From NCBI GenBank assembly GCA_002478265.1, contig DLNC01000015.1, forward strand, positions 19,885 to 83,884: a DNA stretch of 64,000 bases. The letters are read 5' to 3'. Below are positions 1 to 64,000 of the stretch, piece by piece (the stretch's first letter is position 1; every line of letters starts with the position of its first letter). The position numbers and the translations under genes were made by a program. Origin of the DNA: Syntrophaceae bacterium UBA7520 (GTDB taxonomy: Bacteria > Desulfobacterota > Syntrophia > Syntrophales > Smithellaceae). The notes beneath the pieces are model-generated. The model had not been told where the DNA came from. It was given only the letters and a program-made list of their open reading frames with translations, and made no database searches.

Positions 1-22
1 GAATCAGGCTATTGAGGTTGAT

Positions 23-1549
23 ATGCAGCTTGGGCATCTGCTGAACAGTGTGGAAATCATTGATGGCTCTTTGAATATGACGGCCGATGTTTCGGCCGTT
101 TGTTATGTCGCGGAAAATTGTTCTCCCGATTCTCTTTTCGTGGCCGTCAAAGGTTTGCAGCACGATGGCCATGATTTTATTGATCAGGCCATCGCCAGGG
201 GTGCGCGCTTCATTGTTGTTGAGAAAAAAATAAAATTGCCCGCGGGTGTCGTGGCCATCAGGGTGAAAAACAGCCGCGACGCGCTGGGGATGCTGGCAAA
301 AAATTTCTATCACGATCCCTCCGGCAATCTGTCGCTCGTTGCTATTACCGGCACCAGCGGCAAGACTACGGTGGCCTATCTTTTGGAATCTATATTCAAA
401 GCGGCCGGATTTAACTGTGGTGTTTTAGGCACCGTTAATTACCGCTACGCCGAGAAAATATTTCCGGCGCCCAACACCACGCCCGAATCATACGAAATGC
501 ACAAAATACTGCGCGAGATGGCCGACGCGGGAGTGACTCATGTGATAACCGAAGTATCTTCTCATGCCATCGAATTAAGAAGAGTGGACGCCTGCGATTT
601 TGACCTGGGGATATTCACCAATTTAACCCCGGAGCACCTAGATTATCATCTGACGATGGAAAATTATTTTCAGGCCAAAAAGCGCCTATTCGCAGAAATT
701 CTTCCGCGCAGCAAAAAAAATATTTTATATAAGATGGTGATTAACGGCGATGACGCCTGGGGCAAAAAAATTCTCAGCGATGTGTCGCTTGCCGCGCTTC
801 GTTTCGGCCTCGATAAAAAAAATGACGTCAGGGCGGATATCAAAGACTTGTCACTGCACGGAATCGACGCGGATATTTTTTTCAACGGAGAAAAGATTTG
901 TATCAAATCCGGCCTTATCGGCAAATTCAATGCCTATAATATATTGGCTGCTGCCGCCGCCGCGCGCGGTTTGCGGATTGCGTCGGAAAAAATCAAAGAG
1001 GGGATAGAAAATTTGAAACATGTGCCGGGACGACTGGAAAAAGTTGATTCGGCTTTGGGGTTTAACGTCTTTGTTGATTACGCGCACAAAGCGGACGCCC
1101 TTCAGCAGGTTTTGGAGAATCTGGCGCAATTCAGAAAAAAACGTATTATCACTGTTTTCGGATGCGGCGGCAATAGAGACCGCGGCAAAAGACCGCTTAT
1201 GGGCGGGACTGCCACTAGCCTGAGCGACCTGACCATTGTGACTTCGGATAATCCCCGTCGTGAAGATCCGCTGGCCATCATCGCGGAAATAGAAGCAGGC
1301 ATCGACAGAAACAAAACAAAAAAAATCGCCGCGGCAAATTCTCTCAACGGCAAGGGAGCCCATTATTATATGGTTGTGCCGGAGCGCCGGCTTGCGATTC
1401 AGACAGCCATCGATATCGCCCAAGAAGACGATATAATTCTTATCGCCGGTAAAGGCCATGAGGATTATCAGATTGTCGGCACAAAAAAGACGCCTTTTGA
1501 CGATCGCCTCGTTGCGGCGGAAGCGCTGAAACTAAGGAGCGGTAAATAG
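23..1549 (+). CDS. murE: UDP-N-acetylmuramoyl-L-alanyl-D-glutamate--2,6-diaminopimelate ligase
   Basis: Mur ligase P-loop TGTSGKTT; DNPR motif (TSDNPRREDP) typical of meso-DAP-adding MurE; first gene of the murE-murF-mraY order. Confidence 0.95.
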   Translation: MQLGHLLNSVEIIDGSLNMTADVSAVCYVAENCSPDSLFVAVKGLQHDGHDFIDQAIARGARFIVVEKKIKLPAGVVAIRVKNSRDALGMLAKNFYHDPSGNLSLVAITGTSGKTTVAYLLESIFKAAGFNCGVLGTVNYRYAEKIFPAPNTTPESYEMHKILREMADAGVTHVITEVSSHAIELRRVDACDFDLGIFTNLTPEHLDYHLTMENYFQAKKRLFAEILPRSKKNILYKMVINGDDAWGKKILSDVSLAALRFGLDKKNDVRADIKDLSLHGIDADIFFNGEKICIKSGLIGKFNAYNILAAAAAARGLRIASEKIKEGIENLKHVPGRLEKVDSALGFNVFVDYAHKADALQQVLENLAQFRKKRIITVFGCGGNRDRGKRPLMGGTATSLSDLTIVTSDNPRREDPLAIIAEIEAGIDRNKTKKIAAANSLNGKGAHYYMVVPERRLAIQTAIDIAQEDDIILIAGKGHEDYQIVGTKKTPFDDRLVAAEALKLRSGK

Positions 1550-2989
1550 ATGCAGCAATTATCACCGCGACTTACGCTTAAGGAAGTTATCACGGTTACC
1601 GGCGCCACGGCGCCTGACGGTAGGCCGGATACGGTATTTCACGGCATCTGCACTGATTCGCGCCTGCTCGCAAAAGGTAATTTATTTGTCGCTCTCAAGG
1701 GGGACAATTTTGACGGGCATGATTTCGCGCAGAAGGCCATAGAACTGGGCGCGGCGGGCATCATTATAAATGATGTCGTAAAGGCTCATTGGAAAGGAGC
1801 ACAAAGCGCCGCGGTAATAAAAGTCGCTGACACATTAACCGCGCTTGGTGATTTGGCCCATTACTGGAGAAGCAGATTTTTCGTGCCGGTGATTGGGCTT
1901 ACCGGTTCTTCCGGAAAAACCACGACCAAGGAAATGATGGCGGCAATTATCGGCCGCCAAAAAAATATCTTAAAGACGGAAGGCAATCTAAACAACCTGA
2001 TCGGCTTGCCGCAAACCATATTCCGGCTCAACGATGAACATGAAGCGGTGATTCTGGAAATGGGCACCAATACCCCCGGCGAGATTAAAAGGCTGACGCA
2101 GATTGCCGTGCCTGATTTCGGCGTGATTACGAATATCGGTCCCGCGCACCTGGCCGGTTTTGGTTCCATTGAAGGCGTGCGCAGGGAGAAAGGAGATCTG
2201 TTCGCGCACATGAATAAAAACGGCACGGCCGTGATAAATCTTGATGATGAAAACATCAGAGTCATTGCCGATGGCTGGAAGGGGAAACGCGTAACCTTCA
2301 GCATGGCTTCGGATGCCGATATCCGCCTCGCCGAAATGGAAAAGAGCGGCGCGAAAGGAATATGCCTGAAACTGATTATCTTGGGCAAAGAGCATAAAAC
2401 GGAAATGAAGATTGCCGGCGTGCACAATGTTTATAACGCGCTGGCGGCGGCTGCCGTGGCCTTGGCTTTAGGTATAGACGTGGAAAATATACTGGTCGGG
2501 CTGGCGTCCTTCGCGCCCGTTGCTGGACGCATGCAGGTGATGAAGCTCAAAAACGGAGCTTACCTTATTGATGATTCCTACAATGCCAACCCCGCGTCAA
2601 TGCGCGAAGCGCTGATGACGCTGAAAGACCTGAAAAACTCCCATGCCGGTTACGCTTTTCTGGGGGATATGCTGGAGTTGGGAGATGCCGCCGAAGAAAT
2701 GCACAGGAAGATAGGGATGCTGGCGGCGGTGACCGGCGTGAACATGCTTTTTTTACAGGGCGATTTCGCCAAAGTTACTGCCGCGGGCGCCTTGGAAGGC
2801 GGGATGACTGCCGATAAAATTGTCTTTTTATCCGCGCCGGAAGAAGGGGTGTTTTATCTGAAAAAGAACCTGAAAAAGGGCGACTGGATTTTGGTGAAAG
2901 GTTCTCGCCGCATGAAAATGGAGAGAATTTCCGCACGCGTTTGCGATGATTTCGGCTGCGACACGGCGGGCGATAAAAACACGAAATAA
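1550..2989 (+). CDS. murF: UDP-N-acetylmuramoyl-tripeptide--D-alanyl-D-alanine ligase
   Basis: Mur ligase motif GLTGSSGKTTTKE; DDSYNANP motif; starts directly after the murE stop. Confidence 0.93.
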   Translation: MQQLSPRLTLKEVITVTGATAPDGRPDTVFHGICTDSRLLAKGNLFVALKGDNFDGHDFAQKAIELGAAGIIINDVVKAHWKGAQSAAVIKVADTLTALGDLAHYWRSRFFVPVIGLTGSSGKTTTKEMMAAIIGRQKNILKTEGNLNNLIGLPQTIFRLNDEHEAVILEMGTNTPGEIKRLTQIAVPDFGVITNIGPAHLAGFGSIEGVRREKGDLFAHMNKNGTAVINLDDENIRVIADGWKGKRVTFSMASDADIRLAEMEKSGAKGICLKLIILGKEHKTEMKIAGVHNVYNALAAAAVALALGIDVENILVGLASFAPVAGRMQVMKLKNGAYLIDDSYNANPASMREALMTLKDLKNSHAGYAFLGDMLELGDAAEEMHRKIGMLAAVTGVNMLFLQGDFAKVTAAGALEGGMTADKIVFLSAPEEGVFYLKKNLKKGDWILVKGSRRMKMERISARVCDDFGCDTAGDKNTK

Positions 2990-3011
2990 CAAAGCAGGGA
3001 GACGATAAACA

Positions 3012-4091
3012 GTGATTTACGAATTTTTATATCCTTTACACACAATCTTTTCTTTTTTTAATGTCTTCCGTTACATTACTTTTCGGACGATCTTTGCCTC
3101 TATCACCGCTCTTTTGATTTGTCTTTTTGTTGGGCCCTGGCTGATTCGTAAATTGCAGAGTCTGCAGATCGGCCAGCACATCAGAGACGATGGTCCGAAA
3201 AGCCACCATCTCAAGAAAGGCACGCCCACGATGGGCGGGATATTGATTATCATTGCCGTGGTAATCTCGACTATTCTCTGGGCAAATCTTTCGGTAAATT
3301 ATATCTGGCTGATACTGCTGGTGACAGTTGGCTACGGATTGATCGGATTTGCCGATGATTACCGTAAGCTTACCGGCAAAAGCTCCAAGGGCATATCCGG
3401 CAGGAAGAGACTGGTCGCGGAAATAATCATCGCCCTGTTTGTCAGCATCATCATTTATTTCAAGCCGGGCTTTAACACGCAGATAGCGGTTCCATTTTTT
3501 AAAACAGTCCTGCCTGATCTGGGCTGGGGATATATTCTTCTGGCTACATTTATCATTGTCGGCGCGGCCAATGCCGTAAATCTCACTGACGGGCTTGACG
3601 GCCTGGCCATCGGCCCGGCCACCATTTGCTTTGCCACTTTTGTGTTGTTTGCCTACTTTGCCGGCAATATCAAAGTCGCCTCATACCTGCAGATTCCCTA
3701 TGTCGCCGGATCCGGAGAACTGGCGATTTTCTGCGGCGCGATGGTCGGCGCCGCGCTTGGTTTTTTGTGGTTCAATGCGTATCCGGCGGAAGTTTTCATG
3801 GGCGATGTCGGCTCTCTATCGCTGGGCGGCGCGCTGGGCACGATGGCGATTATTACCAAACAGGAGATACTCTTGGCGATTGTCGGCGGTATTTTCGTCG
3901 TGGAAACTTTTTCTGTTATTTTCCAGGTCGGTTATTTTAAAGTGACCAAAGGAAAGAGAATATTCCGCATGGCGCCGCTGCATCACCATTATGAATTGAA
4001 GGGCTGGCCGGAGCCTAAGGTAATTGTGCGTTTTTGGATAATTTCCATCCTGCTGGCTTTGCTGGCGATCAGTACTTTGAAATTGCGGTAG
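3012..4091 (+). CDS. mraY: phospho-N-acetylmuramoyl-pentapeptide transferase
   Basis: Polytopic membrane protein with MraY motifs (GPKSHxxKxGTPTMGG, [27 protein letters not shown]); GTG start. Confidence 0.95.
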
Positions 4092-4098
4092 GGCGTAA

Positions 4099-5442
4099 AT
4101 GGATTTGAAGAATAAAAAAATATTGGTCTTGGGGGTGGGGAAAACGGGTATTGCCACGGCAAAGTTTCTGGCGGGGCAGGGCGCCAAAATAACGCTGACG
4201 GATGAAAAGCCGTTAAATAACTGGGGCACCGATTTTGAACAAATTGCCCGGGAATCTTGGCTGAAAGCGGCGGCGTTTGATCCCGCTGCCCTGGATGACG
4301 TGACCATGGTTATTCCGTCGCCGGGATTTCCGCCGCACAACGCGCTGCTGCTCGAGGCGTTAAAAAGGAAAATACCAGTGATGAGCGAGATAGAGTTAGC
4401 CTATCGTTTTATTAAAACGCCGCTGATTGCCATAACCGGAACCAACGGAAAAACAACGACCACGACGCTGGTGGGGGAAATTTTGAAAAAATCCGGCAAA
4501 AACGCCTTTGTCGGCGGCAATATAGGCAACCCGCTGATTGAGTACGCGGCAGGCGCGGCCGAGGCCGAAATTGCCGTGGCGGAAATCAGCAGTTTTCAAT
4601 TGCAGTGGGTGGAAGAATTCCATCCCTTCGTGGCGACACTTTTGAATGTAACATCAGACCACATCAACTATCACGGTTCTTTTGAAGCGTATCTTAAGGT
4701 GAAAAGCAGAATATTTGCCAGGCAGACCAAAGATGATTTTGCCGTGCTCAACGCTGACGACCCGGCGCTGCAAGGTTTAATTCCGGATATCCGCGCCAGA
4801 ATAGCGCTGTTCAGCTCGGCCCGGGAATTGCCGGAAGGCATGTTTTTGCGGAATAAGGAGATAATTTTCCAGATGCGCGGCTTCGCGCGTGAAATCTATC
4901 CGCTTTCCATAATTAAACTGCCGGGCCTGCATAATGTGGAGAATGTAATGGCCGCGATCATGGCCGCGCGCTTCTGCGGCATTGAGCAGGAAAGCATAAA
5001 GTCATGCATTGCCGCATTTCGCGGCCTGCCGCACCGGCTGGAATTTGCCGGCGAGAAAAACGCGGTCAAGTTCTATGACGATTCCAAAGGAACTAATGTC
5101 GGCTCGGTCATCCGCGCGCTGGAAACTTTTCCGGCGGCGGTGATTCTGCTTCTCGGCGGCCGTGACAAAAACGGAGATTTTGACGCGCTGAAAACCATTC
5201 TTCCGCGAAAAGTGAAAAAAGTAATTTTATTTGGCGAGGCCAGGGAACGCATCGATTCTCTGATTGGCAGCAGTGTGGAAAAGATAAAGAAGTCAAATCT
5301 GGGCGATGCCATACAGGAAGCATATAAAAATGCCGCGCCCGGCGATATTGTCCTGCTTTCGCCAGGCTGCGCGAGTTTTGATGAATTTCGCGACTACAAG
5401 GAACGCGGCGAATTCTTTAAAAAGGCGGTGAGGAATCTATAA
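4099..5442 (+). CDS. murD: UDP-N-acetylmuramoylalanine--D-glutamate ligase
   Basis: N-terminal Rossmann GVGKTG, Mur ligase ITGTNGKTTTT, dcw position. Confidence 0.93.
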   Translation: MDLKNKKILVLGVGKTGIATAKFLAGQGAKITLTDEKPLNNWGTDFEQIARESWLKAAAFDPAALDDVTMVIPSPGFPPHNALLLEALKRKIPVMSEIELAYRFIKTPLIAITGTNGKTTTTTLVGEILKKSGKNAFVGGNIGNPLIEYAAGAAEAEIAVAEISSFQLQWVEEFHPFVATLLNVTSDHINYHGSFEAYLKVKSRIFARQTKDDFAVLNADDPALQGLIPDIRARIALFSSARELPEGMFLRNKEIIFQMRGFAREIYPLSIIKLPGLHNVENVMAAIMAARFCGIEQESIKSCIAAFRGLPHRLEFAGEKNAVKFYDDSKGTNVGSVIRALETFPAAVILLLGGRDKNGDFDALKTILPRKVKKVILFGEARERIDSLIGSSVEKIKKSNLGDAIQEAYKNAAPGDIVLLSPGCASFDEFRDYKERGEFFKKAVRNL

Positions 5443-6554
5443 TGGATGCAACAATCAGGCCGGAAGAAAGAACGCCGGATATAGTTTTGCTTCTCGTAAC
5501 GATGATTCTCATCACCATCGGCACGGCGATGATTTATTCCTCAAGTTCCATCGTTGCCCTGGAAAAATTCGGCGACAGCCGTTATTTCCTGAAGAAGCAG
5601 CTGGTTTTTGTTTTTCTGGGCATTATGATGATGGTTTTGCTCACCAAGATTCCTTACGAGCATCTGAGAAAACTGGCCTATCCCGGCCTGCTTCTGGCGA
5701 TTGTCCTATTGGTTCTGGTGCTCATGCCCGGTCTGGGGCTGAAACGCGGTGGCGCCACCCGCTGGCTGAACGTCGGCGGTGTTTCCTTTCAGGTGACGGA
5801 AATGGTCAAAATCGCGATGGTCCTTTTTTTGGCGCATTTTTTCGCGCGCCGCGCTCACCAGGTGAAGGATTTCCGCCGCGGCGTTTTATTTCCACTGGCG
5901 GTCACGCTGCTGCTGGTTTCTTTGATTATGCTGGAGCCGGATTTCGGCGCTGCTGTCATCATTTTTGGCATCTTTTTGTTTATGATGTGCGTTGCCGGCG
6001 CCCGGATAAGGCACATGATGATACTGGTGTTCATGTTTATTCCCGCGGGCGTGATGCTGATTTTATTTAAAGGATACAGATTGGCGCGCTTGACGGCGTT
6101 TCTGGATCCCTGGAAAGACCCGAGCAATACCGGCTTTCAGATTATCCAGTCGTATCTGTCTTTTGGTTCCGGAGGAACCTTCGGTGTGGGCATCGGCGAC
6201 GGCATGCAAAAGCTGTTTTACCTGCCGGAGCCGCACACGGATTTTATTCTTTCAATTATCGCCGAAGAAAGCGGATTTATTGGGGTGACCATTGTGATTC
6301 TTATGTTCACGCTTTTTGCCGTCCGCGGTTTTATGATTGCCCTGAAAGCGCCGGATCTTTTCGGTGCGCTTTTGGCGGCGGGCCTGACTTTGGTGGTTGC
6401 CATTCAGTCCTTTATAAATATTGCCGGCGTCATGGGGCTGATCCCGCTTAAGGGATTGGTGCTGCCGTTTCTCAGTTACGGAGGAACGGCGTTTATGATG
6501 AGTATGATATCTGTGGGGATATTGCTTAATATTTCCTCGCAGGCGTCGAGGTAG
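5442..6554 (+). CDS. ftsW: SEDS family lipid II flippase / peptidoglycan glycosyltransferase FtsW
   Basis: 10-TM SEDS-like protein (PEPHTDFI, LPFLSYGGT motifs) between murD and murG. Confidence 0.9.
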   Translation: MDATIRPEERTPDIVLLLVTMILITIGTAMIYSSSSIVALEKFGDSRYFLKKQLVFVFLGIMMMVLLTKIPYEHLRKLAYPGLLLAIVLLVLVLMPGLGLKRGGATRWLNVGGVSFQVTEMVKIAMVLFLAHFFARRAHQVKDFRRGVLFPLAVTLLLVSLIMLEPDFGAAVIIFGIFLFMMCVAGARIRHMMILVFMFIPAGVMLILFKGYRLARLTAFLDPWKDPSNTGFQIIQSYLSFGSGGTFGVGIGDGMQKLFYLPEPHTDFILSIIAEESGFIGVTIVILMFTLFAVRGFMIALKAPDLFGALLAAGLTLVVAIQSFINIAGVMGLIPLKGLVLPFLSYGGTAFMMSMISVGILLNISSQASR

Positions 6555-6591
6555 AAATGAAGATAAATATTTGCAAAAAGCGGAGTAACGT

Positions 6592-7668
6592 ATGCGCGTG
6601 ATTATCGCCGGGGGTGGAACAGGAGGGCATTTATTCCCGGGCATTGCCTTGGCGGAAGAATTCCTGAAAAGAAGCGGCGAAGCGAAGATTCTTTTTATCG
6701 GAACCCAAAGGGGCATGGAAGCAAAATTACTGCCGCAACTGGGGTTTGAACTGAAAACAATCGACGTGGAGGGAATTAAGGGCCGGGGGTTGGGCGCGCT
6801 TGTCAAAAGTGTTTATCAGATTCCCGTGAGCATGTGGCAATCGCGCGGGATTATCAAGGAGTTCAAGCCAAACATCGTCATCGGCGTGGGCGGTTACGCT
6901 TCCGGACCGGCGGTTATTGCCGCTTATCTGATGAAGATACCCACGGCCATTGCCGAACAGAACGCTTTGCCCGGATTGACCAACAGAATTTTGGGAAAAT
7001 TCGTGAAAAAAATATTTGTCACTTATCAGCAGACCGCGCGATATTTTCCCCCTGCCAAAGTCATGGTCAGCGGCAATCCGGTGCGCGCCGCTTTTGCCGC
7101 GATCAATAATACGGAAAGAGACAAGAAGGACTGCCGGCAGTTGCTTGTTTTTGGCGGCTCGCAGGGCGCGGAAGCCATCAACCGGGCCATCATCAGGATC
7201 CTGCCGCGGCTGCAAAAAATGAAAAGAAAAATTTGCATTATCCATCAGACCGGAACGAAGCAGGCGGATAAAATCAAGAAAGTATACGAAAAATACGCCA
7301 TGAAGGCGCATGTTCTGCCATTTATTGTGGATATGGTCAAAGCTTACAAAAGCGCCGATTTGATTATCTGCCGTGCGGGCGCGACATCGCTGGCGGAAAT
7401 CACGGCGGCAGGCCGGGCGGCAATTTTGATTCCCTATCCTTACGCGGCCAATGACCATCAGGCAAAAAACGCGCGCGCCATGGCCGAAGCCGGCGCGGCG
7501 GTAGTTCTTTACGAGCACGAACTGTCTGATGGAAAACTTTATGATATCATTGAAGAATTATTGATAGATGAAAAAAAAATCAGGCAGATGGAGGCCAAAG
7601 CGGCCAGCCTGGGTAATATCAAAGCGGCGGCCAATATTGTCGATACCTGCATAAAACTGATGGCCTGA
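6592..7668 (+). CDS. murG: UDP-N-acetylglucosamine--N-acetylmuramyl-(pentapeptide) pyrophosphoryl-undecaprenol GlcNAc transferase
   Basis: GGGTGGHLFPG N-terminal motif, GT28 C-terminal half (FGGSQGA, RAGATSLAE), dcw position. Confidence 0.93.
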   Translation: MRVIIAGGGTGGHLFPGIALAEEFLKRSGEAKILFIGTQRGMEAKLLPQLGFELKTIDVEGIKGRGLGALVKSVYQIPVSMWQSRGIIKEFKPNIVIGVGGYASGPAVIAAYLMKIPTAIAEQNALPGLTNRILGKFVKKIFVTYQQTARYFPPAKVMVSGNPVRAAFAAINNTERDKKDCRQLLVFGGSQGAEAINRAIIRILPRLQKMKRKICIIHQTGTKQADKIKKVYEKYAMKAHVLPFIVDMVKAYKSADLIICRAGATSLAEITAAGRAAILIPYPYAANDHQAKNARAMAEAGAAVVLYEHELSDGKLYDIIEELLIDEKKIRQMEAKAASLGNIKAAANIVDTCIKLMA

Positions 7669-7690
7669 GATAAAGGAAAGAAAAGAAAAA

Positions 7691-9103
7691 ATGGCAGAAG
7701 AAAAACAAAGCGGATTAATGAAGAAAAAAGTCAAGCGGATTCATTTTGTCGGCATCGGCGGCATCGGCATGAGCGGCATTGCCGAGGTTCTTCTGAATCT
7801 GGGCTATGAAATCAGCGGTTCCGACGCGCAGAGTTCGGATACCACCGAACGTTTGAAAAATTTGGGCGCCACCGTGGCCATTGGCCATAATAAAAAAAAT
7901 GTGCGCAACGCCGACGTGGTGGTAATTTCCACAGCAGTGAAAGAAAATAATCCCGAAGTTGTGGAAGCGCATCATAAAAATATTCCTGTGATCCCGCGCG
8001 CGGAAATGCTGGCGGAGCTCCTGAAGATGAAATTTTCCGTCGCCGTATCCGGCAGTCACGGCAAAACAACCACCACGTCCATGATATCCACCGCTTTGGC
8101 CAAAGGCGGCCTGGATCCGACGATGGTTATCGGCGGTAAACTGGCCAGCATCGGCAGCAACGCCCGGCTGGGCGGTGGCGATATTATCGTCGCGGAAGCG
8201 GACGAAAGCGACGGTTCTTTCCTCAAGCTTTCTCCGACCATCGCCATCATCACCAATATCGATCGGGAGCATCTCGATTATTACGCCGGCATCGAAGAAA
8301 TAAAGGACGCTTTTCTCAAATTCGCCAACATCGTCCCTTTTTACGGCAGCACGGTTTTATGCGCGGATAGTGAGCACGTTCGGGAAATTCTGCCGCTGAT
8401 CAAGCGCAAATTTGTCACCTACGGCATAAAATATCCCGCGGACTACATGGCCCGCGATATCAAATTTAGCGCGCATAAAACAACTTATAATCTGTTTTAT
8501 AAAACGGAAAAAGTCGCGGCGATGGAGTTAAAAGTGCCCGGAATGTTTAACGTGTACAATTCTCTGGCCGCGGTGGCGGTATGCCGCGAGCTTGATCTTG
8601 TTTGGATTACCATCAAAGAAGGTCTGAAGGAGTTTACCGGCGTGCAGAGAAGACTCGAGGTAAAAGGCGTTGCCGGGGATATTACGGTAGTCGATGACTA
8701 TGGGCATCATCCCACGGAAATTAAAGAGACGCTGGCCGCCGCGCGTCAGGTCTGGAAGAAAAAACTCATTGTTGTTTTTCAGCCGCACCGGTTCACCAGA
8801 ACCAAGGCGCTTTTCGACGAATTTACCAAGGCGTTCGATGATGCGGATATCCTCATTCTTAACGATATTTATCCGGCCAGTGAAGAGCCGATTGCCGGAA
8901 TTAATTCCGCCGCGCTCTGGGCGGCAATCAAACAGACAGGCCATCCGCGGGTGGAATATATCGCGGACGCGAACGAAACGATAAAGTTTTTACTGGAGAC
9001 GGCAAAACCAAATGACACGGTAATTACTCTGGGCGCCGGAAATGTTTACAGAACCGGGGAAGCTTTTTTGAAAAAGCTGGAGGCCAGGGATAAAAGAAAA
9101 TAA
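7691..9103 (+). CDS. murC: UDP-N-acetylmuramate--L-alanine ligase
   Basis: HFVGIGGIGMSGIAE N-terminus and Mur ligase GSHGKTTTT motif. Confidence 0.93.
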   Translation: MAEEKQSGLMKKKVKRIHFVGIGGIGMSGIAEVLLNLGYEISGSDAQSSDTTERLKNLGATVAIGHNKKNVRNADVVVISTAVKENNPEVVEAHHKNIPVIPRAEMLAELLKMKFSVAVSGSHGKTTTTSMISTALAKGGLDPTMVIGGKLASIGSNARLGGGDIIVAEADESDGSFLKLSPTIAIITNIDREHLDYYAGIEEIKDAFLKFANIVPFYGSTVLCADSEHVREILPLIKRKFVTYGIKYPADYMARDIKFSAHKTTYNLFYKTEKVAAMELKVPGMFNVYNSLAAVAVCRELDLVWITIKEGLKEFTGVQRRLEVKGVAGDITVVDDYGHHPTEIKETLAAARQVWKKKLIVVFQPHRFTRTKALFDEFTKAFDDADILILNDIYPASEEPIAGINSAALWAAIKQTGHPRVEYIADANETIKFLLETAKPNDTVITLGAGNVYRTGEAFLKKLEARDKRK

Positions 9104-10029
9104 TGGCGGCGCAAAATGACATAAGGGAGGCACTGGGGATGATCTCTCCGCATAAAATATTTTATGACGAGCCCATGTCCCGCCACACTTCGCTTTGCGT
9201 GGGAGGAAAAGCCGCCGCGCTTGTTGTCATAGAGGATGAAAGGCAATTGGCTGAAGCGATACGAAGCCTGAAAAAAAATAAGATTGCTTTTTTTCCTGCC
9301 GGGAACCTGACCAATGTCATTGTGCGCGACGGCGGCTACCGGGGGGCGATTTTACTGATGAAAGGGATGAAAAAAATAAGCATCCGCCATGTGGAAAAAG
9401 ATCATTTTTGCATTGATGCCGAGGCGGGAGCTTCGCTTTCCGCGGTGGTCAGCATGGCGGCGGCGCAGGAGCTTACCGGTATGGAGTTTTGCACCGGCAT
9501 ACCCGGCAGTGTTGGCGGCGCCGTGCGCATGAACGCGGGTGCATACGGCAGGGAAATCAAGGATGTTGTTTCTCGTGTTTTACTGCTGGACGCTGACGGT
9601 AAAAGAAAACAACTTCGTCGCGATGAAATAACTTTTTCCTACAGAAAAACAGATTTGCCCGCTGAGGCGATTGTTCTTTCCGCTGCCTTTGATTTGAAGA
9701 AGGGCAAGGCGGATGAAATACGCGGCCGGATGAAGGAAATAATGCAGTGGCGGCAGGAAAAGCATCCGCTGGAATATCCCAACGCCGGTTCGATTTTTAA
9801 AAATATTCCCGGCCAGCCAGCGGGAAGGATTATAGAAGAGTTGGGGTTGAAGGGGAAAAAAGCGGGTGAGGCGCAGATTTCTCCCAAACACGCGAACTTC
9901 ATCGTCAACACAGGCAAAGCAACGGCGGCGAATGTTATAGAATTGATAGCTTTTGTTCAAAGGGAAGCAAAAGAGAAAAAAGGTATTAAGCTGGAGCCCG
10001 AAGTGGTTATTATCGGGGAGGAACAATGA
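9103..10029 (+). CDS. murB: UDP-N-acetylenolpyruvoylglucosamine reductase
   Basis: FAD-binding PCMH domain (GNLTNVIVRDGG), C-terminal MurB motifs (NAGSIFKN, SPKHANFIVN); ATG overlaps the murC stop. Confidence 0.9.
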   Translation: MAAQNDIREALGMISPHKIFYDEPMSRHTSLCVGGKAAALVVIEDERQLAEAIRSLKKNKIAFFPAGNLTNVIVRDGGYRGAILLMKGMKKISIRHVEKDHFCIDAEAGASLSAVVSMAAAQELTGMEFCTGIPGSVGGAVRMNAGAYGREIKDVVSRVLLLDADGKRKQLRRDEITFSYRKTDLPAEAIVLSAAFDLKKGKADEIRGRMKEIMQWRQEKHPLEYPNAGSIFKNIPGQPAGRIIEELGLKGKKAGEAQISPKHANFIVNTGKATAANVIELIAFVQREAKEKKGIKLEPEVVIIGEEQ

Positions 10030-10871
10030 CGGCAAGACTGAAGAAAAGTTACGAAGCAAAAAGATACCGTTTGGTCCGCCGTTTTGGCGAAGTGTGCGTC
10101 GATCTGTTCCGGGCGCTCGGGCTTATTTTATTGGCGGCTGTTCTTTGCTGCGCTTTCATTTACGTCTACTGTTTGCTTCTGAGCGCTACTTATTTCTCCA
10201 TAAAAGAAACTGATGTGCGCGGCCTGAAGGAACTGACCCAAAAAGATATCCTTACGCTGGCGGAAGTAAAACCCGCGCAGAATCTTTTGGCCATAAATAA
10301 AAAAGCGATAGCAAAGAGAGTGGCAGAAAATCCCTGGGTAAAAAATATTTATGTCGGCAGGGAACTGCCCGACCGTCTGGTGTTGGAGCTAAGAGAGAGG
10401 CAGCCCTTGACGCTGCTGCAGATTAAAAACGATTTTTACCTGGTGGATACCGAAGGAGACGTTTTTAAAAAAGTAAATGAAGGGGACGAGACTGATTTGC
10501 CCGTGATTACCGGCCTTGATGCTGTGGGAAAAACAAAGGAGCCGTATTTCTCAAGCGCTTTAAAGCTGGTCGCTACTTTGCAAAACACGCGTAAATACGG
10601 CTACTTAGGTTCTGTGTCCGAAGTGAATATCAATGAGATCTTCGGCCTGTCTGTCCTGACGGAAAGAGGATTTTATCTGCGGCTCGGCACGGACGGACTG
10701 GAGAGCAAACTGGGCAAGGTGAAGGCGGTGATGGCTGATCTGGAAAAAAAGGGAATGCTGAAAGGCCTGATATGCTTCGATCTAACCGATAATTCCAAAA
10801 TCACCGTGCAGCGTAAAGGCGCGTTTGTCAGAAATCAGACGGAAACAAAGGGCAATGGTTATCGCATATAA
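10026..10871 (+). CDS. ftsQ: cell division protein FtsQ (POTRA domain)
   Basis: Single N-terminal TM helix followed by a POTRA-like segment (IKETDVRGLKELTQKDIL); lies between murB and ftsA; ATGA overlap with murB. Confidence 0.8.
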   Translation: MTARLKKSYEAKRYRLVRRFGEVCVDLFRALGLILLAAVLCCAFIYVYCLLLSATYFSIKETDVRGLKELTQKDILTLAEVKPAQNLLAINKKAIAKRVAENPWVKNIYVGRELPDRLVLELRERQPLTLLQIKNDFYLVDTEGDVFKKVNEGDETDLPVITGLDAVGKTKEPYFSSALKLVATLQNTRKYGYLGSVSEVNINEIFGLSVLTERGFYLRLGTDGLESKLGKVKAVMADLEKKGMLKGLICFDLTDNSKITVQRKGAFVRNQTETKGNGYRI

Positions 10872-10909
10872 AAGTCGGGAAAAGTAAATACAAGGCGAGG
10901 TGAAAAGTG

Positions 10910-12136
10910 ATGCGTAAAAAACATGATGTGCTGGCTGGGCTTGATATCGGAACCACCAAAACTACGGCAGTTGTCGGTGAAGTTACGGATACAGGCATAG
11001 ACATAATCGGCATCGGTACGTCACCGGCAAAGGAAATGAGAAAAGGCGCCGTGGTCAATATCGACAATATGGTGGAATCTATCAAGACCGCGGTCGATGA
11101 AGCGGAGCACATGTCCGGTTGCCGCATCAACTCGGTTTATGTGGGCGTTGCCGGAAATCATGTGAAAGGACAGAATTCACTGGGCATTGTTTCCATCAAG
11201 GGACGCGAAGTCGATGAAGGCGACGTGCAGCGCGCGGTTGACGCTTCCCGCGCCATTGCCGTTCCCGCCGACAGAGAAATTATGCACGTGCTGCCCCAAA
11301 GCTATGTTGTCGATGGGCAGGACGGCATCAGGGATCCCAAAGGCATGGCCGGTGTCCGGCTCGAGGCGAAAGTTCATATTGTGACCGTGTCTTCCGCCGC
11401 TATTCAAAACATCATCAAATGCGTCACACGCGTCGGTCTGGATATCGATGATATTGTTATGGAGCAACTCGCGGCCTCCGAAGCGGTGCTCAGCTCGGAT
11501 GAAAAGGATCTAGGTGTGGCGCTGATTGATATCGGCGGGGCGAATACCGGGATTGCCGTTTTTACCGAAGGATCCATCAAGCACACAGCGATATTGCCGG
11601 TGGGTGGAAATTACGTCACCTCCGATATCGCCACCGGTTTGCGCACGCCGCTGAATGAAGCGGATAATATTAAGCTGAAGTACGGCTGCGCCATGACGTC
11701 TTTAATTCCAAAAGAGGAGACAATACGCGTGCCGAGCGTGGGTGGTCGTGAGGACAGAGAAGTATCCCGCCAGATTCTGGGAAGGATAATCGAGCCGCGC
11801 ATGGAAGAAATATTGAGCCTGGCCTTCAAGGAAATTGTGCGCGCCGGGTTTGAGGAAACGCTCGCCGCGGGTGTGGTCATCACTGGTGGAACGGCGCTGA
11901 TGCCGGGAGTTAATGAACTGGCTGAGCAGGTGTTCGATATGCCGGCGCGCCCCGGCAATCCCACCGGCGTGGGAGGGCTCGCCGATGTGGTCAATTCTCC
12001 GGCGCACACCGTCGGCGTCGGATTGATCGTTTACGGAAGCAAACAGTTGGAAGGAGAGTCGGTTTACGGCAGAAAAATAAATTTATTCGGCAGGGTGTCA
12101 AGGTCCATAAAAAAACTAATTCAAGAATTTTTCTGA
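10910..12136 (+). CDS. ftsA: cell division protein FtsA
   Basis: Actin-like ATPase motifs (GLDIGTTK, DIGGANTGIAVF, ITGGTALMPG). ATG at 10910 has a GAGGTGA SD 6 nt upstream; the ORF track starts at GTG 10907. Confidence 0.93.
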   Translation: MRKKHDVLAGLDIGTTKTTAVVGEVTDTGIDIIGIGTSPAKEMRKGAVVNIDNMVESIKTAVDEAEHMSGCRINSVYVGVAGNHVKGQNSLGIVSIKGREVDEGDVQRAVDASRAIAVPADREIMHVLPQSYVVDGQDGIRDPKGMAGVRLEAKVHIVTVSSAAIQNIIKCVTRVGLDIDDIVMEQLAASEAVLSSDEKDLGVALIDIGGANTGIAVFTEGSIKHTAILPVGGNYVTSDIATGLRTPLNEADNIKLKYGCAMTSLIPKEETIRVPSVGGREDREVSRQILGRIIEPRMEEILSLAFKEIVRAGFEETLAAGVVITGGTALMPGVNELAEQVFDMPARPGNPTGVGGLADVVNSPAHTVGVGLIVYGSKQLEGESVYGRKINLFGRVSRSIKKLIQEFF

Positions 12137-12151
12137 AAGGAAGGGTGAGCC

Positions 12152-13306
12152 ATGTTTGAATTAAAAGAGGTATGTAACGAAAATTCGGCAAAAATCAAGG
12201 TGGTGGGAGTGGGCGGCGGCGGAGGCAACGCCGTGAACACGATGATTTCGTATTCCCTGCGCGGAGTCGATTTCATCAACGCCAATACGGACGCGCAGGC
12301 GCTGAATGTTTCCAAAGCGCCGATTAAAATTCAGCTTGGTATGGAAATAACCAAGGGACTGGGCGCTGGCTCAAATCCGGAAGTCGGGCGTCAGGCGGCG
12401 CTCGAATCACGCGACGAAATAAGGCCGTATCTGGAAGGCGCGGACATGATTTTTATCACCGCCGGTCTGGGCGGAGGAACGGGTACGGGCGCGGCGCCGA
12501 TCATCGCGCAAGTCGCCCGCGAATGTAGCGTCCTGACGGTCGCCGTGGTTACCAAGCCTTTTCAGTTCGAAGGGAAGAAGCGCAACATGCAGGCGGAGGA
12601 AGGGATAGAGCTTTTACGCGATTCGGTGGACACGCTGATTGTCGTTCCCAATCAGCGGCTTTTGAGCCTGGGTGGCCGCAGCCTTTCGCTTCTGGAAGCT
12701 TTCAAGAAGGCCGATGATGTTCTTTATCAGGCCGTCAAGGGAATTTCCGATCTGATTCTGGTTCCGGGGCTGATTAATCTGGATTTCGCCGATGTGCGCA
12801 ACATCATGAGCTCCATGGGCATGGCCGTGATGGGCACGGGTGTCGCCCGTGGCGAAAACCGCGCGGTGGAAGCGGCGCAGAAAGCTATTTCCTCGCCGCT
12901 TCTGGAAGACAATACCATTCAGGGCGCGCACGGCATACTGCTGAACATCACCGGCGGCCAGGATATGAGCCTGTATGAAGTCAATGAAGCATCTTCACTT
13001 ATTCAGGCGGAAGCGCATGAAGACGCCAATATCATTTTCGGCACGGTTATCGATGAAAACATGGAAGATGAAATCCGCATCACGGTCATCGCTACGGGTT
13101 TTGACGATAACGTCATCAAGAAAAAAGTATTGCCGGAAAATGTCATGAGCCTTTCCGGTTTCCGGCGTGAAGATTTATCCACACCGGCATTTGTGCGCAA
13201 GGAAAAAACGCGTAACAGCGCCGCGGTCATAAACCTGGGCCTGGACGAAGGCACGGAGGAATTGGATTTGGAAATTCCCACGTTTCTGCGCCGCCAGGCG
13301 GACTAG
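12152..13306 (+). CDS. ftsZ: cell division GTPase FtsZ
   Basis: Tubulin signature [17 protein letters not shown], and a C-terminal [10 protein letters not shown] peptide. Confidence 0.97.
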
Positions 13307-13359
13307 CGAAAAACGCGTGATGCGAACATTTATGCAGGGTTATAGGCCATGATAAAAAC

Positions 13360-15063
13360 ATGGATTGGAAGCTGAGGAAAAAATATAAAGCTCTTTTGGA
13401 GCAGGAGCGGGGCTATTTAAAAAAAGTTTGGGGGACATACCACAGTGTTTGCCTTGCTTATCCCAATTACTACCGGGTGGGCATGGCGAATCTGGGCTTC
13501 CAGACGGTATATAAAATATTTAACGATCAACCTTCCTTTCTTTGCGAAAGACTGTTCCTGACCGCGCCGGAAGACGATGCCGAATTCGCCTCCGGCGCGG
13601 CGGGGGTAGTAAGCTTGGAAAGCCAAAAACCTCTCAGGCAATTCGATATTCTGGCTTTTTCTGTCTCTTTTGAAAACGATTATCCTAATATTCTGAAAAT
13701 GCTGGCGCGGGCGGGAATTCCGCTTTTGGCCGCCGAGCGCAATGATAGTTATCCGCTGATTATTGGCGGCGGTATCGCGCCAACGCTCAATCCGGAGCCT
13801 TTGGCCGATTTTTTTGATTTATTTATTCTGGGCGAAGCGGAAATAGCTCTGCCGCAATTCGCCGTGTCTTTCGCGCAGGCCGCGCGCAGGCGCAAGAGTC
13901 GCCTGAAATACCTGGCCGATATGCAAAAAAATATTCCATCCGTATATGTGCCATCTTTATATAAGGTTAAATATGACAAGGAAAGCAGGATTAAGTCGGT
14001 CGAGCCGGTAAATCAGGATTTGCCGGTAAAAATAAAAATCAGGCCCATCAGGGATATCAGCGCCTTTACCACTCAGGAAATAATCAGCGCGCCGCGAACG
14101 GAAATGGAAGACATGTTTCTGGTGGAAATAAACCGCGGCTGCGGCCATTACTGCCGTTTCTGCGCCGCGGCGTACGCTTATCATCCGCCGCGCTTCCGCA
14201 ACGCGAAACAGGTTTTAAAATCCGTCAGCCAAGGCCTGAAAGAAAAGCAGAAAATCGGTCTGGTGGGCACCGCTGTCTGCGATCATCCCGAATTGATGAC
14301 AATGCTGAGCGATATTGTTGGTCAAAACGCGCGGGCCGGAATCAGCTCTCTGCGGATTGACAGAATTTCGCCGGAGTTGATCGGTTTGCTCAAAAATGCC
14401 GGAATTGAGACGGTTGCTCTGGCGCCGGAGGCCGGTTCGCAAAAGCTGTGGGATTTGCTGCGCAAGGGAATCACCGAACAGGATATAGTGAGAGCCGCGG
14501 AAATTCTCATTGAAAAGGATATTCCCAACCTGCGCCTGTATTTTATGGTCGGGCTGCCGCTGGAAGATGCGGCGGATATCGACGCGATTATCGAGCTTGC
14601 CAAAAAGGTTCAGCACACGGCTTTACGTCACAGTCAGGGAAAAAGAAAATTTCGCCGCATCACGTTGAGCATCAATCAGTTTATCCCCAAACCGCACACG
14701 CCCCTGCAGTGGTGCGCGCTCGATGATGTGCAGGAAGTCAGTAAAAAAATAAAGAAAATAGAGGGCGCGTTCAGGAAAGACAAGCAGATTAAAGTTATCT
14801 GTGATGTTCCGAAATGGAATTACGTGCAGGCGCTTTTGTCGCTGGGCGACAGAAGGGTGGGAGAAATATTGCTGGCCGTGCAGCGCTTAAACGGCAATTG
14901 GAAAAAAGCGCTTAAGGATGTAAACATTAATCCGGATTTTTATGTCTACCGGCAAAAACCAGTAAAGGAAATCCTGCCGTGGGATATAATCGAGCTGGGC
15001 GTGCCAAAAAAAAATCTTATGTCCGATTACCAGAAGATATTAAAACCCGGTGAAACCGGTTAA
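13360..15063 (+). CDS. radical SAM protein with B12-binding-like N-terminal domain (TIGR03960-like paralog, no DUF2344 tail)
   Basis: CX3CX2C motif in RGCGHYCRFCAA. N-terminus AYPNYYRVGMANLGFQTVYKIFN parallels FPDAYEVGMSHLGLQILYSILN of the 826-aa protein at 58283-60763. Lies 53 bp after ftsZ with no terminator seen. Confidence 0.8.
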   Translation: MDWKLRKKYKALLEQERGYLKKVWGTYHSVCLAYPNYYRVGMANLGFQTVYKIFNDQPSFLCERLFLTAPEDDAEFASGAAGVVSLESQKPLRQFDILAFSVSFENDYPNILKMLARAGIPLLAAERNDSYPLIIGGGIAPTLNPEPLADFFDLFILGEAEIALPQFAVSFAQAARRRKSRLKYLADMQKNIPSVYVPSLYKVKYDKESRIKSVEPVNQDLPVKIKIRPIRDISAFTTQEIISAPRTEMEDMFLVEINRGCGHYCRFCAAAYAYHPPRFRNAKQVLKSVSQGLKEKQKIGLVGTAVCDHPELMTMLSDIVGQNARAGISSLRIDRISPELIGLLKNAGIETVALAPEAGSQKLWDLLRKGITEQDIVRAAEILIEKDIPNLRLYFMVGLPLEDAADIDAIIELAKKVQHTALRHSQGKRKFRRITLSINQFIPKPHTPLQWCALDDVQEVSKKIKKIEGAFRKDKQIKVICDVPKWNYVQALLSLGDRRVGEILLAVQRLNGNWKKALKDVNINPDFYVYRQKPVKEILPWDIIELGVPKKNLMSDYQKILKPGETG

Positions 15064-16370
15064 CTGCTTTTTGGTCGTCTTCTGCTGTCTGCGTATAGTT
15101 CATATTCCAGCAGGCGGCATTCGATATCGCCGTTATAAAATAGCATTCGCTGTTTGGTGCGCAGGCCGACGCTTTTGGCCATTTCCAGATTGCCGGTGAA
15201 AATATAGCCAAATCTGCTGCCGGACGCGCCCGCGCTTTTGAAAAAATCGCCGATTCCCGCATAGAGAGTTTCCAGTTTTTGCCTGCCCGATACCGGTTTT
15301 TCTTTAGCGGCAGCGCCTTTACGGATAATGAAAGTTTTCCCGGCGCGCGTTTCTTTTTTATTGAAATCGCGCGCGGGTTTGTCTTCACGCGCTTCCAGGC
15401 GCTCGCCGTAAGGCGGATTAAGAATAATAATGCCCCTGCCGTGTGGCAGTGGAGTTTCAGCAAAAGAGCAAGTTAGAAAGTCTATTGCGTGATCGACGCC
15501 GGCGCCGCGCGCGTTTATTTTCGCGGCCTTGACGGCGAAATCGTCAATGTCGGAGGCAATAATTTTAAAAGGCAATGTTTTTCTTACCGCTTCACGCGCT
15601 CTTTCGCGCAGTTCCTGCCAGATGTACTGGGAAAATCCCCTGATATGCATGAAACCGAAATTATTGCGCGTCAGGCCGGGGGCGCGCCTAAGGGCAAACA
15701 GAGCGGCTTCAATAGCCAGCGTGCCGCTGCCGCACATGGGGTTAACCAAAGCAAAATTTCCTCTCCAGCCGGTGGCCATGATTACCGCCGCCGCCAGCGT
15801 TTCCTGCATGGGCGCCTGCAGGGGCATTTTACGGTAACCACGCATCGACAATCTCTCGCCGGAAGTATCGATGTAAACAGTGGCCTGATCGTTTTTCCAG
15901 TAGAGATGAATCACCGCTCTTTCTTTTTCCGGGCCGGAATCGGGGCGACGCGAAGTTTTATCCCTGATTCTGTCCACGACGGCATCCTTGACTTTCATAT
16001 TCACAAAGCGTGTGTCCGTGATGGAAGGATTGTCCACGGTGGAGGTGACGCACAGATATGCCGATTTTCCCCCGCCATGAACAATATCCTCCCAGGGCAG
16101 GGCGTTCAGTTTCGCGTAAAGTTCGCCCGGCGATACAACCTTGAAGGACTGCAATTGATAAAGAACCCGCTGCGCCGTGCGCAGATGCAGGTTGAGCAGA
16201 AGCGTGTCTTCCAGCGTGCCTTCCGTCTGCACGGCGGTATCTATTTCGCGCCGGACAGAAAAACCAAAATCGTCAATTTCTTTTCTTAGATAGACGGAAG
16301 CGCCCTTGGGGCATGTCACCAGTATTTTACTTTTTTGTTTCCAGGGATGCATTACATACCTGTAACACAT
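15060..16370 (-). CDS. THUMP-domain class I SAM-dependent RNA methyltransferase (COG0116 / RlmL-K-like)
   Basis: N-terminal ferredoxin-like/THUMP region, SAM pocket DPMCGSG-like (NPMCGSGT), catalytic NPPYGERL motif, and a basic ~38-aa insert after it. Confidence 0.8.
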   Translation of the reverse strand: MCYRYVMHPWKQKSKILVTCPKGASVYLRKEIDDFGFSVRREIDTAVQTEGTLEDTLLLNLHLRTAQRVLYQLQSFKVVSPGELYAKLNALPWEDIVHGGGKSAYLCVTSTVDNPSITDTRFVNMKVKDAVVDRIRDKTSRRPDSGPEKERAVIHLYWKNDQATVYIDTSGERLSMRGYRKMPLQAPMQETLAAAVIMATGWRGNFALVNPMCGSGTLAIEAALFALRRAPGLTRNNFGFMHIRGFSQYIWQELRERAREAVRKTLPFKIIASDIDDFAVKAAKINARGAGVDHAIDFLTCSFAETPLPHGRGIIILNPPYGERLEAREDKPARDFNKKETRAGKTFIIRKGAAAKEKPVSGRQKLETLYAGIGDFFKSAGASGSRFGYIFTGNLEMAKSVGLRTKQRMLFYNGDIECRLLEYELYADSRRRPKSS

Positions 16371-16432
16371 CTTGTCAAAAATAAAAAATGATTGTCGCCG
16401 GTTTGTAAACTATTTGTCTCTGCGGTTGATAA

Positions 16433-16472
16433 TAAAAAGCCCCCTCAGGGCGGATGCCCGGAGGGGGTTTGA
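16433..16472 (-). terminator. rho-independent terminator downstream of the small-membrane-protein pair
   Basis: ccccctc (16440-16446) pairs with gaggggg (16461-16467); on the minus strand the stem is followed by a T-run (cttttta). Confidence 0.55.
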
Positions 16473-16506
16473 TTTATATCGTCAGATCATGTTTTGAAAG
16501 GGATGG

Positions 16507-16749
16507 TCAGACATCCTTGCGTTTTTTCCAGGCCTCCTGATAGAAACGCATCACACACAGGAAAATCGCTAAAAAGAAGAAACCCAGCATGAAATTGGGA
16601 GCAGTCCCCAGAAGCTGATCCAGTAAATGCCCCACATAGAGAAACAGAAAAGAAGCAATCACCATCGCGAAACCCCAGGCCGAAAGCATCAGAATCCCGC
16701 CTAAAGTGGCAAACTTGTCAAATTGTGTCTGCTGGTGAGTCGCCTGCAT
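16507..16749 (-). CDS. AtpZ/AtpI-like small membrane protein (ATPase_gene1-like), orphan
   Basis: 80 aa with 2 TM helices. The pattern LYVGHLLDQLLGTAPNFMLGFFFLAIFLCVMRFY resembles the AtpZ/AtpI family core as I recall it. No ATP synthase genes are nearby. Confidence 0.45.
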   Translation of the reverse strand: MQATHQQTQFDKFATLGGILMLSAWGFAMVIASFLFLYVGHLLDQLLGTAPNFMLGFFFLAIFLCVMRFYQEAWKKRKDV

Positions 16750-16795
16750 CTTCTTTTCCTCTTCTTTTTCCTTAATAATTCACGCCTTTTTTCTC

Positions 16796-17071
16796 TTAGC
16801 TGACCATCACTTTAACCGCTTCAATCACCGGATTGGTGAACAGAGCCATCAAAACAGTGTAAAGAGCGAAAACACCAACCGCCTCGGCCGTATACATCTG
16901 CTCATATTTACGCTTTAAAGAAACGACAATCAAACCGCCCACCACCAGGCAGCCCAGCTGGAAATAGGGGAAAGCGCCCGTGCCCGCCGCCGCGTATTCG
17001 GCAAAAGCGAAAGTACCGGTCAGCATGACCACCGCTGCCGCCACCATCATTGTCCCTAATGTCTTCTTCAT
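16796..17071 (-). CDS. small membrane protein, paralog family member 1 (signal peptide + 2 TM)
   Basis: 91 aa; SD aggaggatacagatc before the ATG. 53/91 identical (ungapped, hand count) to the 91-aa ORF at 30099-30374. Confidence 0.6.
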   Translation of the reverse strand: MKKTLGTMMVAAAVVMLTGTFAFAEYAAAGTGAFPYFQLGCLVVGGLIVVSLKRKYEQMYTAEAVGVFALYTVLMALFTNPVIEAVKVMVS

Positions 17072-17286
17072 GATCTGTATCCTCCTTCTGATCTTATTTG
17101 CCCTTATCTAATGGAAAGATCATGCCAAAATTACACGAAAAATAATAATAAGTTATAACTACATGATAACATAGAGTAAATAAGTGAACTGCCGGTCATA
17201 ATTATACATGAAATCATCACTTTTTTCTGCTGATTATTCAATGAAACATGCAAAGTGTTGAATGAAATGTGAAAGAAAAAGAGAAC

Positions 17287-17366
17287 GTCATTCCGTACAA
17301 GCAAAGCGCGATACGGAATCCAGTATTATCAGCAAGTTCTGGATACCGGCTTTCGCCGGTATGACA
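17287..17366. repeat. double-hairpin intergenic repeat element (REP/MITE-like)
   Basis: Hairpin 1: attccgta (17290-17297) with tacggaat (17312-17319). atccag (17318-17323) pairs with ctggat (17339-17344). Hairpin 2: ataccggc-tttc-gccggtat (17343-17362). The outer ends gtcat...atgac are inverted. Confidence 0.5.
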
Positions 17367-17454
17367 GCTTTTATGCCTCTTCATTCTTCTATGACACAGT
17401 CTTGCGGGCCGGTTTTCATAACCTGAAGGTCATAAGCCGATGTGACATATTTTT

Positions 17455-17483
17455 GGAACTTTCCGGGGACCTCTTTTGTCTAA
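17455..17483 (+). promoter_or_regulatory. ECF (RpoE-type) promoter-like motif upstream of the VIT-vWA gene
   Basis: GGAACTT (17455-17461), N16-17 spacer, then GTCTAA (17478-17483). Lies about 34 nt upstream of the ATG at 17517, which has an AAGGAGG SD. Confidence 0.4.
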
Positions 17484-17516
17484 TCAGCAAAACAACGTAA
17501 AACCAAGGAGGTTATT

Positions 17517-19835
17517 ATGAAAAAATTAAAAAATTGGCTGGTTTTATTAAGTGCTTTGCTGATGTTATTTTCGGGGTCGCAGGCGTTTGCCACAGGCATG
17601 AAAGAATCCGATGACCGCACACTTTCCCCTTATTTTTTTATCCCTGGCAATGATCCCGCCACGGACAGATTGCCGCTTAAGGCAACTTCGGCCTCTGTGA
17701 CTATCTCCGGCGTCATTGCCGATGTGCTGGTCACGCAGGTTTACAAGAACGAGGGCAAAAAACCGCTGGAGGCAATCTATATTTTCCCCGCTTCCACCCG
17801 CACAGCGGTTTACAGCATGAAAATGACCATCGGCAAACGAATTATCGAGGCGCAGATTAAAAAGCGCGAAGATGCCAAAAAAGATTATGAGCAGGCAAAA
17901 CAAGAGGGTAAAAGAGCGTCTCTTCTGGAGCAGCAGCGTCCGAATGTTTTTCAGATGAACGTGGCCAACATCATGCCCGGCGATGAAATCAAGGTAGAAA
18001 TGAAATACACGGAACTGCTGGTGCCCACCGACAGAGTCTATGAATTTGTTTATCCCACGGTGGTGGGGCCCAGATATTCGAACGCCAAAGCGGGTGATGT
18101 GCCGCCTTCCGAACATTGGGTGGCGAATCCCTACCTGCGCCAGGGGGAACTGTCTACGACTACATTTGATATAAACGTGGCAATTAACGCGGGCATGCCG
18201 ATTAAAGATTTGACCTGTAATTCGCACAAAATAAATACACTCTTCAGCGCGCCGGATGCCGCAAAAATATCTCTGGATAAATCTGAGAAAAACGGTGGCA
18301 ACCGCGATTATATTTTACGCTACCGGCTGGACGGAGATAAAATCCAGACCGGTCTGCTTCTATCTCAAGGCGAAAAAGAAAATTTCTTTTTGCTGATGCT
18401 CCAGCCGCCCAAGCGCATCAAGAAAGCTGATATTCCCGGCCGCGAATATATCTTTATCGTAGATGTGTCCGGCTCCATGTATGGTTTTCCGCTGGATATC
18501 TCGAAAAAATTAATATCCAATCTTATCGGCAAGCTGCGCGCCACGGATAAATTTAATGTTCTCCTTTTCTCCGGCGGCTCCACGCTTTTGGCCGAAGAAT
18601 CTCTGCCGGCAACTAAGGAAAATATTCAAAAAGCAATCAATGTAATCGAACAGCAAAGAGGCGGCGGGGGGACGGAGCTTCTGCCCGCGCTCAAACGCGC
18701 TTTGTCTTTGAAAAAAGATAAAGATTTTTCCCGAACAGTGGTTATCGTGACCGACGGCTATGTAACGGTTGAAGAAGAGGCATTTGACCTGATTCGTAAC
18801 AATTTAGGCAATGCCAATATGTTCGCTTTCGGCATCGGCTCCAGCGTCAACCGCCATATAATCGAAGGCATGGCGCGTGTCGGCATGGGCGAACCGTTTG
18901 TTATTACCAGACAGGATCAGGCGGCAGAGCAGGCGGAAAGTTTCCGCAAGATGATTCAGACGCCGGTTTTGACGCAGGCCAAAATAAGTTTCCAGGGATT
19001 TAACGCCTACGATGTTGAACCAATATCCATTCCCGATGTGCTGGCCGAGCGTCCGGTGCTGATTTTCGGCAAATGGCGAGGCAAGCTCGAAGGGAAGATT
19101 AAATTAACCGGCATAGCGGGTGACGCCAAATACACGCAAACGATTAATGTGGCCGATTATCAGCCCGCCGCTGAAAATGCCGTTTTGAAATATCTCTGGG
19201 CGCGTCACCGCATCACGATTTTGTCTGATTACAATAAACTAAGAAGCGACGATAAGCGCGTTAAGGAAGTTACCGATCTGGGGCTTACGTATAATCTGCT
19301 CACCGCCTATACATCGTTTGTGGCCGTGGATAATGAAGTGGTGAATAAAGACGGTAAAGTCACCACGGTGAAGCAGCCTCTGCCTTTGCCGGAAGGTGTT
19401 TCGGACTTTGCTGTGGGCGGAAACGGCATGTACGCGGCATCGCCGATGATGGTCAAGGGCATGGCTATAACGAGAGGTAAAGAAGAAAGCAAAGATGCAT
19501 CACTCACGGAGCAGGAAGTTGACAAAAAAGGCAATTCAAAAATCCAAATCACAGATGTAGTTACAGACAAAGGCTTAACCAAAGATGAAATTCGTAAAGT
19601 TGCCCAGGCGCATATTGTGGATATTGAAAAATGTTTTGCCGCAAGTAACTGGCAGGGCAATAGTACAATTAATTTAACTATCAATCCTGATGGCACGGTG
19701 AAAAAAGTAGAAGTTATTGCTAGCGGGATAGATGCAAAGATTAAAAAATGTGTCAGTGAACAGGTGAAAAAGTGGATTTTCTCTGTTACAGCAAATAGGC
19801 AAGATATTAAAGTAACAATAATATTAAAGAATTAG
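17517..19835 (+). CDS. secreted VIT domain + von Willebrand factor A domain protein with TonB-C/AgmX-PglI-like C-terminal module
   Basis: Signal peptide MKKLKNWLVLLSALLMLFSGSQAFA. VIT-like N-terminus (LEAIYIFPASTRTAVYSMKMTIG). vWA MIDAS DVSGSM plus VIVTDGY. C-terminal ~90 aa with two Cys (IEKCF ... KKCVSEQVKKWIF). Confidence 0.85.
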   Translation: MKKLKNWLVLLSALLMLFSGSQAFATGMKESDDRTLSPYFFIPGNDPATDRLPLKATSASVTISGVIADVLVTQVYKNEGKKPLEAIYIFPASTRTAVYSMKMTIGKRIIEAQIKKREDAKKDYEQAKQEGKRASLLEQQRPNVFQMNVANIMPGDEIKVEMKYTELLVPTDRVYEFVYPTVVGPRYSNAKAGDVPPSEHWVANPYLRQGELSTTTFDINVAINAGMPIKDLTCNSHKINTLFSAPDAAKISLDKSEKNGGNRDYILRYRLDGDKIQTGLLLSQGEKENFFLLMLQPPKRIKKADIPGREYIFIVDVSGSMYGFPLDISKKLISNLIGKLRATDKFNVLLFSGGSTLLAEESLPATKENIQKAINVIEQQRGGGGTELLPALKRALSLKKDKDFSRTVVIVTDGYVTVEEEAFDLIRNNLGNANMFAFGIGSSVNRHIIEGMARVGMGEPFVITRQDQAAEQAESFRKMIQTPVLTQAKISFQGFNAYDVEPISIPDVLAERPVLIFGKWRGKLEGKIKLTGIAGDAKYTQTINVADYQPAAENAVLKYLWARHRITILSDYNKLRSDDKRVKEVTDLGLTYNLLTAYTSFVAVDNEVVNKDGKVTTVKQPLPLPEGVSDFAVGGNGMYAASPMMVKGMAITRGKEESKDASLTEQEVDKKGNSKIQITDVVTDKGLTKDEIRKVAQAHIVDIEKCFAASNWQGNSTINLTINPDGTVKKVEVIASGIDAKIKKCVSEQVKKWIFSVTANRQDIKVTIILKN

Positions 19836-19844
19836 CTGGAAATT

Positions 19845-19905
19845 CAAGGTCAGGTCTTGGGATATCACGTATCTTATATTTCAAGACCTGACCTTGTCTT
19901 TTGTT
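19845..19905 (+). terminator. rho-independent terminator after the VIT-vWA gene
   Basis: Perfect 15-bp inverted repeat caaggtcaggtcttg (19845-19859) / caagacctgaccttg (19882-19896), followed by a T-rich tract tcttttgtt. Confidence 0.65.
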
Positions 19906-19971
19906 GACCCTGTCTTTTGTGTAGATTTATTTTTATTAACAAAAAAATGAATATAACTAAATATTGTGATA

Positions 19972-20132
19972 AATATTTATGCTCATAAGCTGGGAAAAAG
20001 GGGAACAAAAGCGTTGCTGTGGATGCCTAATACAATAGATAAAAAAACGCAGGTGGGAGAAGATGAGGATATTGAGTATGTCCCGGCCTGCCCAAACAGC
20101 GACGTAAGCGTTTTTTAGATATTGGTAAAAAC
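19972..20132 (+). pseudogene. degenerate duplicate of the 5' end of the ECF sigma factor gene (remnant)
   Basis: 19998-20132 aligns without gaps to 20941-21075, about 106/135 identical by hand count. The homologous frame reads KRGTKALLWMPNTIDKK..EDEDIEYVPAC.. and stops at 20115-20117. Confidence 0.55.
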
Positions 20133-20156
20133 AGAGCTTATTAATTTGGAGCGATA

Positions 20157-20561
20157 TTATACCGTAAACAAAGCCTCGAAATTTCGGGGATTAATAATGT
20201 TAATTTCTTTATAGCGTTTTAATATCAGTAAATCTTCATCTCCGGTCACGATATAATGTGCTTCGGCAGCGACCGCGCAGGAAATAATGAAATCATCACT
20301 GGGATCACGGCAGATACTCTTTATCGGGTCGGGTTTATGAATTATTTCCGCGGCAGCTTCTTCCACAATGTTTGTGATTTCGGAAATATCCGAAGATGGT
20401 AGTTTGAATTTATTTTTAAGGACTTTTTTGAATTCCCGAATAATATCATCGCATAGGATAAGGTTAAAATAGCGCTTGCGCGCGCGGGTAAGAAGGCCGG
20501 AACAAACACCCTCCGTCAGAAAAGCCGCAATCAGAACATTTGTATCAAATACCGTCTTCAC
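20157..20561 (-). CDS. PIN-domain toxin (type II TA system)
   Basis: 134 aa with N-terminal VFDTNVLI acidic motif and a later TGDEDLL motif; 4-bp overlap with the upstream antitoxin. Confidence 0.85.
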   Translation of the reverse strand: MKTVFDTNVLIAAFLTEGVCSGLLTRARKRYFNLILCDDIIREFKKVLKNKFKLPSSDISEITNIVEEAAAEIIHKPDPIKSICRDPSDDFIISCAVAAEAHYIVTGDEDLLILKRYKEINIINPRNFEALFTV

Positions 20562-20776
20562 GATATTTCCTTGAAAACATCTTCATCGGTAACGAAACCC
20601 GCTGCTTTTGCCTTGCGGCTCAGCCTTTTTTTCATGCGGCGAAATCTGTTTTCCCACAAAAATTCTGCGAGCGACTCTTTTACGATATCGCTTTTGTTTC
20701 TTCCTGTTTCGCTGGCCAGGACTTCCAGTTCACTGGCAAGTTTTTTGGGTAAACTTACAGACAAAACACTTCTCAT
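20558..20776 (-). CDS. ribbon-helix-helix (CopG-like) antitoxin
   Basis: 72 aa; N-terminal beta-strand/helix pattern LSVSLPKKLASELEVLASETGRNKSDIVKESL; SD ggaggtg before the ATG; overlaps the PIN gene. Confidence 0.75.
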   Translation of the reverse strand: MRSVLSVSLPKKLASELEVLASETGRNKSDIVKESLAEFLWENRFRRMKKRLSRKAKAAGFVTDEDVFKEIS

Positions 20777-20788
20777 GTTGCACCTCCG

Positions 20789-20845
20789 ACACTACAATAC
20801 ACTACATGTATTAAAAATACAAGTGTGATTCCAGCAATAATATCG
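20789..20845 (-). promoter_or_regulatory. putative TA promoter with direct-repeat operator
   Basis: Minus strand reads TTGTAT-N17-TATTGT. The octamer TGTAGTGT occurs twice 10 bp apart (plus-strand acactaca at 20789-20796 and 20799-20806) and overlaps the -10. Confidence 0.3.
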
Positions 20846-20908
20846 GATAATGACTTGATTTAACCCATATAATATCAAGGCGTTAGATATGGCGAATATT
20901 TATATGGT

Positions 20909-21586
20909 ATGTTAAAAGAAATTTGGCGTACAGAAACATTAAGGGGAACAAAAGCGTTGCTGTGGATATCTAATACAATAGATAAAGTCAGGCAGAGGGT
21001 TGAGGATGAGGATATCGAGTATGTCCGGGCCTGTCAGAAGGGCGATACCAGCGCTTTTGAAGTATTGGTGGAAAGGCATCAGAAAAAAATGATCAATATT
21101 TCCTACCGGATGCTGGGCGATTATGATGATGCCTGCGATGTCACACAGGAGGCGTTTATTGCGGCATATAAAGCAATAAAGAAATTTAAGGGAGAGGCAA
21201 AATTTTCCACCTGGCTCTACAGAATAGTTATTAACTATGCCAAAAATCGCCTGCAGCAATTGCAAATTGCGGCAAAGCGAGAAGGTGTTTGCCTTGACGA
21301 TGTGGAAGAGATAAAAACAAAAGAGGCGTGGAGTCAGCCCGCGTCAGCAGGCGCTAATCCCGGCGTGCGGTTGGAAAAAAAGGAAAGGGAAGAACAGGTG
21401 CAAAAATGCATGTCATCCCTTGATGAAGAATTTAAAGAAGTGTTGGTTTTGCGCGATATAGAGGGATTGTCCTACGGGGAGATAAAGGATATTTTGAAAA
21501 TTCCGGAAGGGACGGTTAAATCCCGTCTGGCCCGCGCGCGTGGCACGCTTAAGGAGTGCCTGATAAAAGTTATGGGTGAATTATGA
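20909..21586 (+). CDS. ECF (group IV) RNA polymerase sigma-70 factor
   Basis: Region 2 (FEVLVERHQKKMINISYRMLGDYDDACDVTQEAFIAAY, STWLYRIVINYAKN) and region 4.2 HTH (LSYGEIKDILKIPEGTVKSRLARAR). The N-terminal ~35 aa extension makes the start uncertain. Confidence 0.9.
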   Translation: MLKEIWRTETLRGTKALLWISNTIDKVRQRVEDEDIEYVRACQKGDTSAFEVLVERHQKKMINISYRMLGDYDDACDVTQEAFIAAYKAIKKFKGEAKFSTWLYRIVINYAKNRLQQLQIAAKREGVCLDDVEEIKTKEAWSQPASAGANPGVRLEKKEREEQVQKCMSSLDEEFKEVLVLRDIEGLSYGEIKDILKIPEGTVKSRLARARGTLKECLIKVMGEL

Positions 21587-22539
21587 TGAAAAATTGCAAA
21601 GATATGGAAAATAAAATTTCTTTGTATCTGGATAATGTGCTTTCTGCTGCGGATAAGCAGGCAGTGGAAAAGCACCTGAAGTCCTGCCCGCAGTGCGTCA
21701 AGGCGCTGGCCGACATGCAAAAAGTAAAAGCCATGACTGGAAAGTTATCGGAAGTGGAGCCGCCGCCCTGGTTCAAGCAAAAAGTCATGGCGCGTGTGCG
21801 CGCCGAAGCCGAAAAGAAAAACTTTGCTGAAAAATGGTTTTATCCTTTGCGCGTAAAAGTCCCCGTTCAGGTATTTGCCACGATATTCATTGTGGTTGCT
21901 GCCGTTTATATTTACCGCGCGGGAAACGAGCAGTTTAAAGAAGTTATGCCGTCTGCAGCCACCGCGCCGATGATGGAAGAACAATTACCGTTGAAAAAAG
22001 ATTTGCCCGGAAAAGAAAAGGAACTCGCTGCAGTCAAAGGACGTGAAGCGGATGCCGCATGTGTCGGGAAATCATGCAAGGTGGACGGGAAGGTTTTGTA
22101 TGACAGAGCGGAAGAAAAACTATTGCCATCCGCCAGTGGAAAAGCAGATATAGCCGCATCTCCCGCCCCGATACAGGCAGCGGATAAAGACGCGGCCGCA
22201 GAAGTATTCAAGACAAAAAGCCCTACATTTCGGACTTCAATGGAAAAGTCTGGAAGCTCAGTCGGGTTAACACAGGAAAATAGTTTAATTATTATAAGGA
22301 CTTCTGAAGTTCAACATGCCGTGGCGCAGGTGGAAAAAATCCTTGCGGAATATAGCGCAGCAAAGATCAGCAAACAATCGACTGAAGCCAAGATAATCTT
22401 TAAAGCGGAAATAAGCAAAGAGAAGTTAAAAGATTTAATCGAAAAATTAAAAACAACCGGTGCTATTGAAGATAAAGTTGCGGCTGACATTGACGCCGCC
22501 CAGCAGGTGCCGGTGGTTATTGAAATAAGGGAAAATTAA
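21583..22539 (+). CDS. anti-sigma factor, zf-HC2 type, single-pass membrane protein
   Basis: HLKSCPQCV (H-x3-C-x2-C) zinc motif, one TM helix (VQVFATIFIVVAAVYIY), 4-bp overlap with the sigma gene. The ~200-aa extracytoplasmic part is unrecognised. Confidence 0.75.
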   Translation: MMKNCKDMENKISLYLDNVLSAADKQAVEKHLKSCPQCVKALADMQKVKAMTGKLSEVEPPPWFKQKVMARVRAEAEKKNFAEKWFYPLRVKVPVQVFATIFIVVAAVYIYRAGNEQFKEVMPSAATAPMMEEQLPLKKDLPGKEKELAAVKGREADAACVGKSCKVDGKVLYDRAEEKLLPSASGKADIAASPAPIQAADKDAAAEVFKTKSPTFRTSMEKSGSSVGLTQENSLIIIRTSEVQHAVAQVEKILAEYSAAKISKQSTEAKIIFKAEISKEKLKDLIEKLKTTGAIEDKVAADIDAAQQVPVVIEIREN

Positions 22540-22628
22540 CCAGGCCGAGATTTTTTTGCTGTCGCTAACTTCATTGGCTTTCTGGGTTGCCGCGCAAATT
22601 AAAACCCATATAAGAAAAAATAACTTAC

Positions 22629-22985
22629 TTAGTTTTTTGCCAACGAGTAAATGGACTTCAGCGCCACGATAATGGTGGCCGGCCCAACAAAAGCCAGCAG
22701 GGCCGCGTAAATTCTGCTCATAGTCTCTCCGACAACGGGAAGATCAGCAAACTGATCCGCGCCCAGAGCAGAGATTATTACCAGAGAGACAGCGGCGATC
22801 AGGAATGCCTGCACTTCTTTGTTGGTGACATTCAGGAAACCGACGATTAATCCCAAAACGGTCAGGATCGGGAAGAGATATTCCCAGCGAATAAAACCGG
22901 CAAGAATACTAACAACCACGCCAATGATGAAGCAAACAGTTCCTACGAGAGCCAAATTGTTTTTGTTGCCCTTAACTTTTTTCAT
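22629..22985 (-). CDS. hypothetical membrane protein (4 predicted TM)
   Basis: 118 aa, hydrophobic throughout; SD aaaggaggggctacaag before the ATG; no motif recognised. Confidence 0.55.
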   Translation of the reverse strand: MKKVKGNKNNLALVGTVCFIIGVVVSILAGFIRWEYLFPILTVLGLIVGFLNVTNKEVQAFLIAAVSLVIISALGADQFADLPVVGETMSRIYAALLAFVGPATIIVALKSIYSLAKN

Positions 22986-23246
22986 CTTGTAGCCCCTCCT
23001 TTTATTAAAGTAGATGCTGCGTGCGGTGCTTGCGCGGCAACCCGCTTAGCCGTATTTTGATTTTTGTTGCTGTACGGTATTCATAACACTATTTTAAATT
23101 TTGTCCAAGTATTTTGAAAAATGGGCAAATTATTCTTTGCCGGCGTAGTTGATGACAAAAGCCAGTAAATAAATAAATTTTATTGCCGTGGATGACGCGC
23201 CCCTGGATCCGCTGCGCTTATCGAGATTGCCTTAGTGCAAATAAAT

Positions 23247-23837
23247 TTATTTAGTGAGAGCGGGAAGGGCGCGATACAGAGCTTTCATTATTGCCTGCGC
23301 AAACACTTCATGACCTTTTTCGTTGGGGTAACGGGGATCGGATAAGACCAGATCGGCGCTTTCAAGCCCATTTTTCGCCAGATATCCCGCCCAGTAACGA
23401 TCCAAGGAAATAAATTTGCAGTTTAAATCCACGGCGACCAGGCGCACGGAGCGGTAAAAAATATCAACCGCGGCCATATCGTGAGTATTGTCGAACGTGT
23501 GAGCTGTGGCCAGAAAAATCAGGGGATGAAAAAGTGTCCTTGCCCGTCTTATTATCTGCACGATATTTTCCTGAAATTCGGAGCGGTAAACATAGCCGAA
23601 GGCGTCATCAACGCCAAAATGAAGAAGAAGAATATCTGGGGCAAAGGCGGCAATATCTTCGTTGAAAGTTTCTATGCCTTCAAAGGAAGTCTCACGGTAA
23701 CGAGAGCGGTTGATTACCTGAATTTCATGCGTGGTAAGTGTATCTTTGAGTATATCCGCGTAGCCTCTGGCTACGCCGTAACCGGCGGCAATGCTGCCGC
23801 CGCGGATAAGCAGTTTCATATTTGAGCGGCGTTTCAT
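23247..23837 (-). CDS. SGNH/GDSL-like hydrolase
   Basis: Block I-like IRGGSIAAG, block III-like LLHFGVDDA, C-terminal GHEVFAQAI. ATGA overlap with the livF stop; alternative start at 23819. Confidence 0.7.
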   Translation of the reverse strand: MKRRSNMKLLIRGGSIAAGYGVARGYADILKDTLTTHEIQVINRSRYRETSFEGIETFNEDIAAFAPDILLLHFGVDDAFGYVYRSEFQENIVQIIRRARTLFHPLIFLATAHTFDNTHDMAAVDIFYRSVRLVAVDLNCKFISLDRYWAGYLAKNGLESADLVLSDPRYPNEKGHEVFAQAIMKALYRALPALTK

Positions 23838-24553
23838 CCTCCCAGGTAGGCCTCTTTAACCCTTGGATTTCCCATCAATTCTTGGCCGGTGCCGGAAAGC
23901 ACAATCCTGCCTGTCTCGAGCACATAGCCGCGCTGCGCGATATGCAAAGACATATTGGCGTTTTGTTCGACCAGCAGAATGGTTTTTCCCGCCTTGTTGA
24001 TTTCCGCGATGATGCGGAAAATTTCTCGCACCAGCACCGGAGATAAGCCCATGGAAGGTTCATCCAGCAAAAGCGTGTCGGCATCGCTCATTAAAGCTCT
24101 GCCCACCGCGAGCATCTGTTGCTCGCCGCCGGAGAGCATGCCGCCCAGCTGGTGTTTTCTTTCCGCCAGGCGCGGAAAGAGGGTGAAGACACGGTCAAAA
24201 TCGCGCGCGATATTTTCTTTATCCTGCCTATGCCAGGTGGCCAGTTTCAGGTTTTCCATCACCGTCAGGTTGCCAAAAATGCCGCGTCCTTCGGGAACCT
24301 GCGCGATGCCCAGCGCGACGATAAAATCAGCGGCGGTCTGTTTTAAATCCTTGCCTTTATAGGAAATCGAACCGCTGTAGGGGATTATACCAGATATGGA
24401 ACGCAAAATGGAAGATTTACCCGCGCCGTTGGCGCCGATGAGCGCGACAATTTCACCGGCAGCGACATCAAAGGAGACGCCGTGCACCGCGTTGATATTG
24501 CCGTAGGCGACGTTCAGGTTGCTGACGGAAAGCAGCTTTTCTTTCGCGCTCAT
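23834..24553 (-). CDS. livF: branched-chain amino acid ABC transporter ATP-binding protein LivF
   Basis: Walker A GANGAGKSS, signature LSGGEQQML, Walker B LLLDEP; last ATPase of the liv-type operon. Confidence 0.9.
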   Translation of the reverse strand: MSAKEKLLSVSNLNVAYGNINAVHGVSFDVAAGEIVALIGANGAGKSSILRSISGIIPYSGSISYKGKDLKQTAADFIVALGIAQVPEGRGIFGNLTVMENLKLATWHRQDKENIARDFDRVFTLFPRLAERKHQLGGMLSGGEQQMLAVGRALMSDADTLLLDEPSMGLSPVLVREIFRIIAEINKAGKTILLVEQNANMSLHIAQRGYVLETGRIVLSGTGQELMGNPRVKEAYLGG

Positions 24554-25320
24554 TTTGCCGCCTCCTCGCCCAGATACGCTTCCAGAACTTTGGGATTGCT
24601 TTTGATTTCGGCAGGCAAGCCCTGCGCGATGGTCGCGCCGAAATCAAGAACCACCAGTCTCTCGCAGATGCCCATCACCAACCGCATTTGATGTTCTATA
24701 AGAATGATCGTCAACCTGAATGTTTTTCTGATCCAGCCGATGAAATCCATAAGCTGTTTTATCTCGTTGGGATTCATTCCCGCGGCCGGCTCATCCAGCA
24801 AAAGCAGTTGGGGATTGGTGGCCAGCGCGCGCGCTATTTCCAATTTGCGCTGCAGACCGTAGGGGAGATTTTTGGCCAGTTCGGATGCAGCATTATCCAG
24901 TTGAAATACGGATAATAGCTCCAGCGCGCGCTCGGTTATTTTTGTTTCTTCCCGGCGGTAGCGTCCCATGTGTAAAAGAGCCTCCAGGGGACTGTAAGTG
25001 GCTTCTCCGAAATAGGCGGTGCGCACGTTGTCCAGCACCGTCAGTTCCTTGAAAAGACGGATATTCTGAAAAGTGCGGGCGACGCCCATTTTGGTAATCT
25101 GGTGCGGCGTTTTGCCGACAAGTTCATCTCCGTTGAAGAAGATGCTGCCTTCGGTGGCGCGATAAACGCCGGTAATCAGATTGAAAACGGTTGTTTTTCC
25201 CGCGCCGTTGGGGCCGATAATGCCCACGAGCTCGCCTTGTGTCAGTTGAAAATTAAAATTCGCCACAGCGCACAGGCCTTCAAAGCGATGAGTGATATTT
25301 TTCATTTCAAGCAGAGGCAT
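24550..25320 (-). CDS. livG: branched-chain amino acid ABC transporter ATP-binding protein LivG
   Basis: Walker A GPNGAGKTT, LPYGLQRKLEIARAL signature variant typical of LivG, LLLDEPAAG. Confidence 0.9.
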   Translation of the reverse strand: MPLLEMKNITHRFEGLCAVANFNFQLTQGELVGIIGPNGAGKTTVFNLITGVYRATEGSIFFNGDELVGKTPHQITKMGVARTFQNIRLFKELTVLDNVRTAYFGEATYSPLEALLHMGRYRREETKITERALELLSVFQLDNAASELAKNLPYGLQRKLEIARALATNPQLLLLDEPAAGMNPNEIKQLMDFIGWIRKTFRLTIILIEHQMRLVMGICERLVVLDFGATIAQGLPAEIKSNPKVLEAYLGEEAAK

Positions 25321-26341
25321 CGGGTGCCTCCTTATTTTTCTGTTTCCACAGCTTCGCGGCCAACAGATCGCGCAGCGGAACGAAAAAGCGCGCTTCGCGC
25401 ATGCCCATGATGCCGCGGGGGCGGTAGATCATCAGCAGGACAAGCATTAAAGGCATGAGCACCATGCGCCAAATTCCCAATGGCCGCAGTATTTCCAGCA
25501 GAATCGTATAGATAACCGCGCCGATGATGGAGCCGGCGATGGAAGCGATGCCTCCCAGATAGACCATAATCAGGATATCCGTGGATTTAATGATATCGAA
25601 CATGCGCGGGTTGATAAATTGCAGCGCGTGGGCGAAAAGCCCGCCCGCCACACCCGCGAAAAACGATGAAACGACAAAAGCGATAATTTTTACCTGTCTG
25701 GTGTTCACGCTCATTAGATCGCTGGCGATTTCATCTTCACGTATGGACAAAACGCCGCGGCCGAATTTGGAATAAACCAGATTGCGGATGATCCAGACGG
25801 ATAAAACCGTCCAGAAGAAAACCCAGGGCAATGTGGTCAGTTTGGACATGCCCAAAAAACCGCGCGGCCCGCCGATGACCTCGATATTTTCCAGGCCGGA
25901 TTTGACAATCATGCCGAAAGCAAGCGTGACAATCGCCAGATAATCGCCGCGCGTTTTAAAAGATGGGATGGCGACAATCAGCCCGATTACCGACGCTGCC
26001 ACGCCACCGGCTATGATCGCTAGCGGAAATAAATAATTCAGCGCGCCCGCAGGAAAAACATTCACGGTTAAAAGAGAAGCAGTATAAGCGCCAATCGCCA
26101 TAAAACCGGCATGGCCGATGGAAAACTCGCCCATATAACCGTTGACCAGGTTAAGACTAACGGTGAGAATGATATTAATGCCCACGTAAATCAATATCAG
26201 TTGCAAGTATAAGTCGAGAATGTCAAATGCGGAAGCGACGATGGAAAAGGCAAGCCCCGCGGCAAAAAATACCGGCCAGAAAAACCTGTGCGTGCTGATG
26301 TTTTGCCAGCGTTCAAGAATATTTTTGTAAAAATCAGCCAT
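25307..26341 (-). CDS. livM: branched-chain amino acid ABC transporter permease LivM
   Basis: Polytopic permease with GYMGEFSIGHAGFMAIGAY motif; operon position. Confidence 0.88.
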   Translation of the reverse strand: MADFYKNILERWQNISTHRFFWPVFFAAGLAFSIVASAFDILDLYLQLILIYVGINIILTVSLNLVNGYMGEFSIGHAGFMAIGAYTASLLTVNVFPAGALNYLFPLAIIAGGVAASVIGLIVAIPSFKTRGDYLAIVTLAFGMIVKSGLENIEVIGGPRGFLGMSKLTTLPWVFFWTVLSVWIIRNLVYSKFGRGVLSIREDEIASDLMSVNTRQVKIIAFVVSSFFAGVAGGLFAHALQFINPRMFDIIKSTDILIMVYLGGIASIAGSIIGAVIYTILLEILRPLGIWRMVLMPLMLVLLMIYRPRGIMGMREARFFVPLRDLLAAKLWKQKNKEAPDASA

Positions 26342-26343
26342 CT

Positions 26344-27219
26344 TTACACCTTCTGCGGACTGGGTCTGCCCAAAATGCCGTAGGGGCGGAAAATAAGCAG
26401 AATTAGAAGCAGCGTAAAGGCGACAAAATCACGGTAAGTGGAAGGGAAAAACGCCGCGACCAGAATTTCCACCGTGCCCAGGATAAAACCGCCGATCATC
26501 GCGCCGCGCACGTTGCCGATGCCGCCGACCACCGCCGAGATGAAAGCTTTCCAGCCGACCATGATGCCCATGTAGGGATCGATGACTGGATAGGCCAGGC
26601 CGTACATCATTCCCGCCGCGCCGCCCAGGCCCGTCCCGATGGCGAAAGTCAGGGAGATGATTTTATTTACTGGCACGCCCATCAGCGGGACAATTGTTTT
26701 ATCCCAGGAAATGGCGCGCATGGCCATGCCCGCTTTTGTCCGCTGGACGATGAAGTCGAGAATCAGCATCAGTGAGACAGACAAGGCGATGATGATAATC
26801 TGCAGTGAAGAAATGGTGACGCTGCCGATCATCCAGGTTTTATCGGCCAAAAGCGGCGGAATGTTTTTGGGATAGGGACTGAGCGCCAACGTAAAATTTT
26901 CCAGAAAAAGGCCGACACCCAGCGCCGTGATGATGGCGGAAACACGGGGCGCGGCCCGCAGCGGCTTATAGGCCATGCGTTCGATCAAAACGCCCAGGCA
27001 GGCCACGCCGAACATCGTCAGCATCAATGTTGGCAAAAAAGGCAGTTGCAGATAAACGGCGATAAGAAAACAGAAAAAAGCGCCGACCATGAATAAATCG
27101 CCGTGGGCGAAGTTAATCATGGTCAGAATGCCGTAGACCATCGTGTAGCCCAGCGCAATCAGCGCGTAGATGCTGCCCAGTTGCAGGGCGTTGAGAATCT
27201 GTTGGAGGATATATGTCAT
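26344..27219 (-). CDS. livH: branched-chain amino acid ABC transporter permease LivH
   Basis: LQQILNALQLGSIYALIALGYTMVYG N-terminus typical of LivH. Confidence 0.88.
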   Translation of the reverse strand: MTYILQQILNALQLGSIYALIALGYTMVYGILTMINFAHGDLFMVGAFFCFLIAVYLQLPFLPTLMLTMFGVACLGVLIERMAYKPLRAAPRVSAIITALGVGLFLENFTLALSPYPKNIPPLLADKTWMIGSVTISSLQIIIIALSVSLMLILDFIVQRTKAGMAMRAISWDKTIVPLMGVPVNKIISLTFAIGTGLGGAAGMMYGLAYPVIDPYMGIMVGWKAFISAVVGGIGNVRGAMIGGFILGTVEILVAAFFPSTYRDFVAFTLLLILLIFRPYGILGRPSPQKV

Positions 27220-27382
27220 ACTATATTAGGAAGGAAACCCAAAGTGAGTCAAATTATTTTGTTATTCCAGACATGACCCGGCATCAGAAAGCACCAGTAT
27301 AATTTACCGGCTGACGATTTATCAAGGCATGCCCCGGAATATCCCGCCGGAATGATAATGATCTCGCTTTCTATCGGGCAAT

Positions 27383-28549
27383 TTACGGTTTGGCGTTGGC
27401 AAACCAGGTAAATTTTCCGTCTTTTATTTTCAGGATAACAGCGCTTTTAATCGGATCTCCCGAGCCTTCCTGAAACTGCATGGTACCGGTTACGCCTTCA
27501 TATTTAGGGATTTTGGCCAGTGCGTCGCGCAGGGCCTGGCGATCCTTGACGCCGGCGGTGTTGAGCGCCTGCCAGAGCAAACCAAATGAATCGTAGGTAA
27601 GGGCCGCAACGTCATCAGGCGTCGCGCCGAAAGCCTTGGTGTAATTCTGAATAAACCTTTTGGTGACTTCGGTGGAGGCATCCACGGCGTAGTGGGTGCT
27701 GAAATAGAATCCATCGCAGTCCTTGCCGCAGAGTTTCAGGAGTTCTTCGCTTCCCCAGGAATCGCTCCCCAGAAAAGGCACATTGATGCCCAGGCGCTTG
27801 GCCTGCTGTATCTGCAGCGGCACTTCGCTGTAGTAGTTGGGCAGAAAGATAAACTGCGGCGTGGCTTTCTTGATTTTGGTCAATTGCGAGGAAAAATCCT
27901 TGTCGTTGGTCGTGTAGGTTTCAAAGGCCACGACTTTGCCGCCGTTTTTCTCGAATACTTCCTTGAATATTTCGGCGATGCCTTTATTATATTCAGAGGC
28001 CACATCATACAAAACCGCGGCTCTGTTGAGTTTGAGATTGTTCAGCGCGAACTTCGCCAGCACCTGTCCCTGGAAAGGATCGATAAAACAGGAACGGAAA
28101 ACGTAGCTTTTGGGCGCGCCGGTTTTGGAATCCAGCGTTGTTTTGGGCGCAGTTGACCAGGGAGTGATTAAAACCACTTTATTGGTTTCGGCTATTTCGG
28201 ACGCGGGTATCGCGTAACGGCTGGCGTTAGGGCCGACAATGGCCACAACTTTTTTCTGAGTAATGAGCTTTTGCGCGGCGGACACCGATTGATCGGCTTT
28301 CCCCGCGTTATCTTCCACGATTAGCTCCACGGCGTATTTGTTCTCGCCAAACTGAAAACCTCCGGCCGCGTTAATTTCCTTGACGGCCATCTCCGCGGCG
28401 TTTTTGCAGGAAGCGCCGACGGCGGGCATGTCGCCAGTCAGCTCGGCAATCAGGCCGATTCTGATCTTTGTGGCGTCATCCGAGCCGCAGCCGGATAAAA
28501 GGAAAAACATTATCGATAAAAGCGAAAATAAGGCGGTCGGTTTCTTCAT
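27383..28549 (-). CDS. livK: ABC transporter substrate-binding lipoprotein (Leu/Ile/Val-binding, type 1 PBP)
   Basis: The internal Met at 28549 has an AAGGAG SD and gives MKKPTALFSLLSIMFFLLSGC (lipobox LSGC). Body shows the PBP1 pattern IGLIAELTGD...GPNASR. The ORF track start at 28603 is probably too long. Confidence 0.85.
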   Translation of the reverse strand: MKKPTALFSLLSIMFFLLSGCGSDDATKIRIGLIAELTGDMPAVGASCKNAAEMAVKEINAAGGFQFGENKYAVELIVEDNAGKADQSVSAAQKLITQKKVVAIVGPNASRYAIPASEIAETNKVVLITPWSTAPKTTLDSKTGAPKSYVFRSCFIDPFQGQVLAKFALNNLKLNRAAVLYDVASEYNKGIAEIFKEVFEKNGGKVVAFETYTTNDKDFSSQLTKIKKATPQFIFLPNYYSEVPLQIQQAKRLGINVPFLGSDSWGSEELLKLCGKDCDGFYFSTHYAVDASTEVTKRFIQNYTKAFGATPDDVAALTYDSFGLLWQALNTAGVKDRQALRDALAKIPKYEGVTGTMQFQEGSGDPIKSAVILKIKDGKFTWFANAKP

Positions 28550-28738
28550 GGGATTTCTCCTTATATGTCTGATAAAGTGCCGATATTTATAAGTGAAGGC
28601 CACAGCCGTGTCAATGAAAATAATCTAACATAAAAGGCCGCAGCCAACGAAAAATATTTACGGATTGGGGCAAAATTTCTTGAGAAATAAGGGTGGTCAT
28701 GCTAATAAACATGCACTTTTTAAGTTAGGGTATTTGCC

Positions 28739-29506
28739 TTGAGGATCGCTTCCTATAACGTCAATTCCATACGCTCACGGCTTCATATCGTCATTCCGTG
28801 GCTTGATAAAAACAAGCCGGATTTTTTCTGCATGCAGGAGACCAAGGTTGAAGACGCAAAATTTCCCGTCGCAGAATTTGAGGAATCCGGATATCACATA
28901 TACTTTAAGGGCAATAAACAGTATAACGGCGTGGCGATAGCCGCCAGAGAAAAACCTCAAAAAATTAACTTCGGCCTGCCGGGAAAGCCGCCTGACGAGG
29001 ACCGGCTTGCCGTTGGTTTTTTTGATGACCTTGTCGTGATTAATGCTTATGTTCCTCAAGGACAGGATGTGGACAAGCCACAGTTTGCCTATAAGCTGGA
29101 GTGGCTCAAACGGCTCAAAAAACACCTCCAAAAGAACTTTGATCACCAACAAAAACTGGTTCTTTGCGGTGATTTCAATGTGGCTCCCCATCCGCTTGAC
29201 GTGCATGATCCCAAAAGAATTCTGGGTCACGTGTCTTTTAACCCCCAGGTCTGGAAAGTGTATGAAGAACTCCTGGCATGGGGTTTGATTGACGTCTTCC
29301 GCCTGCACCATCCGGATGAACCCGGTCAATACACTTTTTTTGATTATCGCGTGCGTGATTCCGTCGGCCGCAATATGGGATGGCGCGTGGACCATATTCT
29401 GGCGACTCAACCGTTGGCGCAGAAATCAAAAAGCTGCGTGATTGATTTGCCAACCAGAACTGCCGATAAAGCGTCAGACCATGCGGTTATTTATGCGCAG
29501 TGGTGA
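28739..29506 (+). CDS. xth: exodeoxyribonuclease III
   Basis: SYNVNSIRSRL, CMQETK, GDFNVAP, SDHAVIYAQW motifs of the ExoIII/EEP family; TTG start. Confidence 0.9.
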   Translation: MRIASYNVNSIRSRLHIVIPWLDKNKPDFFCMQETKVEDAKFPVAEFEESGYHIYFKGNKQYNGVAIAAREKPQKINFGLPGKPPDEDRLAVGFFDDLVVINAYVPQGQDVDKPQFAYKLEWLKRLKKHLQKNFDHQQKLVLCGDFNVAPHPLDVHDPKRILGHVSFNPQVWKVYEELLAWGLIDVFRLHHPDEPGQYTFFDYRVRDSVGRNMGWRVDHILATQPLAQKSKSCVIDLPTRTADKASDHAVIYAQW

Positions 29507-29517
29507 GGAAAATAAAA

Positions 29518-30030
29518 ATGTCCAGTGAGGCGGAAATCAAAAGCATCAACGATGATATTATCAGGCGCTTTGCAATAATCGAAAGCCGTCTGAAGGATTG
29601 CTCCGGTATAACCGCTTTTTTTGAGACACTGCTGGAGGGAGCGGAACAACAGTTTAAAATTCCCTTTGTCTGGCTGAGCTTGATAAATGAGGAAAAGAAT
29701 AATTCGTTAATCGCTAAAATCAAGGCGTCGCCAAAATTAAGAGAAAGACTAAATCTGGTTGAAAGAAATTTATGGGAAAATCTCGTTGTGCAAAGCGCCA
29801 AACCGCTTCTGGTTAACAGCAATCTGAAACCATACTTTAAATTATTTCCTGACGGGAAAAAATACTTCATCAAATCGATGGCGCTTGTGCCGCTGCAGAT
29901 AAACGGCGATATAATCGGTTGTTGGGTAAACGCGGACGCCAGGCAGGAACGTTATCAGCCGGCGATGCACACGGATATTTTGCAGAATTTTGCCGAATTT
30001 GTCAGCCGGCGTTTGTCAGAGTTTTCCTGA
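29518..30030 (+). CDS. DUF484-like (GAF-like fold) protein
   Basis: Pattern SMALVPLQINGDIIGCWVNADARQERYQPAMHTDILQNFAEFVSRRL resembles the DUF484/YigA family as I recall it. ATG at 29518 has a GAGG SD at 9 nt. Confidence 0.5.
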   Translation: MSSEAEIKSINDDIIRRFAIIESRLKDCSGITAFFETLLEGAEQQFKIPFVWLSLINEEKNNSLIAKIKASPKLRERLNLVERNLWENLVVQSAKPLLVNSNLKPYFKLFPDGKKYFIKSMALVPLQINGDIIGCWVNADARQERYQPAMHTDILQNFAEFVSRRLSEFS

Positions 30031-30042
30031 ATAATAAAAGGT

Positions 30043-30073
30043 AAAAACCCCGCCAGAACTGCACGGGGTTTTT
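30043..30073. terminator. bidirectional rho-independent terminator between convergent genes
   Basis: aaaaaccccg (30043-30052) / cggggttttt (30064-30073) hairpin, flanked by an A-run and a T-run. Confidence 0.6.
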
Positions 30074-30098
30074 AAGGATATAGATAGAAGGAGAGGGG

Positions 30099-30374
30099 TT
30101 AGTTTATTAAAGTTTTCAGAGCGTCGACTACCGGACCGGTGAAAAGGGCGACCAGCACTGCATAGAGGGCAAACGATCCGATGGCTTCGCTGAGATACAA
30201 TCCCGTATACTTTCTTTTCAGAGAAACAATAATCAAACCGCCGATGATCAGGCAGCCCAGATGAAAGAACGGGAAAGCGCCGCCGCCGGCAACCGCGTAT
30301 TCCGCGTAGCTGAAGGATGCTGTGGCGAAAATTACAAAAGCCGCTAAAAAAGTGGTTGGCATCATTTTTTTCAT
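30099..30374 (-). CDS. small membrane protein, paralog family member 2 (signal peptide + 2 TM)
   Basis: 91 aa, 53/91 identical to 16796-17071; shares AEYA.AG.GAFP.F.LGCL..GGLI.VSLKRKY....EA.G.FALY.VL.ALFT.P. Confidence 0.6.
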   Translation of the reverse strand: MKKMMPTTFLAAFVIFATASFSYAEYAVAGGGAFPFFHLGCLIIGGLIIVSLKRKYTGLYLSEAIGSFALYAVLVALFTGPVVDALKTLIN

Positions 30375-30592
30375 AACCTCTCGACCTCCTTTTCCTTTCT
30401 TTTTTCTTTCTCAATCCTCTTTGGTTACTAATACATGGAAAAAGTATGCCAAGTTTAACGCCGGTCAGTAAATAATTGTAAGTGTATAATTATATTGAAG
30501 TAAAACAGATATTACCTGAGCAGACCGGGTAAATATCGCAATCAAAGCGTTTAATGAAACATTAAATAACACGAAGAGATAGAAAGAAATAT

Positions 30593-31843
30593 TTAATAAC
30601 GCTTCCCGGAGGCACGGTCTTTTTTCAGGGTCAGAATAATCACGCAGGTGAACGCCAGGATAGCGGTATTGATAAGCCAGAGGTATTTGTAAGAGCCGAA
30701 GGTGTCGTAAATGATGCCTCCCAGTATCGGTCCCAGACTGCCGATGAAACCCACAAAAAAAGTCAAAAGACCGTAAATCGAGCCGAGAACATGTCGCCCA
30801 AAGCGGTCGACGGTCAGTATCGGCAATATCGGGGCCAGGCATCCGTAACCAAAACCGTAGATGACGGCAAACAGGTAGAGACGGCCGATGCTGTCGGTGT
30901 AATTAAGAATAATCATACCGGCCAGCAGAAAACATATACCTAAAAAATAGGCGTATTTGGGATCGCGCAGACGGTCGGAAAACCAGCCGAAAAAAAACTG
31001 ACCGATAAAACCGGTAATGCTTACCGCCGCCAGAGAGCTTGCCGCCGCCACGCTGTCAATTTTATTGGCTATGGCAAAAGCCACCTGATGCACAAAGACG
31101 GACATAATCACCATGACCAGCAGGCTCTGGCTGAGGGCGATTGTCCAGAAGCGGGAATCGGCAAAAAGGCTTTTGAGCGCAATTTTTGATACAATCGGCG
31201 CAGCGCATTCCTGGCTGCCAATTGAAATTTTATCGCCGTCGGGCAGAAGCCCGTAATCCTCAGGCCGGGTTTTACGCATCAGAAATTGAGAAACAGCAAC
31301 GCCGACAATTAAAACAATCATTCCTAATATAAACATGCCGACGCGCCAGCTGAAATATTTTCCCAAAAATCCCGCGAGCGGTGTCAGTGTCATTGTGCCG
31401 AAACTGATGCCCATGGTGGCGACTCCCAAGGCCAGGCCGCGCATCTTGATGAACCACTTTCCTACGGAGGAACTGCAAATGACGACGCCCATTCCGGTCG
31501 CGCCCATGCCCACGAGCAGGCCGTAAGTCAGATAAAGAGAGGCAGGTGAGTTGACAAAGCCGGTCAGCATAAATCCGGTGGCGGCGCAGATTGCGCCCGC
31601 GGTCATAATCCAGCGCGGCGCGATGCGATCGAGCATGCGTCCGACAAATATCGCGCCAATTGAATAGACAAGCATATTGATCGTCGCGGCCAGAGATATG
31701 ACCGAGCGGGACCAGCCGTGCTCCAGATAAAGAGGTTTGACGAAAATGCCAAAACAATAGCGGGCGCCGTAATTTACCGCCATAACCAGGAAAGCGCCCG
31801 CTACAATATACCAACCCCAGAATATATCGCCTTTTTTCCGCAT
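30593..31843 (-). CDS. MFS transporter (oxalate/formate antiporter-like subfamily)
   Basis: 12-TM protein with N-terminal WYIVAGAFLVMAVNYGARYCFGIF and the VGRMLDRIAPRW loop motif. Confidence 0.85.
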   Translation of the reverse strand: MRKKGDIFWGWYIVAGAFLVMAVNYGARYCFGIFVKPLYLEHGWSRSVISLAATINMLVYSIGAIFVGRMLDRIAPRWIMTAGAICAATGFMLTGFVNSPASLYLTYGLLVGMGATGMGVVICSSSVGKWFIKMRGLALGVATMGISFGTMTLTPLAGFLGKYFSWRVGMFILGMIVLIVGVAVSQFLMRKTRPEDYGLLPDGDKISIGSQECAAPIVSKIALKSLFADSRFWTIALSQSLLVMVIMSVFVHQVAFAIANKIDSVAAASSLAAVSITGFIGQFFFGWFSDRLRDPKYAYFLGICFLLAGMIILNYTDSIGRLYLFAVIYGFGYGCLAPILPILTVDRFGRHVLGSIYGLLTFFVGFIGSLGPILGGIIYDTFGSYKYLWLINTAILAFTCVIILTLKKDRASGKRY

Positions 31844-31901
31844 ATTAAGTAATGTGCGCTTCCTTTACCATTAAATTTGTTTGTGGTAAAACAAAATTCT
31901 C

Positions 31902-33992
31902 ATGCGCGCAAAATACAGTCATCAAGGAAAATTATTTAAAGACAAGCGGCAGTTCGCCCGGCGTAAAACGTCCAAGAGTCAGACACCGGCGCGCATGAAA
32001 CCCGAGATCGCGCCGGCGCTCAAAAGCGTGCTGGCCGGCATCGGCAGGCCGGTAGCGGCGCCTTTTGTGCCGGATGACTTCCAGTTGCGCGCCCTGGAAC
32101 AGATCAAAAAAAACGATTGTCTGGTCATCGCGCCTACCGGCTCGGGCAAAACTTGGATTGCGCGCGAAGCGATAGTCTCAACAATTGAAAAAGGCGGGCG
32201 CGCTTGGTACGCCTCGCCGCTTAAGGCTCTTTCCAATTCCAAATGGCTGGAGTTCGGCCTGCATTTTGACGCGCAGAATGTCGGCATTATTACCGGTGAC
32301 ACCAAGGAGAACACGGAAGCGCCCATTATTGTCGGCACGACGGAGATACTGCGCAATCAGCTTTACGACGCGATGCATCAGGGGCTGGATCTAAATTTTG
32401 ACCTGGTAATTCTGGACGAAGCGCATTTTTTAGGCGATCCAGACCGGGGTGTTGTGTGGGAAGAGATTATGATTTATTTGCCGGCGCGGGTGAACCTTTT
32501 GCTCTTGTCCGCCACGATCGGCAACGGCGAGGAAATCGCCGGCTGGCTGGAATCAATCCGCGGCAAAAAGTGCGCGGTGATACGGGAAGAAAAACGCCCT
32601 GTTCCTTTATATCCGCTGTTTCTGCACCCCAGCGGCTGCATTTTTCCTTTTCTGGAAGGAGAAGGTAAAAGGGTGACACCCGCGGTTGTTGAGTTTCTCA
32701 AAGACAATAAATCAACGCGGCGTGCCGGACGAAGCATGCCGGACTACGCGGGAATAATCCGTGTGCTGGAAGGATTCAATCTGCTTCCGGCTATTTTCTT
32801 TTTAAAATCCCGCGCGGAATGCGATACCGCGCTCAACTGCCGCAAGTCACTGACGCCGCTTAATAATCATGAAAAGCTCAATAATGATTTGGCGGAAATG
32901 CTTTACCGTTTTCCTTATCTGGAAAAGCACCGCCAGCTGAAAGCTTTAAAGTCAGCGGGAATTGCCGCGCATCACGGCGGCCAACTGCCCGCATGGAAAC
33001 TATTGGTGGAAGAAATGATGAGCAGGGGTAATCTGCGCGTGATCTTCGCCACATCGACAATTGCCGCAGGCGTTAACTTTCCGGCGCGCACCATCGTGCT
33101 TTTTAATTCCGATTTATTCAACGGGCATGATTTTTCTCCGCTGACCGCGACGGAATTCCGGCAGATGACGGGTAGGGCGGGCCGGCGCGGCCAGGATAAA
33201 ATAGGTTTTATGCTCACGGTCGCCGGCAAGTTCATGGATCTGGCGCACATCAAGCGCATGCTTTTTTCCGCGCCGGAAGATATCGAAAGCCGGATAAAAA
33301 ACGATTTTGCCATGGTATTGAATCTGCTTTTGTCACAGACGCCTGATGACGTAAAAAAGATTTTTGACAAATCCTTCGCGGCCTATCAGCAGGACCGGCG
33401 CAAAGACGCCTCGGCCTCGGCTTCAAAACTATGGCATGATTTTTTACGGCATCTGCGCTTTCTCAGGCAGGAAGGATTTGTTGATGATTCGGGGCGGCTG
33501 ACCGAAGACGGACATTGGGCAACCCGCCTGCGTCTTGATTATCCGCTCTTGGTCGCGCAGTGCCTGAGGGAAAATATTTTTCCCCAGGACGATGAAAAGA
33601 TGCTGGCGGCGATCGTGGCAGTATTCGCTTATGACCGCGATGATGAAATAAACATTGTTATTAAGGATATGCCGCCGCGCCTGCATTCATCATTGCGTAA
33701 AATTAATCTGGCGCTTAAGCCGCTGATACAAAGGCTGCGGACAGCCGGCTTTGCGACGGCAAAGTTTTATCCCTCGCCAGGTGTCGCCATGCATTTCTGG
33801 GCACAGGGGCGGGCCTGGGATGAAGTGGTAAAATTGACCGGCATTGCCGAAGGAGATATGGCCACACTGGTTTTGCGCACGGCTGATAATTTGCGCCAGA
33901 TTGCCTCGCTTAAGGACACTCATCCGGTAATCGCCGCCTGCGCGCAAAAAGCCAGGGAATTGATATTGAGGGAGCCGGTGTTGTTTTTATAG
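31902..33992 (+). CDS. Ski2/HelY-like DEAD/DEAH-box helicase
   Basis: Motif I APTGSGKT, motif II DEAH, LLSATIGN, FATSTIAAGVNFPART, QMTGRAGRRGQD. C-terminal region is DSHCT-like (GFVDDSGRLTEDG). Confidence 0.85.
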   Translation: MRAKYSHQGKLFKDKRQFARRKTSKSQTPARMKPEIAPALKSVLAGIGRPVAAPFVPDDFQLRALEQIKKNDCLVIAPTGSGKTWIAREAIVSTIEKGGRAWYASPLKALSNSKWLEFGLHFDAQNVGIITGDTKENTEAPIIVGTTEILRNQLYDAMHQGLDLNFDLVILDEAHFLGDPDRGVVWEEIMIYLPARVNLLLLSATIGNGEEIAGWLESIRGKKCAVIREEKRPVPLYPLFLHPSGCIFPFLEGEGKRVTPAVVEFLKDNKSTRRAGRSMPDYAGIIRVLEGFNLLPAIFFLKSRAECDTALNCRKSLTPLNNHEKLNNDLAEMLYRFPYLEKHRQLKALKSAGIAAHHGGQLPAWKLLVEEMMSRGNLRVIFATSTIAAGVNFPARTIVLFNSDLFNGHDFSPLTATEFRQMTGRAGRRGQDKIGFMLTVAGKFMDLAHIKRMLFSAPEDIESRIKNDFAMVLNLLLSQTPDDVKKIFDKSFAAYQQDRRKDASASASKLWHDFLRHLRFLRQEGFVDDSGRLTEDGHWATRLRLDYPLLVAQCLRENIFPQDDEKMLAAIVAVFAYDRDDEINIVIKDMPPRLHSSLRKINLALKPLIQRLRTAGFATAKFYPSPGVAMHFWAQGRAWDEVVKLTGIAEGDMATLVLRTADNLRQIASLKDTHPVIAACAQKARELILREPVLFL

Positions 33993-34078
33993 TGATTATA
34001 GGCCGATGGCTCAAAGCCAAAGGCTGGAGGTAAATACGGGTAATACGGAAGATCTCCATTATAAAAGAGAAGACATTC

Positions 34079-36073
34079 ATGGGTAAATTTTTGATGAAAA
34101 CAGATTTTGTGCCGAGCGGTGACCAGCCCAAGGCGATCCATGAGCTGTCGGCAGGATTGAAAGAGGGTAAAGAGCATCAGGTGCTTCTGGGAGTTACCGG
34201 ATCGGGCAAGACATTTACCATTGCCCATGTTATTGAGAAGGCGCAGCGTCCCGCGCTGATTATCGCGCACAACAAAACCCTAGCCGCACAGCTCTACGAA
34301 GAATTCAAAAGTCTTTTTCCGGATAACGCCGTGGAATATTTTGTCAGCTATTATGATTATTATCAGCCCGAAGCGTATCTGCCGGCAACAGACACCTATA
34401 TCGAAAAGGATTCCGCCATCAATGAGGAAATTGACAAACTAAGGCATGCCGCGACTTACGCGCTTTTAACGCGCCGCGATGTCATCATTGTCGCCAGTGT
34501 TTCGTGTATCTACGGTTTGGGCTCGCCTGAGGCCTACAGGGGCATGCTTATTCAGCTGGAAGAGGGCATGGAATATCCGCGTGAGGAAATGCTCAAAAGA
34601 CTCGTGGAAATTCAGTATGAAAGAAACGATGTAGATTTCCACCGCGGCACGTTCCGGGTGCGCGGTGACGTGGTGGAAATATTTCCCGCCTACGAAGGCG
34701 AGCAGGCGCTGCGCGTGGAATTTTTCGGAGATAATGTCGAATCAATTAATATTATCGATCCTCTGCGCGGCAGAAAACTGGGCACGCTTGCCAAAACCGC
34801 CATTTATCCGGGCAGTCATTATGTCACTACACGTGAGAATCTGGACAGGGCCATTGCCGCCATCCGCGCCGAACTTGCGCATACATTGGCGGAACTTAAA
34901 GAGCAAAATAAATTACTGGAACATCAGCGGCTCGAGCAGCGCACAAACTATGATTTGGAAATGATGCAGGAGATGGGTTATTGCCAGGGTATTGAGAATT
35001 ATTCACGTCATCTGACCGGGCGCAAGCCTGGTGAGCCGCCGCCCACGTTAATGGAATATCTGCCTGCCGACGCGTTGATTATAATTGATGAAAGTCATGC
35101 CACGCTGCCGCAACTGGCGGGCATGTTTCGCGGCGACCGTTCGCGCAAAGAAACTCTTGTGAAATACGGCTTTCGCCTGCCTTCAGCTCTTGATAACCGG
35201 CCTCTCACTTTTGATGAGTATGAGGCGCTGAAAAATCAGCGGATATATGTTTCCGCCACTCCCGCTCAATATGAAATGGAAAAGGCGCGCGGCGTGCGCG
35301 TGGAGCAGATTATCCGGCCGACGGGTTTGATGGATCCGGAAGTGGAAGTAAAGCCAGCACGTTATCAGGTGGATGATTTGCTGGAGGAAATCCGCCAACG
35401 CGTTGAAAAAAAAGAGCGTGTGCTGGTAACGACTCTGACCAAACGCATGGCGGAAAACCTGACCGATTATTACAGCGGCATGGGCATCCGCGTGCGTTAT
35501 TTGCATTCGGATATCCAGACACTGGAACGCGTCAGTATTATCCGCGATTTGCGCCTGGGTGAATTCGACGTGCTTGTCGGCGTCAACCTTCTGCGTGAAG
35601 GATTGGATATTCCCGAGGTGTCACTGGTGGCGATCCTGGACGCAGACAAGGAAGGATTCCTGCGCTCCGAGCGCTCATTAATTCAGACGAGCGGGCGCGC
35701 CGCGCGCAATATCAACGGCAAAGTAATCATGTATGCCGACAAAATAACCAAGTCCATTCAGGCCTGTCTTGACGAGACGAGACGCCGCCGTTCCATACAG
35801 GAAAAGTTCAACAGAGATAACAATATCACCCCGGAGTCAATTGTGAAGTCCATCAGCAATGTCCTGAGTTCAATTTACGAGGTGGATTACGTGACTGTGC
35901 CTGTGGATAAAAAAGCAAATATTGAGATGACTGAAGAAGAGGACATCGAGGCGCTGATAAAAAAACTCACCACGGAGATGAAACAGGCGGCAAAAAATCT
36001 TGAGTTTGAAAAAGCCGCCGACCTGCGTGACCAGATAAAGGACTTGAACAATATACTTTTGCAGATGGGCTGA
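34079..36073 (+). CDS. uvrB: excinuclease ABC subunit B
   Basis: [23 protein letters not shown], and a C-terminal UVR domain ([13 protein letters not shown]). Confidence 0.97.
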
Positions 36074-36218
36074 TGTTATCACGCGCCGCTCGCCACATTT
36101 TGTCTGGTTGCCGCATAAAACCGTAAAAACATAAAAATTAGTTAAAACTAAACTTGATAAGTTTATATAAAAATAATATGAAAGCTGCCGATAATATAGC
36201 GGGGATGGAAAATATTTT

Positions 36219-36629
36219 ATGAAAAAATTAAAACGCATCTATTGGGAAACAAAGTATAGCGTTTATGATGATAACCTTGACCGCCAGCATCAATATCTTT
36301 TTGAAATCACAAATCAGATGATTGATGAATATGAGGAGGGAAAAGATGATTGCCGCGAGATACTTGCGAAATTAGTCAGCTATATATCAGAGCACTTTAA
36401 AGCAGAGCAGCATGTCATGATGAAAATGCGTTTCTGGGCGTATGATAAGCATGAGAAAGAGCATCAGAAATTCATAGAAAAAGTGGAAGAATTTATAAAC
36501 GCATGCAGGGAAAATCCGGAAGGTATAAACTTTGAAATTTTGTCTTTTTTGCAAGATTGGCTGTCAACGCATATAGCTAATTATGATCTGAAATACGGAG
36601 AACTACTGAAGATATCCCGGCGTTTGTGA
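36219..36629 (+). CDS. hemerythrin-like (bacteriohemerythrin) metal-binding protein
   Basis: LDRQHQYLF, HFKAEQHVM, YDKHEKEHQKF, WLSTHIANYDLKY: the His/Glu/Asp spacing of the hemerythrin HHE four-helix bundle. Confidence 0.75.
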   Translation: MKKLKRIYWETKYSVYDDNLDRQHQYLFEITNQMIDEYEEGKDDCREILAKLVSYISEHFKAEQHVMMKMRFWAYDKHEKEHQKFIEKVEEFINACRENPEGINFEILSFLQDWLSTHIANYDLKYGELLKISRRL

Positions 36630-36644
36630 TAAATTAATATTATC

Positions 36645-36674
36645 TTGACAGGAAAAACTAAAAGTTCTTATACT
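36645..36674 (+). promoter_or_regulatory. sigma-70-type promoter upstream of the SWIB gene
   Basis: TTGACA (36645-36650), N18 spacer, TATACT (36669-36674). Confidence 0.4.
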
Positions 36675-36728
36675 CGCGCGAATTTTGGGCTTCGAAAAAA
36701 ACAATATAAATAAAAGGAGGAAATGGGT

Positions 36729-37055
36729 ATGGCAGAAGCGAAGGGATTGGATAAACCGGTAAAGTTAAAGGCGGATCTAGCGGAATTTTTGGGGGCCAGC
36801 TCGCTTCCTCGCACGGAGATAACAAAAAAACTTTGGGATTACATCAAAGCCAACGGGTTACAGACAAAAACACAAAACGGCAAACCGGAAAACGCGGGTA
36901 AATTTATTGTTGCCGATGCGAAACTGATTAAGATATTTAAAAATACAAAAGTTACCAGCAAGACCGGAAAGTTGACCGATTTAAGCAATATGAAAGAGGG
37001 CGAAACGATCGATATGATGCAGATGGCGAGTGTTGTCAGCGCGAATATCGAATAA
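36729..37055 (+). CDS. SWIB/MDM2 domain protein
   Basis: LAEFLGASSLPRTEITKKLWDYIKANGLQ is the SWIB core. The AGGAGG SD sits 8 nt before ATG 36729; ATG 36723 is too close to the SD. Confidence 0.75.
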   Translation: MAEAKGLDKPVKLKADLAEFLGASSLPRTEITKKLWDYIKANGLQTKTQNGKPENAGKFIVADAKLIKIFKNTKVTSKTGKLTDLSNMKEGETIDMMQMASVVSANIE

Positions 37056-37081
37056 ATTAATTTACAGATTATTCCCAGGTA

Positions 37082-37112
37082 AAGGCAGGCCTAAAGCCCT
37101 GCCTTTTTTATT
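37082..37112 (+). terminator. rho-independent terminator after the SWIB gene
   Basis: aaggcagg (37082-37089) / cctgcctt (37098-37105) followed by a T-run. Confidence 0.65.
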
Positions 37113-37238
37113 TAAAATATCTCGCGGTTTTTTGGGCATGTTACTTATTGCATGCTAATATTAAATTGACAGCTAAGTGTATTATTCATATACTTAAAAA
37201 AAGGCGGAATTAAGCCAATTTAGTTGTTTGGATTGATT

Positions 37239-37613
37239 ATGTCGACAGCCGTTAAAATTGTTGTAGGGAAAACAATTTTATCAGGCAAACTGTTCGACAC
37301 CCTCTGCGCCCAAGCCATCATCAAGTCTTTGCCCATCAAGGCGCGTCCCAACGGGTGGGGCGACGAATTCTATTTTGAGATTCCCGTGGACATGCCGTCC
37401 GATAACACAGCAACAAAAAAAGTAAAGATAGGCGATATCGGTTATTGGCCGCCGGGCAAGGCGCTGGCCATATTTTTCGGCCCCACGCCCATGAGCACAT
37501 GTTCTGACCCTGTTCCCGCCGGCGAAGTAAATATAGTGGGGGAGATTCTTGATGACGCGTCCGTGCTGAGGCATGAAAAAGACGCGGACAATATCAGAAT
37601 TGAATCCGCATAA
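37239..37613 (+). CDS. cyclophilin-like fold protein (TM1367-like)
   Basis: Pattern ARPNGWGDEFYFEIPV...IGDIGYWPPGKALAIFFGPTP resembles the Cyclophil_like family as I recall it. ATG 37239 preferred over TTG 37224. Confidence 0.6.
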   Translation: MSTAVKIVVGKTILSGKLFDTLCAQAIIKSLPIKARPNGWGDEFYFEIPVDMPSDNTATKKVKIGDIGYWPPGKALAIFFGPTPMSTCSDPVPAGEVNIVGEILDDASVLRHEKDADNIRIESA

Positions 37614-37687
37614 AAGTTAAATCGTTCTCAAAAGCGTGTAAATATAATTAACAAAAAACCTTTAACAGAAAATAAGGAGAACGAGCT

Positions 37688-38926
37688 ATGAAAATCACCG
37701 AAATCGAACTTTACCACGTCCATATTCCCCTTAGACACACCTTTTGGCCGACCTGGATACCCGGCTATCCGCAGACGCATAATCGCTTTACGCTGATACG
37801 CTTGATCACTAACGAAGGCATTGAAGGCTGGTCTGCGGGCACCGCCATGGGGGAAGAGAGGCAGGGCCTGGGCGACCTTTTGGGAGGATACATCATTGGC
37901 GCCGACCCGCTGGATATCGACCGCATGCAGAACCTGCTTAAGCAAGCTGGTTTTCTGGGATGGCTCAACTACTGGATAGAGCCGGCCTGCTGGGACATTG
38001 CGGGAAAAGCCAAGGGCAAACCGGTGTATGAACTCTTGGGCGGTGAAGCTAGACCCATCGAGGCTTACTGTTCGTTTGGTGAATTGCATGAACCGGCAAA
38101 GCGCGTGGAAGAACTTTTGGCGATGAAGGAACGCGGATTTAAGACCTTCAAGCTGCGAGCGAAAGCCATAGAGTTTAAAGATGATGTCCGGCTCATCTCC
38201 CAAGTCAGAAAGGGCGTCGGTGACGATCCGATAATTGGTGTGGATGCAAATCAAGGCTGGCTGACTTCCATTGTCGACCGTGTGCCCGCGTGGGACCTCA
38301 AGCGCGCCACAGATTTCGCCAAAGCCTGCGCCGACAATAAAATAGCGTGGCTCGAAGAGCCGCTGGATTGGCACGATTACGACGGACTGGCCGCGCTTAA
38401 GAAAGTGTCGCCGGTTAAAATATCCGGCGCGGAACTTAATCATGGCTGGGACGAGATAAAGATTATGTTTGAAAAAGACTGTTTCCATGTTTACCAGCCG
38501 GACGCCACTTTTGCCGGAGGCATCGCACAGGTGAAACAGGTAATCGACGCCTGTCATCAGCACAAACGGGAATATTCTCCGCACACCTGGACCAACGGTA
38601 TCGGTTTTTATATTAACTGGAACATGGTGCTTGCGGATAAAGGCAACACGCACCCGCTGGAATATCCACTCGAAGAGCCATCCTGGGTGCCAGAGTTCCG
38701 TGAGGGAATTATCGATCCGATCATCCCCGATAAAAACGCCATGCTCAAGCCGTTCACGCGTCCGGGATTAGGCTTTGAAATAAATAAAAAATTGCTCAAA
38801 AAATACGGTAAAAGATTTTACCGCCAGACAGAAAAGGGCCTGGCCTTCAAAGTCATCCGCGAGAAAGGACTAAAAGCCGCGCTCGAGTTGAAGAAAAGAA
38901 AAGGTCAGGGGCAAGCTCAGAATTGA
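37688..38926 (+). CDS. enolase-superfamily enzyme (mandelate racemase / acid-sugar dehydratase-like)
   Basis: Capping domain MKITEIELYHVHIPL. Barrel with FKLRAK, metal ligands in GVDANQGW, WLEEPL and YQPD, followed by SPHTW His. Confidence 0.85.
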   Translation: MKITEIELYHVHIPLRHTFWPTWIPGYPQTHNRFTLIRLITNEGIEGWSAGTAMGEERQGLGDLLGGYIIGADPLDIDRMQNLLKQAGFLGWLNYWIEPACWDIAGKAKGKPVYELLGGEARPIEAYCSFGELHEPAKRVEELLAMKERGFKTFKLRAKAIEFKDDVRLISQVRKGVGDDPIIGVDANQGWLTSIVDRVPAWDLKRATDFAKACADNKIAWLEEPLDWHDYDGLAALKKVSPVKISGAELNHGWDEIKIMFEKDCFHVYQPDATFAGGIAQVKQVIDACHQHKREYSPHTWTNGIGFYINWNMVLADKGNTHPLEYPLEEPSWVPEFREGIIDPIIPDKNAMLKPFTRPGLGFEINKKLLKKYGKRFYRQTEKGLAFKVIREKGLKAALELKKRKGQGQAQN

Positions 38927-38990
38927 ATTATTTTAATAGTCAAAAATAGTCCGCTAAGGCGCCGGATGGGTATGGAGGCTCGGAAGAGAA

Positions 38991-40535
38991 ATGAAAAAAA
39001 ATATTTCTGATAGCTATGATGCGATTATTGTCGGTTGTGGAATTGCCGGTTCGGCCTGTGGCGCGCTCCTTGCGGCAATGGATCAAAAGAAAGTTCTTAT
39101 TCTTGAGAAGGCTTCGCAGATCGGCGGCAGGGCAACATCATTTCGCGGCGAAGCTGTTACGGACGCCACAAAGTTTCGCAAGACACTGGCCGTGTGCGCG
39201 CATTCCTGGGTCAGCGACAGAACGCGGCCTGGTCTGGACACTATGATAAAAAAGAAAATGCTCAAAGGCTATGTCCTGGAAGCGGGCGGCCGCGGCGCCT
39301 GGTTTACCAACCGGGGCCGTGTCAGTCAGGCGCTGTCTCTCTTTAACAAGGCTTCAATTTTTTATCCTAACGAAGGTTTTGTCTGGTATGATCATGAATG
39401 GAAACCGCACATCATCGGGCGGAAAAACAAATACGGCTGGATGAGTGATGAAGATTACGCGGAGATGGTAAAAGTTCATAAACGCAAGCTCCAGTTGCGA
39501 ACAATAGCCGACGCGGAAAAATTAGACCATGTAACCCTCAAAGACTGGGTGGAAGGCATAACCTCAAATGCACTGGCACAGGAGTTCCACTATACCATGG
39601 GAACTTTTCAGACAATAATCAATGACCCGGCGCTAAACTCCGCCGGAGAAAATCTGAAAGTGTTTCTGCAGGTGCAGGAAACAGGAGTGCATATCACGAA
39701 TGGTTCCTGGGCATTTGCGGGTTCACCGGGTCATCGCTTTATCAGCGAAGGATTTGCCACCGCGGCCCAGGACAACGGAGCGGACGTTGTGACAGAAGCC
39801 GCGGTCAAAGAAATCATCATTGAAAAGGGAAAGACAAGCGGCGTAATGGTCAAAACAGGCGGCAAAGTACTGAAAATCAAGGCGCCGACAGTAATTTGCA
39901 CTTTGCCGCCCAAGGAATTGTTGAAGCTGATTCCGGAAACTCTACTTTCGCCGGAGTTTGTCAGGTTGGCCAAAAGAATAATTCATACTTCTATGGTCGC
40001 GGCCCAGATTGGCATGAACAAGCCACTGCACGAATTCTGCGGGATCAATGTTGACCCGCGCTCTTTTTATCATACGTCTATGTTGATTCCCGAAAGCGAA
40101 GGCCTTTTCCGGGGGAATGTGCCGTTGGATATTATTGCCATGTCGGCAATAGCACCCACCAGTGCGCCGGAAGGCAAGCACTTGATGGGTATGGCCAGCA
40201 GCATTTTGGCAGACGAAGCACATGATAAAAAGAAAGTTAATGTTGTTATTGATCGGATGCTTAAGTTTATGGATACGGCATTCAAGGGTTGGCAAAAATC
40301 GGTAGAGTGGATGCTCTTTACCGTGGGCGATACATGCATTCTCTGGAGGCATCCTGAAAATGAATGGGCAGACGTGAAATGCGCCACCATCGAGGGCTTA
40401 TATTTTGCCGGTGATACTTATGGAAAGCGTATAAATGAGGGCGGTGTCGAAGGGGCGGTACACTCCGCTTTTATTTGCGCGGGCGCCGTAAGCGGCAAAG
40501 ATTATCTGCAGTATTTGCCCTCTGTTTTTCGTTAA
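38991..40535 (+). CDS. FAD/NAD(P)-binding oxidoreductase (phytoene-desaturase-like family)
   Basis: N-terminal dinucleotide fold YDAIIVGCGIAGSACGALLA...LEKASQIGGRA; C-terminal LYFAGDTY motif. Confidence 0.75.
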   Translation: MKKNISDSYDAIIVGCGIAGSACGALLAAMDQKKVLILEKASQIGGRATSFRGEAVTDATKFRKTLAVCAHSWVSDRTRPGLDTMIKKKMLKGYVLEAGGRGAWFTNRGRVSQALSLFNKASIFYPNEGFVWYDHEWKPHIIGRKNKYGWMSDEDYAEMVKVHKRKLQLRTIADAEKLDHVTLKDWVEGITSNALAQEFHYTMGTFQTIINDPALNSAGENLKVFLQVQETGVHITNGSWAFAGSPGHRFISEGFATAAQDNGADVVTEAAVKEIIIEKGKTSGVMVKTGGKVLKIKAPTVICTLPPKELLKLIPETLLSPEFVRLAKRIIHTSMVAAQIGMNKPLHEFCGINVDPRSFYHTSMLIPESEGLFRGNVPLDIIAMSAIAPTSAPEGKHLMGMASSILADEAHDKKKVNVVIDRMLKFMDTAFKGWQKSVEWMLFTVGDTCILWRHPENEWADVKCATIEGLYFAGDTYGKRINEGGVEGAVHSAFICAGAVSGKDYLQYLPSVFR

Positions 40536-40543
40536 ATCATGTT

Positions 40544-41269
40544 ATGAAAAATTTACTCAATCCTCTGCGTGTCGCCTGGTTGGCTCTTTGGGCGGCAGTG
40601 GCAACTTTGGTATTAGCTGTTCCCATCATTGCCGCGGGGCTGCTTAGCCGCATGGGCAATCTCGCGTTTACGCTTTCCAAACTGTGGGCATACACCATGT
40701 TGGCGGTTTCTTTTGTCCGCGTGGAAATAAAAAATAAAGAAAAGATTCAGAAGGGGACATCATATATCATCATTTCCAATCACCAGTCGCATTTTGACAT
40801 TCTTGCGCTGGTGACGACTCTGGGAATACAGTACCGCTGGTTTATTAAAAGGGAGGTGCTGATGTTGCCGCTCTTTGGTTATGGTCTGTACGCTTCCCGG
40901 AATATTTTTATCGACCGCTCCGATACCGCCAGGGCGATAGAAAGCATCAACAAGGGAATCAGGCGCCTGCCCAAAGGCGTAAGCGTCATGGTCTTTGCCG
41001 AAGGAACCAGATCGCCGGACGGTAGGATTCATGAATTTAAAAAAGGCGGCTTCATGGTTGCCGTGGCGCATAAAATGCCGATTTTGCCCGTTACCGTCTC
41101 TGGCAGCAGGCAAGTCATGCCCAAGGGAAGCCTTGTTTTCAGTCCGGGAAAGATTCGCGTCGTCGTCGGTGCTCCGATTGATACAAGGGATTATAGCATA
41201 GAAAAGGTGGATAAACTGATTGCTAAAACGCGGCAGGTGATAATGGATAATTTTGATGCGGGAAAATAA
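40544..41269 (+). CDS. plsC: 1-acyl-sn-glycerol-3-phosphate acyltransferase
   Basis: NHQSHFDI (HX4D) and FAEGTRS motifs. The ATG at 40544 gives an N-terminal TM helix; the longer ORF from 40475 overlaps the previous gene. Confidence 0.85.
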   Translation: MKNLLNPLRVAWLALWAAVATLVLAVPIIAAGLLSRMGNLAFTLSKLWAYTMLAVSFVRVEIKNKEKIQKGTSYIIISNHQSHFDILALVTTLGIQYRWFIKREVLMLPLFGYGLYASRNIFIDRSDTARAIESINKGIRRLPKGVSVMVFAEGTRSPDGRIHEFKKGGFMVAVAHKMPILPVTVSGSRQVMPKGSLVFSPGKIRVVVGAPIDTRDYSIEKVDKLIAKTRQVIMDNFDAGK

Positions 41270-41481
41270 TAGCGCGCATCATGTTTCACTAGAAAGACCA
41301 TCATTAACCTCCGGTTGATTTTTAATATAAGACATTGATAAAGAATCACGTGCAATAAACATCGCCGGCGTCTAATATAAGTTAGTTCAAGAAAACTTGG
41401 AGCGTAAAAAAATATTCAGCAAAAGATTGAGGTCTTTAGAAAACGCAGATAATCTGGAAAATATGATCATTTAAATATTTC

Positions 41482-41510
41482 TTGACTTTGCGCGCGCAGT
41501 AGTGTAGCGT
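41482..41510 (+). promoter_or_regulatory. candidate promoter for cspA with long leader
   Basis: TTGACT (41482-41487), N17 spacer, TAGCGT (41505-41510); the -10 is weak. It would give a leader of roughly 180 nt. Confidence 0.3.
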
Positions 41511-41693
41511 CTGCGCATATCTTGTACCGGGCGATGGTCATTGTAGGTAGTACGGTACAGTTAAAGTTGAGTTAGAACCATTTGAAGTGCAAAGGCGGCC
41601 ACCATGCTCTTTATGGGCTTGGCGGCTTTTTTTATGTCTGTCATGTTGGTAATTCGACTTTGGGTAAATTTGTGAGAAAGGAGGATACTGATT

Positions 41694-41894
41694 ATGTCAG
41701 AAGGTAAAGTAAAATGGTTTAATGAAAGTAAAGGTTTTGGATTTATCGAGAAGAATGATGGCGGGGATATTTTCGTTCATTTCAGCGCTATTCAGTCCAG
41801 CGGTTTCAAGACTTTGACCGAAGGCCAGGCGGTAAAATTTGATGTTGTTCAGGGCAAAAAAGGCCCGGCGGCAGAAAATGTGATTATCTGCTAA
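41694..41894 (+). CDS. cspA: cold-shock protein (CSD, CspA family)
   Basis: [15 protein letters not shown] (RNP1) and DIFVHFS (RNP2); 66 aa; AAGGAGG SD. Confidence 0.95.
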
Positions 41895-41916
41895 GAAAAA
41901 ATCTTGTCAGAAAATG

Positions 41917-41960
41917 GACGCTCCATGACTATATTTTGGTTATGGGGCGTCTTTTGTTTT
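41917..41960 (+). terminator. rho-independent terminator after cspA
   Basis: gacgctccat (41917-41926) / atggggcgtc (41942-41951) with one G-U pair, followed by cttttgtttt. Confidence 0.65.
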
Positions 41961-42094
41961 CGGGTAATTTGCTTTCCGCTATTTTTCTCAGATGAACCAT
42001 TCATTTTAACTATCTCTTGTTTCCTTAAAAAATTAACTGCATTTCCCTTCTGGTAATATGATATAGAGATAGTATATATAATCAGGAGGCGAAA

Positions 42095-42742
42095 ATGATT
42101 ACGCGAAAAAAATTAGTTGTGTGCCTTTTTTTTGGAGTTATTGTTTTGAACGGCTGCGCGGTGGGAAATGTATATAATTTTACTGATACCAGAGCGGAGA
42201 TAAAATATTCTCCCGCGAATGGTAAAAACGCGGCGGTAGCGACGCATGACCAGCGGCCCGATGTAATTAAAGGAATTTGTGATCCTTCCTATGTCGGCAT
42301 GCAGAGAGCCGGATTCGGCAATCCCTGGCGCGTGCACACAGCCAGCGGTCTGCCTTTCGCAGATGATTTGACCAAAGCGGTCGCGGAGTCTTTGGCGCAG
42401 AAGGGTTATCGGGTAATCCCTGTTTTTGTGAAGCATGACGATGAGCGAGCCAAAGTTACTGAAGCAATGCGTGCCGGAAAAGCGTACAGGAATTTATTAT
42501 TTATTATAAAAAAGTGGGAGTCGGACACCTACACAAACATTGGCCTTGCCTATGAAATAGAATTGAATGTCTTAGATGAAAAACTGAACGTGCTCGCCTC
42601 GATATCCGCGGCGGAAACTAAAACTATTCCTGGCAGTTTTTGGGATCCTCCCAGCGCGGCCCGACGGGAAATACCGCTGGCTTTTCAGCAGATTTTGGAA
42701 ATTTTACTCAACAATCAGAAAATTAGACAGGCGTTACACTAG
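42095..42742 (+). CDS. hypothetical lipoprotein
   Basis: Signal peptide with lipobox VLNGC; GGAGG SD; no family recognised. Confidence 0.6.
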   Translation: MITRKKLVVCLFFGVIVLNGCAVGNVYNFTDTRAEIKYSPANGKNAAVATHDQRPDVIKGICDPSYVGMQRAGFGNPWRVHTASGLPFADDLTKAVAESLAQKGYRVIPVFVKHDDERAKVTEAMRAGKAYRNLLFIIKKWESDTYTNIGLAYEIELNVLDEKLNVLASISAAETKTIPGSFWDPPSAARREIPLAFQQILEILLNNQKIRQALH

Positions 42743-43030
42743 GCTACGATGATAAAATATTTTTTGTTCTTTTGAGGAGCATACAAAAAGGATAAAGCCA
42801 TCAGAAAACATGTTCACACGCAACGTTTGGGCGGCGATGATGAATTAAAAACGGCAGCGTTTTTTCTAGGTTTTCTCGGTGCGGTCTATTGGGCAAGCGC
42901 TATGGAGAATACCAAAGCAGGCTAGATTTCAGGGTGGCTCGGTATGGTTTTTCCCGCAGATAAGCGTTACGGAGCAATGTGCCAAGATCAAATTTAATAA
43001 TAACAACAGGTTAAGCCGGTCAATATTTTC

Positions 43031-43059
43031 TTGACAGGCAAAACTGACCGCTTTATTCT
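43031..43059 (+). promoter_or_regulatory. sigma-70-type promoter in the 457-bp gap upstream of the DUF1566 gene
   Basis: TTGACA (43031-43036), N17 spacer, TATTCT (43054-43059). Confidence 0.35.
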
Positions 43060-43199
43060 CTGCATTCAGTATATACCATGTCCTGCTCGGAATGATGCTC
43101 TTTGAATGCTTGTTGGATTTATCGGATAGAAGGAAGTCGGTATAAAAAGCAGCATCTGAAAAACAGGGCTTTTTTACTAAACAATCAAGGAGGGGTTAG

Positions 43200-43667
43200 A
43201 TGAAAAAAGTTTTTGCTGTTTTATTGTTATTGATCGGTTGTGCCGTATTTGCCTATGCGGCAGAGATCGGTAAAGACGGTAGTTTTGTCGCTTATGATGA
43301 CGGGACGGTATTAGATAAAAAAACGGGCCTGATGTGGGCGGCAAAGGATAATGGAAAAGACATAAACTACGCTGAAGCAAAAAAATATTGCGAAAGCTAT
43401 AAAGGCGGCGGTTATTCTAACTGGCGCATGCCGACACAGAGCGAACTACAGGCATTGGGTGGCGGATCTAAATTTTTTAAAACCGCCTGCGGATATGAAG
43501 CTTACCTGACAAACTTAATCGGCTTATCGTGTGTTTTTGTCTGGGCGGCAGAAACATTCGGCAACGAAGCGGGCAGTTTCTATTTTGGACCGGAAGGCGG
43601 GCAGGAGTTTATGGTTAAGCAGTCAACAACGAAAAACTATCGGGCGCTGCCGGTAAGAAATAAATAA
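43200..43667 (+). CDS. secreted DUF1566 (Lcl C-terminal-like) domain protein
   Basis: Signal peptide; GLMWAAKDNGKDINYAEAKKYCESYKGGGYSNWRMPTQSELQAL matches the DUF1566 pattern. Confidence 0.7.
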   Translation: MKKVFAVLLLLIGCAVFAYAAEIGKDGSFVAYDDGTVLDKKTGLMWAAKDNGKDINYAEAKKYCESYKGGGYSNWRMPTQSELQALGGGSKFFKTACGYEAYLTNLIGLSCVFVWAAETFGNEAGSFYFGPEGGQEFMVKQSTTKNYRALPVRNK

Positions 43668-43687
43668 AGTATCAGACACTCATCATT

Positions 43688-43730
43688 AAAAAAGGCGCTG
43701 AGCATGGGTTAATGTTCAGCGCCTTTTTTA
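43688..43730. terminator. bidirectional rho-independent terminator between convergent secreted-protein genes
   Basis: aaaaaggcgctga / tcagcgccttttt hairpin (stems 43689-43701 and 43716-43728) with A/T runs on both sides. Confidence 0.7.
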
Positions 43731-43739
43731 TTAGCGTAT

Positions 43740-45131
43740 TTACCTGCGCAGATATTTAAAACTTGGGCCTGGCCTGCCGACAAAGCAGGAGCGGTTGAAG
43801 TCGTATTTTTTGATAATGGCCAGCGCCTGCCGGGCTTCAGATTCCTTATTGCCAAAGCTGAACATCCAATGGCTGCCATCGACAATTTTCCAGTCGCCGT
43901 TAATGAGTTTTACTTCCGTTGTTGCCGGATTAAAACTGATGCAATCTTCGCCGGGGAAACTGCCGGTGGGCGCATTTGAATTAACTAGCATATACTGGAA
44001 AGACGGGTCCGGGCGTCCGACAAAGCATGACTGGTTCATGCGGTAGTGTTTTATTATTCTCAACGCTTTGTTGGTTTCCTCTTTTTTATCGCCAAAGCTG
44101 AACATCCAATGGCTGCCATCGACAATTTTCCAGTCGCCATTGATAAATTTTCCATCCGTTGTCGCCGGATTGAAGGAAATGCAGTCTTCGCGCACGTCTG
44201 CCTGAGGCTGCGGCAGAGGCTGGGGTAGCGGTTGTGGTTGAGACTGCGGTTCGGGTCTCGGAAGAGGACGCGGCAAAGGCATTGGACGCAGCGGCGGTCT
44301 TTCCGTCTGCTGGCATATGCCTCTGGGATCGACATTTATTATATTAGATGAATCGTTGTTATCCTCTCTTTGCTCGTCAACCAGATTCAATGGGTCGGCG
44401 ATGGCTTTGAAAGGATGCGGCGCGGCGCCTGTAATATGATCCGGGTCACCCTTCAGATAGTAAACAGGAATTGTGGCTGTGTGAGTGCCGCCGGGCGGAA
44501 TAGCGGGCAGTGGCACGCCATTTCCCCAGCCATTGCCGTGCTGGTCCATGGCCTGAACAAGCGCCTTGCCGGGAAGGGAAGGCGATGCGGCAGAGCCGAT
44601 ATTGGCGATGGTTACCTGAAAGCTAAATATAACATTGTTCGGTTCACATTTTCCCCAGTCACTCAGGCCAAAAGATCTGATGACCAGATCGGGTTTTTGC
44701 TGTGCGGCGGCCTGGCAGCTAACCGAGAAATTTGCCTTATTTGATTCCAGATCCTGAGGATAAACAACTTTGATGGCTTGCCAGCCAGTATAGGAAGGCA
44801 AGCCCGGTCCGCCCAATTGCCAGGTGGTGCGCACGGGCTGGGCGCCGTCTCTGTTAAAAGTTAATGTCTGCACCGGGGCGGAAGCGCCGTCGCTGCGTAT
44901 GAACTTATATTGAAGTCTCAAGGGCGGTCGGGTAAGATTTCGAACGGAAATAAATCCTTCAAATTCAATTTTTGCCGGGCAGGAGCCGGAATATGAAGGC
45001 GGTACTGCTTTTAATTGCGCGGAGATGAGTGGTTGGGCTTTTGCTTGTAAAATGCCGCCAAACAAAAACAGACACCCGATAAATAATATGAAACCCGTTG
45101 CGGCTACCTTTTTCATGATTGCCTTTTTCAT
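43740..45131 (-). CDS. secreted multidomain protein: Ig-like + CARDB-like domains, Pro-rich linker, two tandem Cys-bracketed C-terminal repeats
   Basis: Signal peptide. CARDB-like KPDLVIRSFG...FQVTIANIGSAAS. Linker RPPLRPMPLPRPLPRPEPQSQPQPLPQPLPQPQ. Two repeats beginning EDCISFNPATT. Confidence 0.7.
   Translation of the reverse strand: MKKAIMKKVAATGFILFIGCLFLFGGILQAKAQPLISAQLKAVPPSYSGSCPAKIEFEGFISVRNLTRPPLRLQYKFIRSDGASAPVQTLTFNRDGAQPVRTTWQLGGPGLPSYTGWQAIKVVYPQDLESNKANFSVSCQAAAQQKPDLVIRSFGLSDWGKCEPNNVIFSFQVTIANIGSAASPSLPGKALVQAMDQHGNGWGNGVPLPAIPPGGTHTATIPVYYLKGDPDHITGAAPHPFKAIADPLNLVDEQREDNNDSSNIINVDPRGICQQTERPPLRPMPLPRPLPRPEPQSQPQPLPQPLPQPQADVREDCISFNPATTDGKFINGDWKIVDGSHWMFSFGDKKEETNKALRIIKHYRMNQSCFVGRPDPSFQYMLVNSNAPTGSFPGEDCISFNPATTEVKLINGDWKIVDGSHWMFSFGNKESEARQALAIIKKYDFNRSCFVGRPGPSFKYLRR
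43743..44189 (-). repeat. 240-bp in-frame tandem duplication (two 69-80 aa protein repeats)
   Basis: 43851-43898 is identical to 44091-44138 (48 bp, offset exactly 240). The protein repeats are 50/69 identical by hand count. Confidence 0.8.
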
Positions 45132-45520
45132 AACTTTTCTCCTGTTCTGTTTTTTGTTTTTTTGATGTTTTTTGATTTTCTCTTGTTGCGCGCCGGTAAT
45201 TGCCGCCGATCACCTCCTTTTTTAATAGAATAATAAGATGGCGATTTCTCCGGGATATTTATAGCACCATTTTATATCACAAAAAACACTTATTTTTAGC
45301 GGCTATTAACTTGATATTATTGGGTAAAATATAAATAAATTTTTGCAGTTATGCTATTGAAAACCAACGCGGTTCATAAATATCCGAACTTGCAACTTTA
45401 TTATAATTAATATTTTTTGTAGTGTAATTTATCTTAAATTTGTTCTATAGTAGCTGCGTAAAAAAATTGTAAAAAACGTTTTCAAAATATTATATCGGCC
45501 GGAAAGGAGCTTAGCATAAT

Positions 45521-45706
45521 ATGGACAGCGATTTTTGGGTACATCTGATTGCGTTGATTGTCGGAATAGTTATTATTTTGATCATTACCAGAAAATACCG
45601 GAAATTCAGTCTGGTAGAAACGGCGGGCATGATTATCCTTTACGCCGCGCTCGTATTGCTATTTACATCGCCGATTATCAACTTGGTGAAAAAATTCATT
45701 GAATGA
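45521..45706 (+). CDS. small membrane protein, paralog family member 3 (2 TM core, no signal peptide)
   Basis: 61 aa; aligns ungapped to the C-terminal 61 aa of the 91-aa paralogs (24/61 identical to member 2). AAAGGAG SD; ATGA overlap with the uvrC start. Confidence 0.5.
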   Translation: MDSDFWVHLIALIVGIVIILIITRKYRKFSLVETAGMIILYAALVLLFTSPIINLVKKFIE

Positions 45707-47523
45707 AGAAAGAAGTTGCATCTGTTCCACGCTTGCCCGGCGTGTATATGATGAAAGACGCGCAGGGCAAGGTCATTTATATTGGTAAAGCCAATAATTT
45801 AAAAACTCGCATAAATTCTTATTATACCGGTAAAGATACGCGCCCGATGGCTCCTTTTCTGATGGCGCGGACGAAAAACGTCGAATTTATTGCCACCTCA
45901 ACCCCAAAAGAAGCACTGATTCTTGAAAACAATCTGATAAAAAAACATCATCCCCGCTATAACGTGGTGCTGCGCGATGATAAAACCTACTACCACCTCT
46001 GTCTGGATCCCACCGAAAAATATCCGCGCTTGCAACTGGCGCGTAAAAAGCTGAATAATAGAGCTATGTATTTTGGTCCATATCCATCGGGATTGTCGGC
46101 CAAAGAAACGCTCCGCTTCGTGCAGCAAATATTTCCCTTGCGTTCCTGCCGCGACAGGGACTTTAAATTAAGGCCGCGTCCCTGCCTGGAATATCAGATC
46201 GGCCGCTGTCTGGCACCTTGCCGGCAATTTATTGATGAAGAAAATTACAGGCAATTAGTTGAAGGCGCCGTCGCTTTTTTGCGGGGGCGACGCAAGAAAC
46301 TGCTTAGTGATCTGACTAAACAGATGGAAGATGCGTCGCAATCTTTAAGATATGAAGAGGCGGCACGCTTGCGCGATCGTATAGTCGCTTTACGGCACGT
46401 GTTGGAAAAGCAACATGTAGATTTAACCGATCGGCGCGAACTGGATGTCGTGGGTGTTTACGCCGCCGCGGATGTTTATACGCTGTGTCTTTTATTTGTT
46501 CGCGACGGCAAAATGCTTGGTTCAAAATCATTCACACCGGTAAAAACAAGAGCCGATTTGCCCGAAATCGTGTCATCGGTACTGCAACAATATTATATGG
46601 AGGCGGATTTGCCGGATGAAATCATCGTGCCCTGCGAGCTTCCTGATGAAATTGTTTTTCGCGAATGGCTATCCGAAAAAAAAGGCAAAAAAATAAAAAT
46701 TACAGCCGCCCGGAAGGGTGCGAAAAAGGCTCTCCTTGATATGGCATGTGCCAATGCCCGAGAAATAGACGCCGCATCGCGGGATAAAGATGAACAAAAA
46801 AAAGCCGTATTGGAACTGTTGCAAGAAAAGCTAGGCCTCAGTAATCTGCCGCGAAGAATAGAATGCTTCGATATCTCCGATATTGGTGGCAAAAACGCAG
46901 TGGGTTCTATGGTGGTTTTTAGCAATGGAGAGCCAGACAGAGCAGCTTACCGGCGTTTCCGCATCAGAAATATGGATCAACTGGATGACTACTCTATGAT
47001 GCGGGAAGTGTTGAGCCGGCGGTTTAACGTTCCTGATACAGTTCCCGATTTACTGGTAGTAGATGGAGGAAAGGGACAGCTTAATATCGCTCTCGCTGTG
47101 CTGAATGAATTGAAAATACAAACAGACGTCATCGGTTTGGCAAAGGAGGAGCGCAAAACATTTTCCACGAAGGGCGTGATGAAAAAGAAAGAAAGCCTTA
47201 AGCGGGACCGTGTTTATCTGCGGGGAAGAAAAGATGCCCTCATGCTCAACTCATCGCCTGCCGCGTTAACTCTTCTGCAGAGGATACGCGATGAAGCGCA
47301 TCGCTTCGCCCTGCATTATCATCGAAAATTAAGGCAGAAGGATAATTTGAAATCTGTGTTGGATGAAATACCGGACATAGGCGAGCGGCGGAAAAAAATA
47401 TTGCTAGAGCGTTTTGGTTCCGCAAAAAAGATAAAGGAAGCATCGTTAAACGATTTGCAAAATGTACCAGGAATAGGTAAAGGTCTGGCAACAAAAATTT
47501 ATCAGGCATTATCGAATGACTAA
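45703..47523 (+). CDS. uvrC: excinuclease ABC subunit C
   Basis: GIY-YIG N-terminus (GVYMMKDAQGKVIYIGKANNLKTRINSY), UVR domain (LRYEEAARLRDRI), C-terminal HhH (PGIGKGLATKI). Confidence 0.95.
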   Translation: MKKEVASVPRLPGVYMMKDAQGKVIYIGKANNLKTRINSYYTGKDTRPMAPFLMARTKNVEFIATSTPKEALILENNLIKKHHPRYNVVLRDDKTYYHLCLDPTEKYPRLQLARKKLNNRAMYFGPYPSGLSAKETLRFVQQIFPLRSCRDRDFKLRPRPCLEYQIGRCLAPCRQFIDEENYRQLVEGAVAFLRGRRKKLLSDLTKQMEDASQSLRYEEAARLRDRIVALRHVLEKQHVDLTDRRELDVVGVYAAADVYTLCLLFVRDGKMLGSKSFTPVKTRADLPEIVSSVLQQYYMEADLPDEIIVPCELPDEIVFREWLSEKKGKKIKITAARKGAKKALLDMACANAREIDAASRDKDEQKKAVLELLQEKLGLSNLPRRIECFDISDIGGKNAVGSMVVFSNGEPDRAAYRRFRIRNMDQLDDYSMMREVLSRRFNVPDTVPDLLVVDGGKGQLNIALAVLNELKIQTDVIGLAKEERKTFSTKGVMKKKESLKRDRVYLRGRKDALMLNSSPAALTLLQRIRDEAHRFALHYHRKLRQKDNLKSVLDEIPDIGERRKKILLERFGSAKKIKEASLNDLQNVPGIGKGLATKIYQALSND

Positions 47524-47542
47524 TATATAAACACGGTATCTG

Positions 47543-47555
47543 TGATTTATAATCA
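47543..47555. promoter_or_regulatory. Fur-family-like palindromic box upstream of mntP
   Basis: TGATT-TAT-AATCA is a perfect 5-3-5 inverted repeat. It is embedded in a 9-bp direct repeat tctgtgatt (47539-47547 and 47559-47567). Confidence 0.25.
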
Positions 47556-47626
47556 ATTTCTGTGATTGTTGACGTGGTAATAAACCCGGCATGATAAAGG
47601 CAAGTATTTTAAAAGGTAAAATGTTT

Positions 47627-48184
47627 ATGACTTTAACAACTGTTTTCATTATCGCCGTAGCTTTGGGAGTTGACGCTTTTTCCGTGGCTATCGGTATCGG
47701 CGCGGCCAATCATCAAAAGCCATGGTGGCCGCCGGTTTTACGCCTTTCCGCAGCGTTCGGATTTTTTCAGTTCATGATGGCCGTCATTGGATGGCTTGCG
47801 GGTTCAACAGTGGTCGAGATCATCGAGGCGGTTGATCATTGGGTGGCCTTTGGCCTTTTGGCGTTAATCGGCGGCAAAATGATATGGGAGGGCATGGAAA
47901 AAGAAGAGCATAAGAAGCAAAATGATCAGACCAGGGGATTATCTTTGCTCATCCTGTCTGTCGCGACCAGTATCGATTCCCTGGCGGTTGGTTTTAGTTT
48001 TTCTGTGCTGAAAAATCCCATTATGTTTCCCGCGCTGCTTATCGGCATTGTCTGTTTTTTCATGACGGCGATAGGCATGATTTTTGGCAAGGGGCTGGCG
48101 CGCATCTTCGGCAGGAAGGTGAACATATTCGGTGGTCTGGTTTTGATTGCCATTGGAATAAAAATATTAATAGAGCATTTATAA
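47627..48184 (+). CDS. mntP: manganese efflux pump MntP
   Basis: GVDAFSVAIGIG and SIDSLAVGFS twin motifs, 6 TM. Start at 47627 matches the usual N-terminal spacing; the ORF is open from 47591. Confidence 0.85.
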   Translation: MTLTTVFIIAVALGVDAFSVAIGIGAANHQKPWWPPVLRLSAAFGFFQFMMAVIGWLAGSTVVEIIEAVDHWVAFGLLALIGGKMIWEGMEKEEHKKQNDQTRGLSLLILSVATSIDSLAVGFSFSVLKNPIMFPALLIGIVCFFMTAIGMIFGKGLARIFGRKVNIFGGLVLIAIGIKILIEHL

Positions 48185-48217
48185 GGGTTAAGCATTAAGA
48201 CTCAAAGGGTTGAGGAT

Positions 48218-48727
48218 ATGTATTATCAACTAGTAAAAACAGCGAATAAATGCATCGGTGTCGTGTGGGATAATGAAGACGAGAAAATAAAATTAAAAAA
48301 AATATATTTGCCGAAAGCAAAAAACGAACTCTTGCGGCGGATTAGGAAAGATTTCTCTTTTGCTGCTGTAAAAGAGGGCAGATTGCGCGAAGGTCTGGAT
48401 CGGGTTATTGCCGCTATGTATCAGGGCAAAGTTCAGAAAATGCCCATGTTTTTGCTGGACATGGAAAAATTGGCGCCATTTACAAAAAAAGTTTTAATCC
48501 AGGCCCGTAAGATTCCCCGTGGACACGTTGCGACTTATTCCTCTCTCGCGAAGAAAATAGGAAACCCCAAAGCCGCGCGGGCGGTAGGAACGGCAATGGC
48601 GCGAAATCCCTTTCCTATTGTTGTGCCCTGCCACCGTGTTATCCGCGCGGATGGAACATTAGGCGGATTTGGCGGTGGTTTAAAGATGAAAAAAATGATG
48701 TTGCAGCGGGAAGGCATCAAAATTTGA
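48218..48727 (+). CDS. ogt: methylated-DNA--protein-cysteine methyltransferase
   Basis: Active-site VPCHRVI; upstream GxVATYSSLAKKIGNPKAARAVG HTH. Confidence 0.85.
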   Translation: MYYQLVKTANKCIGVVWDNEDEKIKLKKIYLPKAKNELLRRIRKDFSFAAVKEGRLREGLDRVIAAMYQGKVQKMPMFLLDMEKLAPFTKKVLIQARKIPRGHVATYSSLAKKIGNPKAARAVGTAMARNPFPIVVPCHRVIRADGTLGGFGGGLKMKKMMLQREGIKI

Positions 48728-49061
48728 TATCGTGAATATTAATAAACGGTAATCGACATTGCTTTCATTATCAGTGGCTAATATAATATTTTGTCAGGAA
48801 AGTTTGTCGGATAATTAGCCACTTAAAATAATAATAGCCCGTTCGTCTTAAATCAACGTGACTGATGGATATTTAGTAGCCGTCTTAATAAAAATAGTGG
48901 ATATTTATTATCCATATTAATGGGTCAAAAAATTTGTTTATAGAAATATCCTCTGTTATTACAAAAGCTTAAGAAAATAATAAATTTATGGCATAAGCAT
49001 TGCTCAAAAAGAATGCAGGGCAGGAATAAGTGTCTGAAAAAAACTAAAAGGAGGTTCTCTG

Positions 49062-50519
49062 ATGAACAGAAGACTGGCAAAAAAAATTGGTGTTTTTATA
49101 ATTGTCGCATTATTTATTTTGCCTTCTTTGGCAAAAGCGCAGATTCAAACGCGTTATGAGCAGACCCCCACATTCAGCCAGGAAGAATTGGCGCAGGTGC
49201 TGGCGCCCATCGCTCTATATCCCGACGCGCTGCTTTCACAGATACTGATTGCTGCCTCTTATCCCTATGAAGTCGCGGAAGCGGACCGATGGTTGGCGAG
49301 AAATCCATACCTCACCGACGAGCAGTTGGACGAAGCTCTGCAGGCGAAAGACTGGGATGTCAGCGTGCTTTCCCTTTGCTACTATCCGAAAGTTCTCAGC
49401 ATGATGGCGGAAAATCTCAACTGGACCGCAAGATTGGGCGACGCGTTTGTGTATCAGCAACAGGATGTGATGGATACGATACAGGATCTGCGCGCCAGAG
49501 CGGCCGCACAGGGCAATTTGAATACGACGGATGAACAAAAAGTAATTGTTGAAGAAAGAATAATTCGCATCGAACCTGCTTACTACAATTACCTTTATGT
49601 TCCGGTTTATGATCCGTTTGTCGTCTATGGACCATGGTGGTTTCCGGCTTTTCTGCCTTTCCGTATTTTCTATCCCGGGGTGGTAGTTACCGGACCAAGA
49701 ATTGTTTTTTCACCGAGGTTATTTGTCAGTTTTGGAGTTATCGGCTGGTCGCATTTTGATTGGCATTCGCGGCATATCATTATCAGGGATATCGACAGAA
49801 CAAGAAAATTTAACAGGCATTATCAGGTCTACCACAGACCCCAGGAAAAGATTTACTGGAAACCGAATCAGCAAAAAAGAGTTGTTTACGAAAGGCGTAG
49901 GCAGGAACAACCGCGTTTTCGCCAGCAACAAAGATCACCCGGCTCGACTCCTTCCGGAGGATTCAAAAGAGGCGCGGATGTGGTTGTGCCGCCAAGAAGT
50001 AAAGCCGGTGTGCCGGCGGCGCCTCCCGCGGTAAAAAGAGATCAACGACCGGTCGTGACACCAAAAGATCCGGGCAGCAGCCCTGCCTCAAAGGCAACCG
50101 TGCCCCGCGGGAAAGAAACTCAGCAGGGCCAGCCGCAGCTCAAGCACCAGCCCTCAGGGCAGCAACCGTCGCCGACGCGGTCATCGCCCAAAGGGCAGGA
50201 GATTCAATCTCCGCCGCGTATAAATGAAAAAAAAGGTACGCAAACGCCTCCGCAGGATAGAATAATTCAGCCACCGCACGGTAGAGACAACAGCAGGAAC
50301 AAAGCGGTGCATCCGCCGGCCCAGCAGCAGCCAATTGTGACTCAAGGGGCGAAACAGGAAAGCGTACAACGCGCCTCGGGCAGCACGGGCCGAGGAGTCT
50401 CTGGCACGCCGCGCTCTGCAAATAAAGGTTTTGCGACTAAGGAGGAGCAAAACGCCGAACGCGGCATGCAACAGAACATGGGTAATGGTAGAATGGGGGG
50501 GCGTGACTCCAGAAGATAA
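49062..50519 (+). CDS. DUF3300 domain secreted protein with long Pro/Gln/Arg-rich tail
   Basis: Signal peptide; LAPIALYPDALLSQILIAASYPYEVAEADRWL is the DUF3300 signature. The C-terminal ~200 aa is low complexity. Confidence 0.75.
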   Translation: MNRRLAKKIGVFIIVALFILPSLAKAQIQTRYEQTPTFSQEELAQVLAPIALYPDALLSQILIAASYPYEVAEADRWLARNPYLTDEQLDEALQAKDWDVSVLSLCYYPKVLSMMAENLNWTARLGDAFVYQQQDVMDTIQDLRARAAAQGNLNTTDEQKVIVEERIIRIEPAYYNYLYVPVYDPFVVYGPWWFPAFLPFRIFYPGVVVTGPRIVFSPRLFVSFGVIGWSHFDWHSRHIIIRDIDRTRKFNRHYQVYHRPQEKIYWKPNQQKRVVYERRRQEQPRFRQQQRSPGSTPSGGFKRGADVVVPPRSKAGVPAAPPAVKRDQRPVVTPKDPGSSPASKATVPRGKETQQGQPQLKHQPSGQQPSPTRSSPKGQEIQSPPRINEKKGTQTPPQDRIIQPPHGRDNSRNKAVHPPAQQQPIVTQGAKQESVQRASGSTGRGVSGTPRSANKGFATKEEQNAERGMQQNMGNGRMGGRDSRR

Positions 50520-50522
50520 TTT

Positions 50523-50990
50523 TTAAAGCACAGCTTTTGCGTCGCGCAGAGCCTGTTTTACTTTTTTTGCGTGCTCTATTGTTTCGCGTTTTATCTGTGA
50601 TAGAAGAAAGGCGATGTTCTGGTCGTTTGTGCTGAAATACTCATAGAATTTATTTTCAATGATGGAATCTTCGAGGTTCAAACTGTAAGCCAACGCGTTA
50701 ATTATGTTTAATTCGTTGGCTTTAGTTTTTTTATAAGTTGATTCTATCCCGTCGGTAATAAATTTGATGGTAAGAGTTTTTATTTTATTTTCATCCAGAT
50801 AAACTATCTTTTGCCTGCTATAAGCCGATAATTTTTTGATATATACGGCATGTTGGACTTCTTCTTTACTTAACTCTTCCCAAAAATACCGGTGAGCCGG
50901 AAATTTTTCCGCAAAAAGTTTGTATAAATTGGCGATGTCTGTTTCCAGTTTTTCCAGGAGTTCGAGAAATATATTGGCAAAATCGTTCAT
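50523..50990 (-). CDS. ferritin-like four-helix-bundle protein (two ExxH motifs)
   Basis: EEVQH and ETIEH motifs plus upstream Glu residues (LETD, LEDS), spaced as in rubrerythrin/ferritin-like di-iron sites. Confidence 0.5.
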   Translation of the reverse strand: MNDFANIFLELLEKLETDIANLYKLFAEKFPAHRYFWEELSKEEVQHAVYIKKLSAYSRQKIVYLDENKIKTLTIKFITDGIESTYKKTKANELNIINALAYSLNLEDSIIENKFYEYFSTNDQNIAFLLSQIKRETIEHAKKVKQALRDAKAVL

Positions 50991-51007
50991 AGGGTAACCG
51001 CTCTTAT

Positions 51008-52981
51008 TTAAGGCAAAAATGGCGGCAGCGGGCAGCCCAACGCCAGAGAAACAACACGCAGAAGATCTGATTCGGAGACTGTAACTTCGCGGTCAAAAAA
51101 GGCGCAGTGCGCGCACGCGTCAACGATCGATTGTTTTATCCGGAAAGAAGAAGCGGAAAGCTTATCCAGACAGCGGCCGACATCGGTAAAAGAAATATTT
51201 TCATTATATTGATAATTATTTATATTTTCGGCTATTTCCGGTATCCGCGCAAGGCCGGCGCTAAGCGCCTGCTTTGCTTTTTGCGGATCAGCGGTATTTC
51301 CCGCCCAGGCCAGGACATTTAGTAACGTATAAATGTCGGCGGCGACCTGCGCGTAGGAAAAGAAAGATATTTTGCTGGAGACGTTTTCTTTTTCCGTTAG
51401 TAATTTGTTAAGCAGCCAGCGCACGGTAAATTCGAAAAGAGTCAGTTGGTTATCCGCCCTGATCAGTAAATCAATAATTCTCAGAAAATCTCTTTTTCCA
51501 GCGCTGGAAAGCGTGAGAAGGGAAGGCGTGGCCAGCTCCACCAGCGGCAGACGGACATCCGGACCTAACTCGGCGAGCTTCGCGCAAATGGAGGCAACTT
51601 CATTAATTATATTTTCCGGAACAAGCGCCTTTCGCAACACATCAATTTTTGCCTCGCGAAAATTGTTCTCACAGCCGACAAAAAGCGCATAAATCACACA
51701 GGCGGCGCTTTGTGATACGTTTAAATCATGTTTCAGATCTTCCGGGATCAAAGCGAGGATGGATTTGCCGCGATCGATATGCGATTCGGAGAAACTGCCG
51801 ACGAGCTCGGTGACATTTTCCGGCCGGGCATCGACTAGATAGTCGGAGTAATAATCAGCACCTTTTTTATATGCTTTGTATTCGGCAATGTATCTTGATG
51901 CCGCCTTGGAAATTTCCGGGGGAACGCCTATATGGGGATATTTCCCGTCAAAGGACGGGTCAAGAAGTCTAATGCGCTTGTCCAGAGGCGGATGGGTGGC
52001 AAGCATCCGGGGGAAAAGAAAATCCAGGCTGCTTTCGGAAATAAACAAATGAGACGCCTGTCTGACCGTGGCTGATTGAATAAGAGAACCATAGGCGTAG
52101 CCGCCAATTTTCTTTAGGGCGTTGGCCAGCCCTAGGGAATTACGCGTAAATTGCACGGCAGAGGCATCCGCAAGCATCTCTTTTTGCCGTGAAACGGCGC
52201 ATTGAATGAGGCGTCCCATGAAAGAGCCGGCATAACCGACTATGGCTAGGATAATACCCGCGGAAAGGACGACAATGCTGGTTCGCGTCAGGCGATGATG
52301 TTCAAGTATTTCACCGCCAATGATGCCGATAACAAGGATACCGTAAAGAATGCCGATAAGCTGAGTGTTGAGGCGCGCGTCGCCGTTTAAAATATGACTG
52401 AATTCATGAGCGACTACGCCCTGCAACTCATCGCGGTCGAGATGGTCGAGCATGCCGCGTGTGACGGCTATGGCGGAATCATGAAGCGTCAGTCCGGCGG
52501 CAAAAGCATTTATTCCTTTCTCATTATCCAGGATGTAAGCTGGTGGAACAGGCACGCCGGAGGAAATGGCCATTTCTTCAATGACATTTAGCAATCTTCT
52601 TTCCAGGGAGTCTGAGCTTCCTTTGGGAACCAATCTGCCGCCCAGCATTTCCGCGATCGCGCCGCCGCCTTTTTGCAGCTGATTCATTTTTATCAGACTG
52701 GCCACGGAAATAAAAAGAGTTACGAGGCACGCGACGAGAAAAAATAATTGTGGTTCAAAGAAAGGGAAATCTTTCATCTTTTGCGCGTAATAAGCGGAAG
52801 TTTCCCAGTTGGTGTGATAAACGCTGCTGGAAAGGTAGATATAATAAATCAGGCGCAACGCGAAATAAATGGCGACAATAATAATCGTGACCGCCAAAAT
52901 AAAAAGCATGACAAGCTTGCGGATATTACTGCGTGCGCGATCTTGCCTGTAGAAAAAATTCGTCGGTCTGTTTTCGGCCAT
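51008..52981 (-). CDS. M48 family zinc metallopeptidase (HtpX-like) with ~300-aa C-terminal extension
   Basis: HEFSH zinc motif, TM helices flanking the catalytic domain. The C-terminal half has no motif I recognise. Confidence 0.8.
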   Translation of the reverse strand: MAENRPTNFFYRQDRARSNIRKLVMLFILAVTIIIVAIYFALRLIYYIYLSSSVYHTNWETSAYYAQKMKDFPFFEPQLFFLVACLVTLFISVASLIKMNQLQKGGGAIAEMLGGRLVPKGSSDSLERRLLNVIEEMAISSGVPVPPAYILDNEKGINAFAAGLTLHDSAIAVTRGMLDHLDRDELQGVVAHEFSHILNGDARLNTQLIGILYGILVIGIIGGEILEHHRLTRTSIVVLSAGIILAIVGYAGSFMGRLIQCAVSRQKEMLADASAVQFTRNSLGLANALKKIGGYAYGSLIQSATVRQASHLFISESSLDFLFPRMLATHPPLDKRIRLLDPSFDGKYPHIGVPPEISKAASRYIAEYKAYKKGADYYSDYLVDARPENVTELVGSFSESHIDRGKSILALIPEDLKHDLNVSQSAACVIYALFVGCENNFREAKIDVLRKALVPENIINEVASICAKLAELGPDVRLPLVELATPSLLTLSSAGKRDFLRIIDLLIRADNQLTLFEFTVRWLLNKLLTEKENVSSKISFFSYAQVAADIYTLLNVLAWAGNTADPQKAKQALSAGLARIPEIAENINNYQYNENISFTDVGRCLDKLSASSFRIKQSIVDACAHCAFFDREVTVSESDLLRVVSLALGCPLPPFLP

Positions 52982-53014
52982 GGGAAGGTAGGCAATCTAT
53001 GCTGCGGCGTTAAA

Positions 53015-53608
53015 TCAAGAAAAACTCACTCTGGGAGCAACGCGTTCCTGGGCGCCTTCCGTGGACTGCAGCAACTCCGCCGGCGCGAAATTAAAGAAAA
53101 CGGCCACGAAATTGTTGGGGAATTTTTCACGGTTAATATTGTATTCCGCCACAAAATCGTTATAAGCCTGACGGGCAAAACCGATTTTATTTTCCGTGGA
53201 AGTCAGCTCTTCCATAAGCTGGCTGATTGTCTGATTCGCTTTCAGATCCGGATATGATTCGACAACCGCAAGAAGCCGGGCCAACATATTGCCTAGAGCT
53301 CCCTCGGCCTGCATTAGTCCAGTCATCGCTTTGGCGTCTCCGGGATTTGCCGCCGCCAGTTTGCTTGCGTCAAAGGCTGTGTTTCGCGCTTTGATAACCG
53401 CCTCCAATGTTTCGCGTTCATGCTTTAAATATCCCTTGGCGCTTTCCACCAGGTTGGGGATAAGATCATAACGCCTTTTTAACTGAACATCTATCTGAGC
53501 GTAAGCGTTTTTGTAGTAATTTCTGAGCTGTATCAGTTTATTATAAATAGTTATGAGAAAAAGAATAACAGCCGCAATTATTGCCAGAAGCACCAGTGTC
53601 GCCCCCAT
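53015..53608 (-). CDS. lemA: LemA family protein
   Basis: N-terminal TM plus YNKLIQLRN...AQIDVQLKRRYDLIPNLVE...YPDLKAN signature. Confidence 0.9.
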   Translation of the reverse strand: MGATLVLLAIIAAVILFLITIYNKLIQLRNYYKNAYAQIDVQLKRRYDLIPNLVESAKGYLKHERETLEAVIKARNTAFDASKLAAANPGDAKAMTGLMQAEGALGNMLARLLAVVESYPDLKANQTISQLMEELTSTENKIGFARQAYNDFVAEYNINREKFPNNFVAVFFNFAPAELLQSTEGAQERVAPRVSFS

Positions 53609-53693
53609 ATGACCTCCTTTGTTTTCTAAGATGTTTATTTTTAAAGCATTTCGTGGTGAAAATCAACGAAAGAATATAATTTTGCGGATGTGT

Positions 53694-54863
53694 TTATAAA
53701 TTGTTTTTTGCTTTTTTTTCCGTGTAGATGATAGCCAGATTATCGCGATGAATCACCTCATCATAGTCTTTATGGCCTAAAACCTGGCTGATCTGTGAAG
53801 TCTTTAATCCCTTAATTTTATGGATTTCCGCCGCGGAGTAATTCACCAGCCCTTTAGCCAGCAAAACTCCTTTCCGGTCGATAAGACCCACAGGGTCACC
53901 CAGCACAAAGTCGCCTTCCACGTCGATAATACCCGAAGGAAGCAGGCTCGTGCCTTTTTCGCAAAGAGCTGTTTTTGCGCCCTCATCAATCACAAGCCTG
54001 CCGCGTGGCCGCAGCGTAAAAGCGATCCAATATTTTTTGCTTTTTAATTTATGGCTTTTGGGCAGAAACAGCGTCCCTATTTCCCTGCCGGCAATAATTT
54101 TGGATAAGACGCGCGGTGCTTTACCCGGCGCAATGATGCAAGGTATGCCCATGGAGGTAACACTTTTCGCCGCCATAACTTTACTTTTCATGCCACCCAT
54201 GCCGACCGGGCTTGTTTCGCAGGTTGCGGCGTTTTCAATTTCGTCGGTGAATTCGCGGACCAGGGAAATGAGATTGGCCTTGCGGTTGCCCGCGGGATTA
54301 CAGTCATAGAGACCATCAGTGCTGGTTAAATTAACGAATAAATCAGCTTCCACCATGTTGGCAATCATCGCGGCAAGAGTGTCATTGTCGCCGAATTTGA
54401 TTTCGTCAACGGCGACGGAATCATTTTCATTGATTATCGGGGTGACGCGCCATTCAATCAAGGTGGAAAGCGTGTTGCGGATATTCAAATATCTCTGTCG
54501 GTCAGAAAGATCGGCAAGGGTCAATAAAAGCTGTGCCACATAGAGGCCCCTTTTTTCAAAGGACTTGGAATAAACACGCATCAGCCTACCCTGGCCGATG
54601 GCGGCGGCGGCCTGTTTTTCACGGATGCTTTTCAGAGGTGCGGTCATACCCAGGCGATGCTTGCCGGAAACAATTGCGCCTGAAGTGACCAGGACGATAG
54701 TGTGGCCATTGCGGATGAGTTCCGTCATTTCCTTTACGAGAGAATTGATAATCTTCAGATCAAGTCCATCGGTGCCGGTAAGCACGGCGGAGCCGACTTT
54801 GACAAGAATTGTTTTGGCGCCGGCGATTGTTTCCTGACGGATATTTTTCGTGACTGATTTCAT
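53694..54863 (-). CDS. proB: glutamate 5-kinase (with PUA domain)
   Basis: VKVGSAVLT, amino acid kinase fold, C-terminal PUA (LVIDEGA...GD). 4-bp overlap with obg. Confidence 0.93.
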   Translation of the reverse strand: MKSVTKNIRQETIAGAKTILVKVGSAVLTGTDGLDLKIINSLVKEMTELIRNGHTIVLVTSGAIVSGKHRLGMTAPLKSIREKQAAAAIGQGRLMRVYSKSFEKRGLYVAQLLLTLADLSDRQRYLNIRNTLSTLIEWRVTPIINENDSVAVDEIKFGDNDTLAAMIANMVEADLFVNLTSTDGLYDCNPAGNRKANLISLVREFTDEIENAATCETSPVGMGGMKSKVMAAKSVTSMGIPCIIAPGKAPRVLSKIIAGREIGTLFLPKSHKLKSKKYWIAFTLRPRGRLVIDEGAKTALCEKGTSLLPSGIIDVEGDFVLGDPVGLIDRKGVLLAKGLVNYSAAEIHKIKGLKTSQISQVLGHKDYDEVIHRDNLAIIYTEKKAKNNL

Positions 54864-55867
54864 TTTTTCTTTTTGCCGATCATGCTGGCTAGCTTATTGA
54901 TTATTTTATCAACTCCCTCTCCTGTTGCCGCGGAGAAAGGATACAGTATTATTCCCTTTTTTTTAAATCGCGCAACTTCTTTTTTTGCCTGTTCCCGGAC
55001 AAACGGCAGATCAATTTTATTGAGCGTGACAATTTGCGGCTTTTCCATAAGGGCGGCATCGTAGCAGGAAAGTTCGTTGTTGATGATATTATAATTTTTC
55101 CAGGCGTCGTTTTGTTCCTCAGCGGAGATGTCAATGATGTGCAGCAGCACCGAAGTTCTTTCTATGTGTTTTAAAAATTTAATTCCCATGCCCATACCCG
55201 TATGCGCGCCGGTGATGAGTCCTGGTATATCGGCGATGACAAAGCTCACGTCGCGTGAATGCTGGACGACGCCCAGATGCGGCGTGAGAGTGGTAAAAGG
55301 ATAATCGGCAATTTTGGGTCGGGCCGCGGAAACGCGCGCAATGAATGTTGATTTGCCGGCGTTGGGAAATCCGACGATGCCGACGTCCGCCAAAAGTTTT
55401 AGCTCAAGTAAAATCCAGCGTTCTTCGCCCTCCATGCCTTCCTGGGCGAATTTGGGTGTCTGATGCGTGGCCGTGGCGAAATGAGCATTGCCCTTGCCGC
55501 CGATACCGCCGCTTGCGGCAAGATACGCCTGGCCCACCTGGGATAAATCGGCAAGCAATTCCAAAGTGGAGGCGTCTTTAATAATTGTTCCTACCGGAAC
55601 AGGAATTTCCAGGTCAGCGGCGCTTTTCCCCGTGCGGTTATTACCGGAGCCGTGACCGCCGTTTTTTGCGACATGATGCTGACGATATTTAAAATCCAGA
55701 AGCGTGCGATGTTTTTCCGTTGCGCGGAAAATGACATCGCCGCCTTTGCCGCCGTCGCCGCCGTCGGGACCGCCGCGCGGGACATATTTTTCCCGGCGAA
55801 AGCTGACGCAGCCGCGGCCGCCGTGACCGGCCTTGATATAAATTTTTGCCTCATCAACGAATTTCAT
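54860..55867 (-). CDS. obg: GTPase Obg/CgtA
   Basis: MKFVDEAKI, Gly-rich Obg fold (GGHGGRGCVSFRREK), G1 GFPNAGKST, G3 DIPGLI. Confidence 0.95.
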   Translation of the reverse strand: MKFVDEAKIYIKAGHGGRGCVSFRREKYVPRGGPDGGDGGKGGDVIFRATEKHRTLLDFKYRQHHVAKNGGHGSGNNRTGKSAADLEIPVPVGTIIKDASTLELLADLSQVGQAYLAASGGIGGKGNAHFATATHQTPKFAQEGMEGEERWILLELKLLADVGIVGFPNAGKSTFIARVSAARPKIADYPFTTLTPHLGVVQHSRDVSFVIADIPGLITGAHTGMGMGIKFLKHIERTSVLLHIIDISAEEQNDAWKNYNIINNELSCYDAALMEKPQIVTLNKIDLPFVREQAKKEVARFKKKGIILYPFSAATGEGVDKIINKLASMIGKKKK

Positions 55868-55943
55868 GCGCGCTCTGCTTTACAAATTAAAAAGGCGCTT
55901 TGTAGGAAAGCGCCTTGGAAATGATAAATATGGTCAAATAAAA

Positions 55944-56198
55944 TCAGGCCGCGTAAACGCTTACCTTTTTTCTCGTCTTGTCCAGTCTTTCAAATTTCAC
56001 TACGCCGTTGATCAGGGAAAAAATGGTGAAATCTTTGCCCATGCCGACGTTTTTTCCCGGATGAATTTTTGTGCCGACCTGCCGCACGATTATGGAGCCG
56101 GCATTAATTTTTTGCCCGCCGAATACTTTAACGCCCCGACGCTGCGAATTGCTGTCTCTTCCGTTACGGGAGCTTCCCTGACCTTTTTTATGTGCCAT
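55944..56198 (-). CDS. rpmA: 50S ribosomal protein L27
   Basis: [25 protein letters not shown]-terminus. Confidence 0.97.
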
Positions 56199-56216
56199 TT
56201 AGTTCTCCGCCTGCCT

Positions 56217-56528
56217 CTATATCGTTATTCTCTTTATTTTCATGCTGGTTAATTCCTGCCGGTGTCCGGTTTTCTTATGAAAACCTTTGCGGCGTTTCTT
56301 CTTGAAAACCTGAATTTTCGGGCCTTTTTTTTGCTCGATAATTTCCCCATAGACCTTGGCGCCTTCCACGTAAGGTTTTCCTATTTTAATTCCGCTTTCG
56401 CCGGAAACCATCAAAACTTCGTTAAAGACTACTTCGGTTCCTTTTTCGCCGTCGAGTTTCTCGACGGATAAAATTTCTCCTTCAGTTACCTTGTGTTGTT
56501 TGGATCCTGTTTTTATGACCGCGTACAT
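56217..56528 (-). CDS. rplU: 50S ribosomal protein L21
   Basis: [18 protein letters not shown]. The second Met was chosen; the ORF track starts one codon earlier at 56531. Confidence 0.95.
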
Positions 56529-56561
56529 CATTTATACCTTTGCCTTGGATTAGGATTGATG

Positions 56562-56590
56562 CTTATAGACAATTTAACAATGTTTGTCAA
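56562..56590 (-). promoter_or_regulatory. sigma-70 promoter for rplU-rpmA-obg-proB
   Basis: Minus strand TTGACA (56590-56585), N17 spacer, TATAAG (56567-56562); about 30 nt upstream of the rplU start. Confidence 0.5.
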
Positions 56591-56647
56591 TAAAATTTAT
56601 CAACAAATTCAATGTTTATCAGGAGCGGGGGAAACGCCGCTTTTTGA

Positions 56648-57142
56648 TTACTTTCTGGCTTTGGCGATCATTTCCGCGGCGAAGGTTTTGGCGTCGGACA
56701 AATCATTCGCGTCCGGATGGCCGATAGCGCTTTGCGCTTCTTCACCCCATGCTTTGTGTTCAGGACTTTTTAGAAGCATATCAATTACTTTTGGGTTTAC
56801 CTGGCCGCGCGTGCCGAAATGTCCTAAAACATTGGCTTTTATAGCCAAGCTGATCGCGTGTTCAAATGCCTGTCTGGGCAACTGTCCACCGCGCAGTGAG
56901 CCGTGCGTGGAAAAGAAAGCTACTTTTTGGCCTTCAGGTATTTGTTTAATGAAATCTGCCGCTTTTGACGGGACACTATGCGCGTGCACAGGGAAGCCGC
57001 AGAAGATGATGTCATAGCCTTCGGTCTTTTTTACTTCCTGAACGGGTTTGATTTCTTTTTCGAAATCAATGGCCTCGTAGATGGCGTTGGCGACTTTTTT
57101 TGTGTTGCCGGTTTCGGAAAAATAAGTGACTAAAACTTTCAT
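56648..57142 (-). CDS. flavodoxin-like protein
   Basis: MKVLVTYFSETGNTKKVA FMN-phosphate loop; 164 aa alpha/beta pattern. Confidence 0.7.
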   Translation of the reverse strand: MKVLVTYFSETGNTKKVANAIYEAIDFEKEIKPVQEVKKTEGYDIIFCGFPVHAHSVPSKAADFIKQIPEGQKVAFFSTHGSLRGGQLPRQAFEHAISLAIKANVLGHFGTRGQVNPKVIDMLLKSPEHKAWGEEAQSAIGHPDANDLSDAKTFAAEMIAKARK

Positions 57143-57317
57143 GCATTCTCCTTCCTGAAAAACTGTTCCGCTTCATACAGGATTTTCGCCTTATTTGCAA
57201 GAAAGTTGCAATGAGGAAAAAACGAGGCCGCAGTTAAAATGAGAGAAGGCAAGGAGGAAAATGTTGTGCCATGCCGGCGAGTCAAAGTTTTAGAAAGAAG
57301 GAACAGTTTAAATAATC

Positions 57318-57346
57318 TTGCTTATGTAACAAGGACGGTGTAAAAT
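57318..57346 (+). promoter_or_regulatory. sigma-70-type promoter; transcript would be nearly leaderless
   Basis: TTGCTT (57318-57323), N17 spacer, TAAAAT (57341-57346). The ATG at 57356 is only 10 nt after the -10 and has no SD. Confidence 0.3.
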
Positions 57347-57355
57347 ATAAAAACA

Positions 57356-58291
57356 ATGTTAAAGAAAAAAGCTATCATCAGTTTGATGTTTCTGGCTATC
57401 TTTCCGCTCTCCGGCGCGTGTGTCTGGGCGTGGGACGATTTTTCTCGCGTCTTTATCGAAGACCGCCTCGTGGAAAAGGGGCTTGAAAGAACTTTGGTTC
57501 AGGGCATGCTCAACGATTCCCGGGTAGCGCTCCGTCCGGATATTGTAATTCAGAATCTGTTTTATTCCAGCCCGCGCGGCAGCGTGGAAAGACCTTCAGT
57601 GATGAATATCAGTCCGCGGCAGATCGCCAACGGCAGGGCTTTCATGAGAGATAACCAAGAATTTTTAACTTCACTGGAAAAACGTTTCGGAACGTCACCG
57701 CAGATTATTACGGCGATTTTGATTGTGGAATCAAGACTGGGCACTTATCCGATGCCGTACAATGTGGTTACGGCATACACAAATTTGGCTTTTCTGCTGG
57801 ATCCGGATTATTTTCGCCGCATTCAGGAATTATACGCGGAACAATATCCTCTTTTATATGACGAGTCTACGATTAACCGGGCGAGAAGAAGGGCGCAGTG
57901 GGCGCTGGGCGAGCTCTATCATCTGACGCAGATCGCCCAGAAACTGGAAATGGATCCGCTCAGCATCATGGGATCATTTGCCGGCGCCATGGGACCGGCG
58001 CAGTTTATTCCCTCGACATTTCGTAGCTACGGTGTTGATGGAGACGGGGATGGGATAGCCAGTCCTTTTAATATGAAAGACGCTAAGGCCAGCATGGCGC
58101 ATTATCTCAAAAGCTCCGGATGGTCAGAAAATGCGTCTGACGAAAAAAAACGTCGCGCGGTATTTAAATATAACCGCAGCGAAATTTACGTCAATACGAT
58201 TATGATGCTCTATGAGGAACTAAGCAAAGGCGAGTCAGTTTTTCAGGATTTTCTTCCGCCCGCGCCGCAGGAATTGTCATCTTTAAATTAA
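57356..58291 (+). CDS. lytic murein transglycosylase (MltB/SLT_2-like)
   Basis: Signal peptide, IVESRLG, GAMGPAQFIPSTFRSYGVDGDGDG motifs. Confidence 0.8.
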   Translation: MLKKKAIISLMFLAIFPLSGACVWAWDDFSRVFIEDRLVEKGLERTLVQGMLNDSRVALRPDIVIQNLFYSSPRGSVERPSVMNISPRQIANGRAFMRDNQEFLTSLEKRFGTSPQIITAILIVESRLGTYPMPYNVVTAYTNLAFLLDPDYFRRIQELYAEQYPLLYDESTINRARRRAQWALGELYHLTQIAQKLEMDPLSIMGSFAGAMGPAQFIPSTFRSYGVDGDGDGIASPFNMKDAKASMAHYLKSSGWSENASDEKKRRAVFKYNRSEIYVNTIMMLYEELSKGESVFQDFLPPAPQELSSLN

Positions 58292-60763
58292 AACAGTTTT
58301 GGTTTTTACAACTCGTGTTTGCCGCGTTTCTTCATCGCTCAATCCCAGAGCGTGTATAATTATGTCGGAAGGCCTTGCTGTTCCTGTTTGGGAAAAAATA
58401 ATACGGCTTTCAATTATTTTTTCCGTTTCATCTAAGGCAATGCTTTCGACGAAAGGCCGGATATCTTTGGCCGCGGATTTTCCCCTGGTCTGTTTGGGGA
58501 TAATGAACGAAACTGAATTCATAAATTGATCTATTTTGGTTTTGACGTTGTTTAGCCTGTTGTCGTCAATATGCTTCGGTAAATGGATTTCGTAAATAAA
58601 GCCGTAAAGTGATTGCGCCAGCGATTTAGCCCCCGGCGCAAGAGTATTGATGACGGTTATTTCTATTCCTGCCGGCAAGGCGAGGTTGATGATTTTAACC
58701 AGGGAAGTCAAATCATCAGTATAATTTCCGGCGGTGATATCAACGAATTCCTCACGGCTTTCCATGCCTACCGCGGTGGCTGTGGCGAAAGAAATTTTCG
58801 GATGGGGATGAAATCCCGTTGAGTATGACAACGGCAGGCCACTGCGGCGTAAAGCGCGCACAAAAGCGGCCGAAATTTCCAGGTGTGATAAAAATCGGGA
58901 AAGACCGAACTTGCGAAAGGAAATACGGTAAATTTTCTCGTGGCGCAAAGGTTTGTCCGCGTCCTTAATATCCTTGGCTGATTTTAACTCTGGGTCAGGC
59001 GCGGCGGAGAAAATATTTTTTGTGATGGTGAAATCGCAGGCGCCGCAAAGCTGGCAGGTGTCCAGACGGCAATCCGGCGTAATCAAGGTATCATGCGCCT
59101 TTTGTCTTTCTGCCAGGAGAAATTCACGGCTGATGCCGCAATCAATATTGTCCCAGGGCAGCGGCGTGTCTGTATCTCGTGCCGCTAAACATTCGCTTGC
59201 GTCATTACCCGTTTCTTGCAGTGCCTGCTGCCATAGGTCGAAACGAAAAATTTCACTCCAGCCGTCAAAGCGGCAACCCAGAGAGAACGCTTTTTTCAGT
59301 GTCGCGCCGAGCTTTTCATCGCCCCGCGAAAGGATGCCTTCCAGAAAGCTCATCCGCGCATCATGCCATTTTACGTTGAAACGGCGGCTTTTCAGATGTT
59401 CGCGGATAAAATTCTGCTTGGCGAACGTTTCCTCCGGAGAAATCTGTTTTTCCCACTGAAAAGGAGTATGTGGTTTCGGAACGAAAGTGGAAAGGCTGAT
59501 GGTTATCTCGCCGCGGTTCCTGGCGGCGCGCATGGCCGCGTGACATAAATCAACAATGCCTTCAAGATCATCTTGTGTTTCCCCGGGGAGTCCAATCATG
59601 AAATAAAGCTTTATTGATTTCCAGCCGGCGCTGAATATTTTGTCAACCGCGGCAAGCAGGTCATTGGCGTTATTGCCCTTGTTGATAATCCGGCGCATTT
59701 TATCCGTTCCGGCTTCCGGCGCCAGTGTGAAGCTGGTCTTGCGGATGCGTTTAATTTCGTCAATCATCGTTTCGGTAAGAGATTCGACGCGCAGGGAAGG
59801 CAGGGCCAAAGCTACGCGCTCGGTGCAATGTCTACGCATCAATTGCCGGATAAGAGATTCCAGAACTGTGTAGTCCCCCGAACTTAAGGAAAGCAACGAG
59901 ATTTCGTCATATCCTGTCGCCCAAAGCGTTCTTTCGGCCATTTCCAGCAGCAAAGATAAATCTCTTTCGCGATAAGGCCGCCAGATCATGCCCGCCTGAC
60001 AGAAACGGCAACCGCGGGTGCAGCCGCGGGCGATTTCCAGCACGATGCGATCGTGAATCGTCTGCATCAGCGGCACCACCGGTTTTTCCGGATGCTTCCA
60101 TTGATTGAGATCAGCGACGGTTCTCTTTTTGATGATCTGATTATTTTTATGAATGGCGGGAACATAGATGCCGGGGATGTCCGCCAATCTTGTCAGCAGA
60201 GAAAGACGCGAAGCGCTGGCTTGCTTTTCTCTGAGCAAGGCCGTGGCGATTTCCGAGACAATTTCCTCCCCTTCGCCGATCACAAACGCATCGATAAAAT
60301 CGACAAGAGGCGCCGGGTTAAAGCAGCAAGGCCCACCGGCGATGATCAGGGGGTGTGAATCGCCGCGCTTGTCCCGAAGGTACGGTACCTGGCCTAGCTC
60401 AAGCATATTCAGGACATTGGTATAAGAAAGTTCGTACTGAAGAGAAAAACCGATGATATCAAAGCCGTACAAAGGAGTTTGTGTTTCCAGTGAGGTAAGG
60501 GGCAGATTCTTTTCGCGCAGTTGTTTTTCCCGGTCCGGCCAGGGGGCAAAACATCTTTCAGCTTGTACATCGGGCAGCTTATTTAAAATGGAATAAAGAA
60601 TCTGCAGTCCCAGGTGGGACATGCCCACTTCATAGGCGTCCGGAAAAGCCAGAAGAAAGTTCAGAGGTTGTTTTCCCCGGCGCGCCGCGTTTACTTCAAT
60701 GCCCAGATAGCGGCTCGGTTTTTCCGCTGCGGGCAGGAGATCATCAAATGGGCTGAAAGTCAT
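58283..60763 (-). CDS. radical SAM protein (TIGR03960-like) fused to a DUF2344/TIGR03936-like C-terminal domain
   Basis: KPSRYLGIEVN, FPDAYEVGMSHLGLQILY, CX3CX2C in RGCTRGCRFCQAG. The C-terminal ~230 aa (YRISFRKFGLSRFLSHLE...) matches the radical-SAM-linked domain as I recall it. Confidence 0.85.
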   Translation of the reverse strand: MTFSPFDDLLPAAEKPSRYLGIEVNAARRGKQPLNFLLAFPDAYEVGMSHLGLQILYSILNKLPDVQAERCFAPWPDREKQLREKNLPLTSLETQTPLYGFDIIGFSLQYELSYTNVLNMLELGQVPYLRDKRGDSHPLIIAGGPCCFNPAPLVDFIDAFVIGEGEEIVSEIATALLREKQASASRLSLLTRLADIPGIYVPAIHKNNQIIKKRTVADLNQWKHPEKPVVPLMQTIHDRIVLEIARGCTRGCRFCQAGMIWRPYRERDLSLLLEMAERTLWATGYDEISLLSLSSGDYTVLESLIRQLMRRHCTERVALALPSLRVESLTETMIDEIKRIRKTSFTLAPEAGTDKMRRIINKGNNANDLLAAVDKIFSAGWKSIKLYFMIGLPGETQDDLEGIVDLCHAAMRAARNRGEITISLSTFVPKPHTPFQWEKQISPEETFAKQNFIREHLKSRRFNVKWHDARMSFLEGILSRGDEKLGATLKKAFSLGCRFDGWSEIFRFDLWQQALQETGNDASECLAARDTDTPLPWDNIDCGISREFLLAERQKAHDTLITPDCRLDTCQLCGACDFTITKNIFSAAPDPELKSAKDIKDADKPLRHEKIYRISFRKFGLSRFLSHLEISAAFVRALRRSGLPLSYSTGFHPHPKISFATATAVGMESREEFVDITAGNYTDDLTSLVKIINLALPAGIEITVINTLAPGAKSLAQSLYGFIYEIHLPKHIDDNRLNNVKTKIDQFMNSVSFIIPKQTRGKSAAKDIRPFVESIALDETEKIIESRIIFSQTGTARPSDIIIHALGLSDEETRQTRVVKTKTVLI

Positions 60764-61152
60764 ATTTCCTGTTCGGGGATTTTTCTGTATTTATAGGGAT
60801 TGCTTTTAATATCGCGCAGCTTGGAGAGAGCCAGATGCTTTGGGAAATTCGGGGAGGATATGTAATTAAGCGAATTGCCGCGAAAAGTGTCGATCAATTC
60901 GTCACGAACTTCGTTTTGCCTCTCCACGGGGATGAAAGAGCGCTCCTTGCGGTATTCAAAACTTATCTTATCACCGAAAATAATTTTTACCTGAGTGTAA
61001 TCGTCCTCATTCTCAAAGTACGATCTCTCCAATGAGATTTCTGTCTTTGCCAATATTTCCACTCGGGATGTATCAGCGGCGATCTGACGTGACAGGTCGT
61101 AGATACTCAAAACTAGACCGTTGGCGAGATTTATCTGTTGTATTAATTTCAT
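60760..61152 (-). CDS. hypothetical protein, translationally coupled to the radical SAM fusion
   Basis: 130 aa; ATGA overlap with the downstream gene start; no motif recognised. Confidence 0.5.
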   Translation of the reverse strand: MKLIQQINLANGLVLSIYDLSRQIAADTSRVEILAKTEISLERSYFENEDDYTQVKIIFGDKISFEYRKERSFIPVERQNEVRDELIDTFRGNSLNYISSPNFPKHLALSKLRDIKSNPYKYRKIPEQEI

Positions 61153-61209
61153 TTGCGCTCTTAAATAATAAATCAGTTTTAAAGGGGTTTTTTCATAGCA
61201 TTTTTATTC

Positions 61210-61238
61210 TTGACCTGCAACGCCAATCCTTTTATATT
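61210..61238 (+). promoter_or_regulatory. sigma-70-type promoter upstream of purU
   Basis: TTGACC (61210-61215), N17 spacer, TATATT (61233-61238). Confidence 0.45.
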
Positions 61239-61276
61239 GCCCGCGAATTTAAAGCCGGGGAAATCGAAACAGTTAA

Positions 61277-62134
61277 ATGAAAGATGTAAACGCGATATTG
61301 CTTATATCCTGCCCCGATAGCAAGGGGATCGTCGCTCAGATTTCAAACTTTATTTATCGGCATGACGGAAATATAGTGCATGCCGCTCAGCATACATCCA
61401 AAGATGATAAGTCTTTTTTCATGCGTGTCGAATGGGAGTTAAACGGCTTTGCCCTTAAGCGCGAGGAAATTCCCGCCGCGTTCGCGCCTTTGGCTGACAA
61501 GCTGAATATGAAGTGGGATTTATATTTCAGTGATTTTGTGCCGCGCATCGCTGTTTTTGTATCGCGTCATCTACATTGTCTCCATGATTTGATATTGCGC
61601 CGGAGCATGGGTGAGTTCAATGCAAGGATAGAAGCAGTTATCAGCAACCATACCGACGCGCGCGAATTGGCGCAACAATTCGGCATAAAATTTTATCACT
61701 TTCCCATTGATAAAGATAATAAGGATAGGCAGGAAGAAAAAGAATTAAAACTACTGCAGGATCTTAACGTCGACCTGGTGGTGCTGGCGCGTTACATGCA
61801 AATTCTGACAAACAAATTTCTCGCCTGTTATCCCTATAAAGTTATCAATATCCATCACTCGTTTCTGCCGGCTTTTGCCGGAGGCAATCCTTATCAGCAG
61901 GCCTATGACCGAGGCGTCAAAATAATTGGCGCCACGGGCCATTACGCCACGGAAAAATTGGATGAAGGCCCGATCATCGCGCAGGATGTCATCAAAATAA
62001 GCCACCGCGATGAAGTGGCGGACATTCAAATGAAGGGTAAAGACCTGGAAAGAATCGTGCTGGCGCGCGCTTTGCGTTTGCACCTGGAGAATAAGGTTCT
62101 TGTCTGTGGCGCCAAAACAATCGTCTTTGAATAG
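61277..62134 (+). CDS. purU: formyltetrahydrofolate deformylase
   Basis: N-terminal ACT domain (ILLISCPDSKGIVAQISNFI). Formyltransferase core HHSFLPAFAGGNPYQQA, GATGHYATEKLDEGPIIAQDV. Confidence 0.92.
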   Translation: MKDVNAILLISCPDSKGIVAQISNFIYRHDGNIVHAAQHTSKDDKSFFMRVEWELNGFALKREEIPAAFAPLADKLNMKWDLYFSDFVPRIAVFVSRHLHCLHDLILRRSMGEFNARIEAVISNHTDARELAQQFGIKFYHFPIDKDNKDRQEEKELKLLQDLNVDLVVLARYMQILTNKFLACYPYKVINIHHSFLPAFAGGNPYQQAYDRGVKIIGATGHYATEKLDEGPIIAQDVIKISHRDEVADIQMKGKDLERIVLARALRLHLENKVLVCGAKTIVFE

Positions 62135-62187
62135 CAATACTTTCATCCGGCAGAAAATCAGGAAAAAATGATTAACAAGGTGTCAAC

Positions 62188-63015
62188 ATGGCGAACGATT
62201 CCGGTATTTCCGGGTTAAGAGTATTATGCCAACCAGACGCAGACAAATCATGCGGCGCGTGCTGCGGCCTGTATAATTACGCGGATAGCTCGCGAGAAGC
62301 GCTGGTTTCTCGGCTCCGCGCGCGGAGCCGACTCTTTCGGGAAATGGTTTTCTCGAAAGAAGATTTGCAAGATTATAAGCGGATGATAATCGGGGCGGAA
62401 GATTTCCGGAAAAGATATGAAGAAATATATTGCTGCGAGTATTTGGGTTTTCTTGACAAAGAGGAGAAAAAAGTAGGCTGCCTTTTACACCCGCAGCAAA
62501 ATTGCGGCAATGACCTGCGCGATATTTCTTTTTACGGACGTGAGTTGTGCGCCGGACATCTGTGCCCCAGCCATTACTTTATTCCCAACGCGCAGGTCGA
62601 AATACTAGTAAAGATAATCGATGATTGGTATCTTTACGGTCTTTGCATTACGGATATCGACCTGGTAAAGACGTATTTTCGCCTGTTGGCGGATAAGATC
62701 GGCGCCGAGGTAAAACCGGAGGCTTTTCAAAATACTGATTTAAAGAAAATCGCCCGCCGCTATTTTGATTGGAAAGTAGATTGGCCTTTCCGCTCGCCCG
62801 ATACAAACAGATTGGGAAAATATTACTTTGACGGTTCGCAATATATGATAAGTCATATCGATTACGAAAGTCTTGGCCGCCCCATCTCGCCGTTTAACAG
62901 TATATTTCTAAGCCTTTCTACCGTTTTTCGTTCGTCGCGGGAAATTGCCTTGGCCGAAGAGCTTCTTTCCTCAAATCTGGAAGATTTTATAAGTATTTAT
63001 AATAAATTACCGTGA
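62188..63015 (+). CDS. Cys-rich hypothetical protein (possible YkgJ/CxxCxxCC-like metal-chelating domain)
   Basis: Cys clusters SCGACCG, YCCEYLGF, VGCLLHP..NCG, ELCAGHLCPSH. The family assignment is tentative. Confidence 0.45.
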   Translation: MANDSGISGLRVLCQPDADKSCGACCGLYNYADSSREALVSRLRARSRLFREMVFSKEDLQDYKRMIIGAEDFRKRYEEIYCCEYLGFLDKEEKKVGCLLHPQQNCGNDLRDISFYGRELCAGHLCPSHYFIPNAQVEILVKIIDDWYLYGLCITDIDLVKTYFRLLADKIGAEVKPEAFQNTDLKKIARRYFDWKVDWPFRSPDTNRLGKYYFDGSQYMISHIDYESLGRPISPFNSIFLSLSTVFRSSREIALAEELLSSNLEDFISIYNKLP

Positions 63016-63072
63016 TTTCTATTGACAGATAACGCTCAGATTGGTTAATCTCGCATAGGGCGCAAGGTGTTT

Positions 63073-63603
63073 ATGACAAGCGATGATCAAAAGGAAATAC
63101 TTTATAAAAACGAGGATATAGAAAAGCGCGTACGTGAGCTGGCGCGTCAGATATCGAAGGATTACGCAGGCCGTGAATTAATCGTCATCGGAATTCTCAA
63201 GGGGGCGTTTATCTTTATGGCCGATTTGATAAGGGTGCTGAGCATTCCTTGCACAATTGATTTTGTGCGTTGCGCCAGTTACGGCACAGGTTCGGAAAGT
63301 TCGGAGAAGGTTGTGCTGACCAAAGATATTGAAACTGCCATCAAAGACCGTGATGTGCTGATTGTGGAAGATATCGTGGATACAGGTTTGACGCTTAAAT
63401 ATCTCGTGGAATGGCTCAAGGAAAGAAGCCCGCGTTCCCTGAGGGTGTGCGCTCTTTTGGATAAGCGTAAAAGAAGGAAAGTGCCTTTTGAAGCCGACTA
63501 CGTGGGGTTCACGATGGATGATGGTTTCTTGGTTGGTTACGGTCTTGACTTTGGCGAGCGTTACAGATTTTTACCCGACATTTACGTCATCAAACAGCAA
63601 TAA
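63073..63603 (+). CDS. hpt: hypoxanthine phosphoribosyltransferase
   Basis: PRPP-binding VLIVEDIVDTGLTL, GILKGAFIFMADL, DFVVGYGLD-like FLVGYGLDF. ATG 63073 preferred over GTG 63067. Confidence 0.9.
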   Translation: MTSDDQKEILYKNEDIEKRVRELARQISKDYAGRELIVIGILKGAFIFMADLIRVLSIPCTIDFVRCASYGTGSESSEKVVLTKDIETAIKDRDVLIVEDIVDTGLTLKYLVEWLKERSPRSLRVCALLDKRKRRKVPFEADYVGFTMDDGFLVGYGLDFGERYRFLPDIYVIKQQ

Positions 63604-63617
63604 TAGAGAGGGGAAAA

Positions 63618-64000
63618 ATGGTTATACAATGCAGGCAATGCCGGACGAAATTTTATTTTGATGATACGCTCATGCTGGAAGACGGGTTATGGATGCGCTG
63701 CAGCCGTTGCGGGCATGTTTTCTTTCAAAATAATCCGTTGACTTCTTTTCGCTATGAAAAAACTCCGACGGAAGCCAGGTCATCTTCTACGGATGACGAA
63801 AAAATCGCTGAACAGAAAACCGAGTTGACTCTGGAAACTTCCCCGCCCACGGGTCCTGATGAGGATGTCATACGTTTTCTGGATAATGTTTTGGAAGCAA
63901 AAAAGGAATCAGCCCAGCGGGCAACGCCGGAGCCGGAGAGTTTTTCCCGCGGTAATTTACGCAGAGAAAGATTTGAAGGCGAGATGGAAGGTGAAGGAGC
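63618..64000 (+). CDS. MJ0042-type zinc-ribbon protein (5' part; runs off the window)
   Basis: My own translation: MVIQCRQCRTKFYFDD...WMRCSRCGHVFFQ (CxxC...CxxC). The frame stays open to the window end. GAGG SD. Not in the ORF track because it is truncated. Confidence 0.6.
   Translation, partial: MVIQCRQCRTKFYFDDTLMLEDGLWMRCSRCGHVFFQNNPLTSFRYEKTPTEARSSSTDDEKIAEQKTELTLETSPPTGPDEDVIRFLDNVLEAKKESAQRATPEPESFSRGNLRRERFEGEMEGEG

Follow-up and report, generated by a model that had tools for sequence, protein, structure and literature searches.

The question raised by this locus is how a toxin-antitoxin (TA) gene pair came to be nested between duplicate 5' ends of an ECF sigma factor gene, which of these ends is the original one, and what the arrangement means for the expression of the sigma gene today. 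How chromosomal TA cassettes that lack their own recombinase can move has long wanted a full answer, and the locus provides a well-resolved natural example in which the original gene end, the duplicated working end, the limits of the cassette, and TA-less relatives are all at hand and the event can be roughly dated.

Sequences and locus layout

The window analysed is a stretch of 64,000 nt from Syntrophaceae bacterium UBA7520 (Smithellaceae; assembly GCA_002478265.1, contig DLNC01000015.1, positions 19,885-83,884 of the forward strand). L-numbers (L001, L018, L035, etc.) denote loci or contigs from relatives or from other assemblies that were compared with the window. The gene order along the window is a VIT-vWA gene, copy A of the sigma 5' end, the PIN gene, the RHH gene, copy B as the start of the ECF sigma gene, and a zf-HC2 anti-sigma gene (Table 1). 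This layout is not an assembly artefact, as L003 (SRR5325125) and L004 (SRR2132206) span the VIT gene, copy A, the TA pair, and the sigma gene at 99.9-100% identity, and three independent assemblies agree on it.

Table 1. Features of the locus, with positions in the window and the evidence used for each.
Feature	Position	Strand	Evidence
Candidate ECF-type promoter motif GGAACTT-N17-TCTAA, ~34 nt before the start of the VIT-vWA gene	17455..17483	+	Pattern search
VIT + vWA gene, C-terminus TonB_C/AgmX-tail-like	17517..19835	+	Pfam VIT 1.2e-34, VWA_3 9e-18; NCBIfam
Inverted repeat 3' of the VIT stop codon, terminator-like hairpin	19840..19901		26-nt arms, 85% complementary
Native upstream region (promoter/leader) of sigma, attached to copy A	19925..19997	+	Aligns with sigma upstream regions of L018 and L024
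Copy A, by its context the original end of sigma, decayed to a pseudogene fragment	19998..20132	+	Alignments, A-specific changes, elevated dN
TA cassette	20151..20907	-	83% nucleotide homology with the L035 cassette, which has another gene context (blastn, boundary inspection)
PIN_3-family toxin gene, 134 aa	20157..20561	-	Pfam PF13470 1.9e-19; TIGR00305
RHH (CopG-type) antitoxin gene, 72 aa	20558..20776	-	Pfam PF01402 (RHH_1) 1.5e-08, 34.7 bits (cut-off 20.5)
Candidate TA promoter/operator	20780..20830	-	By eye; below promoter-scan threshold
Second conserved block, antitoxin-proximal cassette end	20860..20907		Alignment with L035
Filler between cassette end and copy B, 33 nt, in-frame ATG at 20909	20908..20940	+	Homology search
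Copy B, working sigma 5' end	20941..21075	+	Alignments; motif search
ECF (RpoE-like) sigma gene	20957..21586	+	Pfam Sigma70_r2, r4_2, ECF
Anti-sigma gene, zf-HC2 (ZAS-type), membrane	21583..22539	+	Pfam zf-HC2 8.7e-11, DUF2275; NCBIfam anti-sigma

The sigma protein of ~200 aa has sigma-2 and sigma-4 domains only, as is the criterion for ECF sigma factors, and scored 66.6 bits for Sigma70_r2, 50.4 bits for r4_2, and 115 bits for TIGR02937 (cut-off 42.9). Its best NCBIfam match was RpoE (TIGR02939) with 152.3 bits, below the equivalog cut-off of 236.15, and the protein is RpoE-like and not an RpoE orthologue. The longest ORF spans 20909-21586, homologues are mostly 206-209 aa long, and the start codon is probably the TTG at 20957, which gives 209 aa. 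An in-frame GTG farther upstream (19966) was rejected as the true start, since the five differences between copy A and L018 in this part are all at codon positions 1-2, L044 carries a TAA in frame here, and the length of the homologues also argues against it. The start of the anti-sigma gene overlaps the sigma stop codon, as in operons with a co-transcribed anti-sigma factor.

The repeated sigma gene end

Aligned without gaps, 19998-20132 and 20941-21075 are identical at 106 of 135 positions, and the best-scoring core of the repeat (19998-20090 against 20941-21033) at 80 of 93 (86%). The blastn E-value of the pair was 1.1e-25 when the copies were compared directly and 1.4e-23 against the whole 64-kb window, within which blastn found no third copy; a separate repeat search recovered the same pair (134 nt, 79% identity, spacing 943). 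The first-pass annotation, made from the DNA letters and their translations, had counted about 106 matches by hand, had quoted a translation of copy A and one of the live gene, and had proposed the blastn comparison as a check; the count proved exact, both translations are correct, and similarity by chance is excluded. Its statement that the PIN and RHH genes are the only genes between the copies agrees with our gene calls (PIN_3 and RHH_1). What is duplicated of the sigma gene is the ribosome-binding site, the start codon, and the first ~37-40 codons, and what lies between the copies is the ~760-bp PIN_3/RHH cassette plus the 33-nt filler.

Copy A retains an SD sequence (GGGG, 20000-20003), a TTG (20014), an ATG (20023), and the motif GGAAC...CCTAA (20002-20030), and is interrupted by a premature TAG (20116-20118). 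Copy B has its SD sequence at 20943-20946, the TTG start, and GGAAC...TCTAA at 20945-20973, and the ATG of the family has become ATA (20966-20968). The sigma-derived portion of copy A probably ends near 20126, as judged from the alignments, and, by comparison with the cassette flank of L035, 20127-20133 (AAAAACA) may instead belong to the flank of the cassette. The filler has its only homologue in the corresponding part of L040 (z = 3.8) and matches no native sigma upstream region; that it represents the native proximal upstream region of an L044-like allele was ruled out (alignment z = -0.1 against shuffles).

The two copies have changed in different ways. Copy A carries 16-17 specific changes, spread over the codon positions as 6/6/5 and including the TAG stop, whereas copy B carries nine, seven of them at third codon positions. 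dN was 0.28-0.42 between copy A and live copies and 0.02-0.16 among live copies. With its premature stop, even codon-position spread, and elevated dN, copy A has lost the coding constraint of a gene. These substitution patterns show that copy A decayed neutrally to a stump and that copy B, which is continuous with the live gene, evolves under purifying selection.

Which copy is the original

The upstream region of copy A agrees with that of the L018 sigma gene at 74 of 100 positions in an ungapped comparison, and the upstream region of copy B at 37 of 100, which is background. Correspondingly, alignment z-scores against shuffles were 14-16 for copy A versus L018 and L024 and ~0 for copy B. The conserved core of this native upstream region is ATGAATATAACTAAATATTGTGATAAAT at 19947-19974. 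An intact sigma gene without a TA pair was present in L018/L027, L024/L043, L044, and L017. In L018/L027 and L024/L043 the native upstream region joins the intact sigma gene directly; L044 and L017 keep, by eye, just its distal core motif, and the similarity of their proximal 40-nt upstream regions to that of copy A was not significant (z = -0.3 and 0.3). These alignments identify copy A as the original end of the gene and copy B as its working duplicate, either brought with the insertion or made by it.

The reading of the locus in the first-pass annotation as an insertion or recombination scar that displaced the original promoter region of the sigma gene is thus upheld by the intact TA-less sigma genes and by the native upstream region that stays with copy A. 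Of its description of copy A as a decayed duplicate, the decay was borne out and the duplicate was not, copy A being the original end on its native upstream region. It had named an intact independent gene at the copy A position in relatives as a finding that would speak against it; the gene found there in relatives is the intact sigma gene itself, an outcome that speaks for the finding. That the TA pair parts the VIT-vWA gene from the live sigma gene also stands, as the distant relative L029 has a VIT-vWA homologue directly upstream of its sigma/anti-sigma pair. In the closest TA-less relatives the VIT gene does not abut the sigma gene, because their upstream contexts have been rearranged independently. 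The VIT-sigma adjacency, as seen in L029, is ancestral.

The toxin-antitoxin cassette

The PIN protein scored 71 bits for PF13470 (cut-off 27) and 63.3 bits for TIGR00305 (cut-off 29.15). The antitoxin gene is the first in the operon and overlaps the toxin start by 4 nt (20558-20561). Omega values against L035 and L040 were 0.14-0.15 for PIN and 0.06-0.10 for RHH, which shows that both are kept as functional genes under strong purifying selection; toxin and antitoxin activities are predicted. The putative TA promoter consists of an SD sequence GGAGGTGC (20780-20787), a -10 element TATTGT (20799-20794), and a -35 element TTGTAT (20822-20817), and the putative operator of two GTAGTGT repeats and the palindrome TACATGTA; this whole block is invariant across the window, L040, L041, and L035. 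The second conserved block is kept even in L035, where no sigma gene follows, and is a candidate outward-facing promoter for the sigma gene. In gene order, 4-nt overlap, domain scores, palindrome- and repeat-rich promoter region, and strong purifying selection the pair resembles type II TA systems with a VapC-like PIN toxin (PIN_3/TIGR00305) and a CopG-type RHH antitoxin. Hundreds of homologues occur in varied genomic contexts, and there is nothing unusual about the two proteins; what differs is the position of their genes, enclosed by the old and the new sigma 5' ends and facing the former sigma promoter in convergent orientation.

Nothing points to phages or plasmids as the source of the cassette: no close PIN homologues were found in phages, and all plasmid matches were below 36% identity. 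Likewise, neither Pfam nor PHROG supports the genes neighbouring the pair in L035, L040, and L001 as mobile-element cargo. The idea that insertion of the cassette always duplicates its flanks was ruled out by L035, around whose cassette no flanking direct repeat longer than 23 nt was detected; the flanking duplication in the window is for this reason not an intrinsic footprint of the cassette. The TA pair of L035 is also located within 2.4 kb of a VIT-vWA gene, and L035 may descend from the same insertion and not represent an independent context, which would weaken the argument for the cassette boundaries.

Origin of the insertion

The best explanation, to which we assign a probability of about 0.75, is an old insertion-duplication of 943 bp at the 5' end of the RpoE-like ECF sigma gene, generated by one recombination, with copy A as the original and copy B as the live end. 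As judged from the end product, DNA consisting of the TA cassette and a sigma 5' end would have been joined to the resident sigma gene by one crossover within conserved sigma sequence, at or beyond ~21075, and by one illegitimate join at ~20126-20133. The process would be homology-facilitated illegitimate recombination or, what amounts to the same, integration of a circular intermediate by a Campbell-type single crossover, and survival would have been limited to products with an intact sigma gene. At the left junction (~20126-20133) few bases are shared, and any microhomology is minimal and uncertain; no donor molecule was found. Homology-facilitated illegitimate recombination has been described for natural transformation, and a fragment with the 5' end of a gene that undergoes one chromosomal crossover yields a truncated left copy and a complete right copy. 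The window has this geometry, with direct repeats of the target segment flanking the insert, a 3'-truncated left copy on the native upstream region, and a right copy that is devoid of the native upstream region and belongs to the complete gene. It differs from a fresh Campbell-type integration in that the repeats are now 21% diverged, so that the crossover points are unmappable. The locus is a clean recombination scar and not a new kind of system. It does not overturn current views; its value is that of a case study that also provides testable regulatory hypotheses, and the apparent route is that a TA pair moves together with part of a neighbour gene and becomes fixed because this part repairs the gene that it interrupts.

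An unlikely alternative is a larger integrative element that targeted the sigma 5' end and brought its own replacement for it; the repeats would be its attL/attR-like remnants and, after later deletion of the remainder, the addictive TA pair its last surviving cargo. Such an element would also leave its own copy joined to the live gene, with the displaced fragment of the original at the far end. Residual cargo could be seen in the three genes between PIN and VIT in L035, at the position of copy A, and in a 48-aa ORF 3' of PIN in L040, and a weak native-promoter-like remnant lies downstream of the L035 VIT gene, although the latter is not significant (z = 1.7). Prophages e14 and 21 integrate at the 3' end of E. 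coli icd and restore the gene end, and many islands do so at tRNA genes. They share with the window a diverged gene end on the insert, a gene that is kept intact, a displaced end that persists as a pseudogene fragment, and imperfect direct repeats, but the window has a duplicated 5' and not 3' end, so that the native promoter is displaced, and its insert comprises just ~0.8 kb without an integrase. Integration at gene 5' ends is unusual, and neither the window nor the contexts of the cassette in L035, L040, and L001 contained a gene for a tyrosine or serine recombinase; that no transposase or integrase adjoins the cassette had already been remarked in the first-pass annotation and holds within the window. 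The neighbouring genes without PHROG or Pfam matches typical of mobile elements and the PIN homologues without close phage or plasmid relatives also argue against an integrative element.

Somewhat less probable again is a history of two steps, namely a tandem duplication at the 5' end of sigma, through unequal crossing-over or slippage, and a later, independent insertion of the TA pair between the copies. It predicts the same end product, and three sites that group copy A with copy B against L024 and L018 are as expected for an intragenomic duplication, but three other sites contradict this grouping. Two rare events would be needed at one spot, a TA-less tandem duplicate was present in no relative examined, and a simple tandem duplication explains neither the filler nor the loss of the native upstream region from copy B, both of which the repeat unit would have to include. 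Next to no weight can be given to insertion of a transposon or IS with target-site duplication, to chance similarity, or to misassembly. Direct repeats do flank the insert, and in sister strains an IS256-family transposase adjoins copy A, the element being located 16 nt upstream of it. However, this element lies outside the repeat and is present in only some strains; a 135-bp repeat with 79% identity is far from an identical target-site duplication of 2-15 bp, and neither a transposase, nor terminal inverted repeats, nor a short identical target-site duplication was found at the cassette. Chance and misassembly are contradicted by the blastn E-value (1e-25) and by the agreement of the three assemblies. 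A 416-aa ORF at 30593-31843 was considered as a copy of the IS256-family transposase of L001 and showed no similarity to it. A partial parallel to the locus is found in Microcystis aeruginosa PCC 7806, where a ParE/ParD-like TA pair next to the orthocaspase gene MaOC1 is flanked by two direct repeats (PMC7935541). As in the window, direct repeats of ~150 bp enclose a chromosomal TA pair beside a host gene, but the MaOC1 repeats are identical, intergenic, and equipped with inverted repeats instead of being a duplicated gene end, and there is no pair of pseudogene and live gene (PMC7935541).

Age of the event

L040-L042 share the junction of sigma 5' end, spacer, RHH, and PIN at 87-90% nucleotide identity. 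This shows, by sequence comparison, that the insertion predates the split from the L040 lineage (dS ~0.3), and, with the TA-sigma junction common to both lineages at this distance, the event is an ancient and not a recent one. The third-position distance between copies A and B (12/39) is at least as large as the distances of 6-8/39 among orthologues. Deciding by a quartet of copy A, copy B, L024, and L018 whether the copies derive from one or two alleles was unsuccessful: three sites support A with B and three support A with L018 and B with L024, and intragenomic duplication and an incoming different allele thus cannot be told apart. If the event predates the splits of L024, L044, and L018, these lineages must have lost the cassette, which recombination between copies A and B could accomplish. 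The sigma gene itself is mosaic, its first 133 nt being 87% identical to L018 versus 59% to L017 and the remainder being closer to L017, and three contigs from relatives (L025, L026, and L045) begin at window-equivalent positions 21066, 21040, and 21075; together, these suggest a recombination-prone boundary.

Promoters and present function

The pattern search for the ECF-type motif returned two matches in the window versus 0.41 expected. In L035 and L029, too, the motif is conserved ahead of the VIT gene, with a variable spacer, and it is followed by a strong SD sequence and an ATG. The cognate promoter consensus of E. coli sigma-E (RpoE) is of the GGAAC...TCTAA type. The motif at the VIT-vWA gene is a candidate cognate promoter of the ECF sigma factor, and the VIT-vWA gene a probable member of its regulon. 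Relaxed matches at 29643 and 32096 were rejected as further regulon members, as both lie inside ORFs. A motif of the GGAAC-N19-TCTAA type is also present at the start of both repeat copies (CCTAA in copy A). The locus is thus similar to RpoE-type operons in its best NCBIfam match, its co-transcribed anti-sigma factor, and a motif with the E. coli consensus at the VIT-vWA and sigma genes, but its anti-sigma factor is of the zf-HC2 type and not RseA, and its sigma factor scores below the RpoE cut-off.

The copy of the motif at sigma overlaps both the SD sequence and the start codon, so that a transcript begun there would have no start codon. An ordinary autoregulatory promoter at this site is unsupported in the clade, as no ATG, GTG, or TTG lies in frame from the motif up to codon ~37; the stretch is coding, with only in-frame length variation and no stops across more than 100 homologues. 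The overlap of the putative cognate motif with the start codon of the sigma gene itself is unusual and family-wide, occurring in more than 100 homologues. It was brought to light by the present analysis together with the candidate regulon link to the VIT-vWA gene.

The ECF sigma operon appears rewired, with its native promoter moved 943 bp away and now convergent with the TA operon. The live sigma/anti-sigma operon would no longer be in direct contact with the native upstream promoter of the sigma-70 type and would be expressed from a promoter in the 164-nt spacer between RHH and sigma or by read-through from the old promoter, antisense to the TA genes; it would retain its own GGAAC-N19-TCTAA copy. 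No intrinsic terminator was predicted on either strand of 19700-21200. A structured RNA or terminator at the junction of copy A and PIN was considered and rejected (fold z = -0.68, no terminator-like site).

It is possible, albeit doubtful, that copy A and its promoter are a retained regulatory module, in which the native promoter and perhaps the ECF-type motif still fire, with a transcript that is antisense to PIN/RHH, reads through into sigma, or both, and with the proximal part under selection; this is compatible with an origin by recombination and differs on present function only. Copy A has two specific changes in the promoter-proximal 97 nt (-53 to +43) versus 18 in the distal 89 nt (Fisher p = 6e-5), a contrast that was spotted post hoc. 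In the native upstream region a single A-specific change was present at the 42 sites where L018 and L024 agree, and by hand count over a 53-nt upstream alignment lineage-specific changes numbered one for copy A, fewer than for the working promoters of L018 (four) and L024 (six). The predicted absence of a terminator between copy A and sigma also fits a retained module. On the other hand, in the commoner layout of the sister strains the IS256-family element replaces everything upstream of 19984 and thereby removes the promoter, yet the sigma protein is identical. The sole change in the first 44 nt of copy A falls on the T, otherwise invariant, of the TGTCTAA -10-like element, and the RNA fold lacks significance. 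The proximal part could also have been kept young by gene conversion from copy B or by a recent recombination patch acquired from a TA-less relative.

A more far-reaching and improbable proposal is that the stump serves as a regulatory device. The copy A promoter and ECF-type motif would drive stress-dependent transcription antisense to PIN/RHH and onward into sigma/anti-sigma, which would couple an envelope-stress sigma factor to the control of a TA module. Sigma-dependent transcripts might encode the anti-sigma factor but not sigma, providing built-in negative feedback. RecA-mediated excision between the 135-bp repeats would be possible and would restore the original fusion of promoter and gene, and some of the TA-less relatives could then be revertants.

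Organization of the Locus

In an ungapped comparison copy A, a fragment of the sigma gene 5' end, and copy B, the 5' end of the live ECF sigma gene, were identical at 106/135 positions, exactly as estimated in the first-pass annotation, and the core of the repeat (19998-20090 versus 20941-21033) matched at 80/93 positions (86%). The blastn check suggested there gave E-values of 1.1e-25 (pairwise), which excludes chance similarity, and 1.4e-23 (against the entire window). No third copy was found by blastn across the whole window, and a separate repeat search of the window recovered the same pair at a spacing of 943. The PIN and RHH identities proposed for the toxin-antitoxin (TA) genes between the copies were borne out by Pfam and NCBIfam. 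The layout is real and a misassembly was ruled out, because the contigs L003 and L004, which come from two further sequencing runs, reproduce it, spanning the VIT-vWA gene, copy A, the TA pair and the sigma gene at 99.9-100% identity. A tandem 16-nt direct repeat, TGACC(T/C)TGTCTTTTGT, lies at 19889-19920, just 5' of the native sigma promoter region, and coincides in part with the 3' arm of the terminator-like hairpin that follows VIT.

Table. Coordinates of features at the sigma locus in the window
Feature	Position	Strand	Basis or remark
Motif GGAACTT-N17-TCTAA	17455-17483		34 nt 5' of the VIT-vWA ATG; overall length identical to sigma-start motif
VIT+vWA	17517-19835		Pfam and NCBIfam
Copy A	19998-20132		
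Sigma-start motif in copy A	20002-20030		
PIN_3 toxin	20157-20561	minus	Pfam and NCBIfam
RHH antitoxin	20558-20776	minus	Pfam and NCBIfam
Candidate TA promoter/operator block	20790-20823		Conserved
Second conserved block, part of cassette	about 20860-20907		TTTAA.C...TAATATCAA...TTAGATATGG..AATATTTA.ATGG
ECF sigma	20909-21586		ORF; Pfam and NCBIfam
Copy B	20941-21075		
Sigma-start motif in copy B	20945-20973		
zf-HC2 anti-sigma	21583-22539		Pfam and NCBIfam

Polarity of the Two Copies

Relatives were collected by scanning genomes with the sigma protein as query (Syntrophaceae loci L017, 79% identity; L018, 76%; L019 and L020, 58%) and by metagenome scans and exact-protein look-ups (L024/L043, 87%; L044, 87%; L029, 54%; and L027, the same strain as L018). 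The TA pair was absent 5' of the sigma gene in L017, L018/L027, L024/L043, and L044. Approximately 75 nt directly 5' of the intact sigma gene in L018 and L024 align to about 19925-19997, 5' of copy A, with no corresponding alignment to the sequence 5' of copy B; without gaps, the L018 upstream region matched that of copy A at 74/100 positions and that of copy B at 37/100. Over the proximal 40 nt, copy A scored z = 14-16 above shuffles against both L018 and L024, and copy B scored z of about 0 against any native upstream region. L044 and L017 share with copy A only a distal core motif recognized by eye, ATGAAT...AATATTGT(R)GTAAAT, and their proximal 40 nt had no significant similarity to that of copy A. 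That the native upstream sequence of relatives aligns 5' of copy A and not of copy B shows that copy A is the original sigma 5' end, with its native promoter and leader still attached, and that copy B was brought with, or made by, the insertion.

The A/B differences were polarized over 133 nt counted from the Shine-Dalgarno (SD) sequence using L018 as reference. The 17 copy-A-specific changes fall 6/6/5 on the three codon positions and include the TAG at 20116-20118, and seven of the nine copy-B-specific changes are at third positions; the pattern was unaltered once L024 was included. For codons 11-34, dN was 0.28-0.42 between copy A and the live copies and 0.02-0.16 among the latter. Copy A is thus a pseudogene fragment, and copy B is under purifying selection. 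Of the earlier description of copy A as a decayed duplicate, the decay holds, and the duplicate is rather copy B.

Decay of copy A is uneven, with two copy-A-specific states in 97 nt (-53 to +43) versus 18 in 89 nt (+44 to +132; Fisher p = 6e-5) and counts at sites invariant in the live copies of 1/42, 1/38, and 13/64. Copy A has therefore kept its promoter, leader and start region intact and decayed elsewhere. The contrast could stem from a promoter that is still in use, from gene conversion with copy B as donor, from a patch acquired in a recent recombination, or from mutations that clustered near the junction when the event happened. A promoter still in use could give read-through into sigma or transcripts antisense to PIN/RHH, and along the path from copy A to the sigma and TA genes no terminator was predicted; IS-bearing strains that lack the promoter encode an identical sigma protein, which speaks against an essential role. 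RNA folding over the junction of copy A and the cassette was not significant. Ten of the approximately 17 copy-A-specific substitutions are packed into 19 nt (20093-20111) close to this junction and may reflect junction-associated mutagenesis instead of uniform decay.

The ATG typical of the family (MSN...) reads ATA in copy B. The probable sigma start is an in-frame TTG at 20957, located 10 nt past the SD sequence GGGG. Of six copies compared, five carry it at this position; in L040, another cassette carrier, the TTG is one codon further downstream. Sigma homologs were mostly called at 206-209 aa.

The Cassette and Its Relatives

The PIN/RHH and sigma/anti-sigma pairs are ordinary members of their TA and ECF classes, respectively. 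PIN homologs are plentiful at 72-77% identity, and a few are closer. In L035 (GCA_002402545.1) an 85% identical PIN gene is accompanied by its own RHH gene, and nucleotide homology with the window covers 20151-20907 (83%). Its antitoxin side is followed by a hairpin and MaoC/acyl-CoA dehydrogenase genes, and its toxin side by three unknown genes and a VIT-vWA gene 80% identical to that of the window; this cassette has no adjoining sigma gene and no flanking direct repeat. About 140 nt past the VIT stop of L035 (about 7660-7720), where sigma is no longer adjacent, the sequence ATGAATAT..AATATTGTGA may be what is left of the core of the native sigma promoter (z = 1.7, not significant).

The cassette carriers L040-L042, whose PIN is 89% identical, share with the window the sigma 5' end, a 164-nt spacer, RHH and PIN at 87-90% identity; past the PIN 3' end a 48-aa ORF takes the place of copy A. 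Omega values of 0.06-0.15 indicate strong purifying selection on PIN and RHH. No close homolog was found in the phage or plasmid collections. Both conserved blocks of the table lie in the spacer, and the second is kept in all three cassette contexts, one of them without a sigma gene, and could be an outward promoter.

Origin and Age of the Arrangement

One recombination event joining the chromosome to DNA that bears the 5' end of a gene would yield such a product: a left copy that keeps its native upstream sequence and is truncated at about +129, the insert, and a right copy that lacks the native upstream sequence and runs on into the entire sigma gene. The DNA could have been a circle integrated in Campbell fashion or a linear molecule joined by homology-facilitated illegitimate recombination. 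Copies A and B leave room for the cassette (about 20151-20907) between them, with no more than about 25 nt to spare at its left and, at its right, a 33-nt filler (20908-20940) that has homology to the equivalent L040 stretch only. The inner repeat boundary at about 21075 falls at the onset of highly conserved region-2 coding sequence. It is also a mosaic boundary when window 20943-21207 is compared with L017 and L018 (first 133 nt 87% identical to L018 and 59% to L017, remainder closer to L017), and three contigs of relatives (L025, L026, and L045) start at window-equivalent 21066, 21040, and 21075, respectively, which suggests a recurrent boundary of recombination or variation.

Alternatively, a larger integrative element carrying a replacement 5' end might have entered and since decayed, but neither an integrase nor a cargo signature turned up; an origin in two steps, tandem duplication followed by insertion, would account for the same layout, but no TA-less tandem intermediate was seen. 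As with chance similarity and misassembly, an IS-type insertion was excluded. The initial reading as an insertion or recombination scar is supported, with its polarity and age corrected.

Age was gauged from sequence divergence: window-L040 dS was about 0.3 both in the TA genes and in copy B, and window-L035 dS was about 0.64-0.76. At third positions copies A and B differ at 12/39 sites, no fewer than the 6-8/39 that separate orthologous live copies, and the quartet of A, B, L024, and L018 gave three informative sites each way. The dS values and the A-B distance place the event at roughly the time when the compared lineages radiated, before the split of window and L040.

Known gene-end-restoring integrations include e14 and phage 21 at icd and tRNA-gene islands. 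Their architecture is most like that of the locus, which differs in involving a 5' end and no integrase. Among published cases, the nearest analog found is a TA pair of Microcystis that lies between identical intergenic repeats of 152 bp (PMC7935541). The event type is already known and the locus is a fresh, well-documented case, of value chiefly as a case study of how TA cassettes move and for the regulatory hypotheses raised. We infer that the live sigma/anti-sigma operon and its native upstream promoter are now 943 bp apart and have a convergent TA operon between them.

A Putative Sigma-Dependent Promoter Motif

Sigma genes of the clade all open with GGAACAA(A/T)-N13-(A/G)TGTCTAATA at fixed spacing, as determined over the starts of L017-L020, L024, L028, L033, L040, L043, and L044; the spacer sequence varies in relatives at 48-58% identity. 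The motif recurs ahead of the VIT-vWA ATG as GGAACTT-N17-TCTAA, and the pattern matched twice in the window (0.41 expected), both times at the VIT/sigma locus. The motif 5' of VIT is kept in L035 (about 10236-10208, minus) and L029 (about 280-310), with a variable spacer and a strong SD sequence after it. GGAAC...TCTAA resembles the Escherichia coli sigma-E consensus, and the best NCBIfam match of the sigma protein is RpoE, under the equivalog cut-off. From sequence, the motif would be the cognate promoter of the adjacent sigma and VIT-vWA a member of its regulon.

Because the repeat begins 2 nt ahead of the motif, both copies contain it, with GTCTAA replaced by GCCTAA in copy A and ATCTAA in copy B. 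Throughout the family the motif, at unchanged spacing, overlaps the SD sequence and start codon of the sigma gene, and a transcript started from it would have no in-frame start before codon ~37. The stretch under the motif is coding, since >100 homologs share (RGTKA)LLWMSNI... with in-frame length variation only. Motif-started transcripts may express the anti-sigma alone, in which case the motif would act as a feedback promoter.

Rearrangements Upstream of the Sigma Gene

Whether the VIT gene abuts sigma in relatives had been posed as a check: in L029 a VIT-vWA homolog (69% nucleotide identity) does lie directly 5' of sigma/anti-sigma, whereas in the closest relatives without the TA pair other genes precede the native promoter. 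These layouts show that the VIT-sigma adjacency is old and the region 5' of the sigma promoter a rearrangement hot spot. Most contigs with an identical sigma protein (L001, L002, L005-L008, and L016) part from the window at 19983/19984. In these sister strains an IS256-family element of about 1.4 kb (L001 about 3680-5073; 416-aa Transposase_mut) lies 16 nt 5' of copy A, followed by unrelated 402-aa and 690-aa genes. In this arrangement, the commoner one in sister strains, the native promoter and the contact with VIT are both gone, consistent with such a hot spot; lying outside the repeat, the element is a separate, later event. In the Syntrophus MAG locus L019, another TA-like pair (8589-9193, minus) is located about 0.8 kb 5' of the orthologous sigma gene, its 96-aa RelE/HigB-like and 103-aa HTH-antitoxin-like proteins being recognized by eye from translations alone.
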